The position numbers and the translations under genes were made by a program. From Pseudomonadota bacterium (lineage in GTDB: Bacteria; Bdellovibrionota; Bdellovibrionia; Bdellovibrionales; SG-bin7): a stretch of 64,000 nucleotides of DNA. Below the pieces are notes generated by a model, which was given only the letters and a program-made list of their open reading frames with translations, had not been told where the DNA came from and searched no databases. Location: contig JAWXAY010000075.1 in assembly GCA_034439715.1 (NCBI GenBank), positions 15,468 to 79,467 on the forward strand, written 5' to 3'. Below are positions 1-64,000 of the stretch, piece by piece. Each line of letters begins with the position of its first letter. Position 1 is the first letter of the stretch.

Positions 1-1152
1 GCATTCTACTCCAAAGAGGGCCACTATATCACCGGCATAGGCCGCGTCGATTTCTTCCATTTCAGCAGCGTGCATTTTTACAAGGCGAGGAATTTTTACC
101 TTGCGACCGTTGACGACATTAGTAATAAAGTCGCCCTTTCTTAAAGTACCTTGATAAACGCGCATGTAGGTCAACTGTCCATATCGACCATCATCAAGTT
201 TAAAGGCCAATGCCACTAAATGTTTATTGGGATCACACGCGAGATCAACTTTTTCTTCTTTTTTGTCTTGATCGAGTGCGAAGTTTTGAATTTCAGGAGG
301 GCTTGGTAGGTAGTCCTCAACGCCATCTAAGAGTTTTTGCACACCTTTGTTTTTATAGGCCGAGCCGCAAAAAACAGGGACAAATTGTAAACTAATAGTA
401 CCCTTGCGGATGGCGCCTCTAATTTCTGCTTCAGTTGGATCTTCTTCCATTAAAAATTTTTCACCAACTGTTTCATCATAGTCCGCCACGTTGCCAATCA
501 TTTCTTTGCGGTATTTTAAGGCCTGTTCCATGAGATCTTCGGGAATTTCCTTTTCGACGGTTTCAAGACCATCTTTGCCTTCAAAATGGTAGGCCTTCAT
601 TTTTACTAGGTCGATCACACCTTTGTGGTTTTCTTCTAGTCCAATGGGAATTTGAATAAGCGCAGCATTTAAATTAAGTTTTTCACGAATCATTCCTAAT
701 ACACGAAAGGGATTGGCGCCGGCACGATCAAGTTTATTGATGAAAGCAAGCCTTGGCACTTTGTAGCGACGCATTTGTCGATCTACCGTGATGGATTGAG
801 ACTGCACGCCCGACACGCCACAAAGGACTAGTATAGCTCCGTCGAGTACTCGTAGCGACCTTTCGACTTCAATGGTGAAGTCCACGTGTCCAGGAGTGTC
901 GATAATGTTGATTTCTATGTCTCTCCAGTGAACGTTGGTGGCTGCTGATTGAATTGTAATGCCCTTTTCGCGTTCGAGGTCCATCGAGTCCATGGTGGCG
1001 CCGACGCCATCTTTTCCTCGGACTTCATGCATTTGGTGAATTCGACCAGTGTATAAAAGAATTCGCTCGGTGAGTGTGGTTTTCCCTGAGTCGATGTGGG
1101 CTGAGATACCAATGTTGCGAACTTTATCAATGGTCCATTCTTTAGTCGCCAT
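1..1152 (-). CDS. fusA: Elongation factor G, N-terminal part (runs off the window edge); not in the supplied ORF track
   Basis: Manual translation from ATG at 1152 gives [72 protein letters not shown], then the DTPGHVDF and NKLD GTPase motifs. Confidence 0.95.
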
Positions 1153-1279
1153 GTCTACATTCCCCTTAAAATATTGCCCAGAGTTTAGTCATTATTAGTT
1201 TAGCCATGACTCCAACCAGGCAAGTTGTTAAATTAGGTGCCACATTACAAGATTTACGTTCCAAAAGTCAAAGGTATGA

Positions 1280-2686
1280 GTGGAGAAACTCTCTGTTTTA
1301 AAAGAAGTATTTGGCTATTCAGAGTTTCGTGGCGAGCAAGAGGCGATTATCGATGCCGTGCTCCAGCGAAAAAATAGCCTTGTTATCATGCCGACGGGAA
1401 TGGGCAAAAGTCTTTGCTATCAGTTGCCCGCGCGTATTTTGGGCGGACTTACGTTGGTGGTTAGCCCTCTAATTGCACTTATGAAAGACCAGGTAGACCA
1501 AATTAGTAGGCAAGGATTTCGAGCCGGATTTATTAATTCCAGCCTCGATCGTGGGGCCCGAGAAAAATCCTATCTTAAGCTTTCGCAAGGTGAGTTTGAA
1601 ATTCTTTACGTAACCCCAGAGAGATTTCGAAAGCCTGAGTTTTTGAGCGCGCTCAAAAAAAATGCCATTAAACTTCTAGCAATTGATGAAGCCCATTGTA
1701 TTTCTGAATGGGGCAATGACTTTAGACCGGATTATTCCCGTCTTGGCGAGATTCGCAAGAGTTTAGGTGCGCCCCCTACGATGGCCTTAACTGCCACGGC
1801 TACCCCTGAAGTAAGAGAGGATATCTTAAAGCAGTTAGATATTAGAGAAGGTGCCCAGATTTTTATTTATGGAATTGAGCGACCTAATCTTTTTGTCAGA
1901 GTGACCGATTTGCACGGATTTGAGAGCAAATTGAAGCGTTTTTTAGAAATTAGAAAGACTCAAAGTGGTGCAATGATTCTTTATTTTTCACTAGTTTCTA
2001 CACTTGAAGAATTTTCTCGCGCTCTCGATAAAGCGCAGATGCCGCATGTTACCTATCATGGTCAGCTCCCACAAAATATTCGACGAAATAATCAAGAAAT
2101 GTTTTTAGCCTCTCAAGAGGGGCTCATTTTAGCGACTCCGGCTTTTGGTTTAGGCATTAACAAAGAAAACATTCGCAGCGTAGTTCATGGGGAACTGCCG
2201 GGATCGATCGAGTCTTTTTACCAAGAAATCGGTCGCGCCGGAAGAGATGGTGACGAGGCATACTGTGAACTATTATACGATCAGGACGACATCACGATTC
2301 AAATGGATTTTATCAAGTGGTCGAATCCCGATCCTAATTTTATTACTGCCACTTATCGTTTGATTAAAAATAATACGGCGAGATTTAAGCAACAGGGTCT
2401 TGATTATCTACGCGGGCAGATGAACTTTTATAACAAAAGAGACTACCGAGTTGAGACAGCCGTAAATCTTCTCAAGCGATGGGATTGCATTGGTGAGACC
2501 TTTCAGGATCCGTCAGGTGAATTTGTCGAGAAAACATTGTTTGAAAAGCGCATTAGAAATCAGAATAAAAAACTTTTGGATTTAGTCCAACTGATAAAGT
2601 CTGAGGACTGCCGAAAGAAAATCATTTATGCTTATTTTGGCGTAAATTCTATTGATTGTGGTCGTTGCGATAACTGTAAAGGTTAA
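1280..2686 (+). CDS. recQ: RecQ-family ATP-dependent DNA helicase (short form, no HRDC domain evident)
   Basis: MPTGMGKSLCYQLP, DEAHCISEWGNDFRPDY, TATA and QEIGRAGRDG motifs; C-terminal CRKK...CGRCDNC zinc ligands. Confidence 0.93.
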   Translation: MEKLSVLKEVFGYSEFRGEQEAIIDAVLQRKNSLVIMPTGMGKSLCYQLPARILGGLTLVVSPLIALMKDQVDQISRQGFRAGFINSSLDRGAREKSYLKLSQGEFEILYVTPERFRKPEFLSALKKNAIKLLAIDEAHCISEWGNDFRPDYSRLGEIRKSLGAPPTMALTATATPEVREDILKQLDIREGAQIFIYGIERPNLFVRVTDLHGFESKLKRFLEIRKTQSGAMILYFSLVSTLEEFSRALDKAQMPHVTYHGQLPQNIRRNNQEMFLASQEGLILATPAFGLGINKENIRSVVHGELPGSIESFYQEIGRAGRDGDEAYCELLYDQDDITIQMDFIKWSNPDPNFITATYRLIKNNTARFKQQGLDYLRGQMNFYNKRDYRVETAVNLLKRWDCIGETFQDPSGEFVEKTLFEKRIRNQNKKLLDLVQLIKSEDCRKKIIYAYFGVNSIDCGRCDNCKG

Positions 2687-2693
2687 ATCTGGC

Positions 2694-3389
2694 ATGAGTA
2701 AAATAGACTTTCCTGATCCCAGTTTAGCAGACGAAAATGGTATCCTAGCTCTGGGCGGAAATTTTGAAGTCGAGACATTGCAATTGGCCTACTCAAAAGG
2801 AATCTTTCCATGGCCACAGGCGGGTCACACTTTTTTGTGGTTTTCTCCCAAAAACAGAGGCGTGATTTTGTTTAAGGATTTTCATGTGCCCAAAAGCCTA
2901 AAAAAGGAAATGAAAAAAGGCGCTTATCGATTTACTTTCAATAGAGCTTTTGAGCAAGTCATTAAGTATTGTGCCATTTCGCCACGAAAAACTGAGGCTG
3001 GATTAGAGCTAGGCACTTGGATTACTCCGGAAATCATTACCGCTTATTTAGATTTTCATAAAACGGGCTTTGCGCATTCGCTCGAATGCTGGCACGGCGA
3101 TGAGCTGGTGGGGGGCCTTTACGGAGTGTGGGTGTCGGGGGTTTTTATGGGAGAAAGCATGTTTTTTTTAAAACCTAATACTTCAAAAATGTGTGTGGTA
3201 AAATTAGCCGAATTTTTAATGTCAAAAGGACACGAGTGGATGGATACACAAATGGTGACTCCCGTCGTGAAACTTTTGGGTGGAAAATACATTTCTCGGA
3301 CTCGGTTTTTATGTTTACTGTCAGAGGCACAAAGGAAATTTCCGTATGAATCTTTAAAACCGGCGCTCGCCCCAGGGGACGATTTTTAG
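2694..3389 (+). CDS. aat: Leucyl/phenylalanyl-tRNA--protein transferase
   Basis: FPDP, AYSKGIFPW, TWIT, AHSLECW, LVGGLYGV and FMGESMF motifs; start taken at ATG 2694. Confidence 0.93.
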   Translation: MSKIDFPDPSLADENGILALGGNFEVETLQLAYSKGIFPWPQAGHTFLWFSPKNRGVILFKDFHVPKSLKKEMKKGAYRFTFNRAFEQVIKYCAISPRKTEAGLELGTWITPEIITAYLDFHKTGFAHSLECWHGDELVGGLYGVWVSGVFMGESMFFLKPNTSKMCVVKLAEFLMSKGHEWMDTQMVTPVVKLLGGKYISRTRFLCLLSEAQRKFPYESLKPALAPGDDF

Positions 3390-3926
3390 GTTGTTGTAGT
3401 TGCCTCGAGGTTGGGTCAAAAAATAAAATATAAATACTATGCCAAGAATGCAGGCCAAGTAGAGTAAAGCTAGCTTAGAGTAACTACGAAGCCAAGCCAC
3501 TTTTTCTTTTACTTTAGTCTTTTTAAATTGTTCTCGGAGCACTTCAAATTTCTTGTTGAGGCCATGGTTGAGTTGCTTTCTGTGTCCGCGAGTTAGATTC
3601 ATAAAGGTCACGGCGACAATAACATTGCGCTCGGGGTATTTCCATAAGTCTCGTCGTGGGATCTCTTCGATGCGAATCACACGGCTAAAGCACGCCATTT
3701 GTTCTTTGCTTGGTACTTCGAATTCAATCATGATGTTTTCGCCAAGGCGGGGAATGTGGTCGCGATTTACTAAGAAGGCCATGCCGGACTCGGACATATC
3801 AATAATCATGGTGCCAACGGACTTTCGATTTGTCAGTCCATGCGCGAAGCGAATAAACTGATTGTCCTCTGGACGCAAAATGTATCTGGGTGCGCGCGTC
3901 ACCCAACGTCTGGCCGAATTCGACAT
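3354..3926 (-). CDS. PilZ-domain (c-di-GMP-binding) membrane protein
   Basis: RAPR and DMSESG resemble the PilZ RxxxR and DxSxxG motifs; C-terminal hydrophobic helix; AGGAG SD upstream. Confidence 0.75.
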   Translation of the reverse strand: MSNSARRWVTRAPRYILRPEDNQFIRFAHGLTNRKSVGTMIIDMSESGMAFLVNRDHIPRLGENIMIEFEVPSKEQMACFSRVIRIEEIPRRDLWKYPERNVIVAVTFMNLTRGHRKQLNHGLNKKFEVLREQFKKTKVKEKVAWLRSYSKLALLYLACILGIVFIFYFLTQPRGNYNNLKIVPWGERRF

Positions 3927-3946
3927 TTCTACTCCTTACAGTACTT

Positions 3947-3974
3947 TGATCGGTATTGCTTGGCCCAAACTTTA
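3947..3974 (-). promoter_or_regulatory. Candidate sigma28 (FliA) promoter for the PilZ gene
   Basis: Minus strand reads TAAAGTTT-N12-ACCGATCA, against the consensus TAAAGTTT-N11-GCCGATAA, about 20 nt upstream of the ATG. Confidence 0.5.
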
Positions 3975-4029
3975 GATGGGGAATTCAGGCTTAACTTGCT
4001 AGATTTTGAGAATATCCCAAAATGGTACT

Positions 4030-4818
4030 ATGGCTAAAACTCCAGCGGAGAAAAATTCAAAAGGGCCTATCGCCAAAATTCGAAGGAGGATTTATCAAGC
4101 CAAGATCACACTGATGGTGGTTGGCATCTTAGTGTTTGGTAACTTTGCTCTTCAATTAATTCGAAAACCAACAGAGCTCTTAAGCTTTCTTGGCCTCTCC
4201 AGTAAAAAAACTCCCCGCTCAACTTGGTACACTTACGGCGAGGATTTTTTAAAAAATGCGACACCTATAGTTACTGCCGATTTTCTGGCTGCCATTGCCC
4301 AAGTCGAAAGCGCGGGTGACCCGGTCGCCCAGCCGGCGTGGACCATGAATTTATCTCGCGAATTTTTTCGTTGGTACTCACCTGCCTCGAGTGCCGTAGG
4401 CCTAATGCAAATTACTGAGGGTAACTACCAAGAAGCTAAAAACCTTTGTATTCGAGGTGGCCAAGTTGTTCGTGCCGGGCTCTGGTATGAGGCCGATTCC
4501 TGCTGGTTTAACTCATTATATTCTCGGATACTGCCTTCGCACTCCATAGAAATGGCAGCCGCATATATGCACTTTCAGGTTGAAGCCATTCTAAAAAAGC
4601 TCAAAAAATCTGAAGTGGCCATTGAAGAAAAACAACGACTTGCGGCCATTATCCATCTTTGTGGCAAAGTACGCGGATTTACTTATGCCAGCGATAACTT
4701 TAGTTTTAGACGATTTCAGACCTGTGGTTCTCACGATGCTCGCTCTTATCTAGCTAAAGTTCTTCGGTATAAGAGTCTGTTTTTAGGACTGATGTTAGGT
4801 GCGGGCTCACTAAGATAA
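4030..4818 (+). CDS. SLT-type lytic transglycosylase-like protein, N-terminal membrane anchor
   Basis: AIAQVES (catalytic Glu) and AVGLMQIT motifs; hydrophobic segment near the N-terminus. Confidence 0.75.
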   Translation: MAKTPAEKNSKGPIAKIRRRIYQAKITLMVVGILVFGNFALQLIRKPTELLSFLGLSSKKTPRSTWYTYGEDFLKNATPIVTADFLAAIAQVESAGDPVAQPAWTMNLSREFFRWYSPASSAVGLMQITEGNYQEAKNLCIRGGQVVRAGLWYEADSCWFNSLYSRILPSHSIEMAAAYMHFQVEAILKKLKKSEVAIEEKQRLAAIIHLCGKVRGFTYASDNFSFRRFQTCGSHDARSYLAKVLRYKSLFLGLMLGAGSLR

Positions 4819-4910
4819 TCTCGTTTTGGGCCGAGTACATTAGGAGATCTCGCCAAAATATAAGGCCAAATTGCCTGTTGGTGATATACGATGATTATAT
4901 AGGGGATCAA

Positions 4911-5534
4911 ATGCCAAAACAAATTAAAATCCTGCCAATTTTTCTTTTAAGTTTTATGGGTCTGAATTCAGCAAGCGGGAAGCTGTTCAAACATTCGGCC
5001 AATTACAATACTGCGCCTTGGTCTTATCACGCCATTGTTGCTGGCGGAGATTTTGAAAATCAACATTCTCACAGCACTTTTGCCTCGATGTTGGGTGATT
5101 CTAAAATTCAGTATTATTCGCTGTCGGATTTTTTTGAAAATTATGGTACGGGGCTGCATATCGCTCATATTGAGAAAAATAGATTTACCTCTGCGACTGA
5201 TGGTTACTGGAAGATTGCGCCTGTACTAAGGTTTACGGTTCCTAAAGATGGCAATCTAAATTTGAGTGGACAATTTAGTAAAGTAAAAGGTTCTTGTGTT
5301 AAATCAACTTTAAAAGGTGAAAGTCAAAAATTAGCCATTGCTCACAACAAGCAGGTTTTGTTTAAAGATGATCTGACATTTCAAAAATCAAACAGCAAAG
5401 CCTTCAAAATAAAAATAAGAGTAAAGGCGGGCGATACCGTTGACCTTTCGGCTTTCAGCCTATGTCAAGTGACGGTGGATCCTATTGTGAAATTGACACC
5501 TATAAGAAGCAAAATTTTGGTAGCTGGCTTTTAA
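4911..5534 (+). CDS. Hypothetical secreted protein, beta-rich
   Basis: ORF with AGGGG SD before ATG 4911 and a signal-peptide-like N-terminus; no recognised family motif. Confidence 0.55.
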   Translation: MPKQIKILPIFLLSFMGLNSASGKLFKHSANYNTAPWSYHAIVAGGDFENQHSHSTFASMLGDSKIQYYSLSDFFENYGTGLHIAHIEKNRFTSATDGYWKIAPVLRFTVPKDGNLNLSGQFSKVKGSCVKSTLKGESQKLAIAHNKQVLFKDDLTFQKSNSKAFKIKIRVKAGDTVDLSAFSLCQVTVDPIVKLTPIRSKILVAGF

Positions 5535-5555
5535 TCTCGTTTAGGGCTTGGCACT

Positions 5556-6677
5556 TTACGAGACACCATTTAGAACTTCACGATACAGTTCTTGGTGGGA
5601 TTCCACCATTCTCTCTAAACGAAATAGATCATGAAAGCGTATTTCAGCGTTGGCGCTCATGCGCGCGCGCAGACTATCATTGCCCAAGATTGTGTTGAGC
5701 GCCATGGCGAGACTCACGTGATCTTTTGGCGGCACAGTGAGGCCCGTGACGTTTTGTACGTTAACCGATTTCACTCCCGACGGAATGTCCGTGGTCACCA
5801 ATGGGCAGCCGCAGGCTAGACCTTCTATGAGACACATGCCAAAGGCTTCACGCTCGTCAATCGAGGGGAGCACTACGACATCGGCCAAATGGTAAAATAC
5901 ACCCAAATCATGTCTCGGAAAATTTCTAAAAAAATGCACCTTATTTGTTAAACCCAAGCTGTGAGCCAGGGTCTGCAGCGCTTTTTGTTCGGGCCCATCG
6001 CCGACCAATAATAAAACGGCATCAACCCTTTTCATAGCCCGAATCAAATACGCCAAGCCCTTATACTCGACAAGGCGGCCTACATAAACAACAGTTTTTG
6101 TATTAAAATTGTTTTTGAGCTGATCAAACATCTGTTGGAGCGATGGCGTAAGTGCAAAACTTTTTTTGTTAATGCCAAACGGAATAACTCGACATTTATT
6201 TTTGAAATCTCTCAAAACCGGAGAGTTATCGACAAGTTCAAAACTCGAAGTAATGATGGCGCGCGCCTGTGCAAGTTGTTCGCGTAAAAGGGGGAGGTAA
6301 AGCCGATTGAGCCATGGGTAACTTAAAACATCGCAATGATAGGTAATGACATAAGGGACTTTAGTTTTTCTCAATGCCAATGTCGCGAGTGGATTTGGTA
6401 GGTGCACGTGTAATAAATCGGCATCTAAAGACTTAGCCCGCTTCATAAAAGAAAAAGAAATGGGAGTAGAGGCAATTTCAAAAGGGCGAGACATTTTGTA
6501 AACTGGTACACCGTTCACAAAGTGAATTTCATTGTGTGGTGTTGTACCAGTTACAAGACATTTTACGTTAAATTCACGTTTGTCGATACCCGTCGTAAGG
6601 TCATAAAGTACAGATTCCATACCGCCAGAATGTGGCGGAAAATACTTACCAACTTGAATTAATTTGGCGGGTGACAT
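5556..6677 (-). CDS. Glycosyltransferase family 4 (GT-B), last gene of the putative RiPP operon
   Basis: GKYFPPHSGGMES, VGRLVEYKG and EAFGMCLIEGLACG (ExFGxxxxE) motifs. Confidence 0.9.
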   Translation of the reverse strand: MSPAKLIQVGKYFPPHSGGMESVLYDLTTGIDKREFNVKCLVTGTTPHNEIHFVNGVPVYKMSRPFEIASTPISFSFMKRAKSLDADLLHVHLPNPLATLALRKTKVPYVITYHCDVLSYPWLNRLYLPLLREQLAQARAIITSSFELVDNSPVLRDFKNKCRVIPFGINKKSFALTPSLQQMFDQLKNNFNTKTVVYVGRLVEYKGLAYLIRAMKRVDAVLLLVGDGPEQKALQTLAHSLGLTNKVHFFRNFPRHDLGVFYHLADVVVLPSIDEREAFGMCLIEGLACGCPLVTTDIPSGVKSVNVQNVTGLTVPPKDHVSLAMALNTILGNDSLRARMSANAEIRFHDLFRLERMVESHQELYREVLNGVS

Positions 6678-6680
6678 AGT

Positions 6681-7490
6681 TTAAATAATAGAAACAACAT
6701 CCGCTCTTGTAAATGAATACTTTTCAGAACTAGTCTGAGCAAGAAATCCCGCCAGCCGTAGTTCGCGTTCAAAATGATCGAAGCTGGGGTAGAAGTGATA
6801 GTAAAGCAGGCCGGCATCAGTGTTATGATTTCCTAAAAATGAACTGACGGTATCGCCAGGAGACCAAATATTTTGACCACGCCATCTAAAGCGTAAAATT
6901 TGCGAGCCCCAGAAGAGTCTATCTCTAGGCGTTAACTGCCGAATATATGGCAAGCAAAACAAAACAGAATTTTGATTGCCCAATTGGTGTAGTTTTTTTA
7001 GGAACTCAACTCGCTTGGTTTGGGTAGGTATGTGGCCAATAATAGCTGGAGAAACAAAAAGAAAATCAAAATGGGCATTGCTTAAAGAAAACACATCGCC
7101 TTGCTTGAAAGTCACCCGACTTTTAATTCTGCTTGAGACCATTTGAGCGCGCATGATCATAGACTGACTGGAGTCGATCCCTAAAACCTTATAGCCCATT
7201 TTTTCAAGCGCAAAGGACTCTCGACCGGCACCACAGCCGACGACTAAAGCTGTGGGGCTGCCCTGAAAAAGCTTAAAGGCCGCGAAGGCAGCTTGCAGTT
7301 CCTCGGACTCTAAGCCAAGACGCACCAATTTTTCGTAATAATCAAGTTCTGTGGGAGTTGAGTAACGTTCGATCATTTTATTCATGAGTTTGTCGCTCGA
7401 CGAAAGCGCCGAAGAAAACGATGGGGAAAACAGTGCCTCAGCAATCTGCTTAAGTCTACGTGGGATCTTTTTAAAAGAACTGAGGGTCAT
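6681..7490 (-). CDS. Class I SAM-dependent methyltransferase
   Basis: LVVGCGAGR motif I, GIDSS motif II, GDV and FDF. Confidence 0.85.
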   Translation of the reverse strand: MTLSSFKKIPRRLKQIAEALFSPSFSSALSSSDKLMNKMIERYSTPTELDYYEKLVRLGLESEELQAAFAAFKLFQGSPTALVVGCGAGRESFALEKMGYKVLGIDSSQSMIMRAQMVSSRIKSRVTFKQGDVFSLSNAHFDFLFVSPAIIGHIPTQTKRVEFLKKLHQLGNQNSVLFCLPYIRQLTPRDRLFWGSQILRFRWRGQNIWSPGDTVSSFLGNHNTDAGLLYYHFYPSFDHFERELRLAGFLAQTSSEKYSFTRADVVSII

Positions 7491-7491
7491 G

Positions 7492-8310
7492 CTAATATCT
7501 TAGCAAAAAATTCCGGCCTTGTGTGCGAACTTTTTTAAAGGCGGAACCCAAAATTTTAAGGCTGATCGCTAATAAAACAAGACCAAAGGCGAAAAGCATC
7601 GCCCATTCGACAAAGTTAGGTGGCGATTCTGAATATAGGATCCCACGAGCGCGCGTGAGCACAAAGTAAAAGGGCGAAACGAGTGCCACTGACTTCTGTA
7701 GAATCTCAGGTAGCACAGAAGTTGGAAAATAGAGACCCGACAGCAAAGTTAAAAATGAAATTGCGAAGGTCAGAGCTCTTTCTCCCCGGCCAAACAGGAT
7801 AAGCACTGTAGCCGATAGTAGTCCTAGGCTCAAAAAAAACGGGAGTGAACAAAAAACAAAGGCCAAAAGTAATATAAGTTTTTGCAAACTGAGCTGAAAG
7901 CCAAAAAATAAAGCGGCCAATCCAACTAAAATCAAAAGCCGTACTGCATCCAAGGGCAGTTTTGCCAGTGTCCAAAACAATAAGGGGGTCTGAGTTCGTG
8001 TTGGCAGACTCATAAAGGTCTCAAGTGTCCCACTAGCCACAGCCTGACGAACAACATGAATGGTCCCTTCGATGAGAACGAGAGGTAAAGTGAGAATTAA
8101 CTCCCCGCTAAAAACAAAGTTAAAGTAATCGACTGTTTCTGTAGTTAAATGGTCCTTAAGAGCCGGGGCAAAGGCCTCAGAAGTAAACCAATACATGATT
8201 AGGCTCAATACCGAACCGACAAGTGCGCCTCCTATGGCCCATTTGGAGGGGTAGGAATCCTGGTATTCCATTGCGACAAATTTAGAGTAAATACTCTGCC
8301 ATTTTTTCAT
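7492..8310 (-). CDS. ABC-2 type exporter permease
   Basis: About six hydrophobic segments, GTLE and LLSGLYFP...LPE motifs; ATGA overlap with the upstream ATPase gene. Confidence 0.85.
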   Translation of the reverse strand: MKKWQSIYSKFVAMEYQDSYPSKWAIGGALVGSVLSLIMYWFTSEAFAPALKDHLTTETVDYFNFVFSGELILTLPLVLIEGTIHVVRQAVASGTLETFMSLPTRTQTPLLFWTLAKLPLDAVRLLILVGLAALFFGFQLSLQKLILLLAFVFCSLPFFLSLGLLSATVLILFGRGERALTFAISFLTLLSGLYFPTSVLPEILQKSVALVSPFYFVLTRARGILYSESPPNFVEWAMLFAFGLVLLAISLKILGSAFKKVRTQGRNFLLRY

Positions 8311-8942
8311 TGAAGTCGACCATTGGCCAGTCTATAGGTTTTAGACTGAAGCGACTGCCACTCTTGATCTAAGTGGTTAGTAAAAATCAATAATCGATTC
8401 TTGCTATTTTCTGATAGAATTTTTACTAAGCCTAGGCGAGTTTTCTTGTCGAGACTTCTTAACGGTTCATCAAGCAAAAGCACTTTACGGTCGCTAATTA
8501 GAGCCAATGTAACTCGTAAAAGTTGCTTCATGCCAGACGACATTTGATTAAACGGAGTTTTTAAAATTTTTGTGAAGTTGAAGTGTTGACTGAGTTGGTG
8601 CAATTTTTTTTCAAGACTCAAATCGTTCAGACCGTAGAATTCAGCTAGAAGCGAGAGATTTTCTTGCCCTGTTAGGCGTAAAAAAAATCCCCCATCGTTG
8701 ACGCCGACATAGGCTAATCGGTCCTTAATTTTTAAAAAATCATTTTTAGTGTCAAGATTATCAATTATGACTTGGCCTTCGGTAGGTAATAAGAGCCCCG
8801 CGAGTGTTTTTAAAAAAGTAGTCTTTCCACTGGCATTATCACCGCAAATTTCAATAGTCTCGCCCATTTGCACTTCAAAATTGATATCATTTAAAACATT
8901 TTTGGCGCCGTAAGAAAAGGTGAGGGCTCGCGTACAAATCAT
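8307..8942 (-). CDS. ABC transporter ATP-binding protein
   Basis: Walker A GDNASGKTT, signature MSSGMKQ, Walker B LLLDEP. Confidence 0.9.
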   Translation of the reverse strand: MICTRALTFSYGAKNVLNDINFEVQMGETIEICGDNASGKTTFLKTLAGLLLPTEGQVIIDNLDTKNDFLKIKDRLAYVGVNDGGFFLRLTGQENLSLLAEFYGLNDLSLEKKLHQLSQHFNFTKILKTPFNQMSSGMKQLLRVTLALISDRKVLLLDEPLRSLDKKTRLGLVKILSENSKNRLLIFTNHLDQEWQSLQSKTYRLANGRLQ

Positions 8943-9784
8943 TTAGTTAAACGGCGGAGGCCATATAAAAAAGCCTCAACGATAGTGTCGCGCATTAGCG
9001 CTTTGTAAAACATATAAAAGGCGTGAGGCTTTTTATGGAGTTGTTTACGAATTCTCTCAGGATGAAGAAAGCGTGCGGAGGTCTTGCGTAAAAACCAAGA
9101 GGCCAATGGCTTAAGGGGCTTTTCGCTTACTACACTGTGGCCATAGTACTTCTCGAGAAGAATTAAAGATACACCCACCGCATTTTTTAAGCGATAGGAC
9201 TTAGCTCGCAGAAATATTTTAGGCCAACTAATCGAAGCGCTTTCTTTAAGTAACAGAAGATTGAGATCATATAGCCACTGAATTTCGTCAAATAAATGTT
9301 GAAAGGCGCCGTGGCCGCAGAGATAAACAAAAAGATCTTCAGCACAAGGCTCGCGAAACCAAACGAGCCCCGGAATTTTTGTTTGTCGGGAGTCCTTAAT
9401 AAAGGAGTAGTCTATATCTCGGTCAACGAGAAGTCCTTTGTGAATTTCTACTGGAAAGTTATCAAATAAATAAACGGCCCGAAAAGCATTGCCCATCCAT
9501 TTTTTGCCATTAATAGGTTTGCCACCCAAATCCTTCAGAACTTGCATTGATTTTTCCCAGTTCTGGGGCTCTACAAAAAGGTCCAAATCAGTATAGTTAC
9601 GCTCGCTGGCATTTTCATAATAGCGAAATATCAGGGCCGGTCCCTTTAATATCCAAATAGGAATTTTACGAGCCATAAACTCTAGATCTAATCTTTTAAG
9701 GAGTTCTAAAAAATAAATATGGCGAACAAGGTGAGTTTTTTTTAATATCGTGGAGCCATTATTAGTGAGGTTCATCTCAGGCAT
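8939..9784 (-). CDS. Nucleotidyltransferase family protein (NTP_transf_5-like)
   Basis: ILKGP, ERNYTDLDLFV (DxD), VEIH and WLYDL motifs typical of the nucleotidyltransferases found beside PqqD genes. Confidence 0.8.
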   Translation of the reverse strand: MPEMNLTNNGSTILKKTHLVRHIYFLELLKRLDLEFMARKIPIWILKGPALIFRYYENASERNYTDLDLFVEPQNWEKSMQVLKDLGGKPINGKKWMGNAFRAVYLFDNFPVEIHKGLLVDRDIDYSFIKDSRQTKIPGLVWFREPCAEDLFVYLCGHGAFQHLFDEIQWLYDLNLLLLKESASISWPKIFLRAKSYRLKNAVGVSLILLEKYYGHSVVSEKPLKPLASWFLRKTSARFLHPERIRKQLHKKPHAFYMFYKALMRDTIVEAFLYGLRRLTK

Positions 9785-9815
9785 ACAACAATGCTATTAC
9801 TCTTATTTTTTAATG

Positions 9816-10253
9816 TCAAAGATTTGACTTGAGCCAAAAGAAAGCTCTGCTTAGGAGAAACAGTACTATCAAGGAGATCCATCTTTTTAGTCGTGTTAAA
9901 AAACTTTGATTTGAAAGATGCCCCATCGTTGAAAGCCGGGCCAAAAGCGACTTCAAAGGCTGTCCCCTTTGACCCCAAACATAGGATTTATGTTTTCGTT
10001 TGAGCCCTTGGACCATTCCCCACATTTGATTTTGATTAAAGGGCTCGAGGTTTGTTGAAAAATCGCCTTTCAAAAATAGACCATTTTTTAGGGTAACGAT
10101 TCGGTGTGATATCCATTGTTGTTCATCTTTTACGATGACGATGTCGCCCGTTTCGACTGTGGCTTTCTCAAAAGAGACTAAGAGTTCATCGCCTTCTTGA
10201 AAAAAAGGCCACATGCTGTAGCCAGAAAACGGCAGGCGGGCCAGGGCAGACAC
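9816..10253 (-). CDS. S24/S26-family (signal peptidase-like) peptidase, putative leader peptidase
   Basis: SGYSMWP (catalytic Ser), GD, SHRIV (His general base) and LKGD; GTG start directly abuts the precursor stop codon. Confidence 0.8.
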   Translation of the reverse strand: MSALARLPFSGYSMWPFFQEGDELLVSFEKATVETGDIVIVKDEQQWISHRIVTLKNGLFLKGDFSTNLEPFNQNQMWGMVQGLKRKHKSYVWGQRGQPLKSLLARLSTMGHLSNQSFLTRLKRWISLIVLFLLSRAFFWLKSNL

Positions 10254-10442
10254 TTAAGAGTGTAATTTCAAGGAATTGCAGCTATCGGCTACCGCAGCCT
10301 TACGTCCTCCGGCCATTGACATTCCATTGCACCCGGCTCCATAAATCATTAGAGATTCAGTAGTTACTTTGGGCGAGCTGTAAGGTTTTTTTTCTGTTTT
10401 CTTGTTCTCTGTTTTGGTCTCTGGTTTTTTTGAATTTTTCAT
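10254..10442 (-). CDS. Putative RiPP precursor peptide (62 aa)
   Basis: AGGAG SD; Lys/Glu-rich leader with KKPYSSPKV (YxxP RRE-binding type motif); small-residue core with Cys38 and Cys55 and C-terminal Ser; lies between the radical SAM and peptidase genes. Confidence 0.8.
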   Translation of the reverse strand: MKNSKKPETKTENKKTEKKPYSSPKVTTESLMIYGAGCNGMSMAGGRKAAVADSCNSLKLHS

Positions 10443-10459
10443 TTTTCTCTCCTGATTTT

Positions 10460-11512
10460 CTAGTTTATTTTTTGGGCAAATTGATGAGCTTCATATTTTA
10501 TCTTAGCAAGCATCTGTTGAAATGGAGTTACTTTTAGTGGGTCGCCATGTTCGTGTTGAGCTGCGGCTGGGCAGTGATCGCAAAAGGACATATGTTTACC
10601 CTCTACACCCTTCATTTGGCCAAACTTAAATTCTCGCCATTTTGAGGCTAGTTTGCTCTCCCAAATTTCTGAAAAGTTTTGCTTGGTTAAATCTCCGAGC
10701 GGCTCTCTAACCTCAATGCAAGTAAGTAGTTCGCCATAAGCTGTAACAGCACATTTACCTTTAGCCGCATTGCAAAGATAGTCGGATTTAGTTTCGGTGG
10801 AGGGTTGAGGTGCTGAATAGGGCCAACGTGTAATATGCTTGATGTAAAATTCCCGAAGCTGTTCGGGCGTAGCGCGCAAAGATGTTGGTGATAGCTCTCC
10901 ATCAAATTTAGGCGTAATAAAAGCATCGTGCCTAACAGCGGCGTTTCGGCTAATTCCCCATTCAGCCATTTCAAAATAGGACTCAATGTTTGCTTGGGTT
11001 AATAGACAATTAATATGAATATTTATTTTTTGAGCGACGCAGATTTCAATCGCCTTTTTGGTTTTCTCGCAAGACCCATAAACTCGAGTCATTTTATCAT
11101 GGATGGCAGGATCTAGGCTATACAAGCTAAAGGCGATGTCGGCCATGCCTACTTCTTTTAAGCGCCTTCCTGTTTTTTCATTTATCAATAGTCCATTAGT
11201 GATCATAGAAAGAGAAAATCCCAGGCGATGGGCTTCGTCAGCAATGTCCCAAAAAAGTGGGTTCAACATGGCTTCACCGCCCATGAGGATTAAGTAAAGA
11301 GTTCCCGCTTCGCGCAGTTGCTTTAAAATATGTTTCCACTGGTCTAAGTTTAGAACTCGAGAGGCAGTATCTTTGTATTCAGGAATATAACAGTGCGAAC
11401 AGCGCTCATTACAGCGATTCGTTAGTTCGAGCGAAGCCTGAATAGGTCGAAAGGCCTGGATACTGCGGTTCTGCCATTTGTCAAAAACCGAAACACCTCG
11501 TTCAACGGACAA
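10460..11512 (-). CDS. Radical SAM enzyme with SPASM/twitch-type C-terminal domain, putative peptide maturase
   Basis: CNERCSHC (CxxxCxxC), GGE and TNG motifs; C-terminal Cys247, 254, 265, 311 and 314. Confidence 0.92.
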   Translation of the reverse strand: MSVERGVSVFDKWQNRSIQAFRPIQASLELTNRCNERCSHCYIPEYKDTASRVLNLDQWKHILKQLREAGTLYLILMGGEAMLNPLFWDIADEAHRLGFSLSMITNGLLINEKTGRRLKEVGMADIAFSLYSLDPAIHDKMTRVYGSCEKTKKAIEICVAQKINIHINCLLTQANIESYFEMAEWGISRNAAVRHDAFITPKFDGELSPTSLRATPEQLREFYIKHITRWPYSAPQPSTETKSDYLCNAAKGKCAVTAYGELLTCIEVREPLGDLTKQNFSEIWESKLASKWREFKFGQMKGVEGKHMSFCDHCPAAAQHEHGDPLKVTPFQQMLAKIKYEAHQFAQKIN

Positions 11513-11777
11513 GAAGCATTCCCTTCTCCCTCATTTCGCCAATGAGGGTAATTGTGTCGGCGGTCGCTTGTTCAGTCGGGACATCGAACTCATTACAAAG
11601 ACTAGTCACAACAGCTCGTACACTCGTTTCTCCATCGAGCATTCTCCAAATAAAAGTGGCTGTTTCATTGAGTTCGTGGACCGCTGATTTTTGAGGAGTA
11701 AGAACTAACGCTTTGCCTTCCATTTCTTGCCAGGGAGTTAGAGTTTCCTTTTTAAAAACTTGATCAATCGTTTCCAT
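11502..11777 (-). CDS. PqqD-family RiPP recognition element (stand-alone RRE)
   Basis: About 90 aa with the LNETATFIWRMLDG...LCNEFDV...D...EMREKGML pattern; AGGAG SD before ATG 11777. Confidence 0.9.
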   Translation of the reverse strand: METIDQVFKKETLTPWQEMEGKALVLTPQKSAVHELNETATFIWRMLDGETSVRAVVTSLCNEFDVPTEQATADTITLIGEMREKGMLLVR

Positions 11778-12696
11778 CAACAACTCCTAAAAATGGGGTA
11801 TTTAAATTGAGTTTCAAATTCCAGCTTGGAACCGTCGCTAAAAACCGCTCTGTAAGTTGGGTTAACTTCTGAACTTCTTGGTGGCTGACATGAGTCCAGT
11901 TGGGATACATTAGCGACATAAAAAATCTTCTCATAGCGGCTACGCCAGACAAGCGTGTTTTTTCTAAATCTCCCGCCTGTTCTAAAAAATAAAAACCATT
12001 TATTGGAAATTTTTTACCAGCTCGCCCTTTAAATTTAGGATTCTGTCCTAGTATCGGAGTTTCAGCAAACGCTGTGCTATTTTCAATGGTAATCAAGATC
12101 ATATCGTCACCAAGTATCAGGCGATCTTTAATGCGCGAAACCGTTGTCGTTTTGCCCACGCCAGAGGGGCCGATAAACATATGTGCCCGATCGCCCTGAC
12201 CGACAAAACACGAACTATGCATAACGATACAATCTTTTCTTAACAAAAACTTTGGCATTAACCAGCGAAGCGCATTATAAAATCCGTCATCTAAATTTGG
12301 CCGTACATAGACGCTGATTAGCTTCTCATTTTTTGCTATTCCCATAAAGTCACGCTGTATGGCTACTTCGCAATTACTATGTCTTGAAATTTCTAAGTCC
12401 GAAATTGGGTCCTCATTCCAATGGCTAAGTTCACTTTCGCTCACACCAAAGGGACTCTGCCAAGAAACACAAAAATCTAACGGTTCTGATGATGAATGAT
12501 TTGTCGTCTCTAAAACGTTGTAAGAATTTAGGATTCTTTCAACCCAATTCTTCATTTCAATATTGTCGTAAGAAAAACCGACGTTGAGACCGTGGATCAA
12601 AAACTGTGCAGAAAATTCATTTTTAGATTTAAGCTCTAACGCTCTCGGAATCAGTGACCTTTTTTTATTTCGAGAATCAATCTGTACGTCATTCAT
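11764..12696 (-). CDS. HprK-related P-loop kinase
   Basis: MHSS, Walker A GPSGVGKTT and LGDD, the His / P-loop / DD arrangement of HprK-like kinases. Confidence 0.8.
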   Translation of the reverse strand: MNDVQIDSRNKKRSLIPRALELKSKNEFSAQFLIHGLNVGFSYDNIEMKNWVERILNSYNVLETTNHSSSEPLDFCVSWQSPFGVSESELSHWNEDPISDLEISRHSNCEVAIQRDFMGIAKNEKLISVYVRPNLDDGFYNALRWLMPKFLLRKDCIVMHSSCFVGQGDRAHMFIGPSGVGKTTTVSRIKDRLILGDDMILITIENSTAFAETPILGQNPKFKGRAGKKFPINGFYFLEQAGDLEKTRLSGVAAMRRFFMSLMYPNWTHVSHQEVQKLTQLTERFLATVPSWNLKLNLNTPFLGVVDGND

Positions 12697-12795
12697 AATA
12701 CGTACCAGTTTAGCAAGATTGCGTAAAATAGGGAAAGATAATGAGTATAAATGCCGGCATCAGGACCTAGGTCGATAAATCAATTTCTTTGCACG

Positions 12796-13359
12796 TCATT
12801 TACTGCCACCCAGAAGGCCTTCTTTTAACTCGGGGTTTGGCGGTTCTTTTCCAATGAAAACTGACATGATGGTCTTTGGAAAATGAGGGTCAAAAATAGC
12901 ACCCTGATCCTTGTTTTTTACAGTGACTTGCAGATGATCCGAAAAGACGCTAAATACCATGCGATCGCCTGACTGCATATCAGTCATCATGGTCAAAAAT
13001 CTTTTTATAAGGGGCTTTTGCTCTTCGCATAGTGCACCACAATTATTTTTGAAGGCAACTTCCCAACCTTCAGTTACTTTGGATTTTGATACTTCTCTCA
13101 AGAAGTGAAGGACTACTTTTTTTGGACTGGTGCTCTCAATAATCTCATTCGATAATTTCGTTTTTTTTTCAATATAAAGGCCAGCCACATAAACTTTTAT
13201 CGGGACAAATAAAATCCGAGTGAGTCGAGTGCCCAGGCCATTTAATACGAGTTCTTTTTCGTCAAGAATTTCCTTATCAACAAATTCGACATCGTAAATT
13301 TTCGCTGCCTGAGCTGTGGTTGCAAGAAAAACCAATATGATTAAATTCTTAATGATCAT
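12796..13359 (-). CDS. Chalcone isomerase-like periplasmic protein
   Basis: Signal peptide; LVLNGLGTR, VYVAGLY and PPNPELKEGLLG motifs. Confidence 0.8.
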   Translation of the reverse strand: MIIKNLIILVFLATTAQAAKIYDVEFVDKEILDEKELVLNGLGTRLTRILFVPIKVYVAGLYIEKKTKLSNEIIESTSPKKVVLHFLREVSKSKVTEGWEVAFKNNCGALCEEQKPLIKRFLTMMTDMQSGDRMVFSVFSDHLQVTVKNKDQGAIFDPHFPKTIMSVFIGKEPPNPELKEGLLGGSK

Positions 13360-13381
13360 GATGTAAATACTTCCTCAAACT

Positions 13382-13414
13382 AAAAGAAAAGGCCAGGGAT
13401 TTTACCTGGCCTTT
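13382..13414 (-). terminator. Rho-independent terminator after the Pro/Asp-rich miniprotein gene
   Basis: Minus strand AAAGGCCAGG-TAAAATC-CCTGGCCTTT followed by TCTTTT. Confidence 0.8.
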
Positions 13415-13438
13415 GTTTCAAGAGTATGGATCTTCGCA

Positions 13439-13642
13439 TTAAATGCAGGGGATATGCGGGATATCTGGTAGATCCGGAAGATCTGGAATTTTTGGCAATT
13501 CAATGCCGATATCTGGCAATTTGACATCGGGAAGTTCAATTTTGATATCAGGAATTGGACAATCACCTTCATGACTGTCTGCGAATGCGCTGATGCCAGT
13601 TAATAATGCAGCCACAAAAGAAATAGCTAGAATTTTCCTCAT
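13439..13642 (-). CDS. Small secreted Pro/Asp-periodic protein (67 aa)
   Basis: AGGAGG SD; signal peptide ending AFA; repeated (I/L)PD units flanked by two Cys; has its own terminator. Confidence 0.75.
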   Translation of the reverse strand: MRKILAISFVAALLTGISAFADSHEGDCPIPDIKIELPDVKLPDIGIELPKIPDLPDLPDIPHIPCI

Positions 13643-13938
13643 TATATTTCCTCCTGTTGTTAAAATTCGCTAATGAAGCAGCCCCAGGCTACACGAATAA
13701 AGACAACAAGCTCAAATAAAAAAGTGATTTCGTAGGACCTTGGTCTAGCCCCTATTCCAAAACATGTATCAAACGTTAGTACTTAGCGAAGTGCTAAGTG
13801 TCGCCTGGACTTACTAATATAAATTTTTCAGGATTTGCGAGCCGTATTCGACGGCATCCACAATTCGAACCAAATGATATCCGAGCACCTAGCTAATTCA
13901 TTTTGAACACGGGGCCATTGTTTGCATCACCTTAAACA

Positions 13939-14403
13939 GTGCCTCGCATATCAACTTTGTTTCAAAATCAGTTTGTTTTTCATATGACGGGGAGAGCTCT
14001 TGGACATCGCTGGCAGGAGTGGGAGGCGCGGCTCCAACAAGAATCCAAAAATAAAAAATTAACCGTACATGCTTTTGTACTGATGTCGACACACTTTCAT
14101 TTACTGTTGAGTGTAAAAACTAAAGAAAACCTAGATGTCGAATTCGAAGGTACGACATATTCCGTTAACAATTTCGAGCAGTATAAAAATTCTTATAGAT
14201 ATATTTACCGGAACCCCGTTGTGGCGGGGCTTTGTCTGCGGGCCGAAAACTATCCTTTTAGCACATTGCCATTAATACTTGGAAAAAGAAGTTCAAAAAT
14301 TCCCGTGGTCGATCATATGGGATTAATCGTGGATCCCCAAAAAATACTTGAGTGGATCAACACAAATCCAACAGCTCGGCCCAAGTATTCACGATATGAT
14401 TAG
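13939..14403 (+). mobile_element. Shortened HUH/Y1 (IS200/REP-associated type) transposase-like gene
   Basis: FHMTGR, AFVLMSTHFHLL (HUH) and YRYIYRNPVVAGL...YPFST (catalytic Tyr region); the segment between them looks short. Confidence 0.65.
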
Positions 14404-14989
14404 CTTTGGCTTTTTCCAACTCTTCACGGGAACCAAAACCCCATAGCACACCGATTGATTTTATATGGTTTTTTTGCGCAGCATGAATGTCATGCTCGCG
14501 GTCGCCAATCATTACACAATCGTTGGCAATCAGTTTTTCTTGATGAAGCAAATAAGATAAAAGATCCGCCTTGTCTGCTCTAAGGCCGTCGAGCTCTGGA
14601 CCGTAGATTTTTTTAAAATATTTGTCTTTGCCGAAATGTTTGAGGACTTTTTCAGCGAGGGGCAGGGGCTTCGAAGTGGCGACATATAACTGATGTTTTA
14701 TTTGTAATTGGGGAAGTGCCTCATCAATCTCAGGAAAGAATCGATACTTAAATATCCCAATGTCCGTATGGTGCTTGCGGTAAAGGGCGATAAACTTCGC
14801 ACCAAGTTCGTTATGGCGTTCACCTAACAAAGAGACTACTGATTTCTGAACGGGGGGACCAATGCAGGCACGGATATCGTTATCTGGCGGAGGCTGGAGG
14901 CCCAATTCGGCGAAGGCCGAATGAAGACTCGTGCTAAAGGCTTCAAAAGGGTCGGCCAGTGTTCCATCTAAATCAAAAAGCAAGTTCAT
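14357..14989 (-). CDS. HAD-superfamily hydrolase (phosphoglycolate phosphatase / 5'-nucleotidase-like)
   Basis: FDLDGTLAD, ATSKP, MIGDREHD and GVLWGFG motifs. Confidence 0.9.
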   Translation of the reverse strand: MNLLFDLDGTLADPFEAFSTSLHSAFAELGLQPPPDNDIRACIGPPVQKSVVSLLGERHNELGAKFIALYRKHHTDIGIFKYRFFPEIDEALPQLQIKHQLYVATSKPLPLAEKVLKHFGKDKYFKKIYGPELDGLRADKADLLSYLLHQEKLIANDCVMIGDREHDIHAAQKNHIKSIGVLWGFGSREELEKAKANHIVNTWAELLDLC

Positions 14990-15211
14990 AGACGGCAGCA
15001 TACAATTGCTAAATGGCTAGTTCAAATCATTAGTTGCGGACATGAGGGTTGGTGTTCGGAAATAATTTTATCCATTTGGGTTCTAAGGTATTGAAAGGGT
15101 TGGACCACAACTTGAATGGAAGCTTAAGTAAAAGGTTCAGAGGCTTTTAATTGACAGACTTAAGGCCTCCGACTAAATCCAAAACTAACAACCTTCAAAG
15201 GGAGAAAAAAT

Positions 15212-15631
15212 ATGTCTGGAGTTAATAAAGTTATTCTAGTGGGTCGACTTGGCGCTAATCCTGAAGTTCGTACGATTAACGGCGGTCAAACGGTAGCTCA
15301 CTTTAACTTAGCAACCAGTGATGTATGGCAAGATGCTAATGGCCAAAAGCAAGAGCGCACACACTGGCACCGAATTGTTGTGTGGGGAAAGCTCGCTGAA
15401 GTTTGTGGTCAACATTTAAGCAAAGGGCGACAAGTATACGTCGAAGGCAAACTTTCTAATCGTTCATGGGAAGATAAAAATGGCCAAAAGCGTTATACGA
15501 CTGAAGTTATCGGCGCAACCGTTCAATTCTTGGGCAGCCCTGCTGAACGTGAAACTCCAGCTTCCGAGACTAACCCTCAGGAGTTTGACTCTTCTCCAAA
15601 CTTTGAAGCCAACGAAGAAATTCCTTTTTAG
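15212..15631 (+). CDS. ssb: Single-stranded DNA-binding protein
   Basis: VNKVILVGRLG, WHRIVVWG, KGRQVYVEG and acidic tail EEIPF. Confidence 0.97.
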   Translation: MSGVNKVILVGRLGANPEVRTINGGQTVAHFNLATSDVWQDANGQKQERTHWHRIVVWGKLAEVCGQHLSKGRQVYVEGKLSNRSWEDKNGQKRYTTEVIGATVQFLGSPAERETPASETNPQEFDSSPNFEANEEIPF

Positions 15632-15642
15632 TTACACTGAAT

Positions 15643-16626
15643 TTACTGAATTTTTGTAATTTGAGGATTGGAACCTGCGCGACCGGCAATACGGCATCTG
15701 TAGCGTAAGGTTCCGCCTTCTCCGCCAGCTTTGCATGCAGACAGCAAAATATCTAACAGGGGCAGGGCACCCGATAGGTACTGACTAATTTTTAAATCTA
15801 AATTTACTGAAAAATTCCCAAACTGCGGGGTCAGATTTCCGTTGTACATCGCCAGAGTCAGGTCAACTTTGCCATCAACTTTACAATCAAGGTCATCATC
15901 ACTCGCCAAGAGAGAACTTTTTTCGATGACCAAAGTTTTATCCGCAAGCTGCAGATTCAGATCAATTTTTTTAAAGCGAATGGCTTTAGACAGTGGTTGA
16001 TAATACATCTCACCTTCGACTGGCACAGGTAACTGAGTGAGTTCCAATTTTTTGCTTCCGACAACCAGACTGCCCTTGGGCTGTTCTGAAAAACTGGGGT
16101 CGAAGCTTCCGTCAAATTCTCCATCAAAAACACCATTGGCGAAAGATGTCAGTTTCGCCAGCTTCAAAATTTGATCAATACGAATATCTTCCCAGCCAGC
16201 ACTAATGTCGTAGAGCATTTTCTTATCTTTACTTTGATCTTTAAAAGACATCGAAAGGTCGCCGCCAAAAAGTCCTCCTGCAGAAATACTGGCACCTAAC
16301 TTACTCGATAGCAGGGCGAGAATTGAAGGGGCAATCGTTAAAGAGCGGAGACTAATTTCTGGCAATGGATTCACTGTTACGGACACTTTAGAAAATTGAA
16401 GTCCTGGACGGGGAATAATATCGATTCCCATATCTTCAAAGTGTAGGCTTACGGCGCCCTGGGTCTGTTCTGAAATCTTAGAGTTAACGAGGTCACCTAA
16501 ATCGCCGAATGGAAAAAGAAACAATGAAAAGAATAAAGTAGCGGTCATGAGTGCCAGGATTTTTTTCTTGTGGTTCTTAAATACACCGATAACTGATTGG
16601 ATGAGTGCAGAGAGAATTTTCTGCAT
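15643..16626 (-). CDS. gspN: Type II secretion system protein GspN
   Basis: Last gene of the gsp operon; N-terminal TM helix followed by FP and a beta-rich domain. Confidence 0.65.
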   Translation of the reverse strand: MQKILSALIQSVIGVFKNHKKKILALMTATLFFSLFLFPFGDLGDLVNSKISEQTQGAVSLHFEDMGIDIIPRPGLQFSKVSVTVNPLPEISLRSLTIAPSILALLSSKLGASISAGGLFGGDLSMSFKDQSKDKKMLYDISAGWEDIRIDQILKLAKLTSFANGVFDGEFDGSFDPSFSEQPKGSLVVGSKKLELTQLPVPVEGEMYYQPLSKAIRFKKIDLNLQLADKTLVIEKSSLLASDDDLDCKVDGKVDLTLAMYNGNLTPQFGNFSVNLDLKISQYLSGALPLLDILLSACKAGGEGGTLRYRCRIAGRAGSNPQITKIQ

Positions 16627-17330
16627 TACTCAGTTTCTCCACGAGGTTTGCGTCGCACTTTAGTGGGCCGCTTATTTTCGGTATCGGAGGGCTCCTCAGA
16701 AGAATCAATTTCAGGGCGAGGAAGGTTGAACGAGGCTAGTGTATAAGTGGTTTCAAAGTAGTGGCTGTCTTGAGGGTTGGAGCGAACTTTTAACCCCACA
16801 AGTTTTACCGATGGGCTGAGGTCTTGGAAGTCAAAGGCGAGACTCACCAATTGGGTGAGATTAAGTTGTTTAAAAGATACGATAAGTCCCTCGATGGACA
16901 GATCCTTGGCCCCAAAGGGTGCCATGTTTACCATCGTGGGTTCCATCGGGCCTACTTGTTCGGCGATCAAGCCCTGTCCTGCGATACGTGATTGAATCAT
17001 TGACTTTAATTGATCGGACGACGGTGCGGGGGGCAGTTGAGGTGTGGTTTTTAGCTCACGGTTTACTTCAAGTAGCCGGCGGATCAGAGACTGGTTATCC
17101 TCAAATTGCGAAATGGAATCGCTGGCTGTATTGAGATAAGAGAATGGAAAAAGAAATAAAAATGAGAGGGTTAAAAATGCAGCCACGCCGGCCATAATTA
17201 TTTTTTGAGTTCTTGCAGGATAGGAATCAAACTTTTCTTTTAAAGAAGTATAGGCCTGAGACTCTTGCACCCGCTCCCAATAGGGAGTGAAAAGTTCCAG
17301 AAGTTTTTCTTTGAGATCCGAAAAATTCAT
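16626..17330 (-). CDS. gspM: Type II secretion system GspM-like protein
   Basis: Position between gspL and gspN; single TM helix, coiled region and periplasmic domain. Confidence 0.6.
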   Translation of the reverse strand: MNFSDLKEKLLELFTPYWERVQESQAYTSLKEKFDSYPARTQKIIMAGVAAFLTLSFLFLFPFSYLNTASDSISQFEDNQSLIRRLLEVNRELKTTPQLPPAPSSDQLKSMIQSRIAGQGLIAEQVGPMEPTMVNMAPFGAKDLSIEGLIVSFKQLNLTQLVSLAFDFQDLSPSVKLVGLKVRSNPQDSHYFETTYTLASFNLPRPEIDSSEEPSDTENKRPTKVRRKPRGETE

Positions 17331-18973
17331 TTAGTCGCCTTTACGTTTCGATCCACACTAATCTGAAAACCAAAGGACAGTGGGCCTTTGGCGATTTCGG
17401 GAGTCGTTTTTTTTACTTTAGAATCTTGAGAGGCCATCTTTAAACTGTTTTCAATAGCCAAAATTTGCTCTTGTCGCTTAACTGTACCCTCCACCAAAAA
17501 GTTTTGATTCTCAATTTCTAGCCGTAAAATATCAATGGTCTTTTCGGGCAAAGCCTCCGAAACTTTTTTAAGAACATCTAAAGCCGAGCTCATCTCTAAC
17601 AGTCCAGCCACTTTTTTGCTGGCGTCAATAATTTTTCTATTTTCGCTAATATAGGTTGTGATATCCCTAGAAGTTATTTTCTTTTTAGAAATAAAATTTT
17701 TGGCAATCGTATTCATTCGCTCTTCGGAAGTAGTAGCAATTTTTAGAGCAAAACTTTCTTTAAAAATGCTAAAGACGCAGAAGGCGGCGAGTCCGGCCAT
17801 AGCCAATTTTGCGGTATAGGACCACTTATGCCAAAATACTTCGAGTGTTATGTTCTTGAGACCAAAATCCTCCTTGCGGAAATTCAGAGGTGGATTTTTG
17901 GTTTTTTTTATTCCCTCAATGGCAAGTCCCAAGGCAACGCCGCAGCCAGTGACGATTGTCGGCGTTTTTTCAAAACTTACGCCGGACACATTTTGAAAGG
18001 GGTCAAAATAACTGCACGGAATTTCTAACTCCTGAGTCAAGTAAGCATTGATGTTTTTTACCCGACTGGCGCCTCCAGTAATTTGAAGACTCGTCACATA
18101 ACAGTTGTGTTCTCCTGTAAGCTCCATAATCGTGAGCTTTAACTCACGAACCATCTCGTTAAAGCTTTCGATTATGGTTTCGGAAAACAATACCTGATCA
18201 CGGCTGGCACCTTCAGAATTCAAAAGCACGAAGGCCTTAGATTGGACCTCGCGCATGGCCTCAAGGTAAAGCACGCCATATTTTTTGCTGACGAAATCTA
18301 TAAGATTTTTTCCACCCCAAATTATAGTTCGGGTGCCAAAGAGTTTCTGATTTTTGAAAAGTGAGACTATGGTTTTTTTATGGCCCACACTAACGACTAT
18401 GCTGCTCTGGCTAGGTGGCGATTTGGACGACGTGTCTCCTTGTTCTGAGGGCGTTTCCTCTTGCGGCGGCGCTTGGTCCCAGGCCTCGATGGTGTTGGCA
18501 ATAGCCGCACTCTCCATGCTTATGATCTGCGGTTCAATGCCAGCATCGTGAGCCATGTGGAGAATTGCTTCGACTTTGGGTTTGGGGGCAGCGCAGGCAA
18601 TGACTTCGGCCACGTTACCGACGTACTTGATTATTTTTGAATCAAATATGGCGTTAGACATATCAAAAGGAATTTCATCCTCAAGTTCAAAGGGTAAACT
18701 TTTGTTTATTTTTGAACGTTCGCGGAACGGAAAAAACTTATGCCTGGTGGTCACGCGATCTTGGGAAATGCCGAACACAAAGGTAGTGCTACCAAAATCC
18801 CGATTCTCGGCTACTTTTCTAAGTGTTTCTAAAATATTAATTTGGTTGTCAAAATGGGGGTCGGGATTTAGAGGGTATTCCGAGAGACTCTTTATAAAAA
18901 AGGTTTTTCCTGAAGTCTCAACTTCAGCAATTTTAATTGAAAATGTGCCCACATCAATGCCGATAGACTTCAA
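17327..18973 (-). CDS. gspL: GspL / PilM-like actin-fold assembly platform protein
   Basis: IGIDVGTFSIK and ITGGAS actin-like motifs, LPFELEDEIPF, ALGLA...LNFR, then a TM helix and PilN-like region. Confidence 0.75.
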   Translation of the reverse strand: MKSIGIDVGTFSIKIAEVETSGKTFFIKSLSEYPLNPDPHFDNQINILETLRKVAENRDFGSTTFVFGISQDRVTTRHKFFPFRERSKINKSLPFELEDEIPFDMSNAIFDSKIIKYVGNVAEVIACAAPKPKVEAILHMAHDAGIEPQIISMESAAIANTIEAWDQAPPQEETPSEQGDTSSKSPPSQSSIVVSVGHKKTIVSLFKNQKLFGTRTIIWGGKNLIDFVSKKYGVLYLEAMREVQSKAFVLLNSEGASRDQVLFSETIIESFNEMVRELKLTIMELTGEHNCYVTSLQITGGASRVKNINAYLTQELEIPCSYFDPFQNVSGVSFEKTPTIVTGCGVALGLAIEGIKKTKNPPLNFRKEDFGLKNITLEVFWHKWSYTAKLAMAGLAAFCVFSIFKESFALKIATTSEERMNTIAKNFISKKKITSRDITTYISENRKIIDASKKVAGLLEMSSALDVLKKVSEALPEKTIDILRLEIENQNFLVEGTVKRQEQILAIENSLKMASQDSKVKKTTPEIAKGPLSFGFQISVDRNVKATK

Positions 18974-19031
18974 TTTTTTATGCTCCCGTTCAAGCCTTTA
19001 TTTTATGGACTTTTTTACGGTCTGGAAAGGT

Positions 19032-20264
19032 TTAATTTTCAAACCAATAAACTACCTGCGGTCGTCCCTTGGGGATTTCAGCTTTTTTTTCGGGTTCGGC
19101 TGGGGGCTTTTCTCCCGCTGCGGGTGTAACAGGGTTAACTCCACCTGGATCTTTGTCTGGATCTTGTTTTCCACTGGTTTTTTCTTTGGTGAGGATGTCT
19201 TTTAAACGATCTTTTACGCGATCAAAGTCGTAGACAATGGCCACGACTTTTCGACTCATATTTGAGTAATTTCCCACGCTCGTTACCCGAAAGTTGAGAA
19301 TGGAGTCAAACTCAAGTGGAATATTTTTTTCTTTGAGGGAATTTGTTCTTAGGCCAAGCCCCTCAAGAAACGAAAAAAAATCTTTTTCATCCTGAAAGGG
19401 ACCACCTTTAAGTTCATCACTTCGACGCTCAATTATTTTATCGGCGGTTTCTTTTTCAATTGAAGGATCGAGAGACATCAGAACATCTTTCGGCGCTTGG
19501 TTTACGTTAATGGCTTTAGAGCCATAGACTGTAATATTGGGAGCTAAAACATCAAAAAAATCGTCTTCCATGCCGGCGACCATATGCAGCTCTTGTAAAG
19601 TTTTAAATGGTTGATTGGGGGGCAGGTCAGTAGCATCGGATTCAGTATATAACGAATTTTCGTCGCCGCTATTTAGGCTCACCGTGTCCTCGTCGACCCA
19701 GTCAATCATGTTATTTACCAACTTCTCAAAATCATAGCCTTGATAGTCTTCAGCCCACTTATCTTCGCCTTTTAGTTTTGCATTAAAAATATTAAGAATT
19801 TTAATTTGAGTAGCTTCTCGCAAGTTTTTTGATTGAGAGCCTAGGTCATTGATATCTAGTTTGGCGCTTTCATTTTCAATTGTGGTCATGTACTTGCCAT
19901 CAAAAATAGATTCTTTAAGTACTTTATTGACCTCGTCTTGTGTAGTCCTCAGGGCGTCCTTAGGTAGAGGTAAAGGCCAAGGCAATGGCATTTGCCAAAT
20001 TTTATCGAGCATCGAAGCATTGGGACCTAAATCTTTTCCAAATTGAGCGAGTGCCTTTTTATAGATTAAAATTCTAAAAAGACTCATCTCGACTCCCGCC
20101 TTGGCCGCATAGTAAGCTCTTAGTCTATTAAGACCCTGCGAAGCCGAAAGACTTTCTATATTGGTACCATATTGAACCTCAACAGCAATTGTTGTTAATA
20201 AAGTCATCGCAAAAATTGCCATGAGAAGTGCTACGCCACTTTGCGAATTCTTTTTTTTATTCAT
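19032..20264 (-). CDS. gspK: Type II secretion minor pseudopilin GspK
   Basis: G|VALLMAI prepilin N-terminus, DWVDED, INVNQAP; start taken at ATG 20264. Confidence 0.88.
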   Translation of the reverse strand: MNKKKNSQSGVALLMAIFAMTLLTTIAVEVQYGTNIESLSASQGLNRLRAYYAAKAGVEMSLFRILIYKKALAQFGKDLGPNASMLDKIWQMPLPWPLPLPKDALRTTQDEVNKVLKESIFDGKYMTTIENESAKLDINDLGSQSKNLREATQIKILNIFNAKLKGEDKWAEDYQGYDFEKLVNNMIDWVDEDTVSLNSGDENSLYTESDATDLPPNQPFKTLQELHMVAGMEDDFFDVLAPNITVYGSKAINVNQAPKDVLMSLDPSIEKETADKIIERRSDELKGGPFQDEKDFFSFLEGLGLRTNSLKEKNIPLEFDSILNFRVTSVGNYSNMSRKVVAIVYDFDRVKDRLKDILTKEKTSGKQDPDKDPGGVNPVTPAAGEKPPAEPEKKAEIPKGRPQVVYWFEN

Positions 20265-21141
20265 CCGCAGCCGGCGGAGTAAATTTTTCATCATCGATAT
20301 TAGTTCCTCCATCTTTTGCTTTCTTGCCGTCGAGCGGTGTGTTGTTCGGATATCTCAAGGCGGCCACCAGAATCATTGAATATTTTTTCTTGGAATCCAA
20401 TTTTTTATCCTTCATTGTTAAGCGAATTTGTACGGCCTGGGGAAAGCGATTTCGGATTTCATTTTTTCCTTTATCGTCGGTACGCCATTCCTTTTGCCAG
20501 CCTTCGAGTTCTTCGCCAAAGTAACGCAGCTCAAATTTTTCAACGCGTTCCAAAATAGCGGTGTCTGTTCCACCCACGGTGAGGTCTTTGTCGATGTAGG
20601 GCGAGAGCTTTCTCCAGAGGCAATCTGAAGATTCCTTAACTTTACTTCCCCCTCGGCTTTGGCAGGGTTTAATAAAATAGCCAATTTTAGCCTGATCGCT
20701 CTCGAGGGAATCCTTTAGAGTACGAACATTACTTAAGGAGCTAAAGTAGAGCGAGTTTTCTTCTCCCAAAAAGTGTGTACGAATTGGCGGTGGATCTTTG
20801 AGTTCAAAGAGTTCTTCTTGTGCTGGCGCTACGGGATTGGGAGAAACGGGATTTGGAGGGGAAGGATCATTGGGATTAGGAGGTATTACTGGGGGAGCTT
20901 TGGCCTCCTCTTTAATTTTCTTTAATAATTCATAATGAATATTTCGGTAGTTAAAGGCCAAGTTAATATCCCGCTCAATAATACGTAAAACATCCCTCAT
21001 GTTCGAAGTATGATCGATTTCATTCTGTACTTTGGTCCTGTCCTTGAGAGCTTTCCCAATAGAGTTGGCTGTCAGAACCGAGAGTGCTCCCAATATTGTT
21101 ATGGCTACTAACACTTCTATTAGCGTAAAGCCCTTTTTCAT
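20257..21141 (-). CDS. gspJ: Type II secretion minor pseudopilin GspJ
   Basis: KKG|FTLIEVLVAI prepilin motif, FPQAVQIRL, operon position. Confidence 0.85.
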   Translation of the reverse strand: MKKGFTLIEVLVAITILGALSVLTANSIGKALKDRTKVQNEIDHTSNMRDVLRIIERDINLAFNYRNIHYELLKKIKEEAKAPPVIPPNPNDPSPPNPVSPNPVAPAQEELFELKDPPPIRTHFLGEENSLYFSSLSNVRTLKDSLESDQAKIGYFIKPCQSRGGSKVKESSDCLWRKLSPYIDKDLTVGGTDTAILERVEKFELRYFGEELEGWQKEWRTDDKGKNEIRNRFPQAVQIRLTMKDKKLDSKKKYSMILVAALRYPNNTPLDGKKAKDGGTNIDDEKFTPPAADE

Positions 21142-21638
21142 TTTCCGGCTCCCGAAGGACTGAGGGCGATATCTTTATTGTAGTCGACGATGTAAGAGGT
21201 GAGGGCATAACGTTTAATCTCTTTCCCCTTTTTCAATACAATAACTGTCACTTTGATTTCCTTAATTGATTTACTGAGAACTTCGGTCAATTGCTTAACA
21301 ATGGATGTTTCCATGTCACTAACCCGATCCTTTTCGCTCGTCAGAAGGCTCGCTAAATCTGGCATGGTAAATTCTTGAGAATTAAATTCCCACTTGTAAT
21401 CCGGAAAGTCCTTTCCAAAATCGCCAGTGTCCTCTTCATCAATTTTTTCGAGCGGCGCATTTTGATACTTGAGTTCCATCTCGGTCATTTTCTGTTGTAA
21501 AAGAAACGTTACTTCATTGTAGAGTCTTGCCTTCCTTAAGCGTAAGACGTTTCCCCCCCAAGTACTGCTGATAATAATTAGAGAGAAGCTTAAAATCATC
21601 ATGGCCACGAGGGTTTCAAGTAAAGAAAATCCCTTCAT
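21138..21638 (-). CDS. gspI: Type II secretion minor pseudopilin GspI
   Basis: KG|FSLLETLVA prepilin motif, operon position. Confidence 0.8.
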   Translation of the reverse strand: MKGFSLLETLVAMMILSFSLIIISSTWGGNVLRLRKARLYNEVTFLLQQKMTEMELKYQNAPLEKIDEEDTGDFGKDFPDYKWEFNSQEFTMPDLASLLTSEKDRVSDMETSIVKQLTEVLSKSIKEIKVTVIVLKKGKEIKRYALTSYIVDYNKDIALSPSGAGK

Positions 21639-22240
21639 TGAGCCCTAATTTCTTTAATTGAAATATCACTGGTGTAGATATCGACTTTTCCGGTAATGGG
21701 ATGAATAGCAATGGTCCATTTTAACTTTGCGCCGGCTGACAAATGAATGGCTGTCTCTTCAACCAAGCCCTCAGGCAAAAAATGAACATAGGCCATACCA
21801 CTATCGATCACTTCATCGCTTCTGGCGTACTCCACGCTCGTGATTTCAAATCCATTGGGCACTTCTTGCTTGCCGCCACGAACAGCTCTCTTGTCTATTG
21901 AAAAAAGGGATTTTTTTTCATCATCTTCGTCATCAAAAAGGCCTTTTTCTTCTTTTTTGGTTTCAAATAAAACTTTGGAGTTAGATACTTCAGCCCAAAT
22001 TTTATCAGGTTCTTTAGCGTTGATTTCAAGCGCCAATCTAAATGTGACATTTTGAAGTTTGGCACGATTATGGAGACTTCGAGACAGAGCCGCGAGGTCT
22101 CGAACTATTTTCTTCATATCTTGGTTGGGACTTCGAAGTTTTTGTGCGGCAATAACTACCATAAATCCTATGATAGCTAAAACCACGAGAACTTCTATGA
22201 GCGTAAAGCCGCTCCTATTCTTTCGCTGCCTCTTCCTCAT
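21635..22240 (-). CDS. gspH: Type II secretion minor pseudopilin GspH
   Basis: RSG|FTLIEVLVVLAI, FLPEG, ITGKV; start taken at ATG 22240. Confidence 0.8.
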   Translation of the reverse strand: MRKRQRKNRSGFTLIEVLVVLAIIGFMVVIAAQKLRSPNQDMKKIVRDLAALSRSLHNRAKLQNVTFRLALEINAKEPDKIWAEVSNSKVLFETKKEEKGLFDDEDDEKKSLFSIDKRAVRGGKQEVPNGFEITSVEYARSDEVIDSGMAYVHFLPEGLVEETAIHLSAGAKLKWTIAIHPITGKVDIYTSDISIKEIRAQ

Positions 22241-22679
22241 TAGTGATGTCAGAGTCATACCCGCTTCCGCCCTCTTTTTTATCTTTACCGAGGGACTTTA
22301 ACAAGTAATTGCCGCCGCTATTTTCGTACTGGATTTCATTGCCAAAGGGATCTTTCATAAGGCTAGGTTTTATATAGGCTTCGGGACCCCAGCTCTCGCA
22401 ACCCGTTCCCTCCTGATTCAAAAGCCCTCTCAGGCCGGCATCGGTGGGAGGGTAATCATTGCAATCGGAATTGTAAAGATCGAGCGCCTTGCCCAATTCA
22501 GAAAGCTGAGCTCGCGTTTGCCGCTGCTTGGCTTTGTTAAAGTTCGACATAATTTTTTGCCCTAACATCGCCATCACGCCACCGACGATCGCAAGCACAA
22601 TCATAATTTCAATTAAAGTCATACCTTTATCGTTACGCTTACTGGTCAGTTTACAGTTACCTTTTTTGGTGAGCCACAT
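22215..22679 (-). CDS. gspG: Type II secretion major pseudopilin GspG
   Basis: KG|MTLIEIMIV, ALDLY...YP...GL, KDPFGN and SLGKDKKEGG...SDI motifs. Confidence 0.9.
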   Translation of the reverse strand: MWLTKKGNCKLTSKRNDKGMTLIEIMIVLAIVGGVMAMLGQKIMSNFNKAKQRQTRAQLSELGKALDLYNSDCNDYPPTDAGLRGLLNQEGTGCESWGPEAYIKPSLMKDPFGNEIQYENSGGNYLLKSLGKDKKEGGSGYDSDITNEEEAAKE

Positions 22680-22711
22680 CTGAGAATCCCCCTAGTAGAT
22701 CAAATACATTA

Positions 22712-23929
22712 CTAAGATATGTTAGCCATTTCAAACATAGGAATCAAGATTGCGAAAACGATCATGCCGATAACGCTTCCCATTATCACAATAAGAATTG
22801 GGTTTAAAATAGAAGTAAGTCCGTCCACTCGAGTCTTGACTTCAAAGTCGTAGGCCTCACTTACCTGTAACAGCATATTTTCTAGATCGCCCGTTTTTTC
22901 ACCAATATTTATCATGTTGGTAACGATGGGTGGAAACTCGCCCGATTTTTTTAAGGGGCCGGCAATATTTTCACCTTCGCTGATATTGTCTCGAGCTTGA
23001 TCAATGGCGCGGGCCAGTACCGCGTTATTGACGACATTTCTGACGATGTCCATTGCGGTCAGCATTGGCACTCCGCCGGTGAGCAAGGTGGCTAACGTGC
23101 GAGTGAAGCGACTCACGGCTATTTGTCGGGCGACTTTACCAACGACGGGGATTTTTAAAATAATGGTGTCCCACTGGGCAGATCCACTTGGAGTCGAAGT
23201 CCAGCTTTTAAAAAATATCCATATGGCAAAGAATCCGGCCAGCACCCACATCCAGTTATTGACCATAAAACCACTCGCGTTAATTACAACAAGAGTATAC
23301 CACTCTAGTTTTAATTCGGGAGCTGCTTCAAAGACCTCTATAAGTTTTGGAACAACGAAAATAAACATAAAAGTCAACATGCCCATGGTGACGATCATCA
23401 TGATGATGGGGTACATAAGGGCTGATCGAATTTTTGCCTGAAGTTGACTTTGTGATTCCGTAAATTCTGCGAGCCGAATCAAAATCACATCGAGGGTACC
23501 CGACATTTCCCCCGCTTCTACCATCGACACATAAATATTTTTGAAAATTCGCGGGTATTTGGCTAATGATTTGGCGAGCGATGAGCCCTCGTTGACCATA
23601 TTTTTAATATCCGCGAAGGCTTCTTTTAAAGTTTGATTCTCCACTTGTTCAGAAATGGCATTTAGGCTTTCTACCAGAGGGACGTTGGCCTTTAATAAGG
23701 TGGCTAATTGACGTGTGGCCATCGAGAGATCCTCAACGCCGACGCTGCGACCACTTGATAATTTCTTTTTACTCCCTTTTTTTTCAACTTTTTGTTTGTC
23801 GTGAATTTCTACGACATAAACCCCTTCTTTTTTGAGTTTAGTACGCGCCGACTTTAAATTTTCAGCATCCACGGTACCGCGGATATTTTTACCTAAATTG
23901 CTAATTCCTTTGTATTCAAATATTGGCAT
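22712..23929 (-). CDS. gspF: Type II secretion inner-membrane platform protein GspF
   Basis: RQLATLL, AGEMSGTL, SALMYP, IGEKTGDL. Confidence 0.95.
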   Translation of the reverse strand: MPIFEYKGISNLGKNIRGTVDAENLKSARTKLKKEGVYVVEIHDKQKVEKKGSKKKLSSGRSVGVEDLSMATRQLATLLKANVPLVESLNAISEQVENQTLKEAFADIKNMVNEGSSLAKSLAKYPRIFKNIYVSMVEAGEMSGTLDVILIRLAEFTESQSQLQAKIRSALMYPIIMMIVTMGMLTFMFIFVVPKLIEVFEAAPELKLEWYTLVVINASGFMVNNWMWVLAGFFAIWIFFKSWTSTPSGSAQWDTIILKIPVVGKVARQIAVSRFTRTLATLLTGGVPMLTAMDIVRNVVNNAVLARAIDQARDNISEGENIAGPLKKSGEFPPIVTNMINIGEKTGDLENMLLQVSEAYDFEVKTRVDGLTSILNPILIVIMGSVIGMIVFAILIPMFEMANIS

Positions 23930-23935
23930 AATAAA

Positions 23936-25624
23936 TTACAAATCCGTTTGGGTATTAGTAACGACTTCTTCAATAGTAGTAACGCCATTTAATATTTTTT
24001 CAATTCCATGGTCACGAAAGGGAACCATTCCACATCTGATGGCCACCTTTTTTATCTGCGCACTGTCGGATCTCTGCATTATGAGGGAACGGATTTCATC
24101 ATTAATCAATAACAATTCTTGAATCAGTGTGCGCCCCAGATATCCTTTTTGATTACACTGATTGCAGCCGCCAGTTTTAAATACGTTTGCACGTGCCACC
24201 TGCTCGGGACTTAACTCAAGACTGCGAATCTCAACCTCAGACATTTTGTGGGGTACTTTACAATGAGGACAAAGTAAGCGCACGAGTCGCTGAGCTGCCA
24301 CACCGATTAATGAGGTGGCAATTAAGAAAGGTTCGCAGCCGATATCAAGTAAGCGTGGAAACGCTCCCGCTGAATCGTTAGTGTGTAGAGTCGATAGAAC
24401 CAAGTGGCCTGTCAGCGAGGCATTAATTGCAATTTCGGCAGTTTCAAGGTCGCGAATCTCACCGATCATTATGATATCAGGATCTTGCCTGAGAATAGAT
24501 CGAAGCCCATTGGCAAAAGTAAGACCGATCTTTGCATTTACTTGAATTTGTCCAATGCCGTGCACGCGTTGCTCCACCGGATCTTCAACTGTAATAATAT
24601 TGCGATCGACACTGTTAATTCGTGTCAGACAGGCATACAATGTTGTCGATTTACCACTGCCTGTAGGACCAGTCACAAGCATAATACCGTAGGTTTTACT
24701 AAGAATGTCAGTTATCTCTACGAGGCTCTTGTCCGAAAATCCCAATTGCTCGAGCTCTAAGACGACGTTAGATCTATCTTGTAGACGCATCACCACTCGT
24801 TCGCCGAACGCGGTGGGCACCGTGGACAAACGAACGTCAATGTCTTTGCCAGCAAGTTTGAGCGGAATGCGACCGTCTTGAGGAAGGCGTTTTTCTGCGA
24901 TGTTGAGATTGGCCATAACTTTGATACGAGAAGTAATGGCATTTTGCAGGCGCTTCGGCGGTTTAAAGACATCATACAGAATACCGTCAATGCGAAAACG
25001 TACAGCCATGTCTTTTTCGTAGGGCTCAATGTGAATATCAGAGGCTTTTTCTTTAACAGCTCGAAACAAAAGTGTATTGACAAGTTTTATAACGGGCGCA
25101 TCGTCATCGCCAGCATCCAAGAGATCGATGATGGGTTCATCGAGGTCGTAGTCTTCTTCTTCGATGTCATCCAATCCTTCAAGTGCCGCTGTGCTTTTTT
25201 CATAAACTTTATTAATCGCGTCCTTAATCTTGAGCGATGTCACCACTATCGGTGAAATCTTTTTTTCAAAAATGAGCTTCATGTCGTCGAGCGCCTTCAT
25301 ATTTAGCGGATTAGAAACCAAAATCTTAACCTGGTCAGATTCCAATTTAAAGGGTAAAACCTCAGTAGCTTTGGCGTATCCCAAGGGAATGTCCCGCACA
25401 AGATCGACGGGAATGTCATTGACCGGAATTTCTTTTAAAAAAGGAAGTTCGAGTTTAAGGCAAATTTCTTGAAGCAATGACTCAGCAGTTTTTATTTCTT
25501 TTTTTCTCAACTCTTCACCAAAATTAGTTTCAAATTGAGAAGGCATTGAGAAAATAGTCTGCACCTGCTCGGGAGTGAGGCTGGTGGTCTTGCTTAATAA
25601 AACTTCAAGGTCTGTTTGTGCCAT
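23936..25624 (-). CDS. gspE: Type II secretion ATPase GspE
   Basis: ASDIHIEP, GPTGSGKSTT, TVEDPVE, LRQDPD, STLHTND and the tetra-Cys motif. Confidence 0.96.
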   Translation of the reverse strand: MAQTDLEVLLSKTTSLTPEQVQTIFSMPSQFETNFGEELRKKEIKTAESLLQEICLKLELPFLKEIPVNDIPVDLVRDIPLGYAKATEVLPFKLESDQVKILVSNPLNMKALDDMKLIFEKKISPIVVTSLKIKDAINKVYEKSTAALEGLDDIEEEDYDLDEPIIDLLDAGDDDAPVIKLVNTLLFRAVKEKASDIHIEPYEKDMAVRFRIDGILYDVFKPPKRLQNAITSRIKVMANLNIAEKRLPQDGRIPLKLAGKDIDVRLSTVPTAFGERVVMRLQDRSNVVLELEQLGFSDKSLVEITDILSKTYGIMLVTGPTGSGKSTTLYACLTRINSVDRNIITVEDPVEQRVHGIGQIQVNAKIGLTFANGLRSILRQDPDIIMIGEIRDLETAEIAINASLTGHLVLSTLHTNDSAGAFPRLLDIGCEPFLIATSLIGVAAQRLVRLLCPHCKVPHKMSEVEIRSLELSPEQVARANVFKTGGCNQCNQKGYLGRTLIQELLLINDEIRSLIMQRSDSAQIKKVAIRCGMVPFRDHGIEKILNGVTTIEEVVTNTQTDL

Positions 25625-25626
25625 AG

Positions 25627-27876
25627 TTATTGTACGACTTCTTCTCCATTAAGTGTTTCATCAATAATTTCGTCCTGCTCTTTGGGTGTCGCTTTTATTG
25701 TCGCTCGTCTATCTTTACCAAAATTCAGAGCATCTTCAAACTCTTTGCCAAAGGTGTCGCGCCCGCCTTGTTGCTCTCTGACGAACTCAGAGCGTTGTCT
25801 AATTTTTCGATTGAACAATTCTTGGCTGTCTTCTTCGGCTCGCATTATTTTTGGGGTCAAAAAGACAACCAAGTTTGTTTTTCTGACAATCTTCCTTATC
25901 GATTTAAAGAGCCAACCCAAAACTGGAATGTCTCCAAGAACGGGCACTTTATCAACTGTAATTGATTCGTCGTTTTTCATAAGACCACCGAGTACAGCGG
26001 TATTCCCATCAGGAACAACAATCATGGTTTCAATCGTCCGTTCGTCAATTGAGACAGCAGACGCTGCTAGTTCGGCCGCAGCTACTGGAACTTGGCTGAT
26101 GCCTTTGATAGACTGGTTAACCTTCATGCGGATCTTACTGCTGTTGGGAGCGATAAAGGGTTCTATTTGTAGTTTGATGGTCGCTTTAGTTCGCTCAGTA
26201 CTATTGTTGGTAACCCCGCCAGTGCCAACTTGGCTAGCTTTGCCGGTAGGGACATCAGAACCGACTTCGATCATGGCTTTCTCATTATTAAGGGCCATAA
26301 TTTGCGGAGTAGAAAGGATGTTGGCATCAGTCGTGGTTTTTAAAAAGGAAATCAGACCAATCAAGCTTTTAACTTTTGTGGCGACCCCACCTACGGAAAT
26401 ATCAATAGTCTCTCCGTTGCCAAAACCAAGTATGGTGCCCTTGGAGGTTGGATTCAATAAGGCTCCAAAATCTCCAGTCACATAGCCCACGCGGGATTTA
26501 CCACCGTCATCGGGATTTAAGAATTTAACGACGTTGGCAGAATAGGTATTAACCTTATCCGCCTGCATTTCCATAATAATCGCTTCGACGTAAACCTGGT
26601 CTTTAGCAATATCAATTTTTCTTAACAGAGATTTTACAATTTCATAATCGGGTTTACCGGCTGTCACAATTAAACTATTAGTAGATTTTTCGGCCGTGAT
26701 TTTTACATCCCCACCAAAAAGCCCCTCATTCAACGGCACAGGATTAAAAGGCGAAATCGGACTACCGGCGCCTGGTGTTCCTCCTGCCCCTGATTTAGAT
26801 TTTGAAGCTATTCCGCTGAGCGTGTTGGCGATACCCTCGGCGTCGCCGTATTTTACATAATACACGTAAACACCGCCGGCGTCCTCGGGTTTAAGTCGGT
26901 AATCTAGGCGTTGCACAAGTTTTCTGATTCGGGCAATTCCGGTATCGTTGCCAAGAACGATCAAAGAGTTTGTCCGATCATCAGAAATCACACGAAAGTT
27001 TTCGCTGCTGTCGGCTTTGGCCTCGCCAAAGCGGGGCACACTCGAAGAAAACGTGGTGCCAGCACGTCCGCCTTGCTTTCTTTTTCCCTCTTTATCTAAA
27101 ATTTGATCAATAAGGTCAGATATAATTTTAGCTTTAGCATAGCGAATACGAATGACTTCCATGCGTTCTTCAAAGCCAGGCACATCTAACTTACCAATAA
27201 TTTTGACGAGTCGCTCGATGTTAGAGCCAAAGTCAGAGATGATGATAGAATTTGTCGCGGCGTAGGCAAACATGATTCCATCTTTAGTGGCAAGTGAGCG
27301 TAAAACTTTATTTACAACTTCATCGGCGCTTATGTATTTAAGCTGAACAATTCGCGTAATCATAATGTCGGAATCTGGTGAATAACTGCCAGAGTAAGTT
27401 TCTATGCTGTCTTTGGTGGCGTTACGAGCCAGCGTGATTTTTAAAAATTTTCCTGAGGGAACAACAGTGTACCCGTTGACGGAAAGTGCCGTTAAAAAGG
27501 CTTTATAGGCCTCAGCGACAGTGATCTGTGTCGGCGCGATAATAGAAATTTTACCTCTGACGTTTTGATCTATAATGAAGTTCTTTTTGGTCAGTTCACT
27601 GATGGCCTTTACAACATCTGTAATTTCAGCATTGGGGTAATCAAAGCTATCTATGAGGTCCGGAAAGTTTTCGTTATTGATATCTTCTGGTTCCGCGAGC
27701 GCAATATCTGGCTTATCTGAATTTTTTTCTGTCGATTTTTCTGTCGGTGGCCTATTTGATGGTTCCTGCTGGGCAAGTTTACGCCCAAATGATTTAACTT
27801 GGGAAGGCGCCGGTTTTTGCGCGAGTGCTATCGGCACTACTATGAGCGTAACAATTATTGACGAAATAAATTTCAT
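25627..27876 (-). CDS. gspD: Type II secretion secretin GspD
   Basis: Signal peptide, repeated N domains (TNSLIV), QVYVEAIIME, KVPVLGDIPVLGWLF. Confidence 0.95.
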   Translation of the reverse strand: MKFISSIIVTLIVVPIALAQKPAPSQVKSFGRKLAQQEPSNRPPTEKSTEKNSDKPDIALAEPEDINNENFPDLIDSFDYPNAEITDVVKAISELTKKNFIIDQNVRGKISIIAPTQITVAEAYKAFLTALSVNGYTVVPSGKFLKITLARNATKDSIETYSGSYSPDSDIMITRIVQLKYISADEVVNKVLRSLATKDGIMFAYAATNSIIISDFGSNIERLVKIIGKLDVPGFEERMEVIRIRYAKAKIISDLIDQILDKEGKRKQGGRAGTTFSSSVPRFGEAKADSSENFRVISDDRTNSLIVLGNDTGIARIRKLVQRLDYRLKPEDAGGVYVYYVKYGDAEGIANTLSGIASKSKSGAGGTPGAGSPISPFNPVPLNEGLFGGDVKITAEKSTNSLIVTAGKPDYEIVKSLLRKIDIAKDQVYVEAIIMEMQADKVNTYSANVVKFLNPDDGGKSRVGYVTGDFGALLNPTSKGTILGFGNGETIDISVGGVATKVKSLIGLISFLKTTTDANILSTPQIMALNNEKAMIEVGSDVPTGKASQVGTGGVTNNSTERTKATIKLQIEPFIAPNSSKIRMKVNQSIKGISQVPVAAAELAASAVSIDERTIETMIVVPDGNTAVLGGLMKNDESITVDKVPVLGDIPVLGWLFKSIRKIVRKTNLVVFLTPKIMRAEEDSQELFNRKIRQRSEFVREQQGGRDTFGKEFEDALNFGKDRRATIKATPKEQDEIIDETLNGEEVVQ

Positions 27877-27891
27877 ATAAACCTTCCTTGG

Positions 27892-28809
27892 CTATTGAGT
27901 AATCACAACGGAGTGATCTTCATCCCTGCCGTTTCGATTAATCCCGATCTGTATGTTGTTACTGCTTTTAACATCATTAAAAATTTGCATTGCCTTTGCC
28001 GGATTATCTACCGGTTGGCCATTCACAGTTTTAATAATATCATTGGGTAAAAGACCCATTTGAGAAAGTACGCTGTTGGGATCAATATCAAAAATCTGGT
28101 AGCCATCAATACGGCCCTGGGCATCACGATGAAAGTTTCCACTTGCCTGATTCATAATCTCAGGGATTTGCAAGAGGGTTTTATCCAAAAAGCTCTTATT
28201 AATTTTTACCTGATTTCCTTCGACGGTGATTTCTTTACTGGCCCCAACGGGTGATTTAACACCAAAGCTCAGTTTCCCATCTTCTTTTATTTCAGCAAAT
28301 TCCATGCGATTCGTGTTTTTGTTTTTAATTAATATTTTTCGACGCTCCACTTTTTTTAACACTGCCATATTTTCAATCTCATCTTCAATTTCGTAAGCGA
28401 CAATTTTACCGCGGCCTTTGAGTTCAATGCTAGCGACTGACTTAGAGCCATCGACATGCACGATTGTGCCCACGAGACTAATCGGGAGTTTGGTAGGTTC
28501 TGCTGGTAAATCCTCTGGAGACTGTTGTTCGCCATCACTTGTGAGTTTTTTGGCTATTACGCCATCGGAGTTGAAAATATTTTTTCGGGTAATCACCTGA
28601 TAGTTTGACATTGGTTTTGGCTCAGATGTGTAGGGTCGCGAGGCGACGGGGACTTGGGTAGGCGATAAGGGTAAAAAATTATCGCGAATGTAAGTCGTGA
28701 TGAGATCGGCAGAAAGGTAGCCTAAGAAAATCATCAAGATATAGATATAGCTATACTCAAATCTTGGTGGAGAAATTTTGACTTTTCGAATCGGCTGAAT
28801 TCTATTCAT
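27892..28809 (-). CDS. gspC: Type II secretion protein GspC (with PDZ domain)
   Basis: TM helix, KNIF, LVGTI, and C-terminal PDZ-like GLLPNDII..VNG. Confidence 0.85.
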   Translation of the reverse strand: MNRIQPIRKVKISPPRFEYSYIYILMIFLGYLSADLITTYIRDNFLPLSPTQVPVASRPYTSEPKPMSNYQVITRKNIFNSDGVIAKKLTSDGEQQSPEDLPAEPTKLPISLVGTIVHVDGSKSVASIELKGRGKIVAYEIEDEIENMAVLKKVERRKILIKNKNTNRMEFAEIKEDGKLSFGVKSPVGASKEITVEGNQVKINKSFLDKTLLQIPEIMNQASGNFHRDAQGRIDGYQIFDIDPNSVLSQMGLLPNDIIKTVNGQPVDNPAKAMQIFNDVKSSNNIQIGINRNGRDEDHSVVITQ

Positions 28810-28972
28810 TTTTATTAATTTTTATCCAAACGTTATCTAAAAGTTTAGCGAAATAAAGGGGTTAGATCAGTAAAAAGAAAAGTTAGCCTCGCCTAACGTC
28901 CAGCTCGATTTTGATATTGACGATCAGGCCAGCAGAAGCCCTATACTTAGGTCAAGACGGGGAGGAATTCTT

Positions 28973-29683
28973 ATGAGCAAGAAGCGAATTTGTCGACTTA
29001 GCATTCTTATCTTTGGCGCTTTCTTTGGCGCTATTTTTTTCTTAGGCTGCGGTGACGAAGTTGAGAAGAAAATAGATACTTCTAATCTCGTTGCCGATTT
29101 TTCTGTGATTGGAAACAATAATTCGGTTAAATGCAGAGCCCAGTTTTGGGAAGGTAGTAAAACAAACTTAAGTGGAGAGCTTTCGAACGGCGATCAAGTT
29201 TGGTGTCAAGGCAATATGATGGTAAAAAAACAAGAAGCGAAAAGTGGGATTTGGTATGAAACCGATGTCGTTATTGAAGAAAAATTAGAATACATTTTAA
29301 GTTTTAAACGTCCGGGAGAAAATGCCTATTTAGCGCATGTCACTTTACCCAAAAAAGTTAAAATATTAAATCCTCATCACGGAGATAAAATTGAACAAGG
29401 TCGCGATATTTTGGTTGAGGTTACGCCCGGAGAAAAAAATCTTGATATAACGATTCTTGACTTCGAAAAAATCGAAGGCGGCATTAGCGTGGGTTATTCG
29501 GAAAGGGCCCCGGGAGACACGAGCTCTCACAAAATTGCTCACAATCATACGAGCACCACGGGAACTGCTGTCGCCCAGATTATGCTCCAGCGCATTCGCA
29601 TCGGGAGCCAACCTGACGGACTAATGGGTGACACATCGGGAGTTCAAATGGACAAAATAGCCATTGAACTTAAGAGTAAGTAA
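28973..29683 (+). CDS. Hypothetical lipoprotein
   Basis: GGGGAGG SD; basic N-terminus, hydrophobic stretch and FLGC lipobox. Confidence 0.65.
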   Translation: MSKKRICRLSILIFGAFFGAIFFLGCGDEVEKKIDTSNLVADFSVIGNNNSVKCRAQFWEGSKTNLSGELSNGDQVWCQGNMMVKKQEAKSGIWYETDVVIEEKLEYILSFKRPGENAYLAHVTLPKKVKILNPHHGDKIEQGRDILVEVTPGEKNLDITILDFEKIEGGISVGYSERAPGDTSSHKIAHNHTSTTGTAVAQIMLQRIRIGSQPDGLMGDTSGVQMDKIAIELKSK

Positions 29684-29788
29684 TTTGTCAGTTTCTTTCG
29701 TGGGCGCAAGTCTTTCATAGGGCTTTTGCAAAACTTACTCTGTTAAATTAACCAAACTCATTCAACTCAAAAATAGGATGTCTGCTGA

Positions 29789-29804
29789 CGGCACACGTTT
29801 TGCT
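29789..29804 (+). promoter_or_regulatory. Candidate sigma54 (-24/-12) promoter
   Basis: CGGCACACGTTTTGCT matches TGGCAC-N5-TTGCW (GG-N10-GC) upstream of the 29882 ORF. Confidence 0.55.
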
Positions 29805-29881
29805 ATTGGACAAGTATAAGTAACGTTTTTTGGTCTTTAAATTGTAAAAAGTTTTAAAGCGGCCTAGAAAAAATTGGGGGA

Positions 29882-30562
29882 GTGATGGAGTTGGGGGTTT
29901 TTGGTCTTCGAGGTTTTGAATCTGAGGTCGTAAGGGTTAATTTGTGTCGCATTCCGCAGGTCAGCATCAGAATTCGTGAAGCGCAAAAGCTTTTAGAGAT
30001 GGCCAAAATAAAAGACGTGGACTTAATGTCCTTCGTTGTAACCAATGAAAAATTTTTTACGCTCAGTCGAGAATTTCGAAGCTTTATTATTAGCATTATT
30101 TCAATGGGAATTTGTGATAAATATAGCGCGAGTTGTGCTCCCCCTCAGCAAATGCTTATGAACGACAATTTGGAACTCCTCTTGGACTATGTTAAGTCCG
30201 ATGTGATTTCTGATAAAAAACACCCCAAAGTTTTAGAGGCCTTTTGTCGACAGCTGGCACGAAAAAACATTTTTGCGCGCGTCCCTCATAAAGAAACTAA
30301 CCCAGTAAGCTATGGATTATTTACTTCTCACGCGCGCTGGGTAAATTCCGAGGGTTGTCAGTACGGTTTGTTTTTTCAGTTTTTAACACAGGCAGTGCTT
30401 GAAAATGGCGTCAACAGGATTATTTATTTTGGCCCTCAAAATGAAGAGCTCAAGAGTTTGCAAAAGTTGGTTTCTGATCGCTGGCCAAATGTTAAAGTTT
30501 TGGCCTCTGTTGACATAGACGAAACTTTAAGGACTGTAGACTTTAATATCCACGCTTCTTAA
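29882..30562 (+). CDS. Hypothetical protein (weak resemblance to a degenerate FabD/acyltransferase fold)
   Basis: Long ORF with SD; no catalytic GHSxG motif, so the resemblance is impressionistic only. Confidence 0.45.
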   Translation: MMELGVFGLRGFESEVVRVNLCRIPQVSIRIREAQKLLEMAKIKDVDLMSFVVTNEKFFTLSREFRSFIISIISMGICDKYSASCAPPQQMLMNDNLELLLDYVKSDVISDKKHPKVLEAFCRQLARKNIFARVPHKETNPVSYGLFTSHARWVNSEGCQYGLFFQFLTQAVLENGVNRIIYFGPQNEELKSLQKLVSDRWPNVKVLASVDIDETLRTVDFNIHAS

Positions 30563-30571
30563 AACGCGAAA

Positions 30572-31687
30572 CTAAATCAACGCGGCCTCTAAAAAAGGAG
30601 GCGGTAGTAGTGATGTGGGCAAAAGATAGTTGGGCAGTGGTTCGTCCTCATTCCATAATGTGTAAACTCCGAATGGTAATGCACCCGATAAATAATGCTT
30701 GGGCACATTAGTAGCGTAGTCTTCATGAAAATTAATATAGCTTAAAAACTCGGTCCCTTGAGTTTGTTTATAGGCATAGTATAGCAATGATTGAAAAATA
30801 TCGGGATTATCGCAATGCAGATGACTTAAGAATTTAAAGCGCAGCGCTTGATTTCGCTCGGGTAATTTTTTAGCCATGCCGAAAAGTGAACCCACCTTAA
30901 GGAACTGCCTAAGGCCCGCAATGTAGCCATGATACTCTGTAACATTATATTTTTGCACGGACAAAGCATCCCAGGGCGCCACACACCCTACGATATTTCC
31001 GTCGTTATCTCGTGCTAGTAAAAAATCCGAAAGACTTAAGCCTTTAAACCGGCTCAGTTGCTCCATCAGCGCAGTTTCGTCTCTTAGAGCGAAGCCCAGT
31101 GGCCTTTCTCGCAGTTTCTTATTTAAATAATTAAGCAGTTCGGTCAGGTCTGACTTTGAGGCCGATGAAATGCTCAAAGTACTCAAAGGACGTGATAAGT
31201 AAGGTAAGCGGCCGTGAAGTGTAATGTAATCAAACTTTCTCAAAAGATAATAGCGGGGCATTTTTCTCTTCGGACTGCGGGCACGCAAAAAAGTGTTGTA
31301 GGCCTTTCCTTGTTCTTGAGAAAGCACTGTAAAAAGATAGCGACATTGCCGCTTTGATTGGGAATCGTCAATAATGTCCAAAAAGGACTTGGACCACGAG
31401 AGAAGGGCTTCGCGTTGCGGGTCAATGCGTAAATCTGTCATGTAGCCGATTTTTTCTAATTTTCCGTTAAGCCAAGCTTCGCGGTAAACTAGAGTGACAA
31501 GTCCAACAATGTTTCTTTCACCATCGCGCAAAATATAAGGATCAAAGTCATTGCTGCTAATTTTATAAAAATCAAAAAACGGATGCACGCGACCAATGGC
31601 CACTTCGATGGGACCCGGAAAGGGATGTTTTTGAAAAAATCGGATGAGTTCATGACTGTCATTTTCAGTGGCCAACTCAAACTTCAT
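30572..31687 (-). CDS. Tandem GNAT-fold hypothetical protein
   Basis: IVGLVTL...IGYMTDLRIDP GNAT-like strand pattern and a second IVGCV repeat; start taken at ATG 31687. Confidence 0.55.
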   Translation of the reverse strand: MKFELATENDSHELIRFFQKHPFPGPIEVAIGRVHPFFDFYKISSNDFDPYILRDGERNIVGLVTLVYREAWLNGKLEKIGYMTDLRIDPQREALLSWSKSFLDIIDDSQSKRQCRYLFTVLSQEQGKAYNTFLRARSPKRKMPRYYLLRKFDYITLHGRLPYLSRPLSTLSISSASKSDLTELLNYLNKKLRERPLGFALRDETALMEQLSRFKGLSLSDFLLARDNDGNIVGCVAPWDALSVQKYNVTEYHGYIAGLRQFLKVGSLFGMAKKLPERNQALRFKFLSHLHCDNPDIFQSLLYYAYKQTQGTEFLSYINFHEDYATNVPKHYLSGALPFGVYTLWNEDEPLPNYLLPTSLLPPPFLEAALI

Positions 31688-31688
31688 A

Positions 31689-32255
31689 TTAAGTTTTGGC
31701 CCAAAGAGTTTCTTTAGACTTAGATTTTGCATTTATAAAGCGCGCTGCCACAAATAGATAATCTCCTAGGCGGTTGAGATAAATTAAGTCCTCTTTAAGG
31801 TGAGGGCACTCAGATAAATGTTCGGCAACTCTGCGCTCAGCCCGCCGACAGACCGTGCGCGCCACATGTAGGGAGGCTGCTGAGATATTCCCCCCTGGCA
31901 AGATAAAATTCTTAAGAGGCTTCAGGCCTATTTCAAACAAATCCATTTGTTCTTCAAATAAGTGGATTTGTTTCGCGTTTATTTTAGGTAAACCCAAAAG
32001 AATTTTACTATCATCACAGGCGAGGCGGCTACCAATGCAAAATAAATCATGTTGAGATGCAGTTAGCGTTTTTAAAACCTGAGTTTTAAAAGCCGCTTTG
32101 GGCTTGCCGTTTAAAGTTGCAATACAAAAGCCAACATACGAATTGAGTTCGTCGATAGTTCCGTAGGAATGGAGCCGTGAGTGGGACTTTAAAACCCTTT
32201 TTCCGCTGATGAGGCTGGTTGTTCCTAGATCACCGGTTTTGGTATAAATCTTCAT
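31689..32255 (-). CDS. PduO-type ATP:cob(I)alamin adenosyltransferase
   Basis: KIYTKTGDLGTT, YGTIDELNS, FILPGG, RTVCRRAER, YLNRLGDYLF. Confidence 0.93.
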   Translation of the reverse strand: MKIYTKTGDLGTTSLISGKRVLKSHSRLHSYGTIDELNSYVGFCIATLNGKPKAAFKTQVLKTLTASQHDLFCIGSRLACDDSKILLGLPKINAKQIHLFEEQMDLFEIGLKPLKNFILPGGNISAASLHVARTVCRRAERRVAEHLSECPHLKEDLIYLNRLGDYLFVAARFINAKSKSKETLWAKT

Positions 32256-32331
32256 AATCACAATATTTTAGCAGCAAAAAAGATTGCAATGCAAAAGGTA
32301 ATCATTAAGGTTAAGGGATAAGGACAAATAA

Positions 32332-33132
32332 ATGAGACCTTTCTTTATTTCCATACCTCATGCCGGCGAAGTAGTGCCCACAGAGGCTACTTGGTTACGT
32401 GACCTCAAGGAACCGATCCTAATGTGTGACACCGATCGGTTTGTAGATAGGCTTTATCTTCCGACCATAATAAAACTAGGCCTCCCGAATGTCATTGCTG
32501 AATTTCATCGCTATGTTGTAGATCTCAATCGTTGGCCCGAGGATGTTGATTGTGAGTCAGTGCAAGGTAGTAAGAACAAATCTGGACTTCACCCAAAGGG
32601 TTTTCATTGGTACATAACAACTCAGGGGCAAAGGGTAATGGATAAACCTATGACTCAAGCGCTCCACGAAAAATTTGTTAAAATGTATTTTGAGCCTTTT
32701 CACTCTGAAATTCGCAAAAAATTTGCCGAAATGAAAAAAAGTGGCGCTAGAGAAGTTTATCATTTAGACGCCCACAGTATGCCGTCCAGGGGTGGCGCAA
32801 TGCATGAGGATCCAGGTGAGACAAGAGCTCAAATAGTTATTAGTGACTTTAAAGGCAAGAGTTGCAACAGATGGTTTTTAGATCTTGTGGTGAGTGCCTA
32901 CGAAAAAGCGGATTTTCAAACCCGAGTTAACTGGCCGTATATTGGTGGTCGCATCACACAAACTTATGGCCAGCCAGAAAAAGGTCAGAATACCATTCAA
33001 GTAGAAATGAATCGCGCTCTTTATATGGATGAACAGACAAAAAAGTGGCAATCCGCAGAAGCCACAGAAGTGCAAAAAAAGTTAGAGCAGGCGCTCTCAG
33101 AAATTTATAATAATGTACCGGAAATCACATGA
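32332..33132 (+). CDS. N-formylglutamate amidohydrolase family protein
   Basis: SIPHAG, DTD, RYVVDLNR, LDAHSMP, NWPYIGG, IQVEMNRALYMDE. Confidence 0.9.
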   Translation: MRPFFISIPHAGEVVPTEATWLRDLKEPILMCDTDRFVDRLYLPTIIKLGLPNVIAEFHRYVVDLNRWPEDVDCESVQGSKNKSGLHPKGFHWYITTQGQRVMDKPMTQALHEKFVKMYFEPFHSEIRKKFAEMKKSGAREVYHLDAHSMPSRGGAMHEDPGETRAQIVISDFKGKSCNRWFLDLVVSAYEKADFQTRVNWPYIGGRITQTYGQPEKGQNTIQVEMNRALYMDEQTKKWQSAEATEVQKKLEQALSEIYNNVPEIT

Positions 33133-34505
33133 GTCGAATTCCACTGAAAAAGTTTATTAAGTTTTTTTCTTCTCTCAAGTTGGCGGTAGTGTTAATTTTG
33201 TCCCTCGGTGCCGTAACTTCTGTGGGAACCATCATTGAGGCTAAATACAATACCATGACTGCGCAAAAGTGGGTTTATCATTCGCCCATCATGCTTGGCC
33301 TTTTGGCGCTTCTAATGTTTATTTTGTCGATGGTGCTCTTAGACCGCTATCCTTGGAAAAGGCAGCAGTCAGGATTTGTTTTGGCTCACATTGGACTTAT
33401 TACTTTACTTCTTGGCTCCTACGTTACTATGCAATGGGGAATTGACGGAAGCTTGGCCTTTCCCATCGGTGAGGTAGCCAGAAAAGTGGTGATTGATGAA
33501 ACTGAGATAAACCTATGGTCATCGTTTGATGGGGATCGTTACACCCGACTCTACCATAAAGATGTTGATTTCTTTTTGAAGCGACCGAGCAAGTATCCCA
33601 TTTCCATTGCTACACCCGTCGGAAATATAAAAATTGATGATTTTGTCCCCTATGCTTTTGTCGAAAGAAAATTTGTGGGCAGCAAAGATAGAAAAAAAGG
33701 TGCCGGGCTCAGATTCCAAATGCAGAATCAGTTTGTGAACGTCATTGATTGGTTGGCTCAACGTGATGATTCGAAGGGTGCCATAGCTCCTTTGGGACCA
33801 GCACAGATAGTTCTTGTTACGGGATTTTACAAGCCGACCGGAAAAAACGAAATTGTCTTAGAAACTAATGGCGATAAGGAGTCACTTAAGTATACCGTTT
33901 ATTCAAGTAAAGTGGGAGTTTCGCCAAAACGTGGTGTAGCGAGAGCGGGTAGCGAGATCGACACGGGTTGGATGGGGTTAAAGTTTAGAATACTCAATTA
34001 CTTTCCTCATATCGATGAAGAAGTTACTATTAGACCACTCAAATACCCGACGGAATTGACTCGACAAGCGATTAAAGTGAGCCTTAATGACAGATCGCAG
34101 TGGGTGGAGCTAAATAACGTCGTTCGTTTTTTTGTAGAGAATCAGGTTTATGTGTTAGAATATGTGAATAAAGGCCTCGACATCGGATTTGATATGCGGC
34201 TGACTGATTTTACAGTGGGCCGTTATCAAGGAACGATGCGAGCCGCCAGTTACCAAAGTGAAATGGACGTCGAGGGGCAAGGTAAAGTAACTATTGCCAT
34301 GAATGAGCCTCTTACAAAAAATGGTTATACCTTCTATCAGGCCAGTTTTCAGGAGGAAAACGGTAAACCAGTACTGAGTATATTATCGGTTAACAGAGAC
34401 CCTGGTCGTTGGATTAAATATTTGGGTTCGCTTTTGGTTGTACTTGGAATAATCATCATGTTTTATTTTAAAGACTATTATTTTCCTAAAAAAGAATCAG
34501 CGTAA
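33129..34505 (+). CDS. ccsB: Cytochrome c biogenesis system II protein (ResB/CcsB)
   Basis: FSSLKLAV, AHIG, MNEPL...GYTFYQAS, NRDPG; adjacent to ccsA. Confidence 0.85.
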   Translation: MSRIPLKKFIKFFSSLKLAVVLILSLGAVTSVGTIIEAKYNTMTAQKWVYHSPIMLGLLALLMFILSMVLLDRYPWKRQQSGFVLAHIGLITLLLGSYVTMQWGIDGSLAFPIGEVARKVVIDETEINLWSSFDGDRYTRLYHKDVDFFLKRPSKYPISIATPVGNIKIDDFVPYAFVERKFVGSKDRKKGAGLRFQMQNQFVNVIDWLAQRDDSKGAIAPLGPAQIVLVTGFYKPTGKNEIVLETNGDKESLKYTVYSSKVGVSPKRGVARAGSEIDTGWMGLKFRILNYFPHIDEEVTIRPLKYPTELTRQAIKVSLNDRSQWVELNNVVRFFVENQVYVLEYVNKGLDIGFDMRLTDFTVGRYQGTMRAASYQSEMDVEGQGKVTIAMNEPLTKNGYTFYQASFQEENGKPVLSILSVNRDPGRWIKYLGSLLVVLGIIIMFYFKDYYFPKKESA

Positions 34506-34515
34506 GGTGGATTGA

Positions 34516-36180
34516 ATGAGTTTGAAATTATTGAAAAGGCCTCTTGGATTATTTTTACTTTTATTTTTTATGATGAGTCCGGCCATGGCCGTTCGTGATT
34601 CCGTTAAATTTTTGGCCATTCAAAACGGAGGTCGCCTTAAACCTTTTGATACTTTTGCTAAGGAGAGTTTGCAGCTACTTCATGGAAAAAGAAGTCTTGA
34701 GGGGCGTAGCGCGATCGATGTAATAATGACGATGTATATGGTTCCCGATCTTTGGGAAAACACGAAGTTTATTTCAATAAAAAATCTCGACCTTAAAAGA
34801 GAATTGAAATTTGAAGAGGGCCAAAATCTTTTTTCAATGAAAGACATTCTTTCGAGTACCCGTTTGCGGCTAATTATTGAAAAACTTCGCTCTAGAGAAG
34901 CTATGAAAGAAAAACTAAACCCTTATTATCAGGCCATACAAAAAATAGAGGGACAGATCTTTACTTACCAATCTATTGTCAGTGGTCAGGCGCTTACTTT
35001 AGTACCACCAAAACAAGGTGAATCTAGTCAATGGTTGCCGGTTTTTCATAGTACGGGGCCATTTGTTGATCTTTTTTCTAAAATCGGCTCAGAATTTGCG
35101 ATGTCGGTGGGTGCCGAGGTCAAAGACAGGAAACCAGAGTTAGATACACTTAAAAAAACGCCAGCACAGGCAGAGATTGATTTGGCCCAAAAGGTAAGCG
35201 ACTTTAGCGCGGCTGCTCGTGCGCAAAACCCTGAGCTTTACCCCAAAGACCGAGATATTAAAATAGAAGTCTTTTATAACTCACTTCAACCGTTTATGTG
35301 GAGCTGGATCTGCTACCTCGTGGCTGGCTTTATGTTTTTGATGTTTTTGTTAAGCCATCGAAAATGGACGAAAAATACGGCCTTTTTCTTTCTCTTTGCT
35401 GGCTTTTTGATCCACACTTTGGGTTTTGCATTTCGCATCTATATTAGTGGGCGTCCGCCGGTCTCTAATATGTATGAAACTGTCATATGGGTGGCTTATG
35501 GCGCCATATTATTTGGATTCATTATCGAGCGCATCTATAGACATACAGTTGTGCTCATTGGCTCGTGCCTTGTCGCCATGCTCTGTTTGATTCTTGCGGA
35601 TTTAGCGCCGGCAATTTTGGATCCGAGTCTGCAGCCGCTCGAGCCCGTATTGGTAAGTAATTTTTGGCTCATTATTCACGTAATGACGATTTCTATCAGT
35701 TATGCGGCTTTCTTTTTGGCTCTTGCTTTAGGAAACATTGGTCTGTTTTTCTATATTCGAAACGAAGAAAAAAACAAGACTTCGATCAACCAGGTGACGA
35801 ATGCCATTTATCGCTGCATTCAAATTGGAGTAGTGCTTTTGGCCGCGGGAATAATTTTGGGTGGAATTTGGGCCGACTATTCATGGGGAAGATTTTGGGG
35901 TTGGGATCCCAAAGAAACTTGGGCTCTTATTGCCTTGTTAGGCTACTTGGCTATGCTTCATGGCCGATTGGGTGGTTGGATTAAAAATTTTGGCATGAAC
36001 GTTTGGGCTGTGGTGGCATTTTCTCTGGTTATAATGGCCTGGTACGGAGTGAATTTTGTCTTGGGTGCCGGCCTTCATTCCTATGGCTTTGGTGCTGGCG
36101 GAATAGAATACGTCGTCGGGTTTATCGTCGCCGAAATCATCTATGTAGTTTACGCATGGATGATGCGAGGAAAAGCTTAA
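34516..36180 (+). CDS. ccsA: Cytochrome c biogenesis system II protein CcsA/ResC
   Basis: PPVSNMYE, WWD motif WADYSWGRFWGWDPKETW, GLHSY. Confidence 0.93.
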   Translation: MSLKLLKRPLGLFLLLFFMMSPAMAVRDSVKFLAIQNGGRLKPFDTFAKESLQLLHGKRSLEGRSAIDVIMTMYMVPDLWENTKFISIKNLDLKRELKFEEGQNLFSMKDILSSTRLRLIIEKLRSREAMKEKLNPYYQAIQKIEGQIFTYQSIVSGQALTLVPPKQGESSQWLPVFHSTGPFVDLFSKIGSEFAMSVGAEVKDRKPELDTLKKTPAQAEIDLAQKVSDFSAAARAQNPELYPKDRDIKIEVFYNSLQPFMWSWICYLVAGFMFLMFLLSHRKWTKNTAFFFLFAGFLIHTLGFAFRIYISGRPPVSNMYETVIWVAYGAILFGFIIERIYRHTVVLIGSCLVAMLCLILADLAPAILDPSLQPLEPVLVSNFWLIIHVMTISISYAAFFLALALGNIGLFFYIRNEEKNKTSINQVTNAIYRCIQIGVVLLAAGIILGGIWADYSWGRFWGWDPKETWALIALLGYLAMLHGRLGGWIKNFGMNVWAVVAFSLVIMAWYGVNFVLGAGLHSYGFGAGGIEYVVGFIVAEIIYVVYAWMMRGKA

Positions 36181-36317
36181 AAAGGCATTAGCTTTGCGCA
36201 GGTCTTAAGCAGCTGAAATTATTTTTTTAAAAATCCTATTTGATTTCTTGAAACTAATGCTTAAGCTCAGTAACTATTAATCTAAACTAACTACTTGATT
36301 AACAGCAAGGTAGCCTT

Positions 36318-36887
36318 ATGCATAATAAATTTTCTTATAAGTTTGTCGTGGGATTTTTACACACACTGCCAATCTTGTTTTTGGCGTTTTCCATTATTTC
36401 CTGTAAGCCCAAAGACAAGTCAAACAAGGATCCCAACAATAATAGCATGTCGATGGCTTATAACAAAGGTTACACTCCCGACCAGCCGATTGATTTTGAT
36501 CATACTTTACATGCCGGCGTTAATAAAATTCCTTGTCTTTATTGCCACGCCAATGCGCCTCGCTCTCGGCACGCGACGGTTCCTAGCCTAAATATTTGTA
36601 TGAATTGCCATATTCAAGTAGCAACTGATCGACCAGAAATTAAAAAGCTTCAAGATCATTTTAATAACGATAGGGCTGTTGTTTGGAACAAAGTTCACCT
36701 GCTTCCTGATTTTGTAATGTTTAATCATAAGCCGCATGTTCGAAAAGGAATTGCCTGTCAATCTTGTCATGGGCCCGTGGAATCAATGGCCCAGGTAAAA
36801 CAATTTTCTGACCTATCGATGGGTTGGTGTGTGGATTGCCATCGTAGAAACAACGCACCCCTAAACTGTACTACGTGTCATCACTAA
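36318..36887 (+). CDS. actA: Alternative complex III pentaheme cytochrome c ActA
   Basis: Five CxxCH motifs (CLYCH, CMNCH, CQSCH, CVDCH, CTTCH), QPIDFDH and LSMGWC. Confidence 0.9.
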   Translation: MHNKFSYKFVVGFLHTLPILFLAFSIISCKPKDKSNKDPNNNSMSMAYNKGYTPDQPIDFDHTLHAGVNKIPCLYCHANAPRSRHATVPSLNICMNCHIQVATDRPEIKKLQDHFNNDRAVVWNKVHLLPDFVMFNHKPHVRKGIACQSCHGPVESMAQVKQFSDLSMGWCVDCHRRNNAPLNCTTCHH

Positions 36888-36903
36888 TAAAGAGGCTTGC
36901 ATC

Positions 36904-39900
36904 ATGAGTGAAATTACTGAGAACAATCAAACTCAACAAAATAAATCAGAGAAACTCTGGGTCGGACTTGAACACTATTATGATGATCCTAAATTTTTAG
37001 AAATGGCGCAGAAGGAATTCTTGTCGTCGCCACTGAGCAGTGAACCTGACTCAGAATTTGGTCGCCGCGAATTTTTAAAACTCATGGGCGCGAGTATTGC
37101 CTTAGCCTCTACTTCATGCATCCGTCGTCCGGCAAACAAGATTGTACCTTATGTAAAGAGACCCGACGAAGTTGTTCCTGGCGTTGCCAATTATTACGCT
37201 ACAAGCTGGCTAGATAATGGACAAGGTTTTGGCATGGTCATTAAAACCAGAGAGGGTCGACCCATTAAAGCCGAAGGATTACTAGAGCACCCGGTAAATA
37301 GGGGCGGACTTTCAGCTCGAGCCCAAGCTCATGTACTCAGTGTTTATGATCCCGATCGCGCGCGCGGGCCAAAGAAAAATATCGTTAATGAAAAGCGAAC
37401 AAATTCTGACTCGGTAGAAGTGACTTGGGAAGCCGCTGACAAAGAAGTCATAGAGCAATTAAAAAAAGGAAAAGTGAGAATTCTATCAGGCACGTTGGCG
37501 TCTCCGTCGACAGAGTCTTTGATATCTGAGTTCTCTCGTGCTTTTGGGGCTAAGCATATCGTTTGGGATAATTTAGGTGCTGATGATGTAAAAGAAGGGC
37601 AAGCCCTTTGCTACGGCCAAGAAGCGGTGCCGCGCTACCGGTTTGATAAAGCTAAAACTGTCGTCAGCTTTGGTGCCGACTTTTTGGGAACCTATTTATC
37701 ACCCGTAGAATTTACGAAACTGTTTGCTAAATCTCGGCATGCGGGACCTTTGATGAGTCAGTTGGTGGTTTTTGAATCCCTGTATTCATTAACAGGGGCC
37801 AATGCCGACACTCGTGTTTCGGTGGCTAGCGACCAATTGTTTGCGAGCCTCATGGGCCTTATTCATGAAATCGTCGTTGTGAACAAAAAATCAAGTTATG
37901 CTGGCAACGCAGAAGTTCAAAAGTGGCTGGAGCCCTACGCGAATGTGGCTGTGAATAATGGAGTTTCTTCAGAAATTTTTTCGCAGCTGGCTCAAGAATT
38001 ATGGAAAAATAGAGGCGAGAGCCTCATCATTTCAGGTGGATTAAATATTCCAACAAAACAAGCTGTGCCTCTGCAAATAGCCACTAATTTTTTGAATTCA
38101 TTACTCGATAACGATGGTAAAACGATTGATGTCAACATTTCGCCCAACAAAACCTACAAGGGCTCATTTAAGGCGTTGGCTTTGCTGATTGATGAGATGA
38201 AAAATGGACAGGTCTCGACGTTGATTATTCATCGCTCCAATCCTATTTATTCCCTCCCAGTATCTTCGGGTTTTCAAGAAGCTCTGAATAAAGTGGGGCT
38301 TGTGATTTATACCGGAGACCGTAACGATGAAACTGGCAGAATCTCAAATATGTTTTTACCGGATCACCATTCGCTTGAAAACTGGGGCGATGGAGAATTT
38401 CAAAAACAGGTTTACTCAATTCAACAGCCGACCATTAGGCCAATGTTTAACACCCGAGCCTTTCAGGATTCTCTCTTAACTTGGATGAGCCTCGGTGGCT
38501 CAAAGTCAGCGGCTAAGGATTGGCATGATTATTTGGTGAATTATTGGAAGTCCAACATTTACGGCCAGTGGACCAAAGGGGCAAAAAGTTTTGAGGAGTT
38601 TTGGGTTGACGTTTTGCAACGTGGCGTAATGGATGTTTCTAACTTATCGGCCAAGCGGTCAGCGACTAGTGGAGCTAGGCCTTTTAGTTTAGGCGCCTTA
38701 AAAAATTCTAAGGTAGAAGCGGCACCACCGGGTACAAAATTATTAATGTATTCTAAGGTTGGCATGGGCGATGGTTCGATGGCCAATATTTCGTGGATCC
38801 AAGAGTTTCCTGATCCCGTTACAAAAATTACCTGGGATAATTATTTAACGGTATCTGAAGAGTTTGCTAGTAAAAATGGCCTCAAGGAAGGCTCATTAGT
38901 TGAAGTCACTGCCAACGAGTATGTCGAGGCCCTGCCTGTGCACATTCAGCCGGGGCAACATTCAAATGCGGTGGGTGTGGCAGTCGGATATGGTCGTCGA
39001 TTTGCCGGTAAAATTGCGAGCGAAAGTGGCGAGGAAGTTAGCAATAGATCGATTGGTCAAAACGCTTTTCTTTTTGCCAAACTTGAAAATGATCAGTGGA
39101 TTCGCTCGGGAATGACCGTAAAAGTTACAGTCATTGAAGACAAGTTTCATCCTTTAGCCTGCACTCAGGGCCACCATATGCTGCGTGATAAAAAATTTGA
39201 AGTGAAGGATCGCAACATTATTGCCCATACCTCTCTTACGGAATTCTTAAAAAATAAGAAGGCTGGAATTCACCAACATGGTGAATTAAAGAGTATTTGG
39301 CCTGAGCACAAATACACCGGCCACAAATGGGCCATGGTCATTGACAGTAACTCCTGTACAGGCTGCAGCGCCTGCGTTGTGGCTTGTCAGTCCGAAAATA
39401 ATATTCCTGCCGTAGGAAAGCGATACGTTTTAGAAGGACGTGAGATGCATTGGATTCGGATCGATCGTTACTACCGAGGTGACCCCGAGGCGCCTGAAAC
39501 TTTGTATCAGCCAATGCTGTGTCAACATTGTGACAATGCTCCTTGCGAAACAGTCTGCCCGGTGGTTGCCACTTCTCACAGTAGCGAGGGACTCAACGAA
39601 ATGATTTATAATCGTTGTGTGGGGACTAGATACTGTTCCAATAACTGTCCTTACAAGGTGCGAAGGTTTAACTGGTTTAATTATTTAGATCATAATGACA
39701 CTTTAAAATTAGCCTATAACCCCGAGGTCACAGTTCGTAGTCGAGGGGTGATGGAAAAATGTACCTTTTGCGTCCAAAGAATTAAAGAAGCCAAGCAAAC
39801 AGCTCAGGATAAAAAGGTGCCCTTGGCTGACGGCGATATCAGAACCGCATGTCAGCAATCTTGTCCGGCCGATGCGATATCTTTTGGGGACAATAACGAT

Positions 39901-40050
39901 AAAGGCAGTCAAGTTAGTCAGCTTTTTAACTCTGACCGAGCCAGCGTTGTATTAGAGGAGCTTTATGCAAAGCCGGCAATTAAATATCTGACTAAAATTA
40001 AGAATCCTTTGATGGCACAAGTGAGTTCGCATCAAGAAGGAGGTCATTGA
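36904..40050 (+). CDS. actB: Alternative complex III subunit ActB (molybdopterin-oxidoreductase-like domain plus Fe-S domain)
   Basis: Internal Tat motif RREFLK followed by a lipobox Cys; C-terminal [27 protein letters not shown] and MEKCTFC. Confidence 0.93.
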
Positions 40051-41435
40051 TGTTTACCCGAGACCAGCTAATCACCGGAAATAAAACACTTGAACAGATC
40101 ACCAATGATATCTGCGAGCCCGTAGAGACGGTGCCCACAATTAAATGGGTGGCGCTAATGTTGGGTGCTAACTCCACGCTTTTAATTTTCGTATCCACAT
40201 TGATCATGATCATTGGACTCGGCATGGGCCTAATGGCTGTCAATCATCCCATCGGCTGGGGAACAGATATTATAACTTTTGTTTTTTGGATTGGTATCGG
40301 ACATGCGGGCACGCTCATCTCAGCAATTCTATTTTTATTTCGACAAAAGTGGCGGACATCAATAGCGCGCTCGGCAGAAGCGATGACAGTTTTTGCAGTT
40401 ATGACTGCAGGTATTTTTCCGCTTTTACATACCGGCCGCCCGTGGTTAGGCTATTGGTTGTTGCCTTATCCCAATCAACGCGGTCCTTTGTGGATCAACT
40501 TTCGGTCACCTCTTCTTTGGGACGTGTTTGCTGTTTCTACGTACATGACTGTTTCGGTTGTTTTTTGGTACGTGGGGATGGTTCCTGATTTTGCGACTCT
40601 GCGCGATCGGGCTAAAAATAAAATACGTAAGATTGCCTATGGTGCCTTGTCGCTCGGTTGGCGAGGTACCGCGCGAAATTGGAGCCACTATGAAATGACT
40701 TACCTCCTCCTGGCGGGTCTTTCAACACCACTTGTATTGTCGGTTCATACAATTGTATCTTTTGATTTCGCGGTCTCCCAACTTCCGGGTTGGCACACAA
40801 CTATTTTTCCGCCCTACTTTGTGGCTGGAGCGATTTTTTCGGGTTTTGGAATGGTAGTGACTTTAATGACCTTGGTCAGGATCGGATTTCCAAAATTTAA
40901 AGATTATGTGACCATTAATCATATGGAAGTCATGAATAAGATCATCATGACTACGGGACTGATGGTTGGCTACGCCTACGCGACCGAGTTTTTTATAGCT
41001 TGGTATTCCGGAAATCCCTTTGAGTCTTTTGTCTTCATCAATCGAGCATTTGGCCCCTACGCCTGGTCTTATTGGATCATGGTAACCTGCAACGTATTTA
41101 TCCCGCAACTTTTTTGGTGGAAGAGCATTCGTCGCAGTATTCCCGCAATGTTTGTGATTTCAATCTGTGTGAATATTGGTATGTGGTTTGAGCGGTTTGT
41201 TATTGTGGTAACATCCCTCCATCGAGACTTTCTGCCCGCAAACTGGGGCGATTTTATTTTTACTTGGGCTGACTTTGGTGTTTTGTTTGGTAGTTTTGGA
41301 TTTTTTTTAACACTGTTTTTATTGTACCTAAGATTGGCTCCGGCTATTTCGATTGCTGAGTTAAAACCGGTGTTAAATGTGGGTCGCGACAATAATGGGC
41401 ATGATGCCTCTAGCGGAGGAACTCATCATGGCTAA
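40050..41435 (+). CDS. actC: Alternative complex III subunit ActC (NrfD family)
   Basis: [35 protein letters not shown]. Confidence 0.93.
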
Positions 41436-41961
41436 GAATAAAAAAGTCACGGTCGGAATATGGGAAGACGAACACAAATTGATCGAAGCTGCTCGCAAAA
41501 CACGAGAGGCTGGATTTAAGATTTTTGACGCAATTACCCCTTACCCCGTTCATGGAATCGAAGAGGCCATGGGTATAAAGAGATCATGGATCCCCTATAT
41601 TTGCTTTAGCTTTGGCATTTTAGGCTGCACTTTTGCCGTTTGGCTGACTAATTATGTCGCTGAGACCGAGTGGCCAATTAACATTGGCGGCAAGCCACTA
41701 ACTCTTTGGGCTGCCTCACCCGGATTTATGCCGATCATATTTGAAGTTTCAGTTCTATTTGCGGCTTTAAGCAGTGTGGCTGCTCTGCTTTTTGTGGCGT
41801 GCGACCTCCCCAAAATAAATCCGCCAATAATTGATCCCGCTTTAACGTCGCATAAATTCGCAATTTTTGTAGATGAAGCCGACGCCAGCTATAACACGGC
41901 AAAAATTCAACAACAGTTTAAAGAGTGGGGCGCTAAAGAAACTCGGGAAACGGAGTTTTAG
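41428..41961 (+). CDS. actD: Alternative complex III subunit ActD
   Basis: [27 protein letters not shown] before ATG 41428. Confidence 0.88.
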
Positions 41962-42528
41962 ATGAATAGAATGACTTTTCACATAGTATTTCCATTGGCA
42001 TGCCTGATATTGGGCGGGTGCGATCCCAAACAGCCCAACATTGAGATTATTCAGGACATGATGGATCAGGACTCGGTGAAGGCACAAGACTATGAGCCCA
42101 AAAAATCAGATGGATTGGCGATGCGGATTCCGCCGAAGGGTACAATTCCAATTAATTTCGAAGCCTACATTATTAAAGATGTGGACGAAGCCTCTAGCAA
42201 ACTTAAGAATCCTAATGCGGATTTAGTTACGCGTACGGCTCAGGAGCAAAAAGACGTTTTAGAACGCGGTCGCTTTATGTTTGATACCTACTGCGCTATT
42301 TGTCATGGCCCTCAGGGCAAAGGCGATGGTGCTGTCGCTGATAAAATGTTAATTAAGCGACCACCTTCTTTGCTGGTGGCACCGATATTAGGTTATAAAG
42401 ATGGTCGATATTTTCATGTGATCTCCCAAGGATACGGAGTTATGAGCTCCTATGCCGGGCAGGTAGGAAAATTTGAAGATCGTTGGGCGATTGTGACATG
42501 GATTAGACAGCTTCAAAAAATGAATTAA
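41962..42528 (+). CDS. actE: Alternative complex III monoheme cytochrome c lipoprotein ActE
   Basis: LGGC lipobox, DMMDQ, CAICHG, DRWAIV. Confidence 0.88.
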   Translation: MNRMTFHIVFPLACLILGGCDPKQPNIEIIQDMMDQDSVKAQDYEPKKSDGLAMRIPPKGTIPINFEAYIIKDVDEASSKLKNPNADLVTRTAQEQKDVLERGRFMFDTYCAICHGPQGKGDGAVADKMLIKRPPSLLVAPILGYKDGRYFHVISQGYGVMSSYAGQVGKFEDRWAIVTWIRQLQKMN

Positions 42529-42543
42529 TGAGGGGCAAGGACA

Positions 42544-43755
42544 ATGGTTGCAAGTTCACATGTAGATATGAATGTTAAGCCAGGAAACCTTTTAGTTTCT
42601 GCACGATTTAAAACTACTTATTCAGTTCTAATGTTTTTAGGACTTGCCGTTTTTTTGGTGGGTTTAAAACAGTCCCAAGAAAGAGCGTGGGCCTCATACC
42701 TGATTGGGTTCTTCTTTTTTACTAGTTTAAGTTTGGGTGGGATATTTTTTACCTGCCTTCAACATGTAACTCATGCTGGCTGGAGTGTAAATATCCGTCG
42801 ATTTTCAGAAAGCATGTCCGCGTTTTTACCTTATGCTTTTGTTTTAGGTTTGATTTTTCTATTTACAGGCAGTGGCAAGTTGTACGATTGGCTTGATTCA
42901 AGTTATATGATGGCAGATCCCCTTTTGGCAAAGAAGGCTTCATATTTAAACGGGCCTTTTTTTGCGATCAGAATCTTGCTATTTTTTCTTATTTGGCTAG
43001 TGCTAAAAAATCGAATTATTGGTCAGTCATTAAAACAGGATGAAAACAATGACTCCAGCATCACCAATAAAGTCGTGCCATGGAGTATTGCGTTTTTATT
43101 AATATTTGCGCTTTCCTATACGCTTTTTAGTATCGACACTATTATGAGTTTGGATCCTCATTGGTACAGCACAATGTTTGGTGTTTATTGTTTTGCAGGG
43201 CTGTTTCAAGCTTCCCTCGCGATGATGATACTCATTACTATTTGGATTCGAAAAAAGGGCTTGGTAAATGCTTTTGTAAAAACGGATCACCTGCATGATT
43301 TGGGTAAGTTTTTAAAAGGATTTACTGTCTTTATGGCCTATATCGGCTTTTCGCAATTCATGTTAATCTGGTACGCCAATCTGCCCGAAGAAACCGAATT
43401 CTTTTTGCACCGATCTCACAGCGGGTGGATGAATATTAGCTTATCATTGTTGATTTTTAAGTTTATTGTGCCATTTTTACTGCTCTTACCAATGAAAAAT
43501 AAAAGATCCACACCTCACCTTACCCTCGTTTCAATTTTGGTTTTGATTATGGAATACGTCGATCTTTATTGGCTTATCTATCCTAATATTAAAGGCGGCT
43601 CGCACGTTATGTTTGGCGTTTGGGAGATCGGCGTATTTTTAGGGTTCCTTGGAGCCTTTATGTTTGCGGTTTCAAGATTTTTAGCTAAACATAGTTTGAT
43701 TCCCATGAACGACCCACGCAGACACGAGTCTATGGCTCACCACGTGAGCTATTGA
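42544..43755 (+). CDS. actF: Alternative complex III subunit ActF
   Basis: Polytopic membrane protein; MSLDPHWYSTMFG, HLHDLGK, IWYANLPEE. Confidence 0.9.
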   Translation: MVASSHVDMNVKPGNLLVSARFKTTYSVLMFLGLAVFLVGLKQSQERAWASYLIGFFFFTSLSLGGIFFTCLQHVTHAGWSVNIRRFSESMSAFLPYAFVLGLIFLFTGSGKLYDWLDSSYMMADPLLAKKASYLNGPFFAIRILLFFLIWLVLKNRIIGQSLKQDENNDSSITNKVVPWSIAFLLIFALSYTLFSIDTIMSLDPHWYSTMFGVYCFAGLFQASLAMMILITIWIRKKGLVNAFVKTDHLHDLGKFLKGFTVFMAYIGFSQFMLIWYANLPEETEFFLHRSHSGWMNISLSLLIFKFIVPFLLLLPMKNKRSTPHLTLVSILVLIMEYVDLYWLIYPNIKGGSHVMFGVWEIGVFLGFLGAFMFAVSRFLAKHSLIPMNDPRRHESMAHHVSY

Positions 43756-43786
43756 AAAAAACACAAAAGGCACTTGGTGTTTTTTT
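43755..43786 (+). terminator. Possible terminator after actF
   Basis: AAAAAAACAC...GTGTTTTTTT inverted repeat; weak, AT-rich stem. Confidence 0.4.
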
Positions 43787-43826
43787 GTAATGACTTCTTG
43801 GACAGTGCTGCGTAAGTAACCGCTTT

Positions 43827-44789
43827 ATGACTCGATTAAGATTTTCGTACGTATTTTTGTTTCAGATTATTTTGGGAAGCTCCGTGGCGACTTTTGCAAA
43901 ACCAATCGTGGTCAATGTCGCCGATACCTTTTCTATCAACTGGACGAACAATAAAGAGGCCACTTCCAGCCAAAGAGTTAAATCTTTTCATGAGAACGTC
44001 GTTCCACAATTCCCCGAGTTTTATAAATATCGATTTAATACTTTAAAAAAGCAAGCAAGAGATGTTGGCCAAGAGATCGTAAGACATTTTGATGAGTTTT
44101 CAGAAATTTCGATTGAGTTTTCAAAGCTTTCAAAAGAGCTGCCGACAAATCTTGAAAACGCTATTTTAAGTTTTTCAGAAAGATTTAAAGACTTTGATTC
44201 GAATTTTAAGATTTACCTCATTCATAGCCTAGACGAAATGGACGGGGGCGTAAGAACAGTCGGCGATCAAGAGTTTTTTATTTTTGGACTTGAAAGCATG
44301 ATTAAATTTCATAATTTCTCTAACAGAACTCCTTTTTTTCATCACGAGCTGTTTCATCTATACCATTTTCAGGTGCGAAAGGCCGAATTTAGAGAAGAAC
44401 TTTGGGAGTACCTTTGGATAGAGGGTCTTGCCACCTATATGTCTCATGTTTTAAATCCTACTGCTACTTATATTGATTTAGCTTTGGACGTGCCTGAAGG
44501 ATTAGTAAACAAATGCGAAAAAAATTTTCCGGACATAATAGAAGCTTTACTAGCTTCGTTCGACTCTAAGTCTCCCGAAGTTTATGCTAAATTCTTTTTA
44601 CCCAACGCTAACGACGAAATTATTCCTTCTCGAGCTGCGTACTATATCGGATATCTATTAGCCAAAGAGATTGCTAAAACAGCGGCGCCGGCGACTCTTG
44701 TGAACTTGGGTGGCGATGCCTTAAAATTACAACTACGAAAAGCATTACAGCAACTGCTTCGGACTCATCAAAATGAATCCCATTTTTGA
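43827..44789 (+). CDS. Secreted Zn-dependent metalloprotease-like protein (DUF2268/gluzincin type)
   Basis: Signal peptide; HELFH followed by EGLA; AYYIGY. Confidence 0.7.
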   Translation: MTRLRFSYVFLFQIILGSSVATFAKPIVVNVADTFSINWTNNKEATSSQRVKSFHENVVPQFPEFYKYRFNTLKKQARDVGQEIVRHFDEFSEISIEFSKLSKELPTNLENAILSFSERFKDFDSNFKIYLIHSLDEMDGGVRTVGDQEFFIFGLESMIKFHNFSNRTPFFHHELFHLYHFQVRKAEFREELWEYLWIEGLATYMSHVLNPTATYIDLALDVPEGLVNKCEKNFPDIIEALLASFDSKSPEVYAKFFLPNANDEIIPSRAAYYIGYLLAKEIAKTAAPATLVNLGGDALKLQLRKALQQLLRTHQNESHF

Positions 44790-44820
44790 ATACGTAAACT
44801 CCATTAGCAGCGATAAATAA

Positions 44821-47070
44821 TTAGGGAAGCGCCAAATTTACCACGATAGACTTGATTGGTCCGCCGACTTCAACAAGTGGGCTTCCAGAATATGGCTGGT
44901 GCGCCACTTTGCCTGAGCCAAAATCAAAGAGGCGATTGATTTGCAAGGTTAGCGGAAATTTAGAGTCAACTTTGAGTCGGTAATTGTCATCGCTTAATCT
45001 TTGAATAGATAACCTTCGAATTAAATTCCCCTTATAAGTGAAATTTTTAAGAATCATTGGCGTCTTTGGATCAATCACCAAATTCCATTCAAGATAACCA
45101 CTCACTATTTTTTCAGACGAAGTACCGGTTAGAAAACGCGGAAAACTGCCAATGTGAGATTGAGTTGATTGGCTAAGGTGCACTAGCCATGGCTTCGGAT
45201 CCTGTCCCAAATAAGCGGGAACTGGTCTGAGACCAATCAAGTGGCGCGGAAGGCTATAAGTAAAAGGTGTTTTGCCCCAACCGGTAAAGTCTGAACGTGT
45301 GGTGTGATTGGGTTGTTCGCCGACAATGGGTTGCTTTCGGCCATCAACAGTGCGCTCACCATAAAATTCATAAACCGTTTTGTCAGAGACTTCTGCCATA
45401 CTGGAAGTGAAGTTGCGGGTGATCACAAAAGCTAAATCAGGTCGCCCGCTATTTTCTAATCCTTGCGCCAAAATAACAAAGCTCGGAGGCCAGCGGCCGC
45501 CGCGCCAATATTGTCCAACACCAGAGTAGAGCGGATGTGATGACGACAAGCTTGCAGCTGGAAACTTCCCGCCAAATTTACCTTCAACTAATTGCATATC
45601 AGCAAAACGTTGAACTTGGTGGCTATCAGCGGCGGCAGCTAAAAATGGCCAGAAGCCAGCTTGAGTAGCAGTAGAAGTGTCTCGCTTGGTGCCGCCCTTA
45701 CCGTCAGATATTAAATCAAAATAAAAACCTTGATTTTCGTCCCAGTAGCGATGGTTGAGAAGATCTTTAAGTACATTGGATTTAGACCAAGCGTTTTGAG
45801 CTTCGGACCATTCACCTCGTAGCGCATGAATTTCGCCGATGTCTTTGTACACCATCATTTGTTGCGCTAGTAAATCAACCCAACCCACGATATTATTGCG
45901 GGGAGCATTGTCAGCGCCGCTACCAAGATTCGAAGTCCAGTAACCAATTAACTTTCCGTCTGGATCAACGACAGAACGAGTGAGTTCAATCCACGCTGCA
46001 TAATCGGTAAGTGACTTAAGAGAACGTGAGAGGCGTGGCGCTCCTTGGTTAGGATCAGAAAGCGCGAATAGATATCTCTCAACCCAGCCCGTGAAGTTGG
46101 GATTTGCGAACTCATCATTTTCGCGCTCCTTGCCGAACTTTACATCGGTAGGTCGATGATAAGAAATTAAATTGGAATGACGAACCTCACGTGGAATAGA
46201 GCCATTCTTCATCTTTATTTGTGTGCCGTAGTGAAAGTCGAGTGTAGCTGCGCTGAGTGGCAAGTGGTGTAGGCCAGAGCTGAGGCTAACAAATTGGTTA
46301 TCCCAAAAAAATCCGTTACCGTTAAAAGCAGCGTCGTTTTGTACACGAAGCTCGTTGGCGGCGGCAGTACTGATGAGGTGGTTATTTGGGTTAAAAAGTT
46401 GAAATCCGGTCATGTTACCGGCGTCATCCATTTTTGCCACGACTTTCAGGTTAACTCCGAATTCGGCGGCAGCTAGGCGAGTATTTGGAGTCGCTTGATC
46501 TGTTAAAATCCAAACCAACTTTCTGTAACCAAGTTTGGTAGTAGTCTCAACTAAACTTGCCATCTTGGCAGCATTGCGTGTTAAGAGCGGAAATTTTACA
46601 GCAAAGGGACGCTGCTCAGAGAATGCAACAAAACTCGAAGCGTCGACCATTTGGCTTTTATAACTTTCGAGTAAAACGGGAAGGGTTTCGTGAATGATCT
46701 TGCCGGTCTGATCGCGGAATTGTACAACGGCATCATGTTGTTCACCGCTACGCGCGAACTGAAGTCGCGCTGTAGTTTGCCCCTCTGGCAGATCTTGGCC
46801 TTCAACGCCGTCTTGAATAATTCGCACAATCAATTTTTTTGGATTCAATCTGGCTTGAAGGGAGGTAGCTATAGCCGTCCAATCCAGGTCAATCCGCGCA
46901 TTAGTCTTGTCGATTTTGAACTCCGGGAAGAGGGCCTTTTGATACTCTCGCTGGTTTTGATTTACGTCAAAAAACAGATCCGAACATTTTGACCCCATTG
47001 ACTGCGTCGCAGTCGCACAAGCGCTGCCAGATAAAAATAAAATAAAAGGTATGGCCAGAATTTTGCTCAT
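44821..47070 (-). CDS. Exported (alpha/alpha)6 glycoside hydrolase, GH63/trehalase-like C-terminal domain
   Basis: GSGADNAPR, YWDENQGFYFD, YWRGGRWPP, YEFY and FTGW motifs; N-terminal signal with Cys. Confidence 0.7.
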   Translation of the reverse strand: MSKILAIPFILFLSGSACATATQSMGSKCSDLFFDVNQNQREYQKALFPEFKIDKTNARIDLDWTAIATSLQARLNPKKLIVRIIQDGVEGQDLPEGQTTARLQFARSGEQHDAVVQFRDQTGKIIHETLPVLLESYKSQMVDASSFVAFSEQRPFAVKFPLLTRNAAKMASLVETTTKLGYRKLVWILTDQATPNTRLAAAEFGVNLKVVAKMDDAGNMTGFQLFNPNNHLISTAAANELRVQNDAAFNGNGFFWDNQFVSLSSGLHHLPLSAATLDFHYGTQIKMKNGSIPREVRHSNLISYHRPTDVKFGKERENDEFANPNFTGWVERYLFALSDPNQGAPRLSRSLKSLTDYAAWIELTRSVVDPDGKLIGYWTSNLGSGADNAPRNNIVGWVDLLAQQMMVYKDIGEIHALRGEWSEAQNAWSKSNVLKDLLNHRYWDENQGFYFDLISDGKGGTKRDTSTATQAGFWPFLAAAADSHQVQRFADMQLVEGKFGGKFPAASLSSSHPLYSGVGQYWRGGRWPPSFVILAQGLENSGRPDLAFVITRNFTSSMAEVSDKTVYEFYGERTVDGRKQPIVGEQPNHTTRSDFTGWGKTPFTYSLPRHLIGLRPVPAYLGQDPKPWLVHLSQSTQSHIGSFPRFLTGTSSEKIVSGYLEWNLVIDPKTPMILKNFTYKGNLIRRLSIQRLSDDNYRLKVDSKFPLTLQINRLFDFGSGKVAHQPYSGSPLVEVGGPIKSIVVNLALP

Positions 47071-47138
47071 TACCTTTAGATTAGCAAAGTACGGACCGAG
47101 ATAACTAGCTGAATTCTTGACATACCTTAGGAGATACT

Positions 47139-48512
47139 GTGCCCAAAAGTGTTATAAAAGTGGCGTCTTTTGGCATTGGTATATTTTTTGCCCTGAATGC
47201 CCAGGCGGGAGTGATGGAAGATAAATCTGTGACATTTGATCAGCGCGCCAATGCCGCTAAAAATACCTACGGCCTTGTGGGAAGCTCTGACGATGCTCCC
47301 ATTTGGAATGGTGTTTATGTAGCTTCACAAGCACATCGATTCAGAGTAACTCACGATCCTCAGGCGCTTAGACAAATGGAAGACGCGCTCTATGGATTAG
47401 TAACTCTCCATGATGTGACCAATATACCAGGGTTTTTCGGGAGAAAGATTGAGCCATTAATAATTGGGCTTAATGGCGCACCTGTGCTCCAAGACGGTTA
47501 TCAAGTCGGTCATGGAGTTTGGAGTAAATATGCCTGGAAGGGTAAAATTTCTCACGATCAGGTTGTCGGTTATCTTTATGGTTTGGGTGAGGCCTGGCCC
47601 TATATTCAAAACTCCGATTTAAAGACTAAAGTAAGAAATGTAGCCACTCAGATTGGTCAGCATTTTATTGATCACAAAGAAAAAATCCAGGGTCCGGGCA
47701 CTGATCTTGATTTTTCGCCGGCGCGAATAAAAATCGACTTTCTTCCTGAAGCACTTTCATTTTTGACTGATGCCATTTTACCTCGAGGAGGCAAGGCGAT
47801 GTACGCTTTGCAACTGTTAAAAGTTGTGTCGGTAATAACGAACAATTCGCTGTTTATTTCGTATTATAAAAAATTGCTAGATGATAAAAATTATGGCGCC
47901 CTGATTAGGGATTACACTCAAGGGTTTACGGAGAAAATTGTCGAAGACAATATCGGTGCGATCGATTTTTTTGCACGATTTCAGGCGGGATTTGTGGTGC
48001 GTGCCACACCGGATTCGTTAAGAGCCGACATTGCGCAGAATTTAAGCCATCTTGCGCTTTACTCATTGAGTAGCTTAGAAACAGACATCAGTTATCGCAA
48101 AGACTTCGTAGAAGCGCTCAAACGAAGTCATTTTTATGTCGCCCGACATTCCAACACTTTTTGGAATTTTTTGGCGGTCTCTCAAATAGAAAATGATCCA
48201 CAAGGCATTATTGAGGGGAAAAACTCATTATCGGTTTTTCCGATGGATAATTATGGCCTTCGAAGCAATAGCGGAGATAACAGCATTCCTAAATACAAGG
48301 GGCTTTCGCCTAACTTTTTTAAAGGCGCCAACTGGAAATGGTATTCCAAATTGCCGCTGCCATTTGAAAGACGTCCTATGCACTCCTTTGCATGGCAACA
48401 AAATGCCTTTGAAATGGATGGGGCCTACGGTAGTCACGATTGCCCAGGGGTAGCCTATTTAGCCGCTTATTGGATGGGCCGTGCCTACGGTTATATTGGA
48501 CCTCACGAATAG
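47139..48512 (+). CDS. Secreted hypothetical protein, probably alpha-helical toroid
   Basis: Signal peptide ending AQA; aromatic-rich motifs DDAPIWNGVY, WKGKISHDQ and YLAAYWMGR. Confidence 0.6.
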   Translation: MPKSVIKVASFGIGIFFALNAQAGVMEDKSVTFDQRANAAKNTYGLVGSSDDAPIWNGVYVASQAHRFRVTHDPQALRQMEDALYGLVTLHDVTNIPGFFGRKIEPLIIGLNGAPVLQDGYQVGHGVWSKYAWKGKISHDQVVGYLYGLGEAWPYIQNSDLKTKVRNVATQIGQHFIDHKEKIQGPGTDLDFSPARIKIDFLPEALSFLTDAILPRGGKAMYALQLLKVVSVITNNSLFISYYKKLLDDKNYGALIRDYTQGFTEKIVEDNIGAIDFFARFQAGFVVRATPDSLRADIAQNLSHLALYSLSSLETDISYRKDFVEALKRSHFYVARHSNTFWNFLAVSQIENDPQGIIEGKNSLSVFPMDNYGLRSNSGDNSIPKYKGLSPNFFKGANWKWYSKLPLPFERRPMHSFAWQQNAFEMDGAYGSHDCPGVAYLAAYWMGRAYGYIGPHE

Positions 48513-48654
48513 AATTTTGAGGTCTCTATTGACGAACAGGGTCTAGGTGCATTAATATTATACTTGATGATGCTTAATTTTCCTTCGAAAAATGATATCT
48601 ATAATATCCAAAAAAATCCAACCATGATCAACTTTTAATGCCCACGGCTTTGTA

Positions 48655-50613
48655 ATGGCTAAGATTAAGATCCATCTGCCCGACAATTCTATTCGTGAAT
48701 TTGACCAGGAACCTACTATCCTGGAGGTAGCCCTCAATATTGGCGCTCGACTGGCGAAGGATACCGTTGGCGCTTTTATAAATGATGAAAAAGAGATTCA
48801 GGATTTTCGTCAAAAGCTAAAAGACGGTAGCCGCATTAAAATTGTGACTTTGAATTCTATTGAAGGGCGGGAAGTCATTCGTCACTCAGCCGCTCATGTG
48901 ATGGCTCAGGCCGTACAAGAGTTATGGCCAGATATCAAAGTAACTATTGGCCCCGTGATTGATAATGGATTTTATTATGACTTTGATACCCCACGGCCAT
49001 TTACTCCCGATGTATTAGAGAAAATTGAAAAGCAAATGCAAGAAGTGATTAACCGCGATCTTGAGATTGTGCGTGAAGAATGGACCTCTGAAAAAGCGAT
49101 CGCGCTTTTTACTAAAATGGGTGAAAAATTTAAAGTGGAAATCATTCGCGACCTTAATGTGCCCAGCGTTTCGTTATACCGGCAAGGCGACTGGCTTGAT
49201 CTTTGTCGCGGTCCTCATTTGCAAAAAACTAGTCAGATTAAAGCATTTAAGATCCTTTCCATTGCTTCGGCATATTGGCGAGGGGACGAAAAGCGGGAGA
49301 GCCTGCAACGAGTTTATGCGACGGCCTTTGAAAGCAAGCCAGAACTCGAGCGACACTTACATAATCTGGAAGAAGCTAAAAAACGAGATCACCGAAAGTT
49401 GGGTAAAGAGTTAGGCCTAATTTTTTTTCATCCCTTTTCGCCCGGTGGCGCTTTTTTTACCGGTAAGGGCACCATTATTTTTAATCAATTGCAAAATTAC
49501 ATGCGTGAACTTTATAAAGAATATGGCTACCAAGAGGTTATTACACCTCAACTCTTTGACGTCGAAATGTATCATTGTTCGGGTCACTACGATAACTACC
49601 GTGACAATATGTATTTTACTGAAACCGACAAAGGTCAGCACTCTTTTAAGCCTATGAATTGTCCGGGACACTGCCTTCTTTATGCGTCTGATTTACACTC
49701 ATACCGGGAGCTGCCGATTCGCTTTGCTGATTTTGGCAGGCTCCACCGGGCTGAGCGCAGCGGTACCCTCCACGGCTTGACGAGAGTGCGCAGCCTCACA
49801 CAAGACGATGCACATATTTTTTGTACAATGCTTCAACTTCAGAGTGAAATTAAATCCTTTATGCAGTTTTTAACTCGCGTATACGAAACCTTGGGTATGA
49901 ATAAATACACAGTCTATTTGTCAACTCGTCCCCCTAAACGTCTTGGCAGCGATGATGTGTGGGACAAAGCCGAGGACGCGCTCACGGAGGCTCTAAAGGC
50001 GCTCAATATTCCTTACACAGTTAATCCTGGGGATGGCGCTTTTTATGGGCCGAAACTCGACATTATGTTTACTGATGCTTTAGATCGTCCTTGGCAACTG
50101 GGTACACTTCAGTTGGACTTTAATCTTCCTGAGCGGTTTGAACTAAAATATATTGGCGATGACAATAAAGAGCACCGACCTGTCATCCTGCACCGAGCGA
50201 TTTTGGGAACTCTCGAGCGTTTTATCGGTGTTTTTTTGGAACATACCGCTGGCAAGTTGCCAACCTGGCTAGCGCCCATTCAGATCCAGATTTTAAATTT
50301 GACTGATCGCCAAAAGGATTACTGTGAAATGTTGGTGAAATCCTTCAGAGCCAATAACATCCGCGTTCATTTTGATGATCGCGTTGAAAAACTGGGCTTT
50401 AAAATTCGAGAGGGACAGCTACAAAAAATCCCCTACCTCGTAATTGTTGGCGAGAAAGAAGTTGAAACCAAAACAATTTCTGTTCGCCTTTTAGGTGGCG
50501 AGCAAAAAAATGCATTAGATTTGAATCAGTTTATTAACACTTTAAATTCCGAAATTGGTGGACGCTTAAACAAGAGCCCACTTGCGGAATTAAAACAGGA
50601 GGTCAGTCATTAA
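48655..50613 (+). CDS. thrS: Threonine--tRNA ligase
   Basis: RHSAAH, DLCRGPH, KPMNCPGH, GAFYGPK, HRAILG. Confidence 0.98.
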   Translation: MAKIKIHLPDNSIREFDQEPTILEVALNIGARLAKDTVGAFINDEKEIQDFRQKLKDGSRIKIVTLNSIEGREVIRHSAAHVMAQAVQELWPDIKVTIGPVIDNGFYYDFDTPRPFTPDVLEKIEKQMQEVINRDLEIVREEWTSEKAIALFTKMGEKFKVEIIRDLNVPSVSLYRQGDWLDLCRGPHLQKTSQIKAFKILSIASAYWRGDEKRESLQRVYATAFESKPELERHLHNLEEAKKRDHRKLGKELGLIFFHPFSPGGAFFTGKGTIIFNQLQNYMRELYKEYGYQEVITPQLFDVEMYHCSGHYDNYRDNMYFTETDKGQHSFKPMNCPGHCLLYASDLHSYRELPIRFADFGRLHRAERSGTLHGLTRVRSLTQDDAHIFCTMLQLQSEIKSFMQFLTRVYETLGMNKYTVYLSTRPPKRLGSDDVWDKAEDALTEALKALNIPYTVNPGDGAFYGPKLDIMFTDALDRPWQLGTLQLDFNLPERFELKYIGDDNKEHRPVILHRAILGTLERFIGVFLEHTAGKLPTWLAPIQIQILNLTDRQKDYCEMLVKSFRANNIRVHFDDRVEKLGFKIREGQLQKIPYLVIVGEKEVETKTISVRLLGGEQKNALDLNQFINTLNSEIGGRLNKSPLAELKQEVSH

Positions 50614-51283
50614 AGATTTTAAAGGTAGTAATCCATCACCCCCGGCACCGTTAGGCGGCCCAAGTTTTAGAAGGCCACAAAAATCTAAAGAGCCTAGTTT
50701 AAGAGTTAATCGTGAGATCAACGCCCAAGAAGTAAGAGTCGTTGATGAAGAAGGAAAAATGCTTGGTGTTTTTCATCCACGTGAGGCTTTAAAAATGGCC
50801 GAAGAAAAGGGGCTTGACCTCTTAGAGATTGCACCTAACTCGACCCCCCCCACCTGTAAGATAATGGATTTTGGAAAATGGAAGTATGAAGCCAAGAAGA
50901 AGGCTCATCAGGCGCGAAAAAACCAAACCATAATAGTGGTTAAGGAAATTCAAATTCGGCCGCGAACTGATCAGCATGACCTCGATACTAAACTTCGCCA
51001 TGCGAGGCGCTTTCTTTTGGAGGGCGACAAGGTAAAGATTAGTCTGCGGTTTTTAGGTCGTGAAATGGCTCATCAAGAGTTCGGCAGAGAAGTTGTAAGT
51101 AGTTTTATTAAAGCTTTGGACGACATATGTATAGTTGAATCTCCGCCAAAATCTGAGGGAAAACAACTATTTGTGCTTCTTGGGCCAGATCCGGTTAAAA
51201 TAAAAGAATACAAAGCCAAGTTGCCGAAAGAGCCCCTTAATACGGAGAATGATCAGCCCAAAGAACGAGGTGGGGAGGGATAA
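50609..51283 (+). CDS. infC: Translation initiation factor IF-3 with probable ATT start
   Basis: AGGAGG at 50597-50602 then ATT at 50609, in frame with the 50759 ORF and adding RVNREINAQEVRVVDEEG; CKIMDFGK and FLGRE motifs. Confidence 0.92.
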   Translation: MKDFKGSNPSPPAPLGGPSFRRPQKSKEPSLRVNREINAQEVRVVDEEGKMLGVFHPREALKMAEEKGLDLLEIAPNSTPPTCKIMDFGKWKYEAKKKAHQARKNQTIIVVKEIQIRPRTDQHDLDTKLRHARRFLLEGDKVKISLRFLGREMAHQEFGREVVSSFIKALDDICIVESPPKSEGKQLFVLLGPDPVKIKEYKAKLPKEPLNTENDQPKERGGEG

Positions 51284-51288
51284 ATCTC

Positions 51289-51316
51289 TTGTCATATCCC
51301 CTTCTTGTGGTATTAA
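51289..51316 (+). promoter_or_regulatory. Candidate sigma70 promoter for rpmI-rplT
   Basis: TTGTCA-N16-TATTAA, with TG just upstream of the -10 element. Confidence 0.5.
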
Positions 51317-51381
51317 ATGTGACTCCCTCTCAGCGGAGGGAATAGCCAATTAGGAAAAACTAGGAAAAACCAGGATAGACA

Positions 51382-51573
51382 ATGAAAGCCAAAACCCATA
51401 GCGGATCAAAAAAACGATTTAAAGTATTACCTAGCGGTAAAGTTCGCCGAAAAAAAGCGGGTCTTCGTCACTTATTGACGGGCCGGTCTAAAAAAAACAA
51501 GCGAAGTTTACGACATAAAGTTTATGTTCATAGTGCAAATAGACGAGCTATTCGTAGTTTGATGGTCTTTTAA
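51382..51573 (+). CDS. rpmI: 50S ribosomal protein L35
   Basis: [11 protein letters not shown]...HLL; synteny. Confidence 0.96.
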
Positions 51574-51600
51574 AAATTAGAGAAAGGTATTGGGGGAGCA

Positions 51601-51969
51601 ATGAGGGTTAAACGCGGTTTTAAAGCCAGACGTCGTAGAAAAAAGATTTTAAAAAGAGCCAGTGGATTTTATGGACGTGGTAAAGCTTGTTTTGAGATTG
51701 CTAAAAACCTAGCCGATAGAGCCCTTGCCTACGCCTATCGTGATCGAAAAGTTAAAAAGCGATTTTTTAGAGGGCTTTGGAATATCCGAATAGGAGCTGC
51801 GGCTAAACTCAATGGCACCAATTATTCTCGCTTTATGGGTGCTCTTAGAAAAGCGGGGATTGAATTAAATCGCAAGACTCTTGCCGAAATGGCAGTCGCA
51901 GATGCCAAAGGATTTTCTGCTCTTGTTGAGAAAATTAGATCTCACTTACCCAGCACTACTAAAGCCTAA
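51601..51969 (+). CDS. rplT: 50S ribosomal protein L20
   Basis: MRVKRG, YAYRDRKVKKRFFRGLW, LNRKTLAEMA. Confidence 0.97.
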   Translation: MRVKRGFKARRRRKKILKRASGFYGRGKACFEIAKNLADRALAYAYRDRKVKKRFFRGLWNIRIGAAAKLNGTNYSRFMGALRKAGIELNRKTLAEMAVADAKGFSALVEKIRSHLPSTTKA

Positions 51970-51986
51970 TCTGAGCGGATGCTGGA

Positions 51987-53333
51987 TTGGAAAAAGGAAC
52001 TGAAGTCGCCAAAATTTTCGCGGGGTTTTCTAAATTGCATCGAGCGGACAGGCTCGCCCGCCTTCTTGAGATCGGCGCCCTAACCTCAGCAGATGTTGCA
52101 TTTCTAAATTCGGGGGGTCTCGAGAATGCTGACCTTGCTGAAAAATTTATTGAAAATGTTATTGGTTATTTTCAAATTCCTTTAGGAGTTGCCACCAACT
52201 TTAGAATTGATGGTACCGACTATGTGATTCCTATGGCCGTCGAAGAAACCTCCATCGTTGCAGCAGCAAGCAAAACGGCGAAATGGATTCGTGAGACTGG
52301 CGAAATAAAAACCGAGTCCCTGGGCAATCTCATTATTGGTCAAATTCAGCTAGCCAATGTTCGAAGTTTTGGCCTCGTCCGCGAAAAAATAATATCTCAC
52401 AAGAAACAACTTATAAATCAGGCCAATGCCATCGTAGCTTCAGGGCTAGTTCGTCGCGGTGGAGGGGTTCAGGATCTTGTCGTGCGCCAAGTTCCACGAG
52501 GTGATGGCAACGATATGGCTGTGATTCATGTGCTGGCGGATCCTTGCGATTCGATGGGCGCTAATACTATCAACCAAGTGTGTGAATTTTTAAAAAAACC
52601 AATTGAAGACCTAACCGACGAGAAAGTTTCGTTGTGTATCCTGTCCAACCTCGTTGACACACGCTTAACTCGGGTCACAATAATTATCAGAAATATCAAC
52701 CCTGAGTTGGGCCATAGAATTGAAGAGGCATCATTATTTGCCCTGCGAGATCCCTATCGAGCGGCAACTAATAATAAAGGAGTGCTAAACGGTATCGACG
52801 CTGTGCTCGTTGCCACCGGCAATGACTGGCGTGCCGTTGAAGCCGGAGTCCACGCTTATGCCGCAAGAAGTGGACAGTATCGCTCGATTACCGAGTGGAA
52901 AATGCAGGGGTGCGACCTCATTGGGATTCTAGAGGCTCCCGTGGTTGTGGCTACTGCTGGTGGTGTAACTCAAGCTCATCCAACAGCAAAAATGTGTTTA
53001 GAAATGATTGGCCTTAAAAAATCAATGGACCTTTCGCGAGTCATTGCGGCGGTTGGATTAGTGCAAAATTTGGGTGCTCTGCGTGCTCTAACGACTGAGG
53101 GAATTATTGAAGGGCACATGAAGCTTCATATCAAAAACCTTATAATTCACGCTGGTGCGACTGACTACGAAGCCCCTATTCTTCAAGGTAAATTAGAAGA
53201 AATTTTAGCGCTTACAAAACGAATTACATTGAGTACCGTCATTGAAGTATTAAATGAAATTCGCGGTATTAAAGAGGATCTTGAAGATTTAATAGAGCCG
53301 TTAAATCCCTTAAAGAAATCAAAAAATCAGTAA
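51987..53333 (+). CDS. mvaA: Class II HMG-CoA reductase
   Basis: ENVIG, PMAVEETSIVAAAS, DSMGAN, NNKG, GNDWRA, GHMKLH. Confidence 0.92.
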   Translation: MEKGTEVAKIFAGFSKLHRADRLARLLEIGALTSADVAFLNSGGLENADLAEKFIENVIGYFQIPLGVATNFRIDGTDYVIPMAVEETSIVAAASKTAKWIRETGEIKTESLGNLIIGQIQLANVRSFGLVREKIISHKKQLINQANAIVASGLVRRGGGVQDLVVRQVPRGDGNDMAVIHVLADPCDSMGANTINQVCEFLKKPIEDLTDEKVSLCILSNLVDTRLTRVTIIIRNINPELGHRIEEASLFALRDPYRAATNNKGVLNGIDAVLVATGNDWRAVEAGVHAYAARSGQYRSITEWKMQGCDLIGILEAPVVVATAGGVTQAHPTAKMCLEMIGLKKSMDLSRVIAAVGLVQNLGALRALTTEGIIEGHMKLHIKNLIIHAGATDYEAPILQGKLEEILALTKRITLSTVIEVLNEIRGIKEDLEDLIEPLNPLKKSKNQ

Positions 53334-53399
53334 TCATTAATAATACCGACCGCCGAGCTTTCCACTTAAATACAACTTTATTTTTTCATAATAATTTTC

Positions 53400-54470
53400 T
53401 TAATGTTTTTTAAGCTCAGTCAGTGACTTTACCAGTTCACCTACAACTGGTTTTGCTGTTGCTGAAATATTTTTTGGGGCGGGTACCGTCATATTGTTAA
53501 GAATATCTTGGAAGCCCTTACCAACAATTGTTGGCAATACAGGTCTAATACCAAACTTATTTAAGATCAGCCGAGTAAGAACCGCACCTTTGGTAACCTT
53601 AATGGCAAAACCTAATTTAGAGGAATTAGAAAGTTCAGCAAAAGAAGCTTCCCAAGGAGCCATCATCATTTTGCCCAAAGTGATAGGATTGCTAATATCG
53701 CCTGCGACATAAATAATTGATTTGATGGCGAGCAGATTGTAGCGAAGACCGAGCATCAATTTTAAGCGTTCTTCGTTTTGAGCAATAATTTGTATGTATT
53801 CTGGAGCTGCTAGTGTTTGATTTTTTCCAGCTTTTTCTTCGGCGATTGCATTTACGCCCTCAACTAAAACATCAAAAAATGAAACAGGTTTAAAGTTTTT
53901 TTCTTTTGCCATAATTTCTTGATTGGGATTGAGTTCATGCATAACCCCAGCGAGCGCATAAAGATTTTTAAGAGCGTTGTCTTCTTTAGAGTTCTCGTCG
54001 TTTTTAGGCGGGCGTTTATTGAGAATATCAGAAATAGTTGCAGCGCTTAGATTTTGCGGCAAGTACTCAGTAATGTCGTGAAAGAATCGGCCAACGGCCA
54101 ATTTATACATTAAATTACGGTGTTCTTCGTTATCGTTTTTAAAGCCACCTTTCCAAAGTTGAAATTCCATAGAAGCATAATAAAATGCCGCTGCTACCAT
54201 TTTGGCTTCGAGACTAGTTTCTTCATTCATAGCATCTAAGGCGATGAAACCATCTTTAACAGATTCATTAAGGCGCATGTCGAGGTAAGTGTGATTTGCA
54301 GTTTCCGAAACTGTGTCCGTCGACATTTTCATTTGTTTCATGAGGTCATAGGTTTCCGACATTTTTTTATTCATTTCTAAGGTGTTGTCGTGCATTTCCT
54401 TCATATCTTTTTTCATAGAACAGGCCGAGGCTATTAGCGCGACGGATAGCAAATTTAAAATGGTTTTCAT
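53400..54470 (-). CDS. Hypothetical lipoprotein with Met-rich N-terminal coiled coil
   Basis: ASAC lipobox; MKKDMKEMHDNTLEMNKKMSETYDLMKQMK heptad-like pattern. Confidence 0.6.
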   Translation of the reverse strand: MKTILNLLSVALIASACSMKKDMKEMHDNTLEMNKKMSETYDLMKQMKMSTDTVSETANHTYLDMRLNESVKDGFIALDAMNEETSLEAKMVAAAFYYASMEFQLWKGGFKNDNEEHRNLMYKLAVGRFFHDITEYLPQNLSAATISDILNKRPPKNDENSKEDNALKNLYALAGVMHELNPNQEIMAKEKNFKPVSFFDVLVEGVNAIAEEKAGKNQTLAAPEYIQIIAQNEERLKLMLGLRYNLLAIKSIIYVAGDISNPITLGKMMMAPWEASFAELSNSSKLGFAIKVTKGAVLTRLILNKFGIRPVLPTIVGKGFQDILNNMTVPAPKNISATAKPVVGELVKSLTELKKH

Positions 54471-54564
54471 AGGCACTCCAAAATTGACGAAATCACGGCT
54501 AACTTAACATTTATAATGTATCGCGTCAAGTCATTAGAAACACTTTTGTTTTAGTATTACAAGC

Positions 54565-54580
54565 TGGCATGAGTGTTGCT
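54565..54580 (+). promoter_or_regulatory. Candidate sigma54 (-24/-12) promoter
   Basis: TGGCATGAGTGTTGCT matches TGGCAY-N5-TTGCW, about 43 nt upstream of ATG 54624. Confidence 0.6.
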
Positions 54581-54623
54581 CTATTACAGCTGCAATTGGC
54601 TTAGAATTAATATAGGAGATTAT

Positions 54624-54950
54624 ATGAAAAAACTGGCGGCTCTTTTTTGTTTATTGTCTGTTGTTTTGACAGCACGTGCTCAAGGCGCAGAAGTGAATGG
54701 TTGTTCTAGTGAAGCCTTCAAGGCTACGGAAGCTGTTGCTATTATAAATGGGAGCGACACTGTTCGCATTACCACAAAGACTATGATTGCTGGAAAAGAG
54801 ATTGAACCCGGAGTGTTTCAGTATACTTACACCTATCGTCCGTATCTAAATGAAGAACTACAGACCGGTAGCTATAAAACCACAGTCAGAAACTCAGAAG
54901 TCGGTTGTCGAGTCATTAACATCGACGTAGAAGTCCCAGAATCATTTTAG
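54624..54950 (+). CDS. Small secreted hypothetical protein
   Basis: AGGAG SD, signal peptide MKKLAALFCLLSVVLTARA, two Cys in the mature region. Confidence 0.65.
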   Translation: MKKLAALFCLLSVVLTARAQGAEVNGCSSEAFKATEAVAIINGSDTVRITTKTMIAGKEIEPGVFQYTYTYRPYLNEELQTGSYKTTVRNSEVGCRVINIDVEVPESF

Positions 54951-54951
54951 T

Positions 54952-55956
54952 CTATGTGTGTCCCATCGGTGTAATTTCCAAATTAGGAAGTGTGTCCATG
55001 CAATCAAAATACGGGCATGCTTGCCACTGGCAATCATTAACACCAGGACATGTCACAGTTGGCGCAATCACAGATACATCTCGACCACGTGGCCCCCAAC
55101 GCTTCGACGATTGAGTCTGCACGGGACTAAATATTCCTAAAGTTTTAACTCCTGTTGAGGCTGCTAAGTGCATGACGCCCGTACTAGGTGCGATTACCAT
55201 TTGGGCTTCTTGCGCGACGGCGATAACTTCACGACCGCTTAGTTTTTCATTAAGCCAAATAATATTATTAAATCCCCTTAGTTTTTCAAAGAGCGGAGCA
55301 ATAAAGGGTAAGTCTGATTTGGTACCGGTAATTACCACTATTGTTTTTTCAAGGTATTTACTAATGAGAGAAATATAATATTCGGAGTTGGCATTTCGCG
55401 ATGACCCCCCCATGCCAGGATGAACCATCAGGTAAGATTTAGGCTCGAGGTTAAATTTTTTCAGGAGAGTGCCTGCTTCAGGAATCCTTAGTTCCAAATG
55501 GGGTTTAGATACATAGGGAATACTCAATACATAAGATGCTAGTTCAAAATTGTATTCGGACTCATGCTTGGCGCTTTGACTGCGACTTTGCCGTAGTCCC
55601 TTATTTAAGAATAGGTAAGAGTGCCACTGACTAAGTCTACCACCGCGGGTGGGCACACCTGCAAGAAAGCAAGCCAAGCTTAACCACCAAGGCCCGTGAA
55701 AAAGAATAGAAACATCTGTGGGGTTAGCCTTAAGCCAGCTATAAAGTCGCCAAAATTCACGCCAGGGGCGGAGTTTATTGACAGTCAGGAAGGTTCTTTT
55801 TTTTTGGCTAGCCTCAGCTATAAACTCAAGGCCCTGCGAAATCCACCAAGTGATTTCATTTTTGGCTGTATCTAGGGACTGATCAACAGGCAGGGTTAGT
55901 ACTAAATCCCCAATGCGGTCGACACGAATAAAAAGAAGTTTTCTTAGCCTATTCAT
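54952..55956 (-). CDS. Glycosyltransferase family 9 (LPS heptosyltransferase-like)
   Basis: RVDRIGDLVLTLP, VHPG, STGVMHLAAS, RWGP. Confidence 0.88.
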   Translation of the reverse strand: MNRLRKLLFIRVDRIGDLVLTLPVDQSLDTAKNEITWWISQGLEFIAEASQKKRTFLTVNKLRPWREFWRLYSWLKANPTDVSILFHGPWWLSLACFLAGVPTRGGRLSQWHSYLFLNKGLRQSRSQSAKHESEYNFELASYVLSIPYVSKPHLELRIPEAGTLLKKFNLEPKSYLMVHPGMGGSSRNANSEYYISLISKYLEKTIVVITGTKSDLPFIAPLFEKLRGFNNIIWLNEKLSGREVIAVAQEAQMVIAPSTGVMHLAASTGVKTLGIFSPVQTQSSKRWGPRGRDVSVIAPTVTCPGVNDCQWQACPYFDCMDTLPNLEITPMGHT

Positions 55957-56008
55957 AGGCACCTCAGTATAAGGTGCCTATTTTGAAAAATCAAAAAAGA
56001 TCTACAGA

Positions 56009-56911
56009 TTAATATCTTCTAGCTGTAGCGGTTTGGTTTCTTTGCCTTTCCTCTTCGTCGTCGGGAGGGGGAGCATTGGGGTCGGGAATATTGAACCAAC
56101 AGCGGGGGCGACCGCCCACTTCGCCTAAGGCACAAACGCCTATGGTGGGATCAACATCATCAACATCTATATTAAAATCAACCGTACAAAGAGCGCCTGC
56201 AAAATAGGTGTCCATCCTGCATTGTGCGGGTGGATGGTAATTAATTGTAGTTTCAGTTTTCGACTTATCCGGAGTATCAAACTCGGGCATGGTCTGGCCG
56301 CCAAGTTGAGCTAACAGGCGAGCTACACCTTTTCCTGCCATTGCACTTCGTTTGCAAACGGCGACGTCCATAGCTTTTGACCAAGCTTTTTCGCAAGCGA
56401 GGGCTGCTACTTCATCGATTTTCATGTTTGCGACAATGGACACACTGTCTTCGTCAGCCCAGATTCTGTGGAGACATTTAAGTGTGCCGTAATAGTCACT
56501 TTCACCTTCATTACTAGCCCAACCCATTTTCGGGTGTCCGCCTATGTGGTGACCGATTTCGTGACAAGCCACCAGAGTGAATCCATCTTGTGTGACTTCT
56601 TGATGACGGGCTAATCCTCCAAACATAGAGATAATCCACTGATCACCATTCTGTTCGGCATAGGCATTAACGGTTCCGTCCTCCCAGAATCGCCGAACCA
56701 CAAAGGTGGCGTCTCGCTTTTCAAAAATAGGAGAGTAGATGCGCTCAACTTTGTCGAGAGCCGCAGTAAATTCTTCTTCAGAAATGCCACTGAAATTCAT
56801 GTTAACCGACAACTTCAAATTGTTTTCGGGCGCGAATTCGTGGGCTTGGTGTTGCGGCATGTTTAGTGCCATGAACGGCACAAAAGCCAGTGCCATTAAA
56901 CTATTTTTCAT
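56009..56911 (-). CDS. Secreted HExxH zinc metalloprotease (paralog 2)
   Basis: VNAYA, ACHEIGHHIGG, NEGESDYYG, HPPAQCRMDT; signal peptide. Confidence 0.8.
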   Translation of the reverse strand: MKNSLMALAFVPFMALNMPQHQAHEFAPENNLKLSVNMNFSGISEEEFTAALDKVERIYSPIFEKRDATFVVRRFWEDGTVNAYAEQNGDQWIISMFGGLARHQEVTQDGFTLVACHEIGHHIGGHPKMGWASNEGESDYYGTLKCLHRIWADEDSVSIVANMKIDEVAALACEKAWSKAMDVAVCKRSAMAGKGVARLLAQLGGQTMPEFDTPDKSKTETTINYHPPAQCRMDTYFAGALCTVDFNIDVDDVDPTIGVCALGEVGGRPRCWFNIPDPNAPPPDDEEERQRNQTATARRY

Positions 56912-56940
56912 TATTTGCCTCCATAAATAAATTGAACGTT

Positions 56941-56981
56941 AAAAAGAAAAAAGGAGAGACCATCCTGGCTTCTCCTTTTTT
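56941..56981 (-). terminator. Rho-independent terminator between the two protease paralogs
   Basis: Minus strand AAAAAAGGAGA-AGCCAGGATGGTC-TCTCCTTTTTT followed by CTTTTT. Confidence 0.75.
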
Positions 56982-56997
56982 CAGTTGAATCTAAATT

Positions 56998-57858
56998 TTA
57001 GTTTTTATCTTTTGGTTCTGCATACCAGCAGAGGGGGCGCGCGGCAGGCTCTTGATCTTTGTATTTGCGTGAGCAAACACCGAGATTAAAATCATCACCA
57101 TCAATATCAACGTCTATATCAGAGCTAACGTTGCAATAGGATCCACGGTAGTAAGTGTCTAAGCGGCACTGACCTGCGGGATGGCTGTTATTTGTTTTCT
57201 TAACTACCTTTGAATCGGGAGTTTCAAATTTAGGCATGTCTTCGCCGCCAAGAGATGAAAGCAAGCGACCCAGCGCCATACCCGCCATCGCACCACGTTT
57301 ACAAATTGCGACTTCGTTGGCATCTTTAGAATAGGCCTCACAAGTTTCAACAGCGACGGGGTCAATTTCTGCTTTACTCACGATTTTTTCGTTGTCGTCT
57401 TTGGCCCAAACTTTTCGCAAACACTTGAGGCTTCCGAAATAGTCCGATTGGCCTTCATTCGATGCCCAGGCAATTTTGGGGCCTCCACCGAGATGGTGAC
57501 CAATTTCGTGACAGGCGACTAAAGTCATACCGTCAGCGGTAGTCTCTTTGTGTCTTGCTAAGCCGCCGAACATTTCGATGTGCCACGTTTTACCTGTTTG
57601 CCAGGCTTGAGCATTGACAGTGTCGTCGTCCCAACTTCTAACGAGATCAAAAGTGGCGCCATAGCCAGAAAAAATGGGTGTGTAAATTTTTTCAACTTGA
57701 TCCAAAAGATCATTAAACTGATCTTCAGTTATTCCTGAACCACCCACAAATCCGACTGGAATGTGCAGATTGTTTTTCGGAATACATTGATCAGCTTTGA
57801 ATGCATTTGCTGAACTCAAAAGAGAGAGGGTTGCTAATAGGGGAATTAAAAATTTCAT
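56998..57858 (-). CDS. Secreted HExxH zinc metalloprotease (paralog 1)
   Basis: VNAQA, ACHEIGHHLGG, NEGQSDYFG, HPAGQCRLDT; signal peptide ending ANA. Confidence 0.8.
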   Translation of the reverse strand: MKFLIPLLATLSLLSSANAFKADQCIPKNNLHIPVGFVGGSGITEDQFNDLLDQVEKIYTPIFSGYGATFDLVRSWDDDTVNAQAWQTGKTWHIEMFGGLARHKETTADGMTLVACHEIGHHLGGGPKIAWASNEGQSDYFGSLKCLRKVWAKDDNEKIVSKAEIDPVAVETCEAYSKDANEVAICKRGAMAGMALGRLLSSLGGEDMPKFETPDSKVVKKTNNSHPAGQCRLDTYYRGSYCNVSSDIDVDIDGDDFNLGVCSRKYKDQEPAARPLCWYAEPKDKN

Positions 57859-57987
57859 GCGGTAACTCCTTTTACCTTAGTGTTAATAAATCTATTAAGA
57901 TCCATCTTAATTTTCATACTTTAATATGGTTTATTTTTTGTACGAAATGTGCAACGAACTAAATTTTATTCTTGTGCAAAGGTTTAT

Positions 57988-58734
57988 TTATATCAAAGGT
58001 TGGCGTAACATAACGCTGCGATAAGCGTGCAATGCGATGGATGCCGCGACCGCGGCATTGAGTGACTCCACTGTTTTAGTCATGGCTATCGAAATTTTAG
58101 TTGAAAACTCCATATCCCAGAGTCCAGGTCCCTCTTCTCCAACCAGAAGCCTTATATTTTGTTTCCATGGAAATTTATCAATAGGAGTACCACCAAAGTC
58201 CAGTGCAACTAGACCTTTAACGTTTGATAAAGCCTTTATGGATGGACCTTGTTCTAGCTTTAGTTTCAGAACGGCGCCACTGGAACTTCGTACAGCAAGT
58301 GGTAAATAAGGGTTAGCGGCTTCAGTTAATAATACCAATTTAGAAACTCCAAACGCTAACGCCGAGCGCATCATGGCGCCAAGATTTCTAGGATCACCAA
58401 AGGGGCACAGAAGTTCTAGCCCCTTCGGAGCTGCGTCAGGATTCCATTTTTCAATTCGATTTGCACGGCAAACAAGCAGGGAGGATTTCGTATTAAACTG
58501 ATCGAGCTCTTTAAATAATTTTTTTTCAATGAGGTGCGTCTGGTGCTTCAAACTAAGTTTCGGTCCAAATTCTTCAGAAGCTAGCACTTCTATGACTTTT
58601 TCGGGATATTGAGCAAGAATTTCTTCTATCACTTTTTGCCCCGAAACCAAAAACTGTTTTTGTTTTAATATTCCCTGAGAGTCAGAGAGCGAGTGCCAGC
58701 GTTTGTAGTTAAGGTTCGTCGAACTTGTAATCAT
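57988..58734 (-). CDS. TrmH/SpoU-family RNA methyltransferase
   Basis: DPRNLGAMMRSA, VGEEGPG, ESLNAAVAASI. Confidence 0.9.
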   Translation of the reverse strand: MITSSTNLNYKRWHSLSDSQGILKQKQFLVSGQKVIEEILAQYPEKVIEVLASEEFGPKLSLKHQTHLIEKKLFKELDQFNTKSSLLVCRANRIEKWNPDAAPKGLELLCPFGDPRNLGAMMRSALAFGVSKLVLLTEAANPYLPLAVRSSSGAVLKLKLEQGPSIKALSNVKGLVALDFGGTPIDKFPWKQNIRLLVGEEGPGLWDMEFSTKISIAMTKTVESLNAAVAASIALHAYRSVMLRQPLI

Positions 58735-59432
58735 AATTTAGTGTAAACCACAAGCCGCCTGTCATGAGGAGTTTTTGGGATCTGGTAGGGGATGTCAGCC
58801 TTCAATTCAAAGGCGTTTTTTAATTCCAGCTGAGCCCGTTGGATTTCTTCGCTGACATTGGGACCTTTCATAAAATAAACTTCTCCGTCTTTTGGCACAA
58901 AATGAGCAATGCGTCTGAGGTTGCCGGGGATCTCCTCGACCGCCCGAGTGATAAAGCCAGGGGCGGGATAGTGAAAGTCTGCATCAATTTTGCGACCAAT
59001 GATATCTAAATTTTTTAGTTCTAGTTCCTCCCGCACGATTTTTAAAAAATCCACCTTTTTTTGCACACCTTCAACGAGGATAATGCGTTCCTCAGGAAAG
59101 CAAATTTTTAGCGGAATGCCCGGGAAACCTGCTCCCGAGCCCATATCTATTAAAGGGAACTTTAGCTTAACTAACCTGGGAACCAAGACACAATCGATAA
59201 AGTGTTTAATGGCGACATCTCGCAATTTTACGAGACGAGTAAGATTATATGTCTTTTGGTGTTTCATGAGCAGAAAATAAAACTTTAGAAGTTTCTGTCT
59301 TTTTTCGCGCGAAAAGTCAGGGAGGCCATGATTACGAAACAATTCTTCGAGCCTTTCGCTGGCTTCACGAAAATTGAAGTTTTCGGTAGGCAAGCGATGG
59401 CGGCTAAGGGGCACTATCTTTACTTTACGCAT
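58731..59432 (-). CDS. rsmG: 16S rRNA m7G527 methyltransferase
   Basis: YNLTR, KHFIDC, DMGSGAGFPGIPL, TRAV, MKG. Confidence 0.92.
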   Translation of the reverse strand: MRKVKIVPLSRHRLPTENFNFREASERLEELFRNHGLPDFSREKRQKLLKFYFLLMKHQKTYNLTRLVKLRDVAIKHFIDCVLVPRLVKLKFPLIDMGSGAGFPGIPLKICFPEERIILVEGVQKKVDFLKIVREELELKNLDIIGRKIDADFHYPAPGFITRAVEEIPGNLRRIAHFVPKDGEVYFMKGPNVSEEIQRAQLELKNAFELKADIPYQIPKTPHDRRLVVYTKL

Positions 59433-59483
59433 TAGGCTTCCTTTTTATTTGATACCGGTGACAAAATAATACAATATTTGTCG

Positions 59484-60503
59484 ATGTACCAAGAGAAAGT
59501 TAAGGCCATCCAAAATGAAGCCAAGGAATCCTTTTTAAAAGCACAATCCGTGAAAGAACTATACGAATTTAAGGTCAAATACATGGGAAAGAGCGGACTC
59601 CTATCTCAACTCATGAAAGAAATGGGGGATTTGCCTAAAGAACAAAAGCCCCTTATGGGGAAATGGCTCAATGAGGCCAAAACGGTGCTTGAGGCCTTAT
59701 ACAGCGAGCAAGAGACAATCCTTAAGACTAAAGAGCTAGGCTCAAAGCTTGTGTCAGAACGTTTGGATTTAACTTTACCTGGCGTTTTTGCTTTTTCGGG
59801 CTCTGCTCATCCTATTAAAACTCTGATGGATAACATTATCGAAATTCTAGAACGACTAGGCTTTAGTGTGCGCCTTGGCCCCATGATTGAGTCTGACAGA
59901 AATAACTTTGAAGCCTTAAATATTCCCGCTGACCATCCGGCTCGAGATATGCAGGACACTTTTTATATTGATAATAAATATGTATTACGAACCCACACTA
60001 GTCCCGTGCAGATTCGCACCATGGAGACAGAAAAACCCCCCATTAAAATTGTCGCGCCTGGGGCCGTTTTTCGCTGTGATAGCGACCAAACACATTTACC
60101 TAATTTTCATCAAATTGAAGGGTTGCTCATCGACCGTAAGGTCTCAATGGCGGATCTTAAGGGCACCATCGCCTACTTTTTTAGAGAAATATTTGGCAGC
60201 AAAACAAAAATTAGATTAAGGCCTTCGTTTTTTCCATTTACAGAACCTTCGGCAGAATTTGATTGCTCTTGTACAAAGTGTGGAGGAAATGGTTGCAGCC
60301 TTTGCAAGGGCACAGGCTGGATGGAAATGGGCGGATGTGGCCTCGTTCACCCTGAGGTTTTTCGACAATGTGGAATCAAGTATCCTGAGTGGCAGGGGTT
60401 TGCCTTCGGTTTCGGTATTGAACGCATGGCTATGATTAAATATGGTATTGATGATATTCGACTATTCAACGAAAACGATCTCCGATTCTTGAGGCAGTTC
60501 TAA
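59484..60503 (+). CDS. pheS: Phenylalanine--tRNA ligase alpha subunit
   Basis: [34 protein letters not shown]. Confidence 0.97.
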
Positions 60504-60504
60504 T

Positions 60505-62940
60505 ATGAAATTTTCATTGAAGTGGATCAACGAATATGTCGACATTAAAGAATATCTGCTTGAACCACAAAAATTGGCGAAAATTTTGACCAACACTGGG
60601 CTTGAAGTTGAGGAAATCGATAACGCCAAAGAAAAGTTTAACAAGGTGGTTGTGGGTCAAGTTATGGAGCGCGGAGCTCACCCCAATGCGGATCGCTTGA
60701 CCTTGTGTCAAGTCAGCATAGGGAGCGGTGTGGTTCAGCAAATTGTGTGCGGCGCCAAGAACCACCAGGTAGGAAACAAGGTCGTAGTTGCTTTACCAGG
60801 AGCGATTCTTCCGGGAAATTTTGAAATTAAAATCTCTAAAATCCGTGGCATCGAATCTTTAGGTATGCTCTGTTCTGAAAAAGAATTAGGATTTTCGCAA
60901 GAAGGTGAAGGCATTGTCATTCTTGATAAAGAAGCTCCCATCGGAAAATCCTATGCAGAGTACAAAGGCCTAGATGACATTTTTTTTGAAATTAAAGTTA
61001 CGCCAAACAGATCTGACGTCAACAGCCACTTCGGTTTAGCACGAGAAATTGCTTGCCTCACCGGAAAAGAATACGGATTTCCGATTAAAAGTTTTGAAGA
61101 AATCGGTGAGTCCACAAAAAACAAAATTAAACTTGAGGTCAAAGACGCTAAGCGCTGCCCCAGATACACCGGCCGCTATATTAAAAATGTAAAAATAGGT
61201 CCCAGTCCCGATTGGCTAAAGGCTCGCCTTGAGTCACTGGGGCTAAATTCCATTAACAATGTAGTGGATATCACAAATTTTGTTATGTTGGAGCTGGGGC
61301 AACCCTTACATGCTTTTGATGCGGATCAAATAGCGGGACAAAAAATTACAGTCGATAGTTCAAAACCCAATGAGGTTTTTATCTCATTTGATAAGTCTGA
61401 AATCAAATTAACAGGTGAAGAGCTGATGATTCGTGACGGAGAGAGACCTGTCGCATTGGCGGGAGTGGTAGGCGGCTTAAACACGGGAGTCAGCGAAAAA
61501 ACTAAAAATATTTTTTTAGAGTCGGCATATTTCGTAGCCGCTGCAGTCAGAAAGACCTCGCGAAAATTTGGTATCGAAACGGATTCGGGGTATAGATTTT
61601 CGCGGGGCGTGGATCCTGAGAGTGTTTTGTTGGCGCAAAATCGCGCGACCGAAATGATTGCGTCACTGGCGGGCGGCGAGATTTTGGGCGACATCTACGA
61701 TATTTATCCCGAACGACTTGAGAAAAAAGAAGTGCAGGTAGCCATCGATTTCGTGGCCCAACAGTTGGCCATTGAAATCAATCCCGAAAAATTTATCGAA
61801 ACAATAAAAAAAATAGGCTGTAAGGTGAGCGTCCAGAGCGACGGAATGTATAGGGTCAAGCCCCCTGGTTATCGGCATGATTTAGAGCTTGAGATCGATT
61901 TTGTAGAAGAGTACGCGCGTCTTTTGGGTTTTGAGCACATTCCTGAAAAATTACCAGCAACCCAACACAGCCCGACACCTCATAACAACTCTTATACGAA
62001 CGAAAACAGTGTGCACAATATGGTACAAAGCCAGGGCTATCAGCAGGCCATAAATTTTGCTTTTGTAAAAGCGGGATTTCAAAAAACAATATTGGGAGAT
62101 GTTAGAAAGTTACGTGACCTGGGCTTACCTATGAGTGACGAGCCGGTCGCGCTAAAAAATCCATTAAATGAAGACGTGAATGTCATGCGAACCTCACTAG
62201 TCCCAAGTCTTATCAAAAATCTCGATTTTAATTATCGCCATGACGTCGCCGAAGGCCGTCTCTACGAAATCGGTTTTGTTTTCGATGGGAAAGAGGGATC
62301 CTATGGGCAAGAGTCTCGCTTAAGTTTTGTAGCATGGGGCTCTCACAAAGGACTCTGGAGCGCCAAAGAAGTACCCGTTGTGTTTGAAGTGAAGTCTGTT
62401 ATTGAAAGCCTGCTGTTAGGGCTTCGTTCTAAAAGTTGGTCTTGGCAAAATCTCGAAAGCGCCAAAGTGCCTGATTTTTTACATCCCGGCCAAAGCGCTT
62501 CACTTTTTTATGAAGGCAAGACTATTGGAGTTGTCGGAACACTTCATCCGAAAATTCGCGAAGAAATGAAATTACGCTGTGACGTCGCCGTTGGCGAAAT
62601 AAATTTAGAAAAGCTGATGCAAGGTCAGCCCAAAATTCCAAAATTTTCAAAACTGCCCAAGTTCGCGGCTGTGGATCGAGATTTGGCTTTTGTAATGCCC
62701 ATTAAATTAACTGTTGGTGAAGTAACGAATGAAATTAGAAAGGTGGGGGGCAGCCTCATTAAAGACATAGAAGTCTTTGACGTGTTTGAGGGGGGTGATG
62801 TACCAGAGGGACATAAGTCCGTAGCTTTTCGTTATAAGGTTCAGGACCCAGAAACTACGCTCTCTGATGAGGTGCTACTCAGCCTGCAAAAGAAGGTTAT
62901 TGACTCCATTAGTCAAAAGTTTTCGATAACCGTGAGATAA
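60505..62940 (+). CDS. pheT: Phenylalanine--tRNA ligase beta subunit
   Basis: HPNADRL, IVCGAKN, TPNRSD, GQPLHAFD, RDLAF. Confidence 0.97.
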   Translation: MKFSLKWINEYVDIKEYLLEPQKLAKILTNTGLEVEEIDNAKEKFNKVVVGQVMERGAHPNADRLTLCQVSIGSGVVQQIVCGAKNHQVGNKVVVALPGAILPGNFEIKISKIRGIESLGMLCSEKELGFSQEGEGIVILDKEAPIGKSYAEYKGLDDIFFEIKVTPNRSDVNSHFGLAREIACLTGKEYGFPIKSFEEIGESTKNKIKLEVKDAKRCPRYTGRYIKNVKIGPSPDWLKARLESLGLNSINNVVDITNFVMLELGQPLHAFDADQIAGQKITVDSSKPNEVFISFDKSEIKLTGEELMIRDGERPVALAGVVGGLNTGVSEKTKNIFLESAYFVAAAVRKTSRKFGIETDSGYRFSRGVDPESVLLAQNRATEMIASLAGGEILGDIYDIYPERLEKKEVQVAIDFVAQQLAIEINPEKFIETIKKIGCKVSVQSDGMYRVKPPGYRHDLELEIDFVEEYARLLGFEHIPEKLPATQHSPTPHNNSYTNENSVHNMVQSQGYQQAINFAFVKAGFQKTILGDVRKLRDLGLPMSDEPVALKNPLNEDVNVMRTSLVPSLIKNLDFNYRHDVAEGRLYEIGFVFDGKEGSYGQESRLSFVAWGSHKGLWSAKEVPVVFEVKSVIESLLLGLRSKSWSWQNLESAKVPDFLHPGQSASLFYEGKTIGVVGTLHPKIREEMKLRCDVAVGEINLEKLMQGQPKIPKFSKLPKFAAVDRDLAFVMPIKLTVGEVTNEIRKVGGSLIKDIEVFDVFEGGDVPEGHKSVAFRYKVQDPETTLSDEVLLSLQKKVIDSISQKFSITVR

Positions 62941-62993
62941 AAATCTTGAAAGTTTCCAGCCACTTGGTACCCTTTTTGAGGGGGAACCTTCTT

Positions 62994-63329
62994 ATGCCAG
63001 CTCGCAATATTGCCAGTCACAGCACCATTACAAAAGCAGACCTCGTTGAAAAGGTTTATCAAAAAATAGGCTTCTCCAAAAAAGAAGCGAGTGAACTTGT
63101 GGATTTAGTTTTTAATACCTTAAAGGGTGTTTTGGTTGAAGGTGACAACGTAAAAATTTCGGGCTTTGGTAATTTTATCGTGCGTGGAAAAAACCAACGA
63201 ATTGGTCGAAATCCTCAAACAAATGAACAGATAACTATCAGTGCCCGTCGTGTTTTAACTTTCCGCGCGAGCCAAGTTCTAAAGGCGATTCTTCTCGGTC
63301 AGGATGTCACTGGTTTGAAAGACGATTGA
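62994..63329 (+). CDS. ihfA: Integration host factor alpha subunit
   Basis: TKADL, KISGFGNF, GRNPQT; position after pheT; start taken at ATG 62994. Confidence 0.93.
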   Translation: MPARNIASHSTITKADLVEKVYQKIGFSKKEASELVDLVFNTLKGVLVEGDNVKISGFGNFIVRGKNQRIGRNPQTNEQITISARRVLTFRASQVLKAILLGQDVTGLKDD

Positions 63330-63339
63330 GGTACAACTG

Positions 63340-63789
63340 ATGGATATTCAGCAGCACCCGCAAGACAAGGCTCTAGACAAGCGAGTGCTCACACATTTGC
63401 TGGATGACGAGAGTTTGCTGCAGAGTCTTCAAAATATTCCGGATAAAATGGCATTTAAAATTGGTGAAGTGGCGGTACTTGCAATGTTAAAACAGCATGT
63501 ACTTCGCTATTGGGAGCAGGAGTTTGAACTCTTGGCTCCAAAAAAATCAAATCACAATCAGCGCATGTATACGCGAAAAGACGTTGAGACTGTTTTATTG
63601 ATCAAAAAGTTGCTTTATAAAGATAAGTTTTCAATTTCAGGCGCGCGTGAAGTGTTACGCAGGTCTCGCCAAGAAATGCGTAAAGATAAGGGTCTCAAGG
63701 AAGTTATCAAGGGCTACACCCGAGTGCATACAAAGGCCAAAGTGCTTCTCAGTGAAATTCGCCACGCTCGCGCCCGCTTAGGCCTCTAA
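63340..63789 (+). CDS. MerR-family transcriptional regulator
   Basis: FKIGEV...HVLRYWEQEF...RMY; conserved ihfA-merR-tRNA-Pro context. Confidence 0.9.
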   Translation: MDIQQHPQDKALDKRVLTHLLDDESLLQSLQNIPDKMAFKIGEVAVLAMLKQHVLRYWEQEFELLAPKKSNHNQRMYTRKDVETVLLIKKLLYKDKFSISGAREVLRRSRQEMRKDKGLKEVIKGYTRVHTKAKVLLSEIRHARARLGL

Positions 63790-63795
63790 ATTATC

Positions 63796-63824
63796 TTGAT
63801 TTCAAAAATTCATAGATTTAGATT
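63796..63824 (+). promoter_or_regulatory. Candidate sigma70 promoter of the tRNA-Pro gene
   Basis: TTGATT-N17-TAGATT, 25 nt upstream of the tRNA. Confidence 0.45.
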
Positions 63825-63849
63825 AGCAGCTGACTTTTGCTAGTAGCGT

Positions 63850-63926
63850 CGGCGCGTGGCTCAGCTTGGTAGAGCACTTGCTTGGGGTGCAAGGGGTCGC
63901 TGGTTCAAATCCAGTCGCGCCGACCA
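63850..63926 (+). tRNA. tRNA-Pro (anticodon GGG)
   Basis: CGGCGCG/CGCGCCG acceptor stem, D arm, CTTGC-TTGGGGT-GCAAG anticodon arm, GGTTCAAATCC T arm and encoded CCA. Confidence 0.96.
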
Positions 63927-64000
63927 ATTTTCGAATACTGTTTGAGTAAGAAAAGCAAAAAACCTAAGGATCGTAACTAATTAATAACACTGAAAAGCAC

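Follow-up and report, generated by a model that had tools for sequence, protein, structure and literature searches.

The 62-residue peptide encoded at positions 10254..10442 (minus strand) of the window, the whole stretch of 64,000 nucleotides that was analysed, is on balance probably the precursor of a RiPP from a variant of the LPP/paeninodin phospho-peptide pathway that uses a radical SAM (rSAM) enzyme, with thioether-linked cysteines, a phospho-capped Ser62 and a leader cut between Ala36 and Gly37. In the cassette the rSAM enzyme stands in place of the cyclase, and the precursor is a member of neither the lasso nor the LPP families. The original prediction had singled out a lasso-like leader and a non-lasso core with two Cys-Asn motifs; it overlooked Lys48, the terminal Ser/Thr, the kinase/S26/nucleotidyltransferase context and the link to giant C25 proteins.

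The precursor gene, its cassette and its family

The open reading frame at 10254..10442 is a real precursor gene. It runs from an ATG at 10442 to a stop codon at 10256-10254 that directly abuts the GTG start of the S26 peptidase gene, and a Shine-Dalgarno-like AGGAG (10449..10453, minus strand) lies 6 nt 5' of the ATG. The plus strand across the frame is closed by stops. The peptide sequence had been predicted correctly letter for letter, including the numbering of Y21, P24, C38 and C55 and the contexts G-C38-N-G and S-C55-N-S. A chance or decayed intergenic frame has a negligible probability: a homolog search with the single sequence matched only the peptide itself (one candidate), but profile searches recover a family, a ribosome-binding site is present, and a comparison of 31 aligned codons with eight homologs (248 pairs) gave 94 synonymous changes versus 68 identical codons, with 86 residue-changing differences. 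The peptide matches no family in Pfam and NCBIfam at E≤0.01. Promoter and terminator scans gave counts at about the level of shuffled sequence (promoters 11 versus 16.5; terminators 12 versus 9.7). Upstream of the cassette, a 67-residue open reading frame (window 13439-13642, minus strand) has a signal-like start, two cysteines and repeated P-D/K-I/L-P units.

Three genes precede the precursor in a compact series of minus-strand genes, the first of which encodes an HprK/PEPCK-like kinase of 310 residues (11764..12696; His160, Lys182, Asp197-Asp198). The kinase is followed by a stand-alone PqqD/RRE protein of 93 residues (11502..11783; PF05402, E 1e-18) and an rSAM/SPASM enzyme of 350 residues (10460..11512) with a CxxxCxxC motif at residues 34-41. 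Beyond the precursor, also on the minus strand, lie genes for an S24/S26 leader peptidase resembling archaeal signal peptidase I (145 residues, 9816..10253; Ser13/His50/Asp64), which matches TIGR02228 with an E of 6.5e-7, under the model's cut-off; an NTP_transf_5 nucleotidyltransferase-fold enzyme (281 residues, 8939..9784; PF14907, E 5e-29; Asp66-x-Asp68); and the ATPase (8307-8942) and permease (7492-8310) of an ABC-2 exporter, both kept in near relatives. A SAM methyltransferase (6681-7490) and a GT4 glycosyltransferase (5556-6677), identified by domain matches, are accessory minus-strand genes. The key residues are well conserved among homologs: His160 and Lys182 of the kinase in 47/47 and Asp197 in 41/47, the peptidase triad in 20/20, Asp66 and Asp68 of the nucleotidyltransferase in 23/23, and the rSAM CxxxCxxC motif in 88/90.

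Among 20 loci chosen by precursor match, the kinase, RRE, rSAM and nucleotidyltransferase genes each lie no more than 8 kb from the precursor in 19, and the S26 gene in 17. The order of the genes varies freely from locus to locus, and the cassette flanks in the scanned loci often carry glycosyltransferase, Wzc-like and sugar-nucleotide genes. Against the NCBIfam models of rSAM cassettes (SynChlorMet, GeoRSP, ACGX, HPr-rel-A), the cassette proteins score below the curated cut-offs (bits versus cut-off: TIGR04340, 76.9/400; TIGR04303, 73/400; TIGR04248, 37.4/100; TIGR04353, 20.4/35), and the precursor matches none. Fused or extended frames were also observed, namely a Pfam-confirmed rSAM-S26 fusion (L164:9360-10835), an extended kinase frame that may take in the S26 peptidase (L163:8189-9448), an S26-methyltransferase fusion (L158:4498-5727) and a methyltransferase and GT4 in a single open frame (L014:11203-13137). 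A chalcone-isomerase-like gene 5' of the kinase (window 12796-13359, minus strand) is found in 3/3 family relatives as well (L013-L015); none was seen in the more distant cassette loci examined.

The proposal that the peptide is a RiPP precursor of its own family is supported, and profile searches recover it at three levels. With a profile from seven homologs, 29 of 384 genomes of the order gave a match at E≤0.01, although one match, at E 0.007, is doubtful; a profile from 38 homologs recognised it in 48 of 401 genomes across the phylum; and a profile search of 1.84 billion representatives gave 73 matches, from which two long proteins were removed to leave 71 short ones. A search with the rSAM enzyme only matched 8 of 61 genomes, this genome included; a homologous peptide is present in all seven rSAM-positive relatives, in one (G001) on a different contig. 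A scan of genome contigs with a single rSAM query gave four loci only. The ESM Atlas search returned unnamed clusters at 0.88, which serve as a lead only. In each of three genomes (G317, G463, G529), two precursor copies that differ from one another lie on separate contigs.

Among the 71 representatives, which include the window peptide, the leader, both cysteines and the terminal residue are all conserved. The leader motif, Y21-x-x-P24-x-V26 in the window peptide (10365..10382, minus strand), recurs as YxxPx[ILV] in 62/71; its Pro is invariant, and Glu29 is kept in 67/71. The first cysteine motif, C38-N39-G40 (10323..10331, minus strand), reads C-N-G in 62/71 (by position, Cys 71/71, Asn 63/71, Gly 69/71), and exactly two cysteines follow the leader motif in 69/71. 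Between them lies G45-G46-R47-K48 (10299..10310, minus strand), whose Lys, in an x[RKFH]K context, is present in 70/71; the full motif reads GGRK in 38/71 and GGKK in 5/71. The peptide ends with L60-x-S62 (10257..10265, minus strand), and the C-terminal residue is Ser in 47/71 or Thr in 21/71, that is, Ser/Thr in 68/71. Terminal Ser occurs in 49/49 genome-derived precursors, which were found with a search pattern that demanded a terminal Ser or Thr.

The twin Cys-Asn motifs, thought at first to define the family, do not. The second cysteine, C55 (10278..10280, minus strand), is conserved, but the Asn after it occurs in only 16/71 representatives and 20/49 genome-derived precursors, so twin Cys-Asn is a trait of the window copy and some of its kin. 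The residue before the second Cys is mostly Phe or Pro and not small (29/47 Ser-ending members). The window peptide belongs to a subtype with a Tyr-to-Cys distance of 17 (34/71), nearly all members of which end in C-x6-S. Poly-Gly linkers of variable length connect the leader to the first Cys in several other precursors (P0031, P0045, P0059, P0060, P0062, P0069 and L176). More distant rSAM relatives (25-30% identity) adjoin sister precursors with the same leader, Cys-containing cores and mostly a terminal Ser. These sister families (L066-L125) have cores of the types ACGKC.., ACGKS.., ACGKN.., ACQK.. and TACK.., mostly with a Lys one or two residues past the first Cys.

That the peptide is not a lasso precursor, as had been proposed, is upheld by the genome and by the family. 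In this genome, which is 95.7% complete, neither PF00733 (lasso cyclase) nor PF13471 (B2 peptidase) has a match; in the controls the two models matched in 11/14 and 2/14, respectively. Asp or Glu occurs at core positions 7-9 in only 4/71 representatives, and Thr, Ile or Val at position -2 in 7/71, in either register. Of the two lasso rules invoked originally, the absence of a ring Asp/Glu held, and the need for a Thr at -2 proved not to be absolute, Ile being described at this position in BsfA (PMC10368454); the verdict is independent of that residue. It is highly improbable that the peptide is an atypical, class I-like lasso precursor with a cyclase encoded elsewhere: the YxxPxV leader, an RRE resembling lasso B1 proteins, and a Tyr at -17, which in the register described for BsfA (PMC10368454) would start the core with Cys38 as residue 1, would favour it, but the missing PF00733 and PF13471 matches and the two residue counts argue against it.

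Proposed maturation of the peptide

The first step would be recognition of the YxxPxV leader by the stand-alone RRE, as suggested by family precedent and by a weakly modelled contact. The closest solved relatives of the RRE are TbiB1 and other lasso-type RREs. Cofolding of the RRE with the precursor scored 0.55, versus 0.00 for the best of three controls, with at least 96% contact agreement between runs and a partner pLDDT of at least 53; by the tool's own rating, this is weak support, for a complex like those already solved. The tool's mark is reached by 116/157 solved and 2/215 mismatched pairs, and 18 of the solved pairs and both mismatches lie at ≤0.60. Of the RRE-leader interaction proposed originally, the lasso-type YxxPx[IV] leader is supported (YxxPx[ILV] in 62/71) and the predicted docking is weakly modelled.

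The S26 peptidase, with the RRE as its guide, would later remove the leader. In the LPP system the SpI-like peptidase LppS is reported to cut after F-E-T, 16 residues from the YxxP Tyr, and to need the RRE (PMC13381572). Residues Y34-G35-A36 (10335..10343, minus strand) fall in this register, with the Tyr at -16, and form the predicted -3 to -1 positions of the S26 site. Positions -3 to -1 are hydrophobic and then small in 34/34 members with a Tyr-to-Cys distance of 17. The LPP register and this pattern together point to a cut at Ala36|Gly37 and a 26-residue core, G37-S62 (10257..10334, minus strand), with an unmodified monoisotopic mass of 2564.17. The register fits 34/71 representatives only and the remainder have longer linkers; because poly-Gly linkers vary in length, it cannot apply to the precursors that carry them.

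Before cleavage, the rSAM/SPASM enzyme would join the sulfurs of Cys38 and Cys55 to backbone or side-chain carbons. The set of features by which sacti- and ranthipeptides are recognised, an RRE-associated rSAM/SPASM enzyme, an intact CxxxCxxC motif and conserved core cysteines, was found. The best sequence match of the rSAM profile in the PDB is the sactisynthase SkfB (E 3e-28). Compared with StsB, three of six active-site-proximal residues, at positions placed by motif, are equal (YMISIE versus YTISKL; Y, I and S), and the others are M, I and E in place of T, K and L. In a fold search SuiB, PqqE, MoaA, SkfB, anSME and CteB all scored between E 1e-13 and 1e-11; these near-equal scores do not separate thioether from C-C enzymes.

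The most likely arrangement, as read from the spacing of residues, would be two separate local rings, one from Cys38 to G45-G46-R47-K48 and the other from Cys55 to the C-terminal tail. The relevant spacings are nearly fixed, the first Cys lying 9 residues from the Lys in 53/69 and the second Cys 5 or 7 residues from the end in 46/47 Ser-ending members, while the spacing between the two cysteines varies (14 to 21, with a single outlier of 39). Such an unnested two-ring topology has precedent in the accounts of GggB/QmpB. An NxxcB-type Cys-Asn link was considered and rejected, as the Asn comes directly after the Cys and is not conserved after the second one.

The SPASM region of the window rSAM enzyme (window 10460-10780, minus strand) has only five cysteines (247, 254, 265, 311 and 314). 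In its clade the second auxiliary cluster is missing its CxxC and its last Cys; among complete enzymes, none of the 18 closest (38-100% identity) has the CxxC. This loss is not a family rule, as the CxxC is retained in further carriers of the precursor subtype. Carriers with the same family of precursors also include some whose rSAM enzyme has seven cysteines and is only about 25% identical to that of the window, so that one precursor family is served by rSAM enzymes of two distinct types. Altered radical chemistry may follow from the reduced SPASM domain in the window clade.

The conservation of both cysteines leaves thioethers and a disulfide, the two readings of the original prediction, as live options. 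In a less likely alternative, Cys38 and Cys55 would form a disulfide after export and the rSAM enzyme would act at Lys48/Arg47, Gly45-Gly46 or the terminal residues, the rest of the pathway being the same; its chemistry at Lys48/Arg47 or Gly45-Gly46 would then be a C-C or C-N link or an epimerisation. Two cysteines in an exported peptide can simply pair, and the near-invariance of both the pair (69/71) and the Lys (70/71), the reduced SPASM cysteine set, the position of SuiB (a Lys cross-linker) and PqqE at the top of the fold search, and the Lys kept one or two residues past the first Cys in the sister precursors are all in keeping with such a scheme. However, the core has no conserved aromatic partner, SkfB is the best sequence match, and sister precursors have two or three cysteines and were scored as sacti/ranthipeptide-like in a published survey (PMC10288494). 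Thioether formation by the rSAM enzyme remains the preferred reading.

The HprK-like kinase would then phosphorylate, or polyphosphorylate, the side chain of Ser62. The His-Lys-Asp-Asp motif described for lasso kinases (PMC10368454) and the terminal Ser/Thr of the paeninodin-type module are both present. PadeK, ThcoK and PsmK are reported to phosphorylate a C-terminal Ser, and PsmN to be required for the addition of hexoses to the phospho-Ser (PMC6993621, PMC9266682). Phosphorylation and later capping of Ser62 are inferred by precedent of these related kinases. Sequence comparison of the kinase with the PDB gave mainly PEPCK and P-loop matches.

Other kinases of this kind act elsewhere: LppK is described as phosphorylating core Ser3 (PMC13381572), and so is BsfK, which also accepts Thr (PMC10368454). 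It is quite unlikely, though, that the kinase here targets an internal Ser/Thr near the core start (Ser3-like; here Ser42) or the terminal carboxylate, with the terminal Ser/Thr kept for another reason. The LPP-like peptidase and gene set, the use of Ser3 in the LPP and Bsf systems and a Ser/Thr at positions +3 to +5 from the first Cys in 61/71 would fit an internal target. On the other side, core position 3 is Asn in 63/71 and Ser/Thr in only 4/71, 10/71 have no Ser/Thr at +3 to +5, and 68/71 end in Ser/Thr, which makes the terminal hydroxyl the most conserved one. Position 3 being Asn and the terminus being Ser/Thr, Ser62 is the best candidate for phosphorylation.

In the last step of the pathway proposed here, a nucleotide or sugar would be placed on the phosphate as a cap by the nucleotidyltransferase-fold enzyme, and the product would reach the cell envelope through the ABC-2 pump. 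The best fold match of the nucleotidyltransferase model (pLDDT 86) is ANT(2'')-Ia, which is also reported as the template or fold of PsmN (PMC6993621, PMC9266682); a sequence search of the PDB gave nothing significant (best E 0.11). A LicD/fukutin-like enzyme was considered and dropped, none being among the listed fold matches. LppN is described as inactive in its own study (PMC13381572).

Association with giant C25 proteins

Carriers of the precursor usually also encode a giant protein with a Peptidase_C25 domain. Of 17 very long open reading frames beside the cassette, 14 contain Peptidase_C25 or its propeptide domain, and the other three are cut by the locus edge. Some C25 protein is found in 124 of the 401 genomes of the phylum. 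Giants were defined as C25 matches in frames of at least 1,400 residues, among the matches listed and with 72 weaker C25 matches left out; they occur in 41 genomes, 38 of which carry the precursor, 28 within 15 kb. Thus, among the matches listed, 38/48 carriers have a giant versus 3/353 non-carriers, counts that are not independent, since carrier genomes include kin. The split also holds within families (carriers versus others among the matches listed: 19/26 versus 0/74, 4/4 versus 2/30, 5/5 versus 0/52, 3/3 versus 1/24 and 1/3 versus 0/6). Ten of the 48 carriers have no giant among the matches listed, and one of these has C25 fragments at contig ends. In one of the three giant-only genomes the rSAM gene lies at a contig edge, which is not so in the other two.

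The giants range from 1,400 to 3,550 residues. The single C25 protein of this genome (G000:C33:29695-40344, L177), a frame of 3,549 residues, is unlinked to the cassette, and its neighbours are unrelated to the RiPP. Its start resembles a signal peptide, its PorU-like domain is C-terminal, and its tail consists of a Cys, a transmembrane segment and a basic stretch, an arrangement similar to C-terminal sorting signals. In the C25 domain of the giants, His and Cys are invariant (13/13), and the closest solved relative is PorU (E 7e-38, versus 3e-23 for RgpB). Three of four giants score 180-213 bits with NF033707, the PorU model, whose cut-off is 420 bits; the fourth, which is truncated, has no match. 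Neither the PorU Arg nor the RgpB/gingipain S1 Asp was matched in the giant C25 profile alignment, in which the Arg column is variable. With the S1 Asp unmatched, an Arg/Lys specificity of the giants for the GG[RK]K motif found no support.

Several further observations concern individual loci. In one (L161:8018-16201) the precursor lies directly beside a giant C25 gene and none of the five enzymes is found within 8 kb. A C25 protein also adjoins a sister-precursor cassette (L068). Seven of seven giants (L157, L160, L164, L165, L167, L170 and G000:C33) start with A-C-(G/A) after the putative signal peptide. The second residue of the mature protein would then be a Cys, which is also the case in the peptide core as predicted (x-C-N-G). 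This Cys may be no more than one half of a disulfide within the protein, its partner lying about 55 residues further on.

The usual co-inheritance of the precursor with a giant C25 surface protease hints at a role at the cell surface, where the exported product would act with the PorU-like giant; this association is genomic. The peptide could be a substrate, an inhibitor or an acceptor of the giant C25 protein. PorU is described as cleaving its cargo and attaching it to A-LPS (PMC5445135). By analogy, it is conceivable, if unlikely, that the RiPP does not diffuse away but serves as an anchor at the surface, where the peptide, stapled by the rSAM enzyme, would link a giant adhesin to polysaccharide. 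The kinase would build a Ser-polyphosphate, which the nucleotidyltransferase-fold enzyme would treat as an NTP and use to transfer the peptidyl-phosphate to a surface glycan, and the PorU-like C25 protein would cleave its own passenger of 1,000-3,000 residues and join it to the free N-terminus or Lys48 of the peptide. The support is genomic: the distribution of the giants (38/48, 28 of them within 15 kb, versus 3/353), its recurrence in four well-sampled families, and the locus L161 with a precursor and a giant without the enzymes. The unmatched PorU Arg and the ten carriers with no giant among the matches listed argue against it. Such an anchor, if real, would parallel PorU/A-LPS sorting in a setting other than the type IX system.

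Comparison with known systems

PorU itself, a C25 protease and the sortase of the type IX system, shares the His/Cys dyad with the giants, which have the Cys, transmembrane and basic tail.

Among characterised rSAM enzymes, SkfB, StsB, GggB/QmpB and NxxcB share with the window enzyme an rSAM domain with a SPASM/twitch domain and act on Cys-containing precursors. The window enzyme differs in its identity to the solved ones, which is about 20% or less, and its precursor has no CxC hairpin; in NxxC the Asn stands before the Cys, whereas here it directly follows. We know of no kinase or nucleotidyltransferase in these systems.

The closest published precursors are the group 16 peptides of Precord et al. 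2023 (PMC10288494), listed there as 'Other Uncharacterized' (ACGKC...KKFS) and predicted to be sacti/ranthipeptides. They share the KKKxYxKPx[LMV]x[TS]E leader, a Cys-containing core, a terminal Ser and an RRE-associated rSAM enzyme, and they adjoin the 25-30% identical rSAM relatives found here, several with a kinase. Group 16, as given in that source, has three cysteines, C-G-K and a full SPASM domain with 7-8 cysteines, in contrast to the two cysteines, C-N-G and GG[RK]K of the window family. The CNG/GGRK family was not found in the Precord 2023 table in the form available (GGRK, 0 matches; none of 26 CNG matches; PMC10288494).

The paeninodin/pseudomycoidin systems (PadeK, ThcoK, PsmK, PsmN) share the HprK-like kinase, an ANT(2'')-like nucleotidyltransferase, a C-terminal Ser and a lasso-type RRE. 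The window family differs in being without cyclase, B2 peptidase and ring Asp/Glu, in having an rSAM enzyme and an S26 peptidase, and in that 21/71 members end in Thr.

The LPP systems of Bacillota (lppA-K-B-S-D-N; Popov et al. 2026, PMC13381572) are, in the text accessible to us, similar in gene content: a stand-alone RRE, a kinase of the HprK-like type, a peptidase resembling SpI, an NTP transferase, an exporter, no cyclase and a setting of polysaccharide genes, together with a YxxPxV leader with a hydrophobic -3 residue. The LPP leader consensus, YxxPxVLxHQxIxFETxxS, matches the window family in register, but the phospho-Ser3 position is occupied by Asn. An rSAM enzyme has 0 mentions in the same text (PMC13381572), whereas the cassette described here has an rSAM/SPASM enzyme in 19/20 loci; the LPP core is described as linear and without a cyclising enzyme, and cyclisation by the rSAM enzyme in the window cassette would be a further difference. 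LPPs are phosphorylated at core Ser3 and have a variable C-terminus, while the window family has Asn at position 3, a terminal Ser/Thr and two cysteines; their exporter is MsbA-like (PMC13381572), in place of the ABC-2 exporter of the window, where the family also has a giant C25 partner.

The pathway proposed here would thus unite rSAM cross-linking with kinase/nucleotidyltransferase capping of a terminal Ser/Thr, which were not found together in the papers searched. A full-text literature search, covering titles and the starts of abstracts and few subscription papers, gave no characterised product and no combination of an rSAM enzyme with a kinase and nucleotidyltransferase. The LPP study as accessible (PMC13381572) states that what LPPs and paeninodin-type peptides finally yield, and what role they play, is unknown. 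The substrate of the window family is short and easily expressed, ends in a fixed Ser/Thr, has a cut site that can be predicted and comes with a candidate partner protein; this makes these questions of product and role testable, and the NTP_transf_5 step can be tested directly through it as well.
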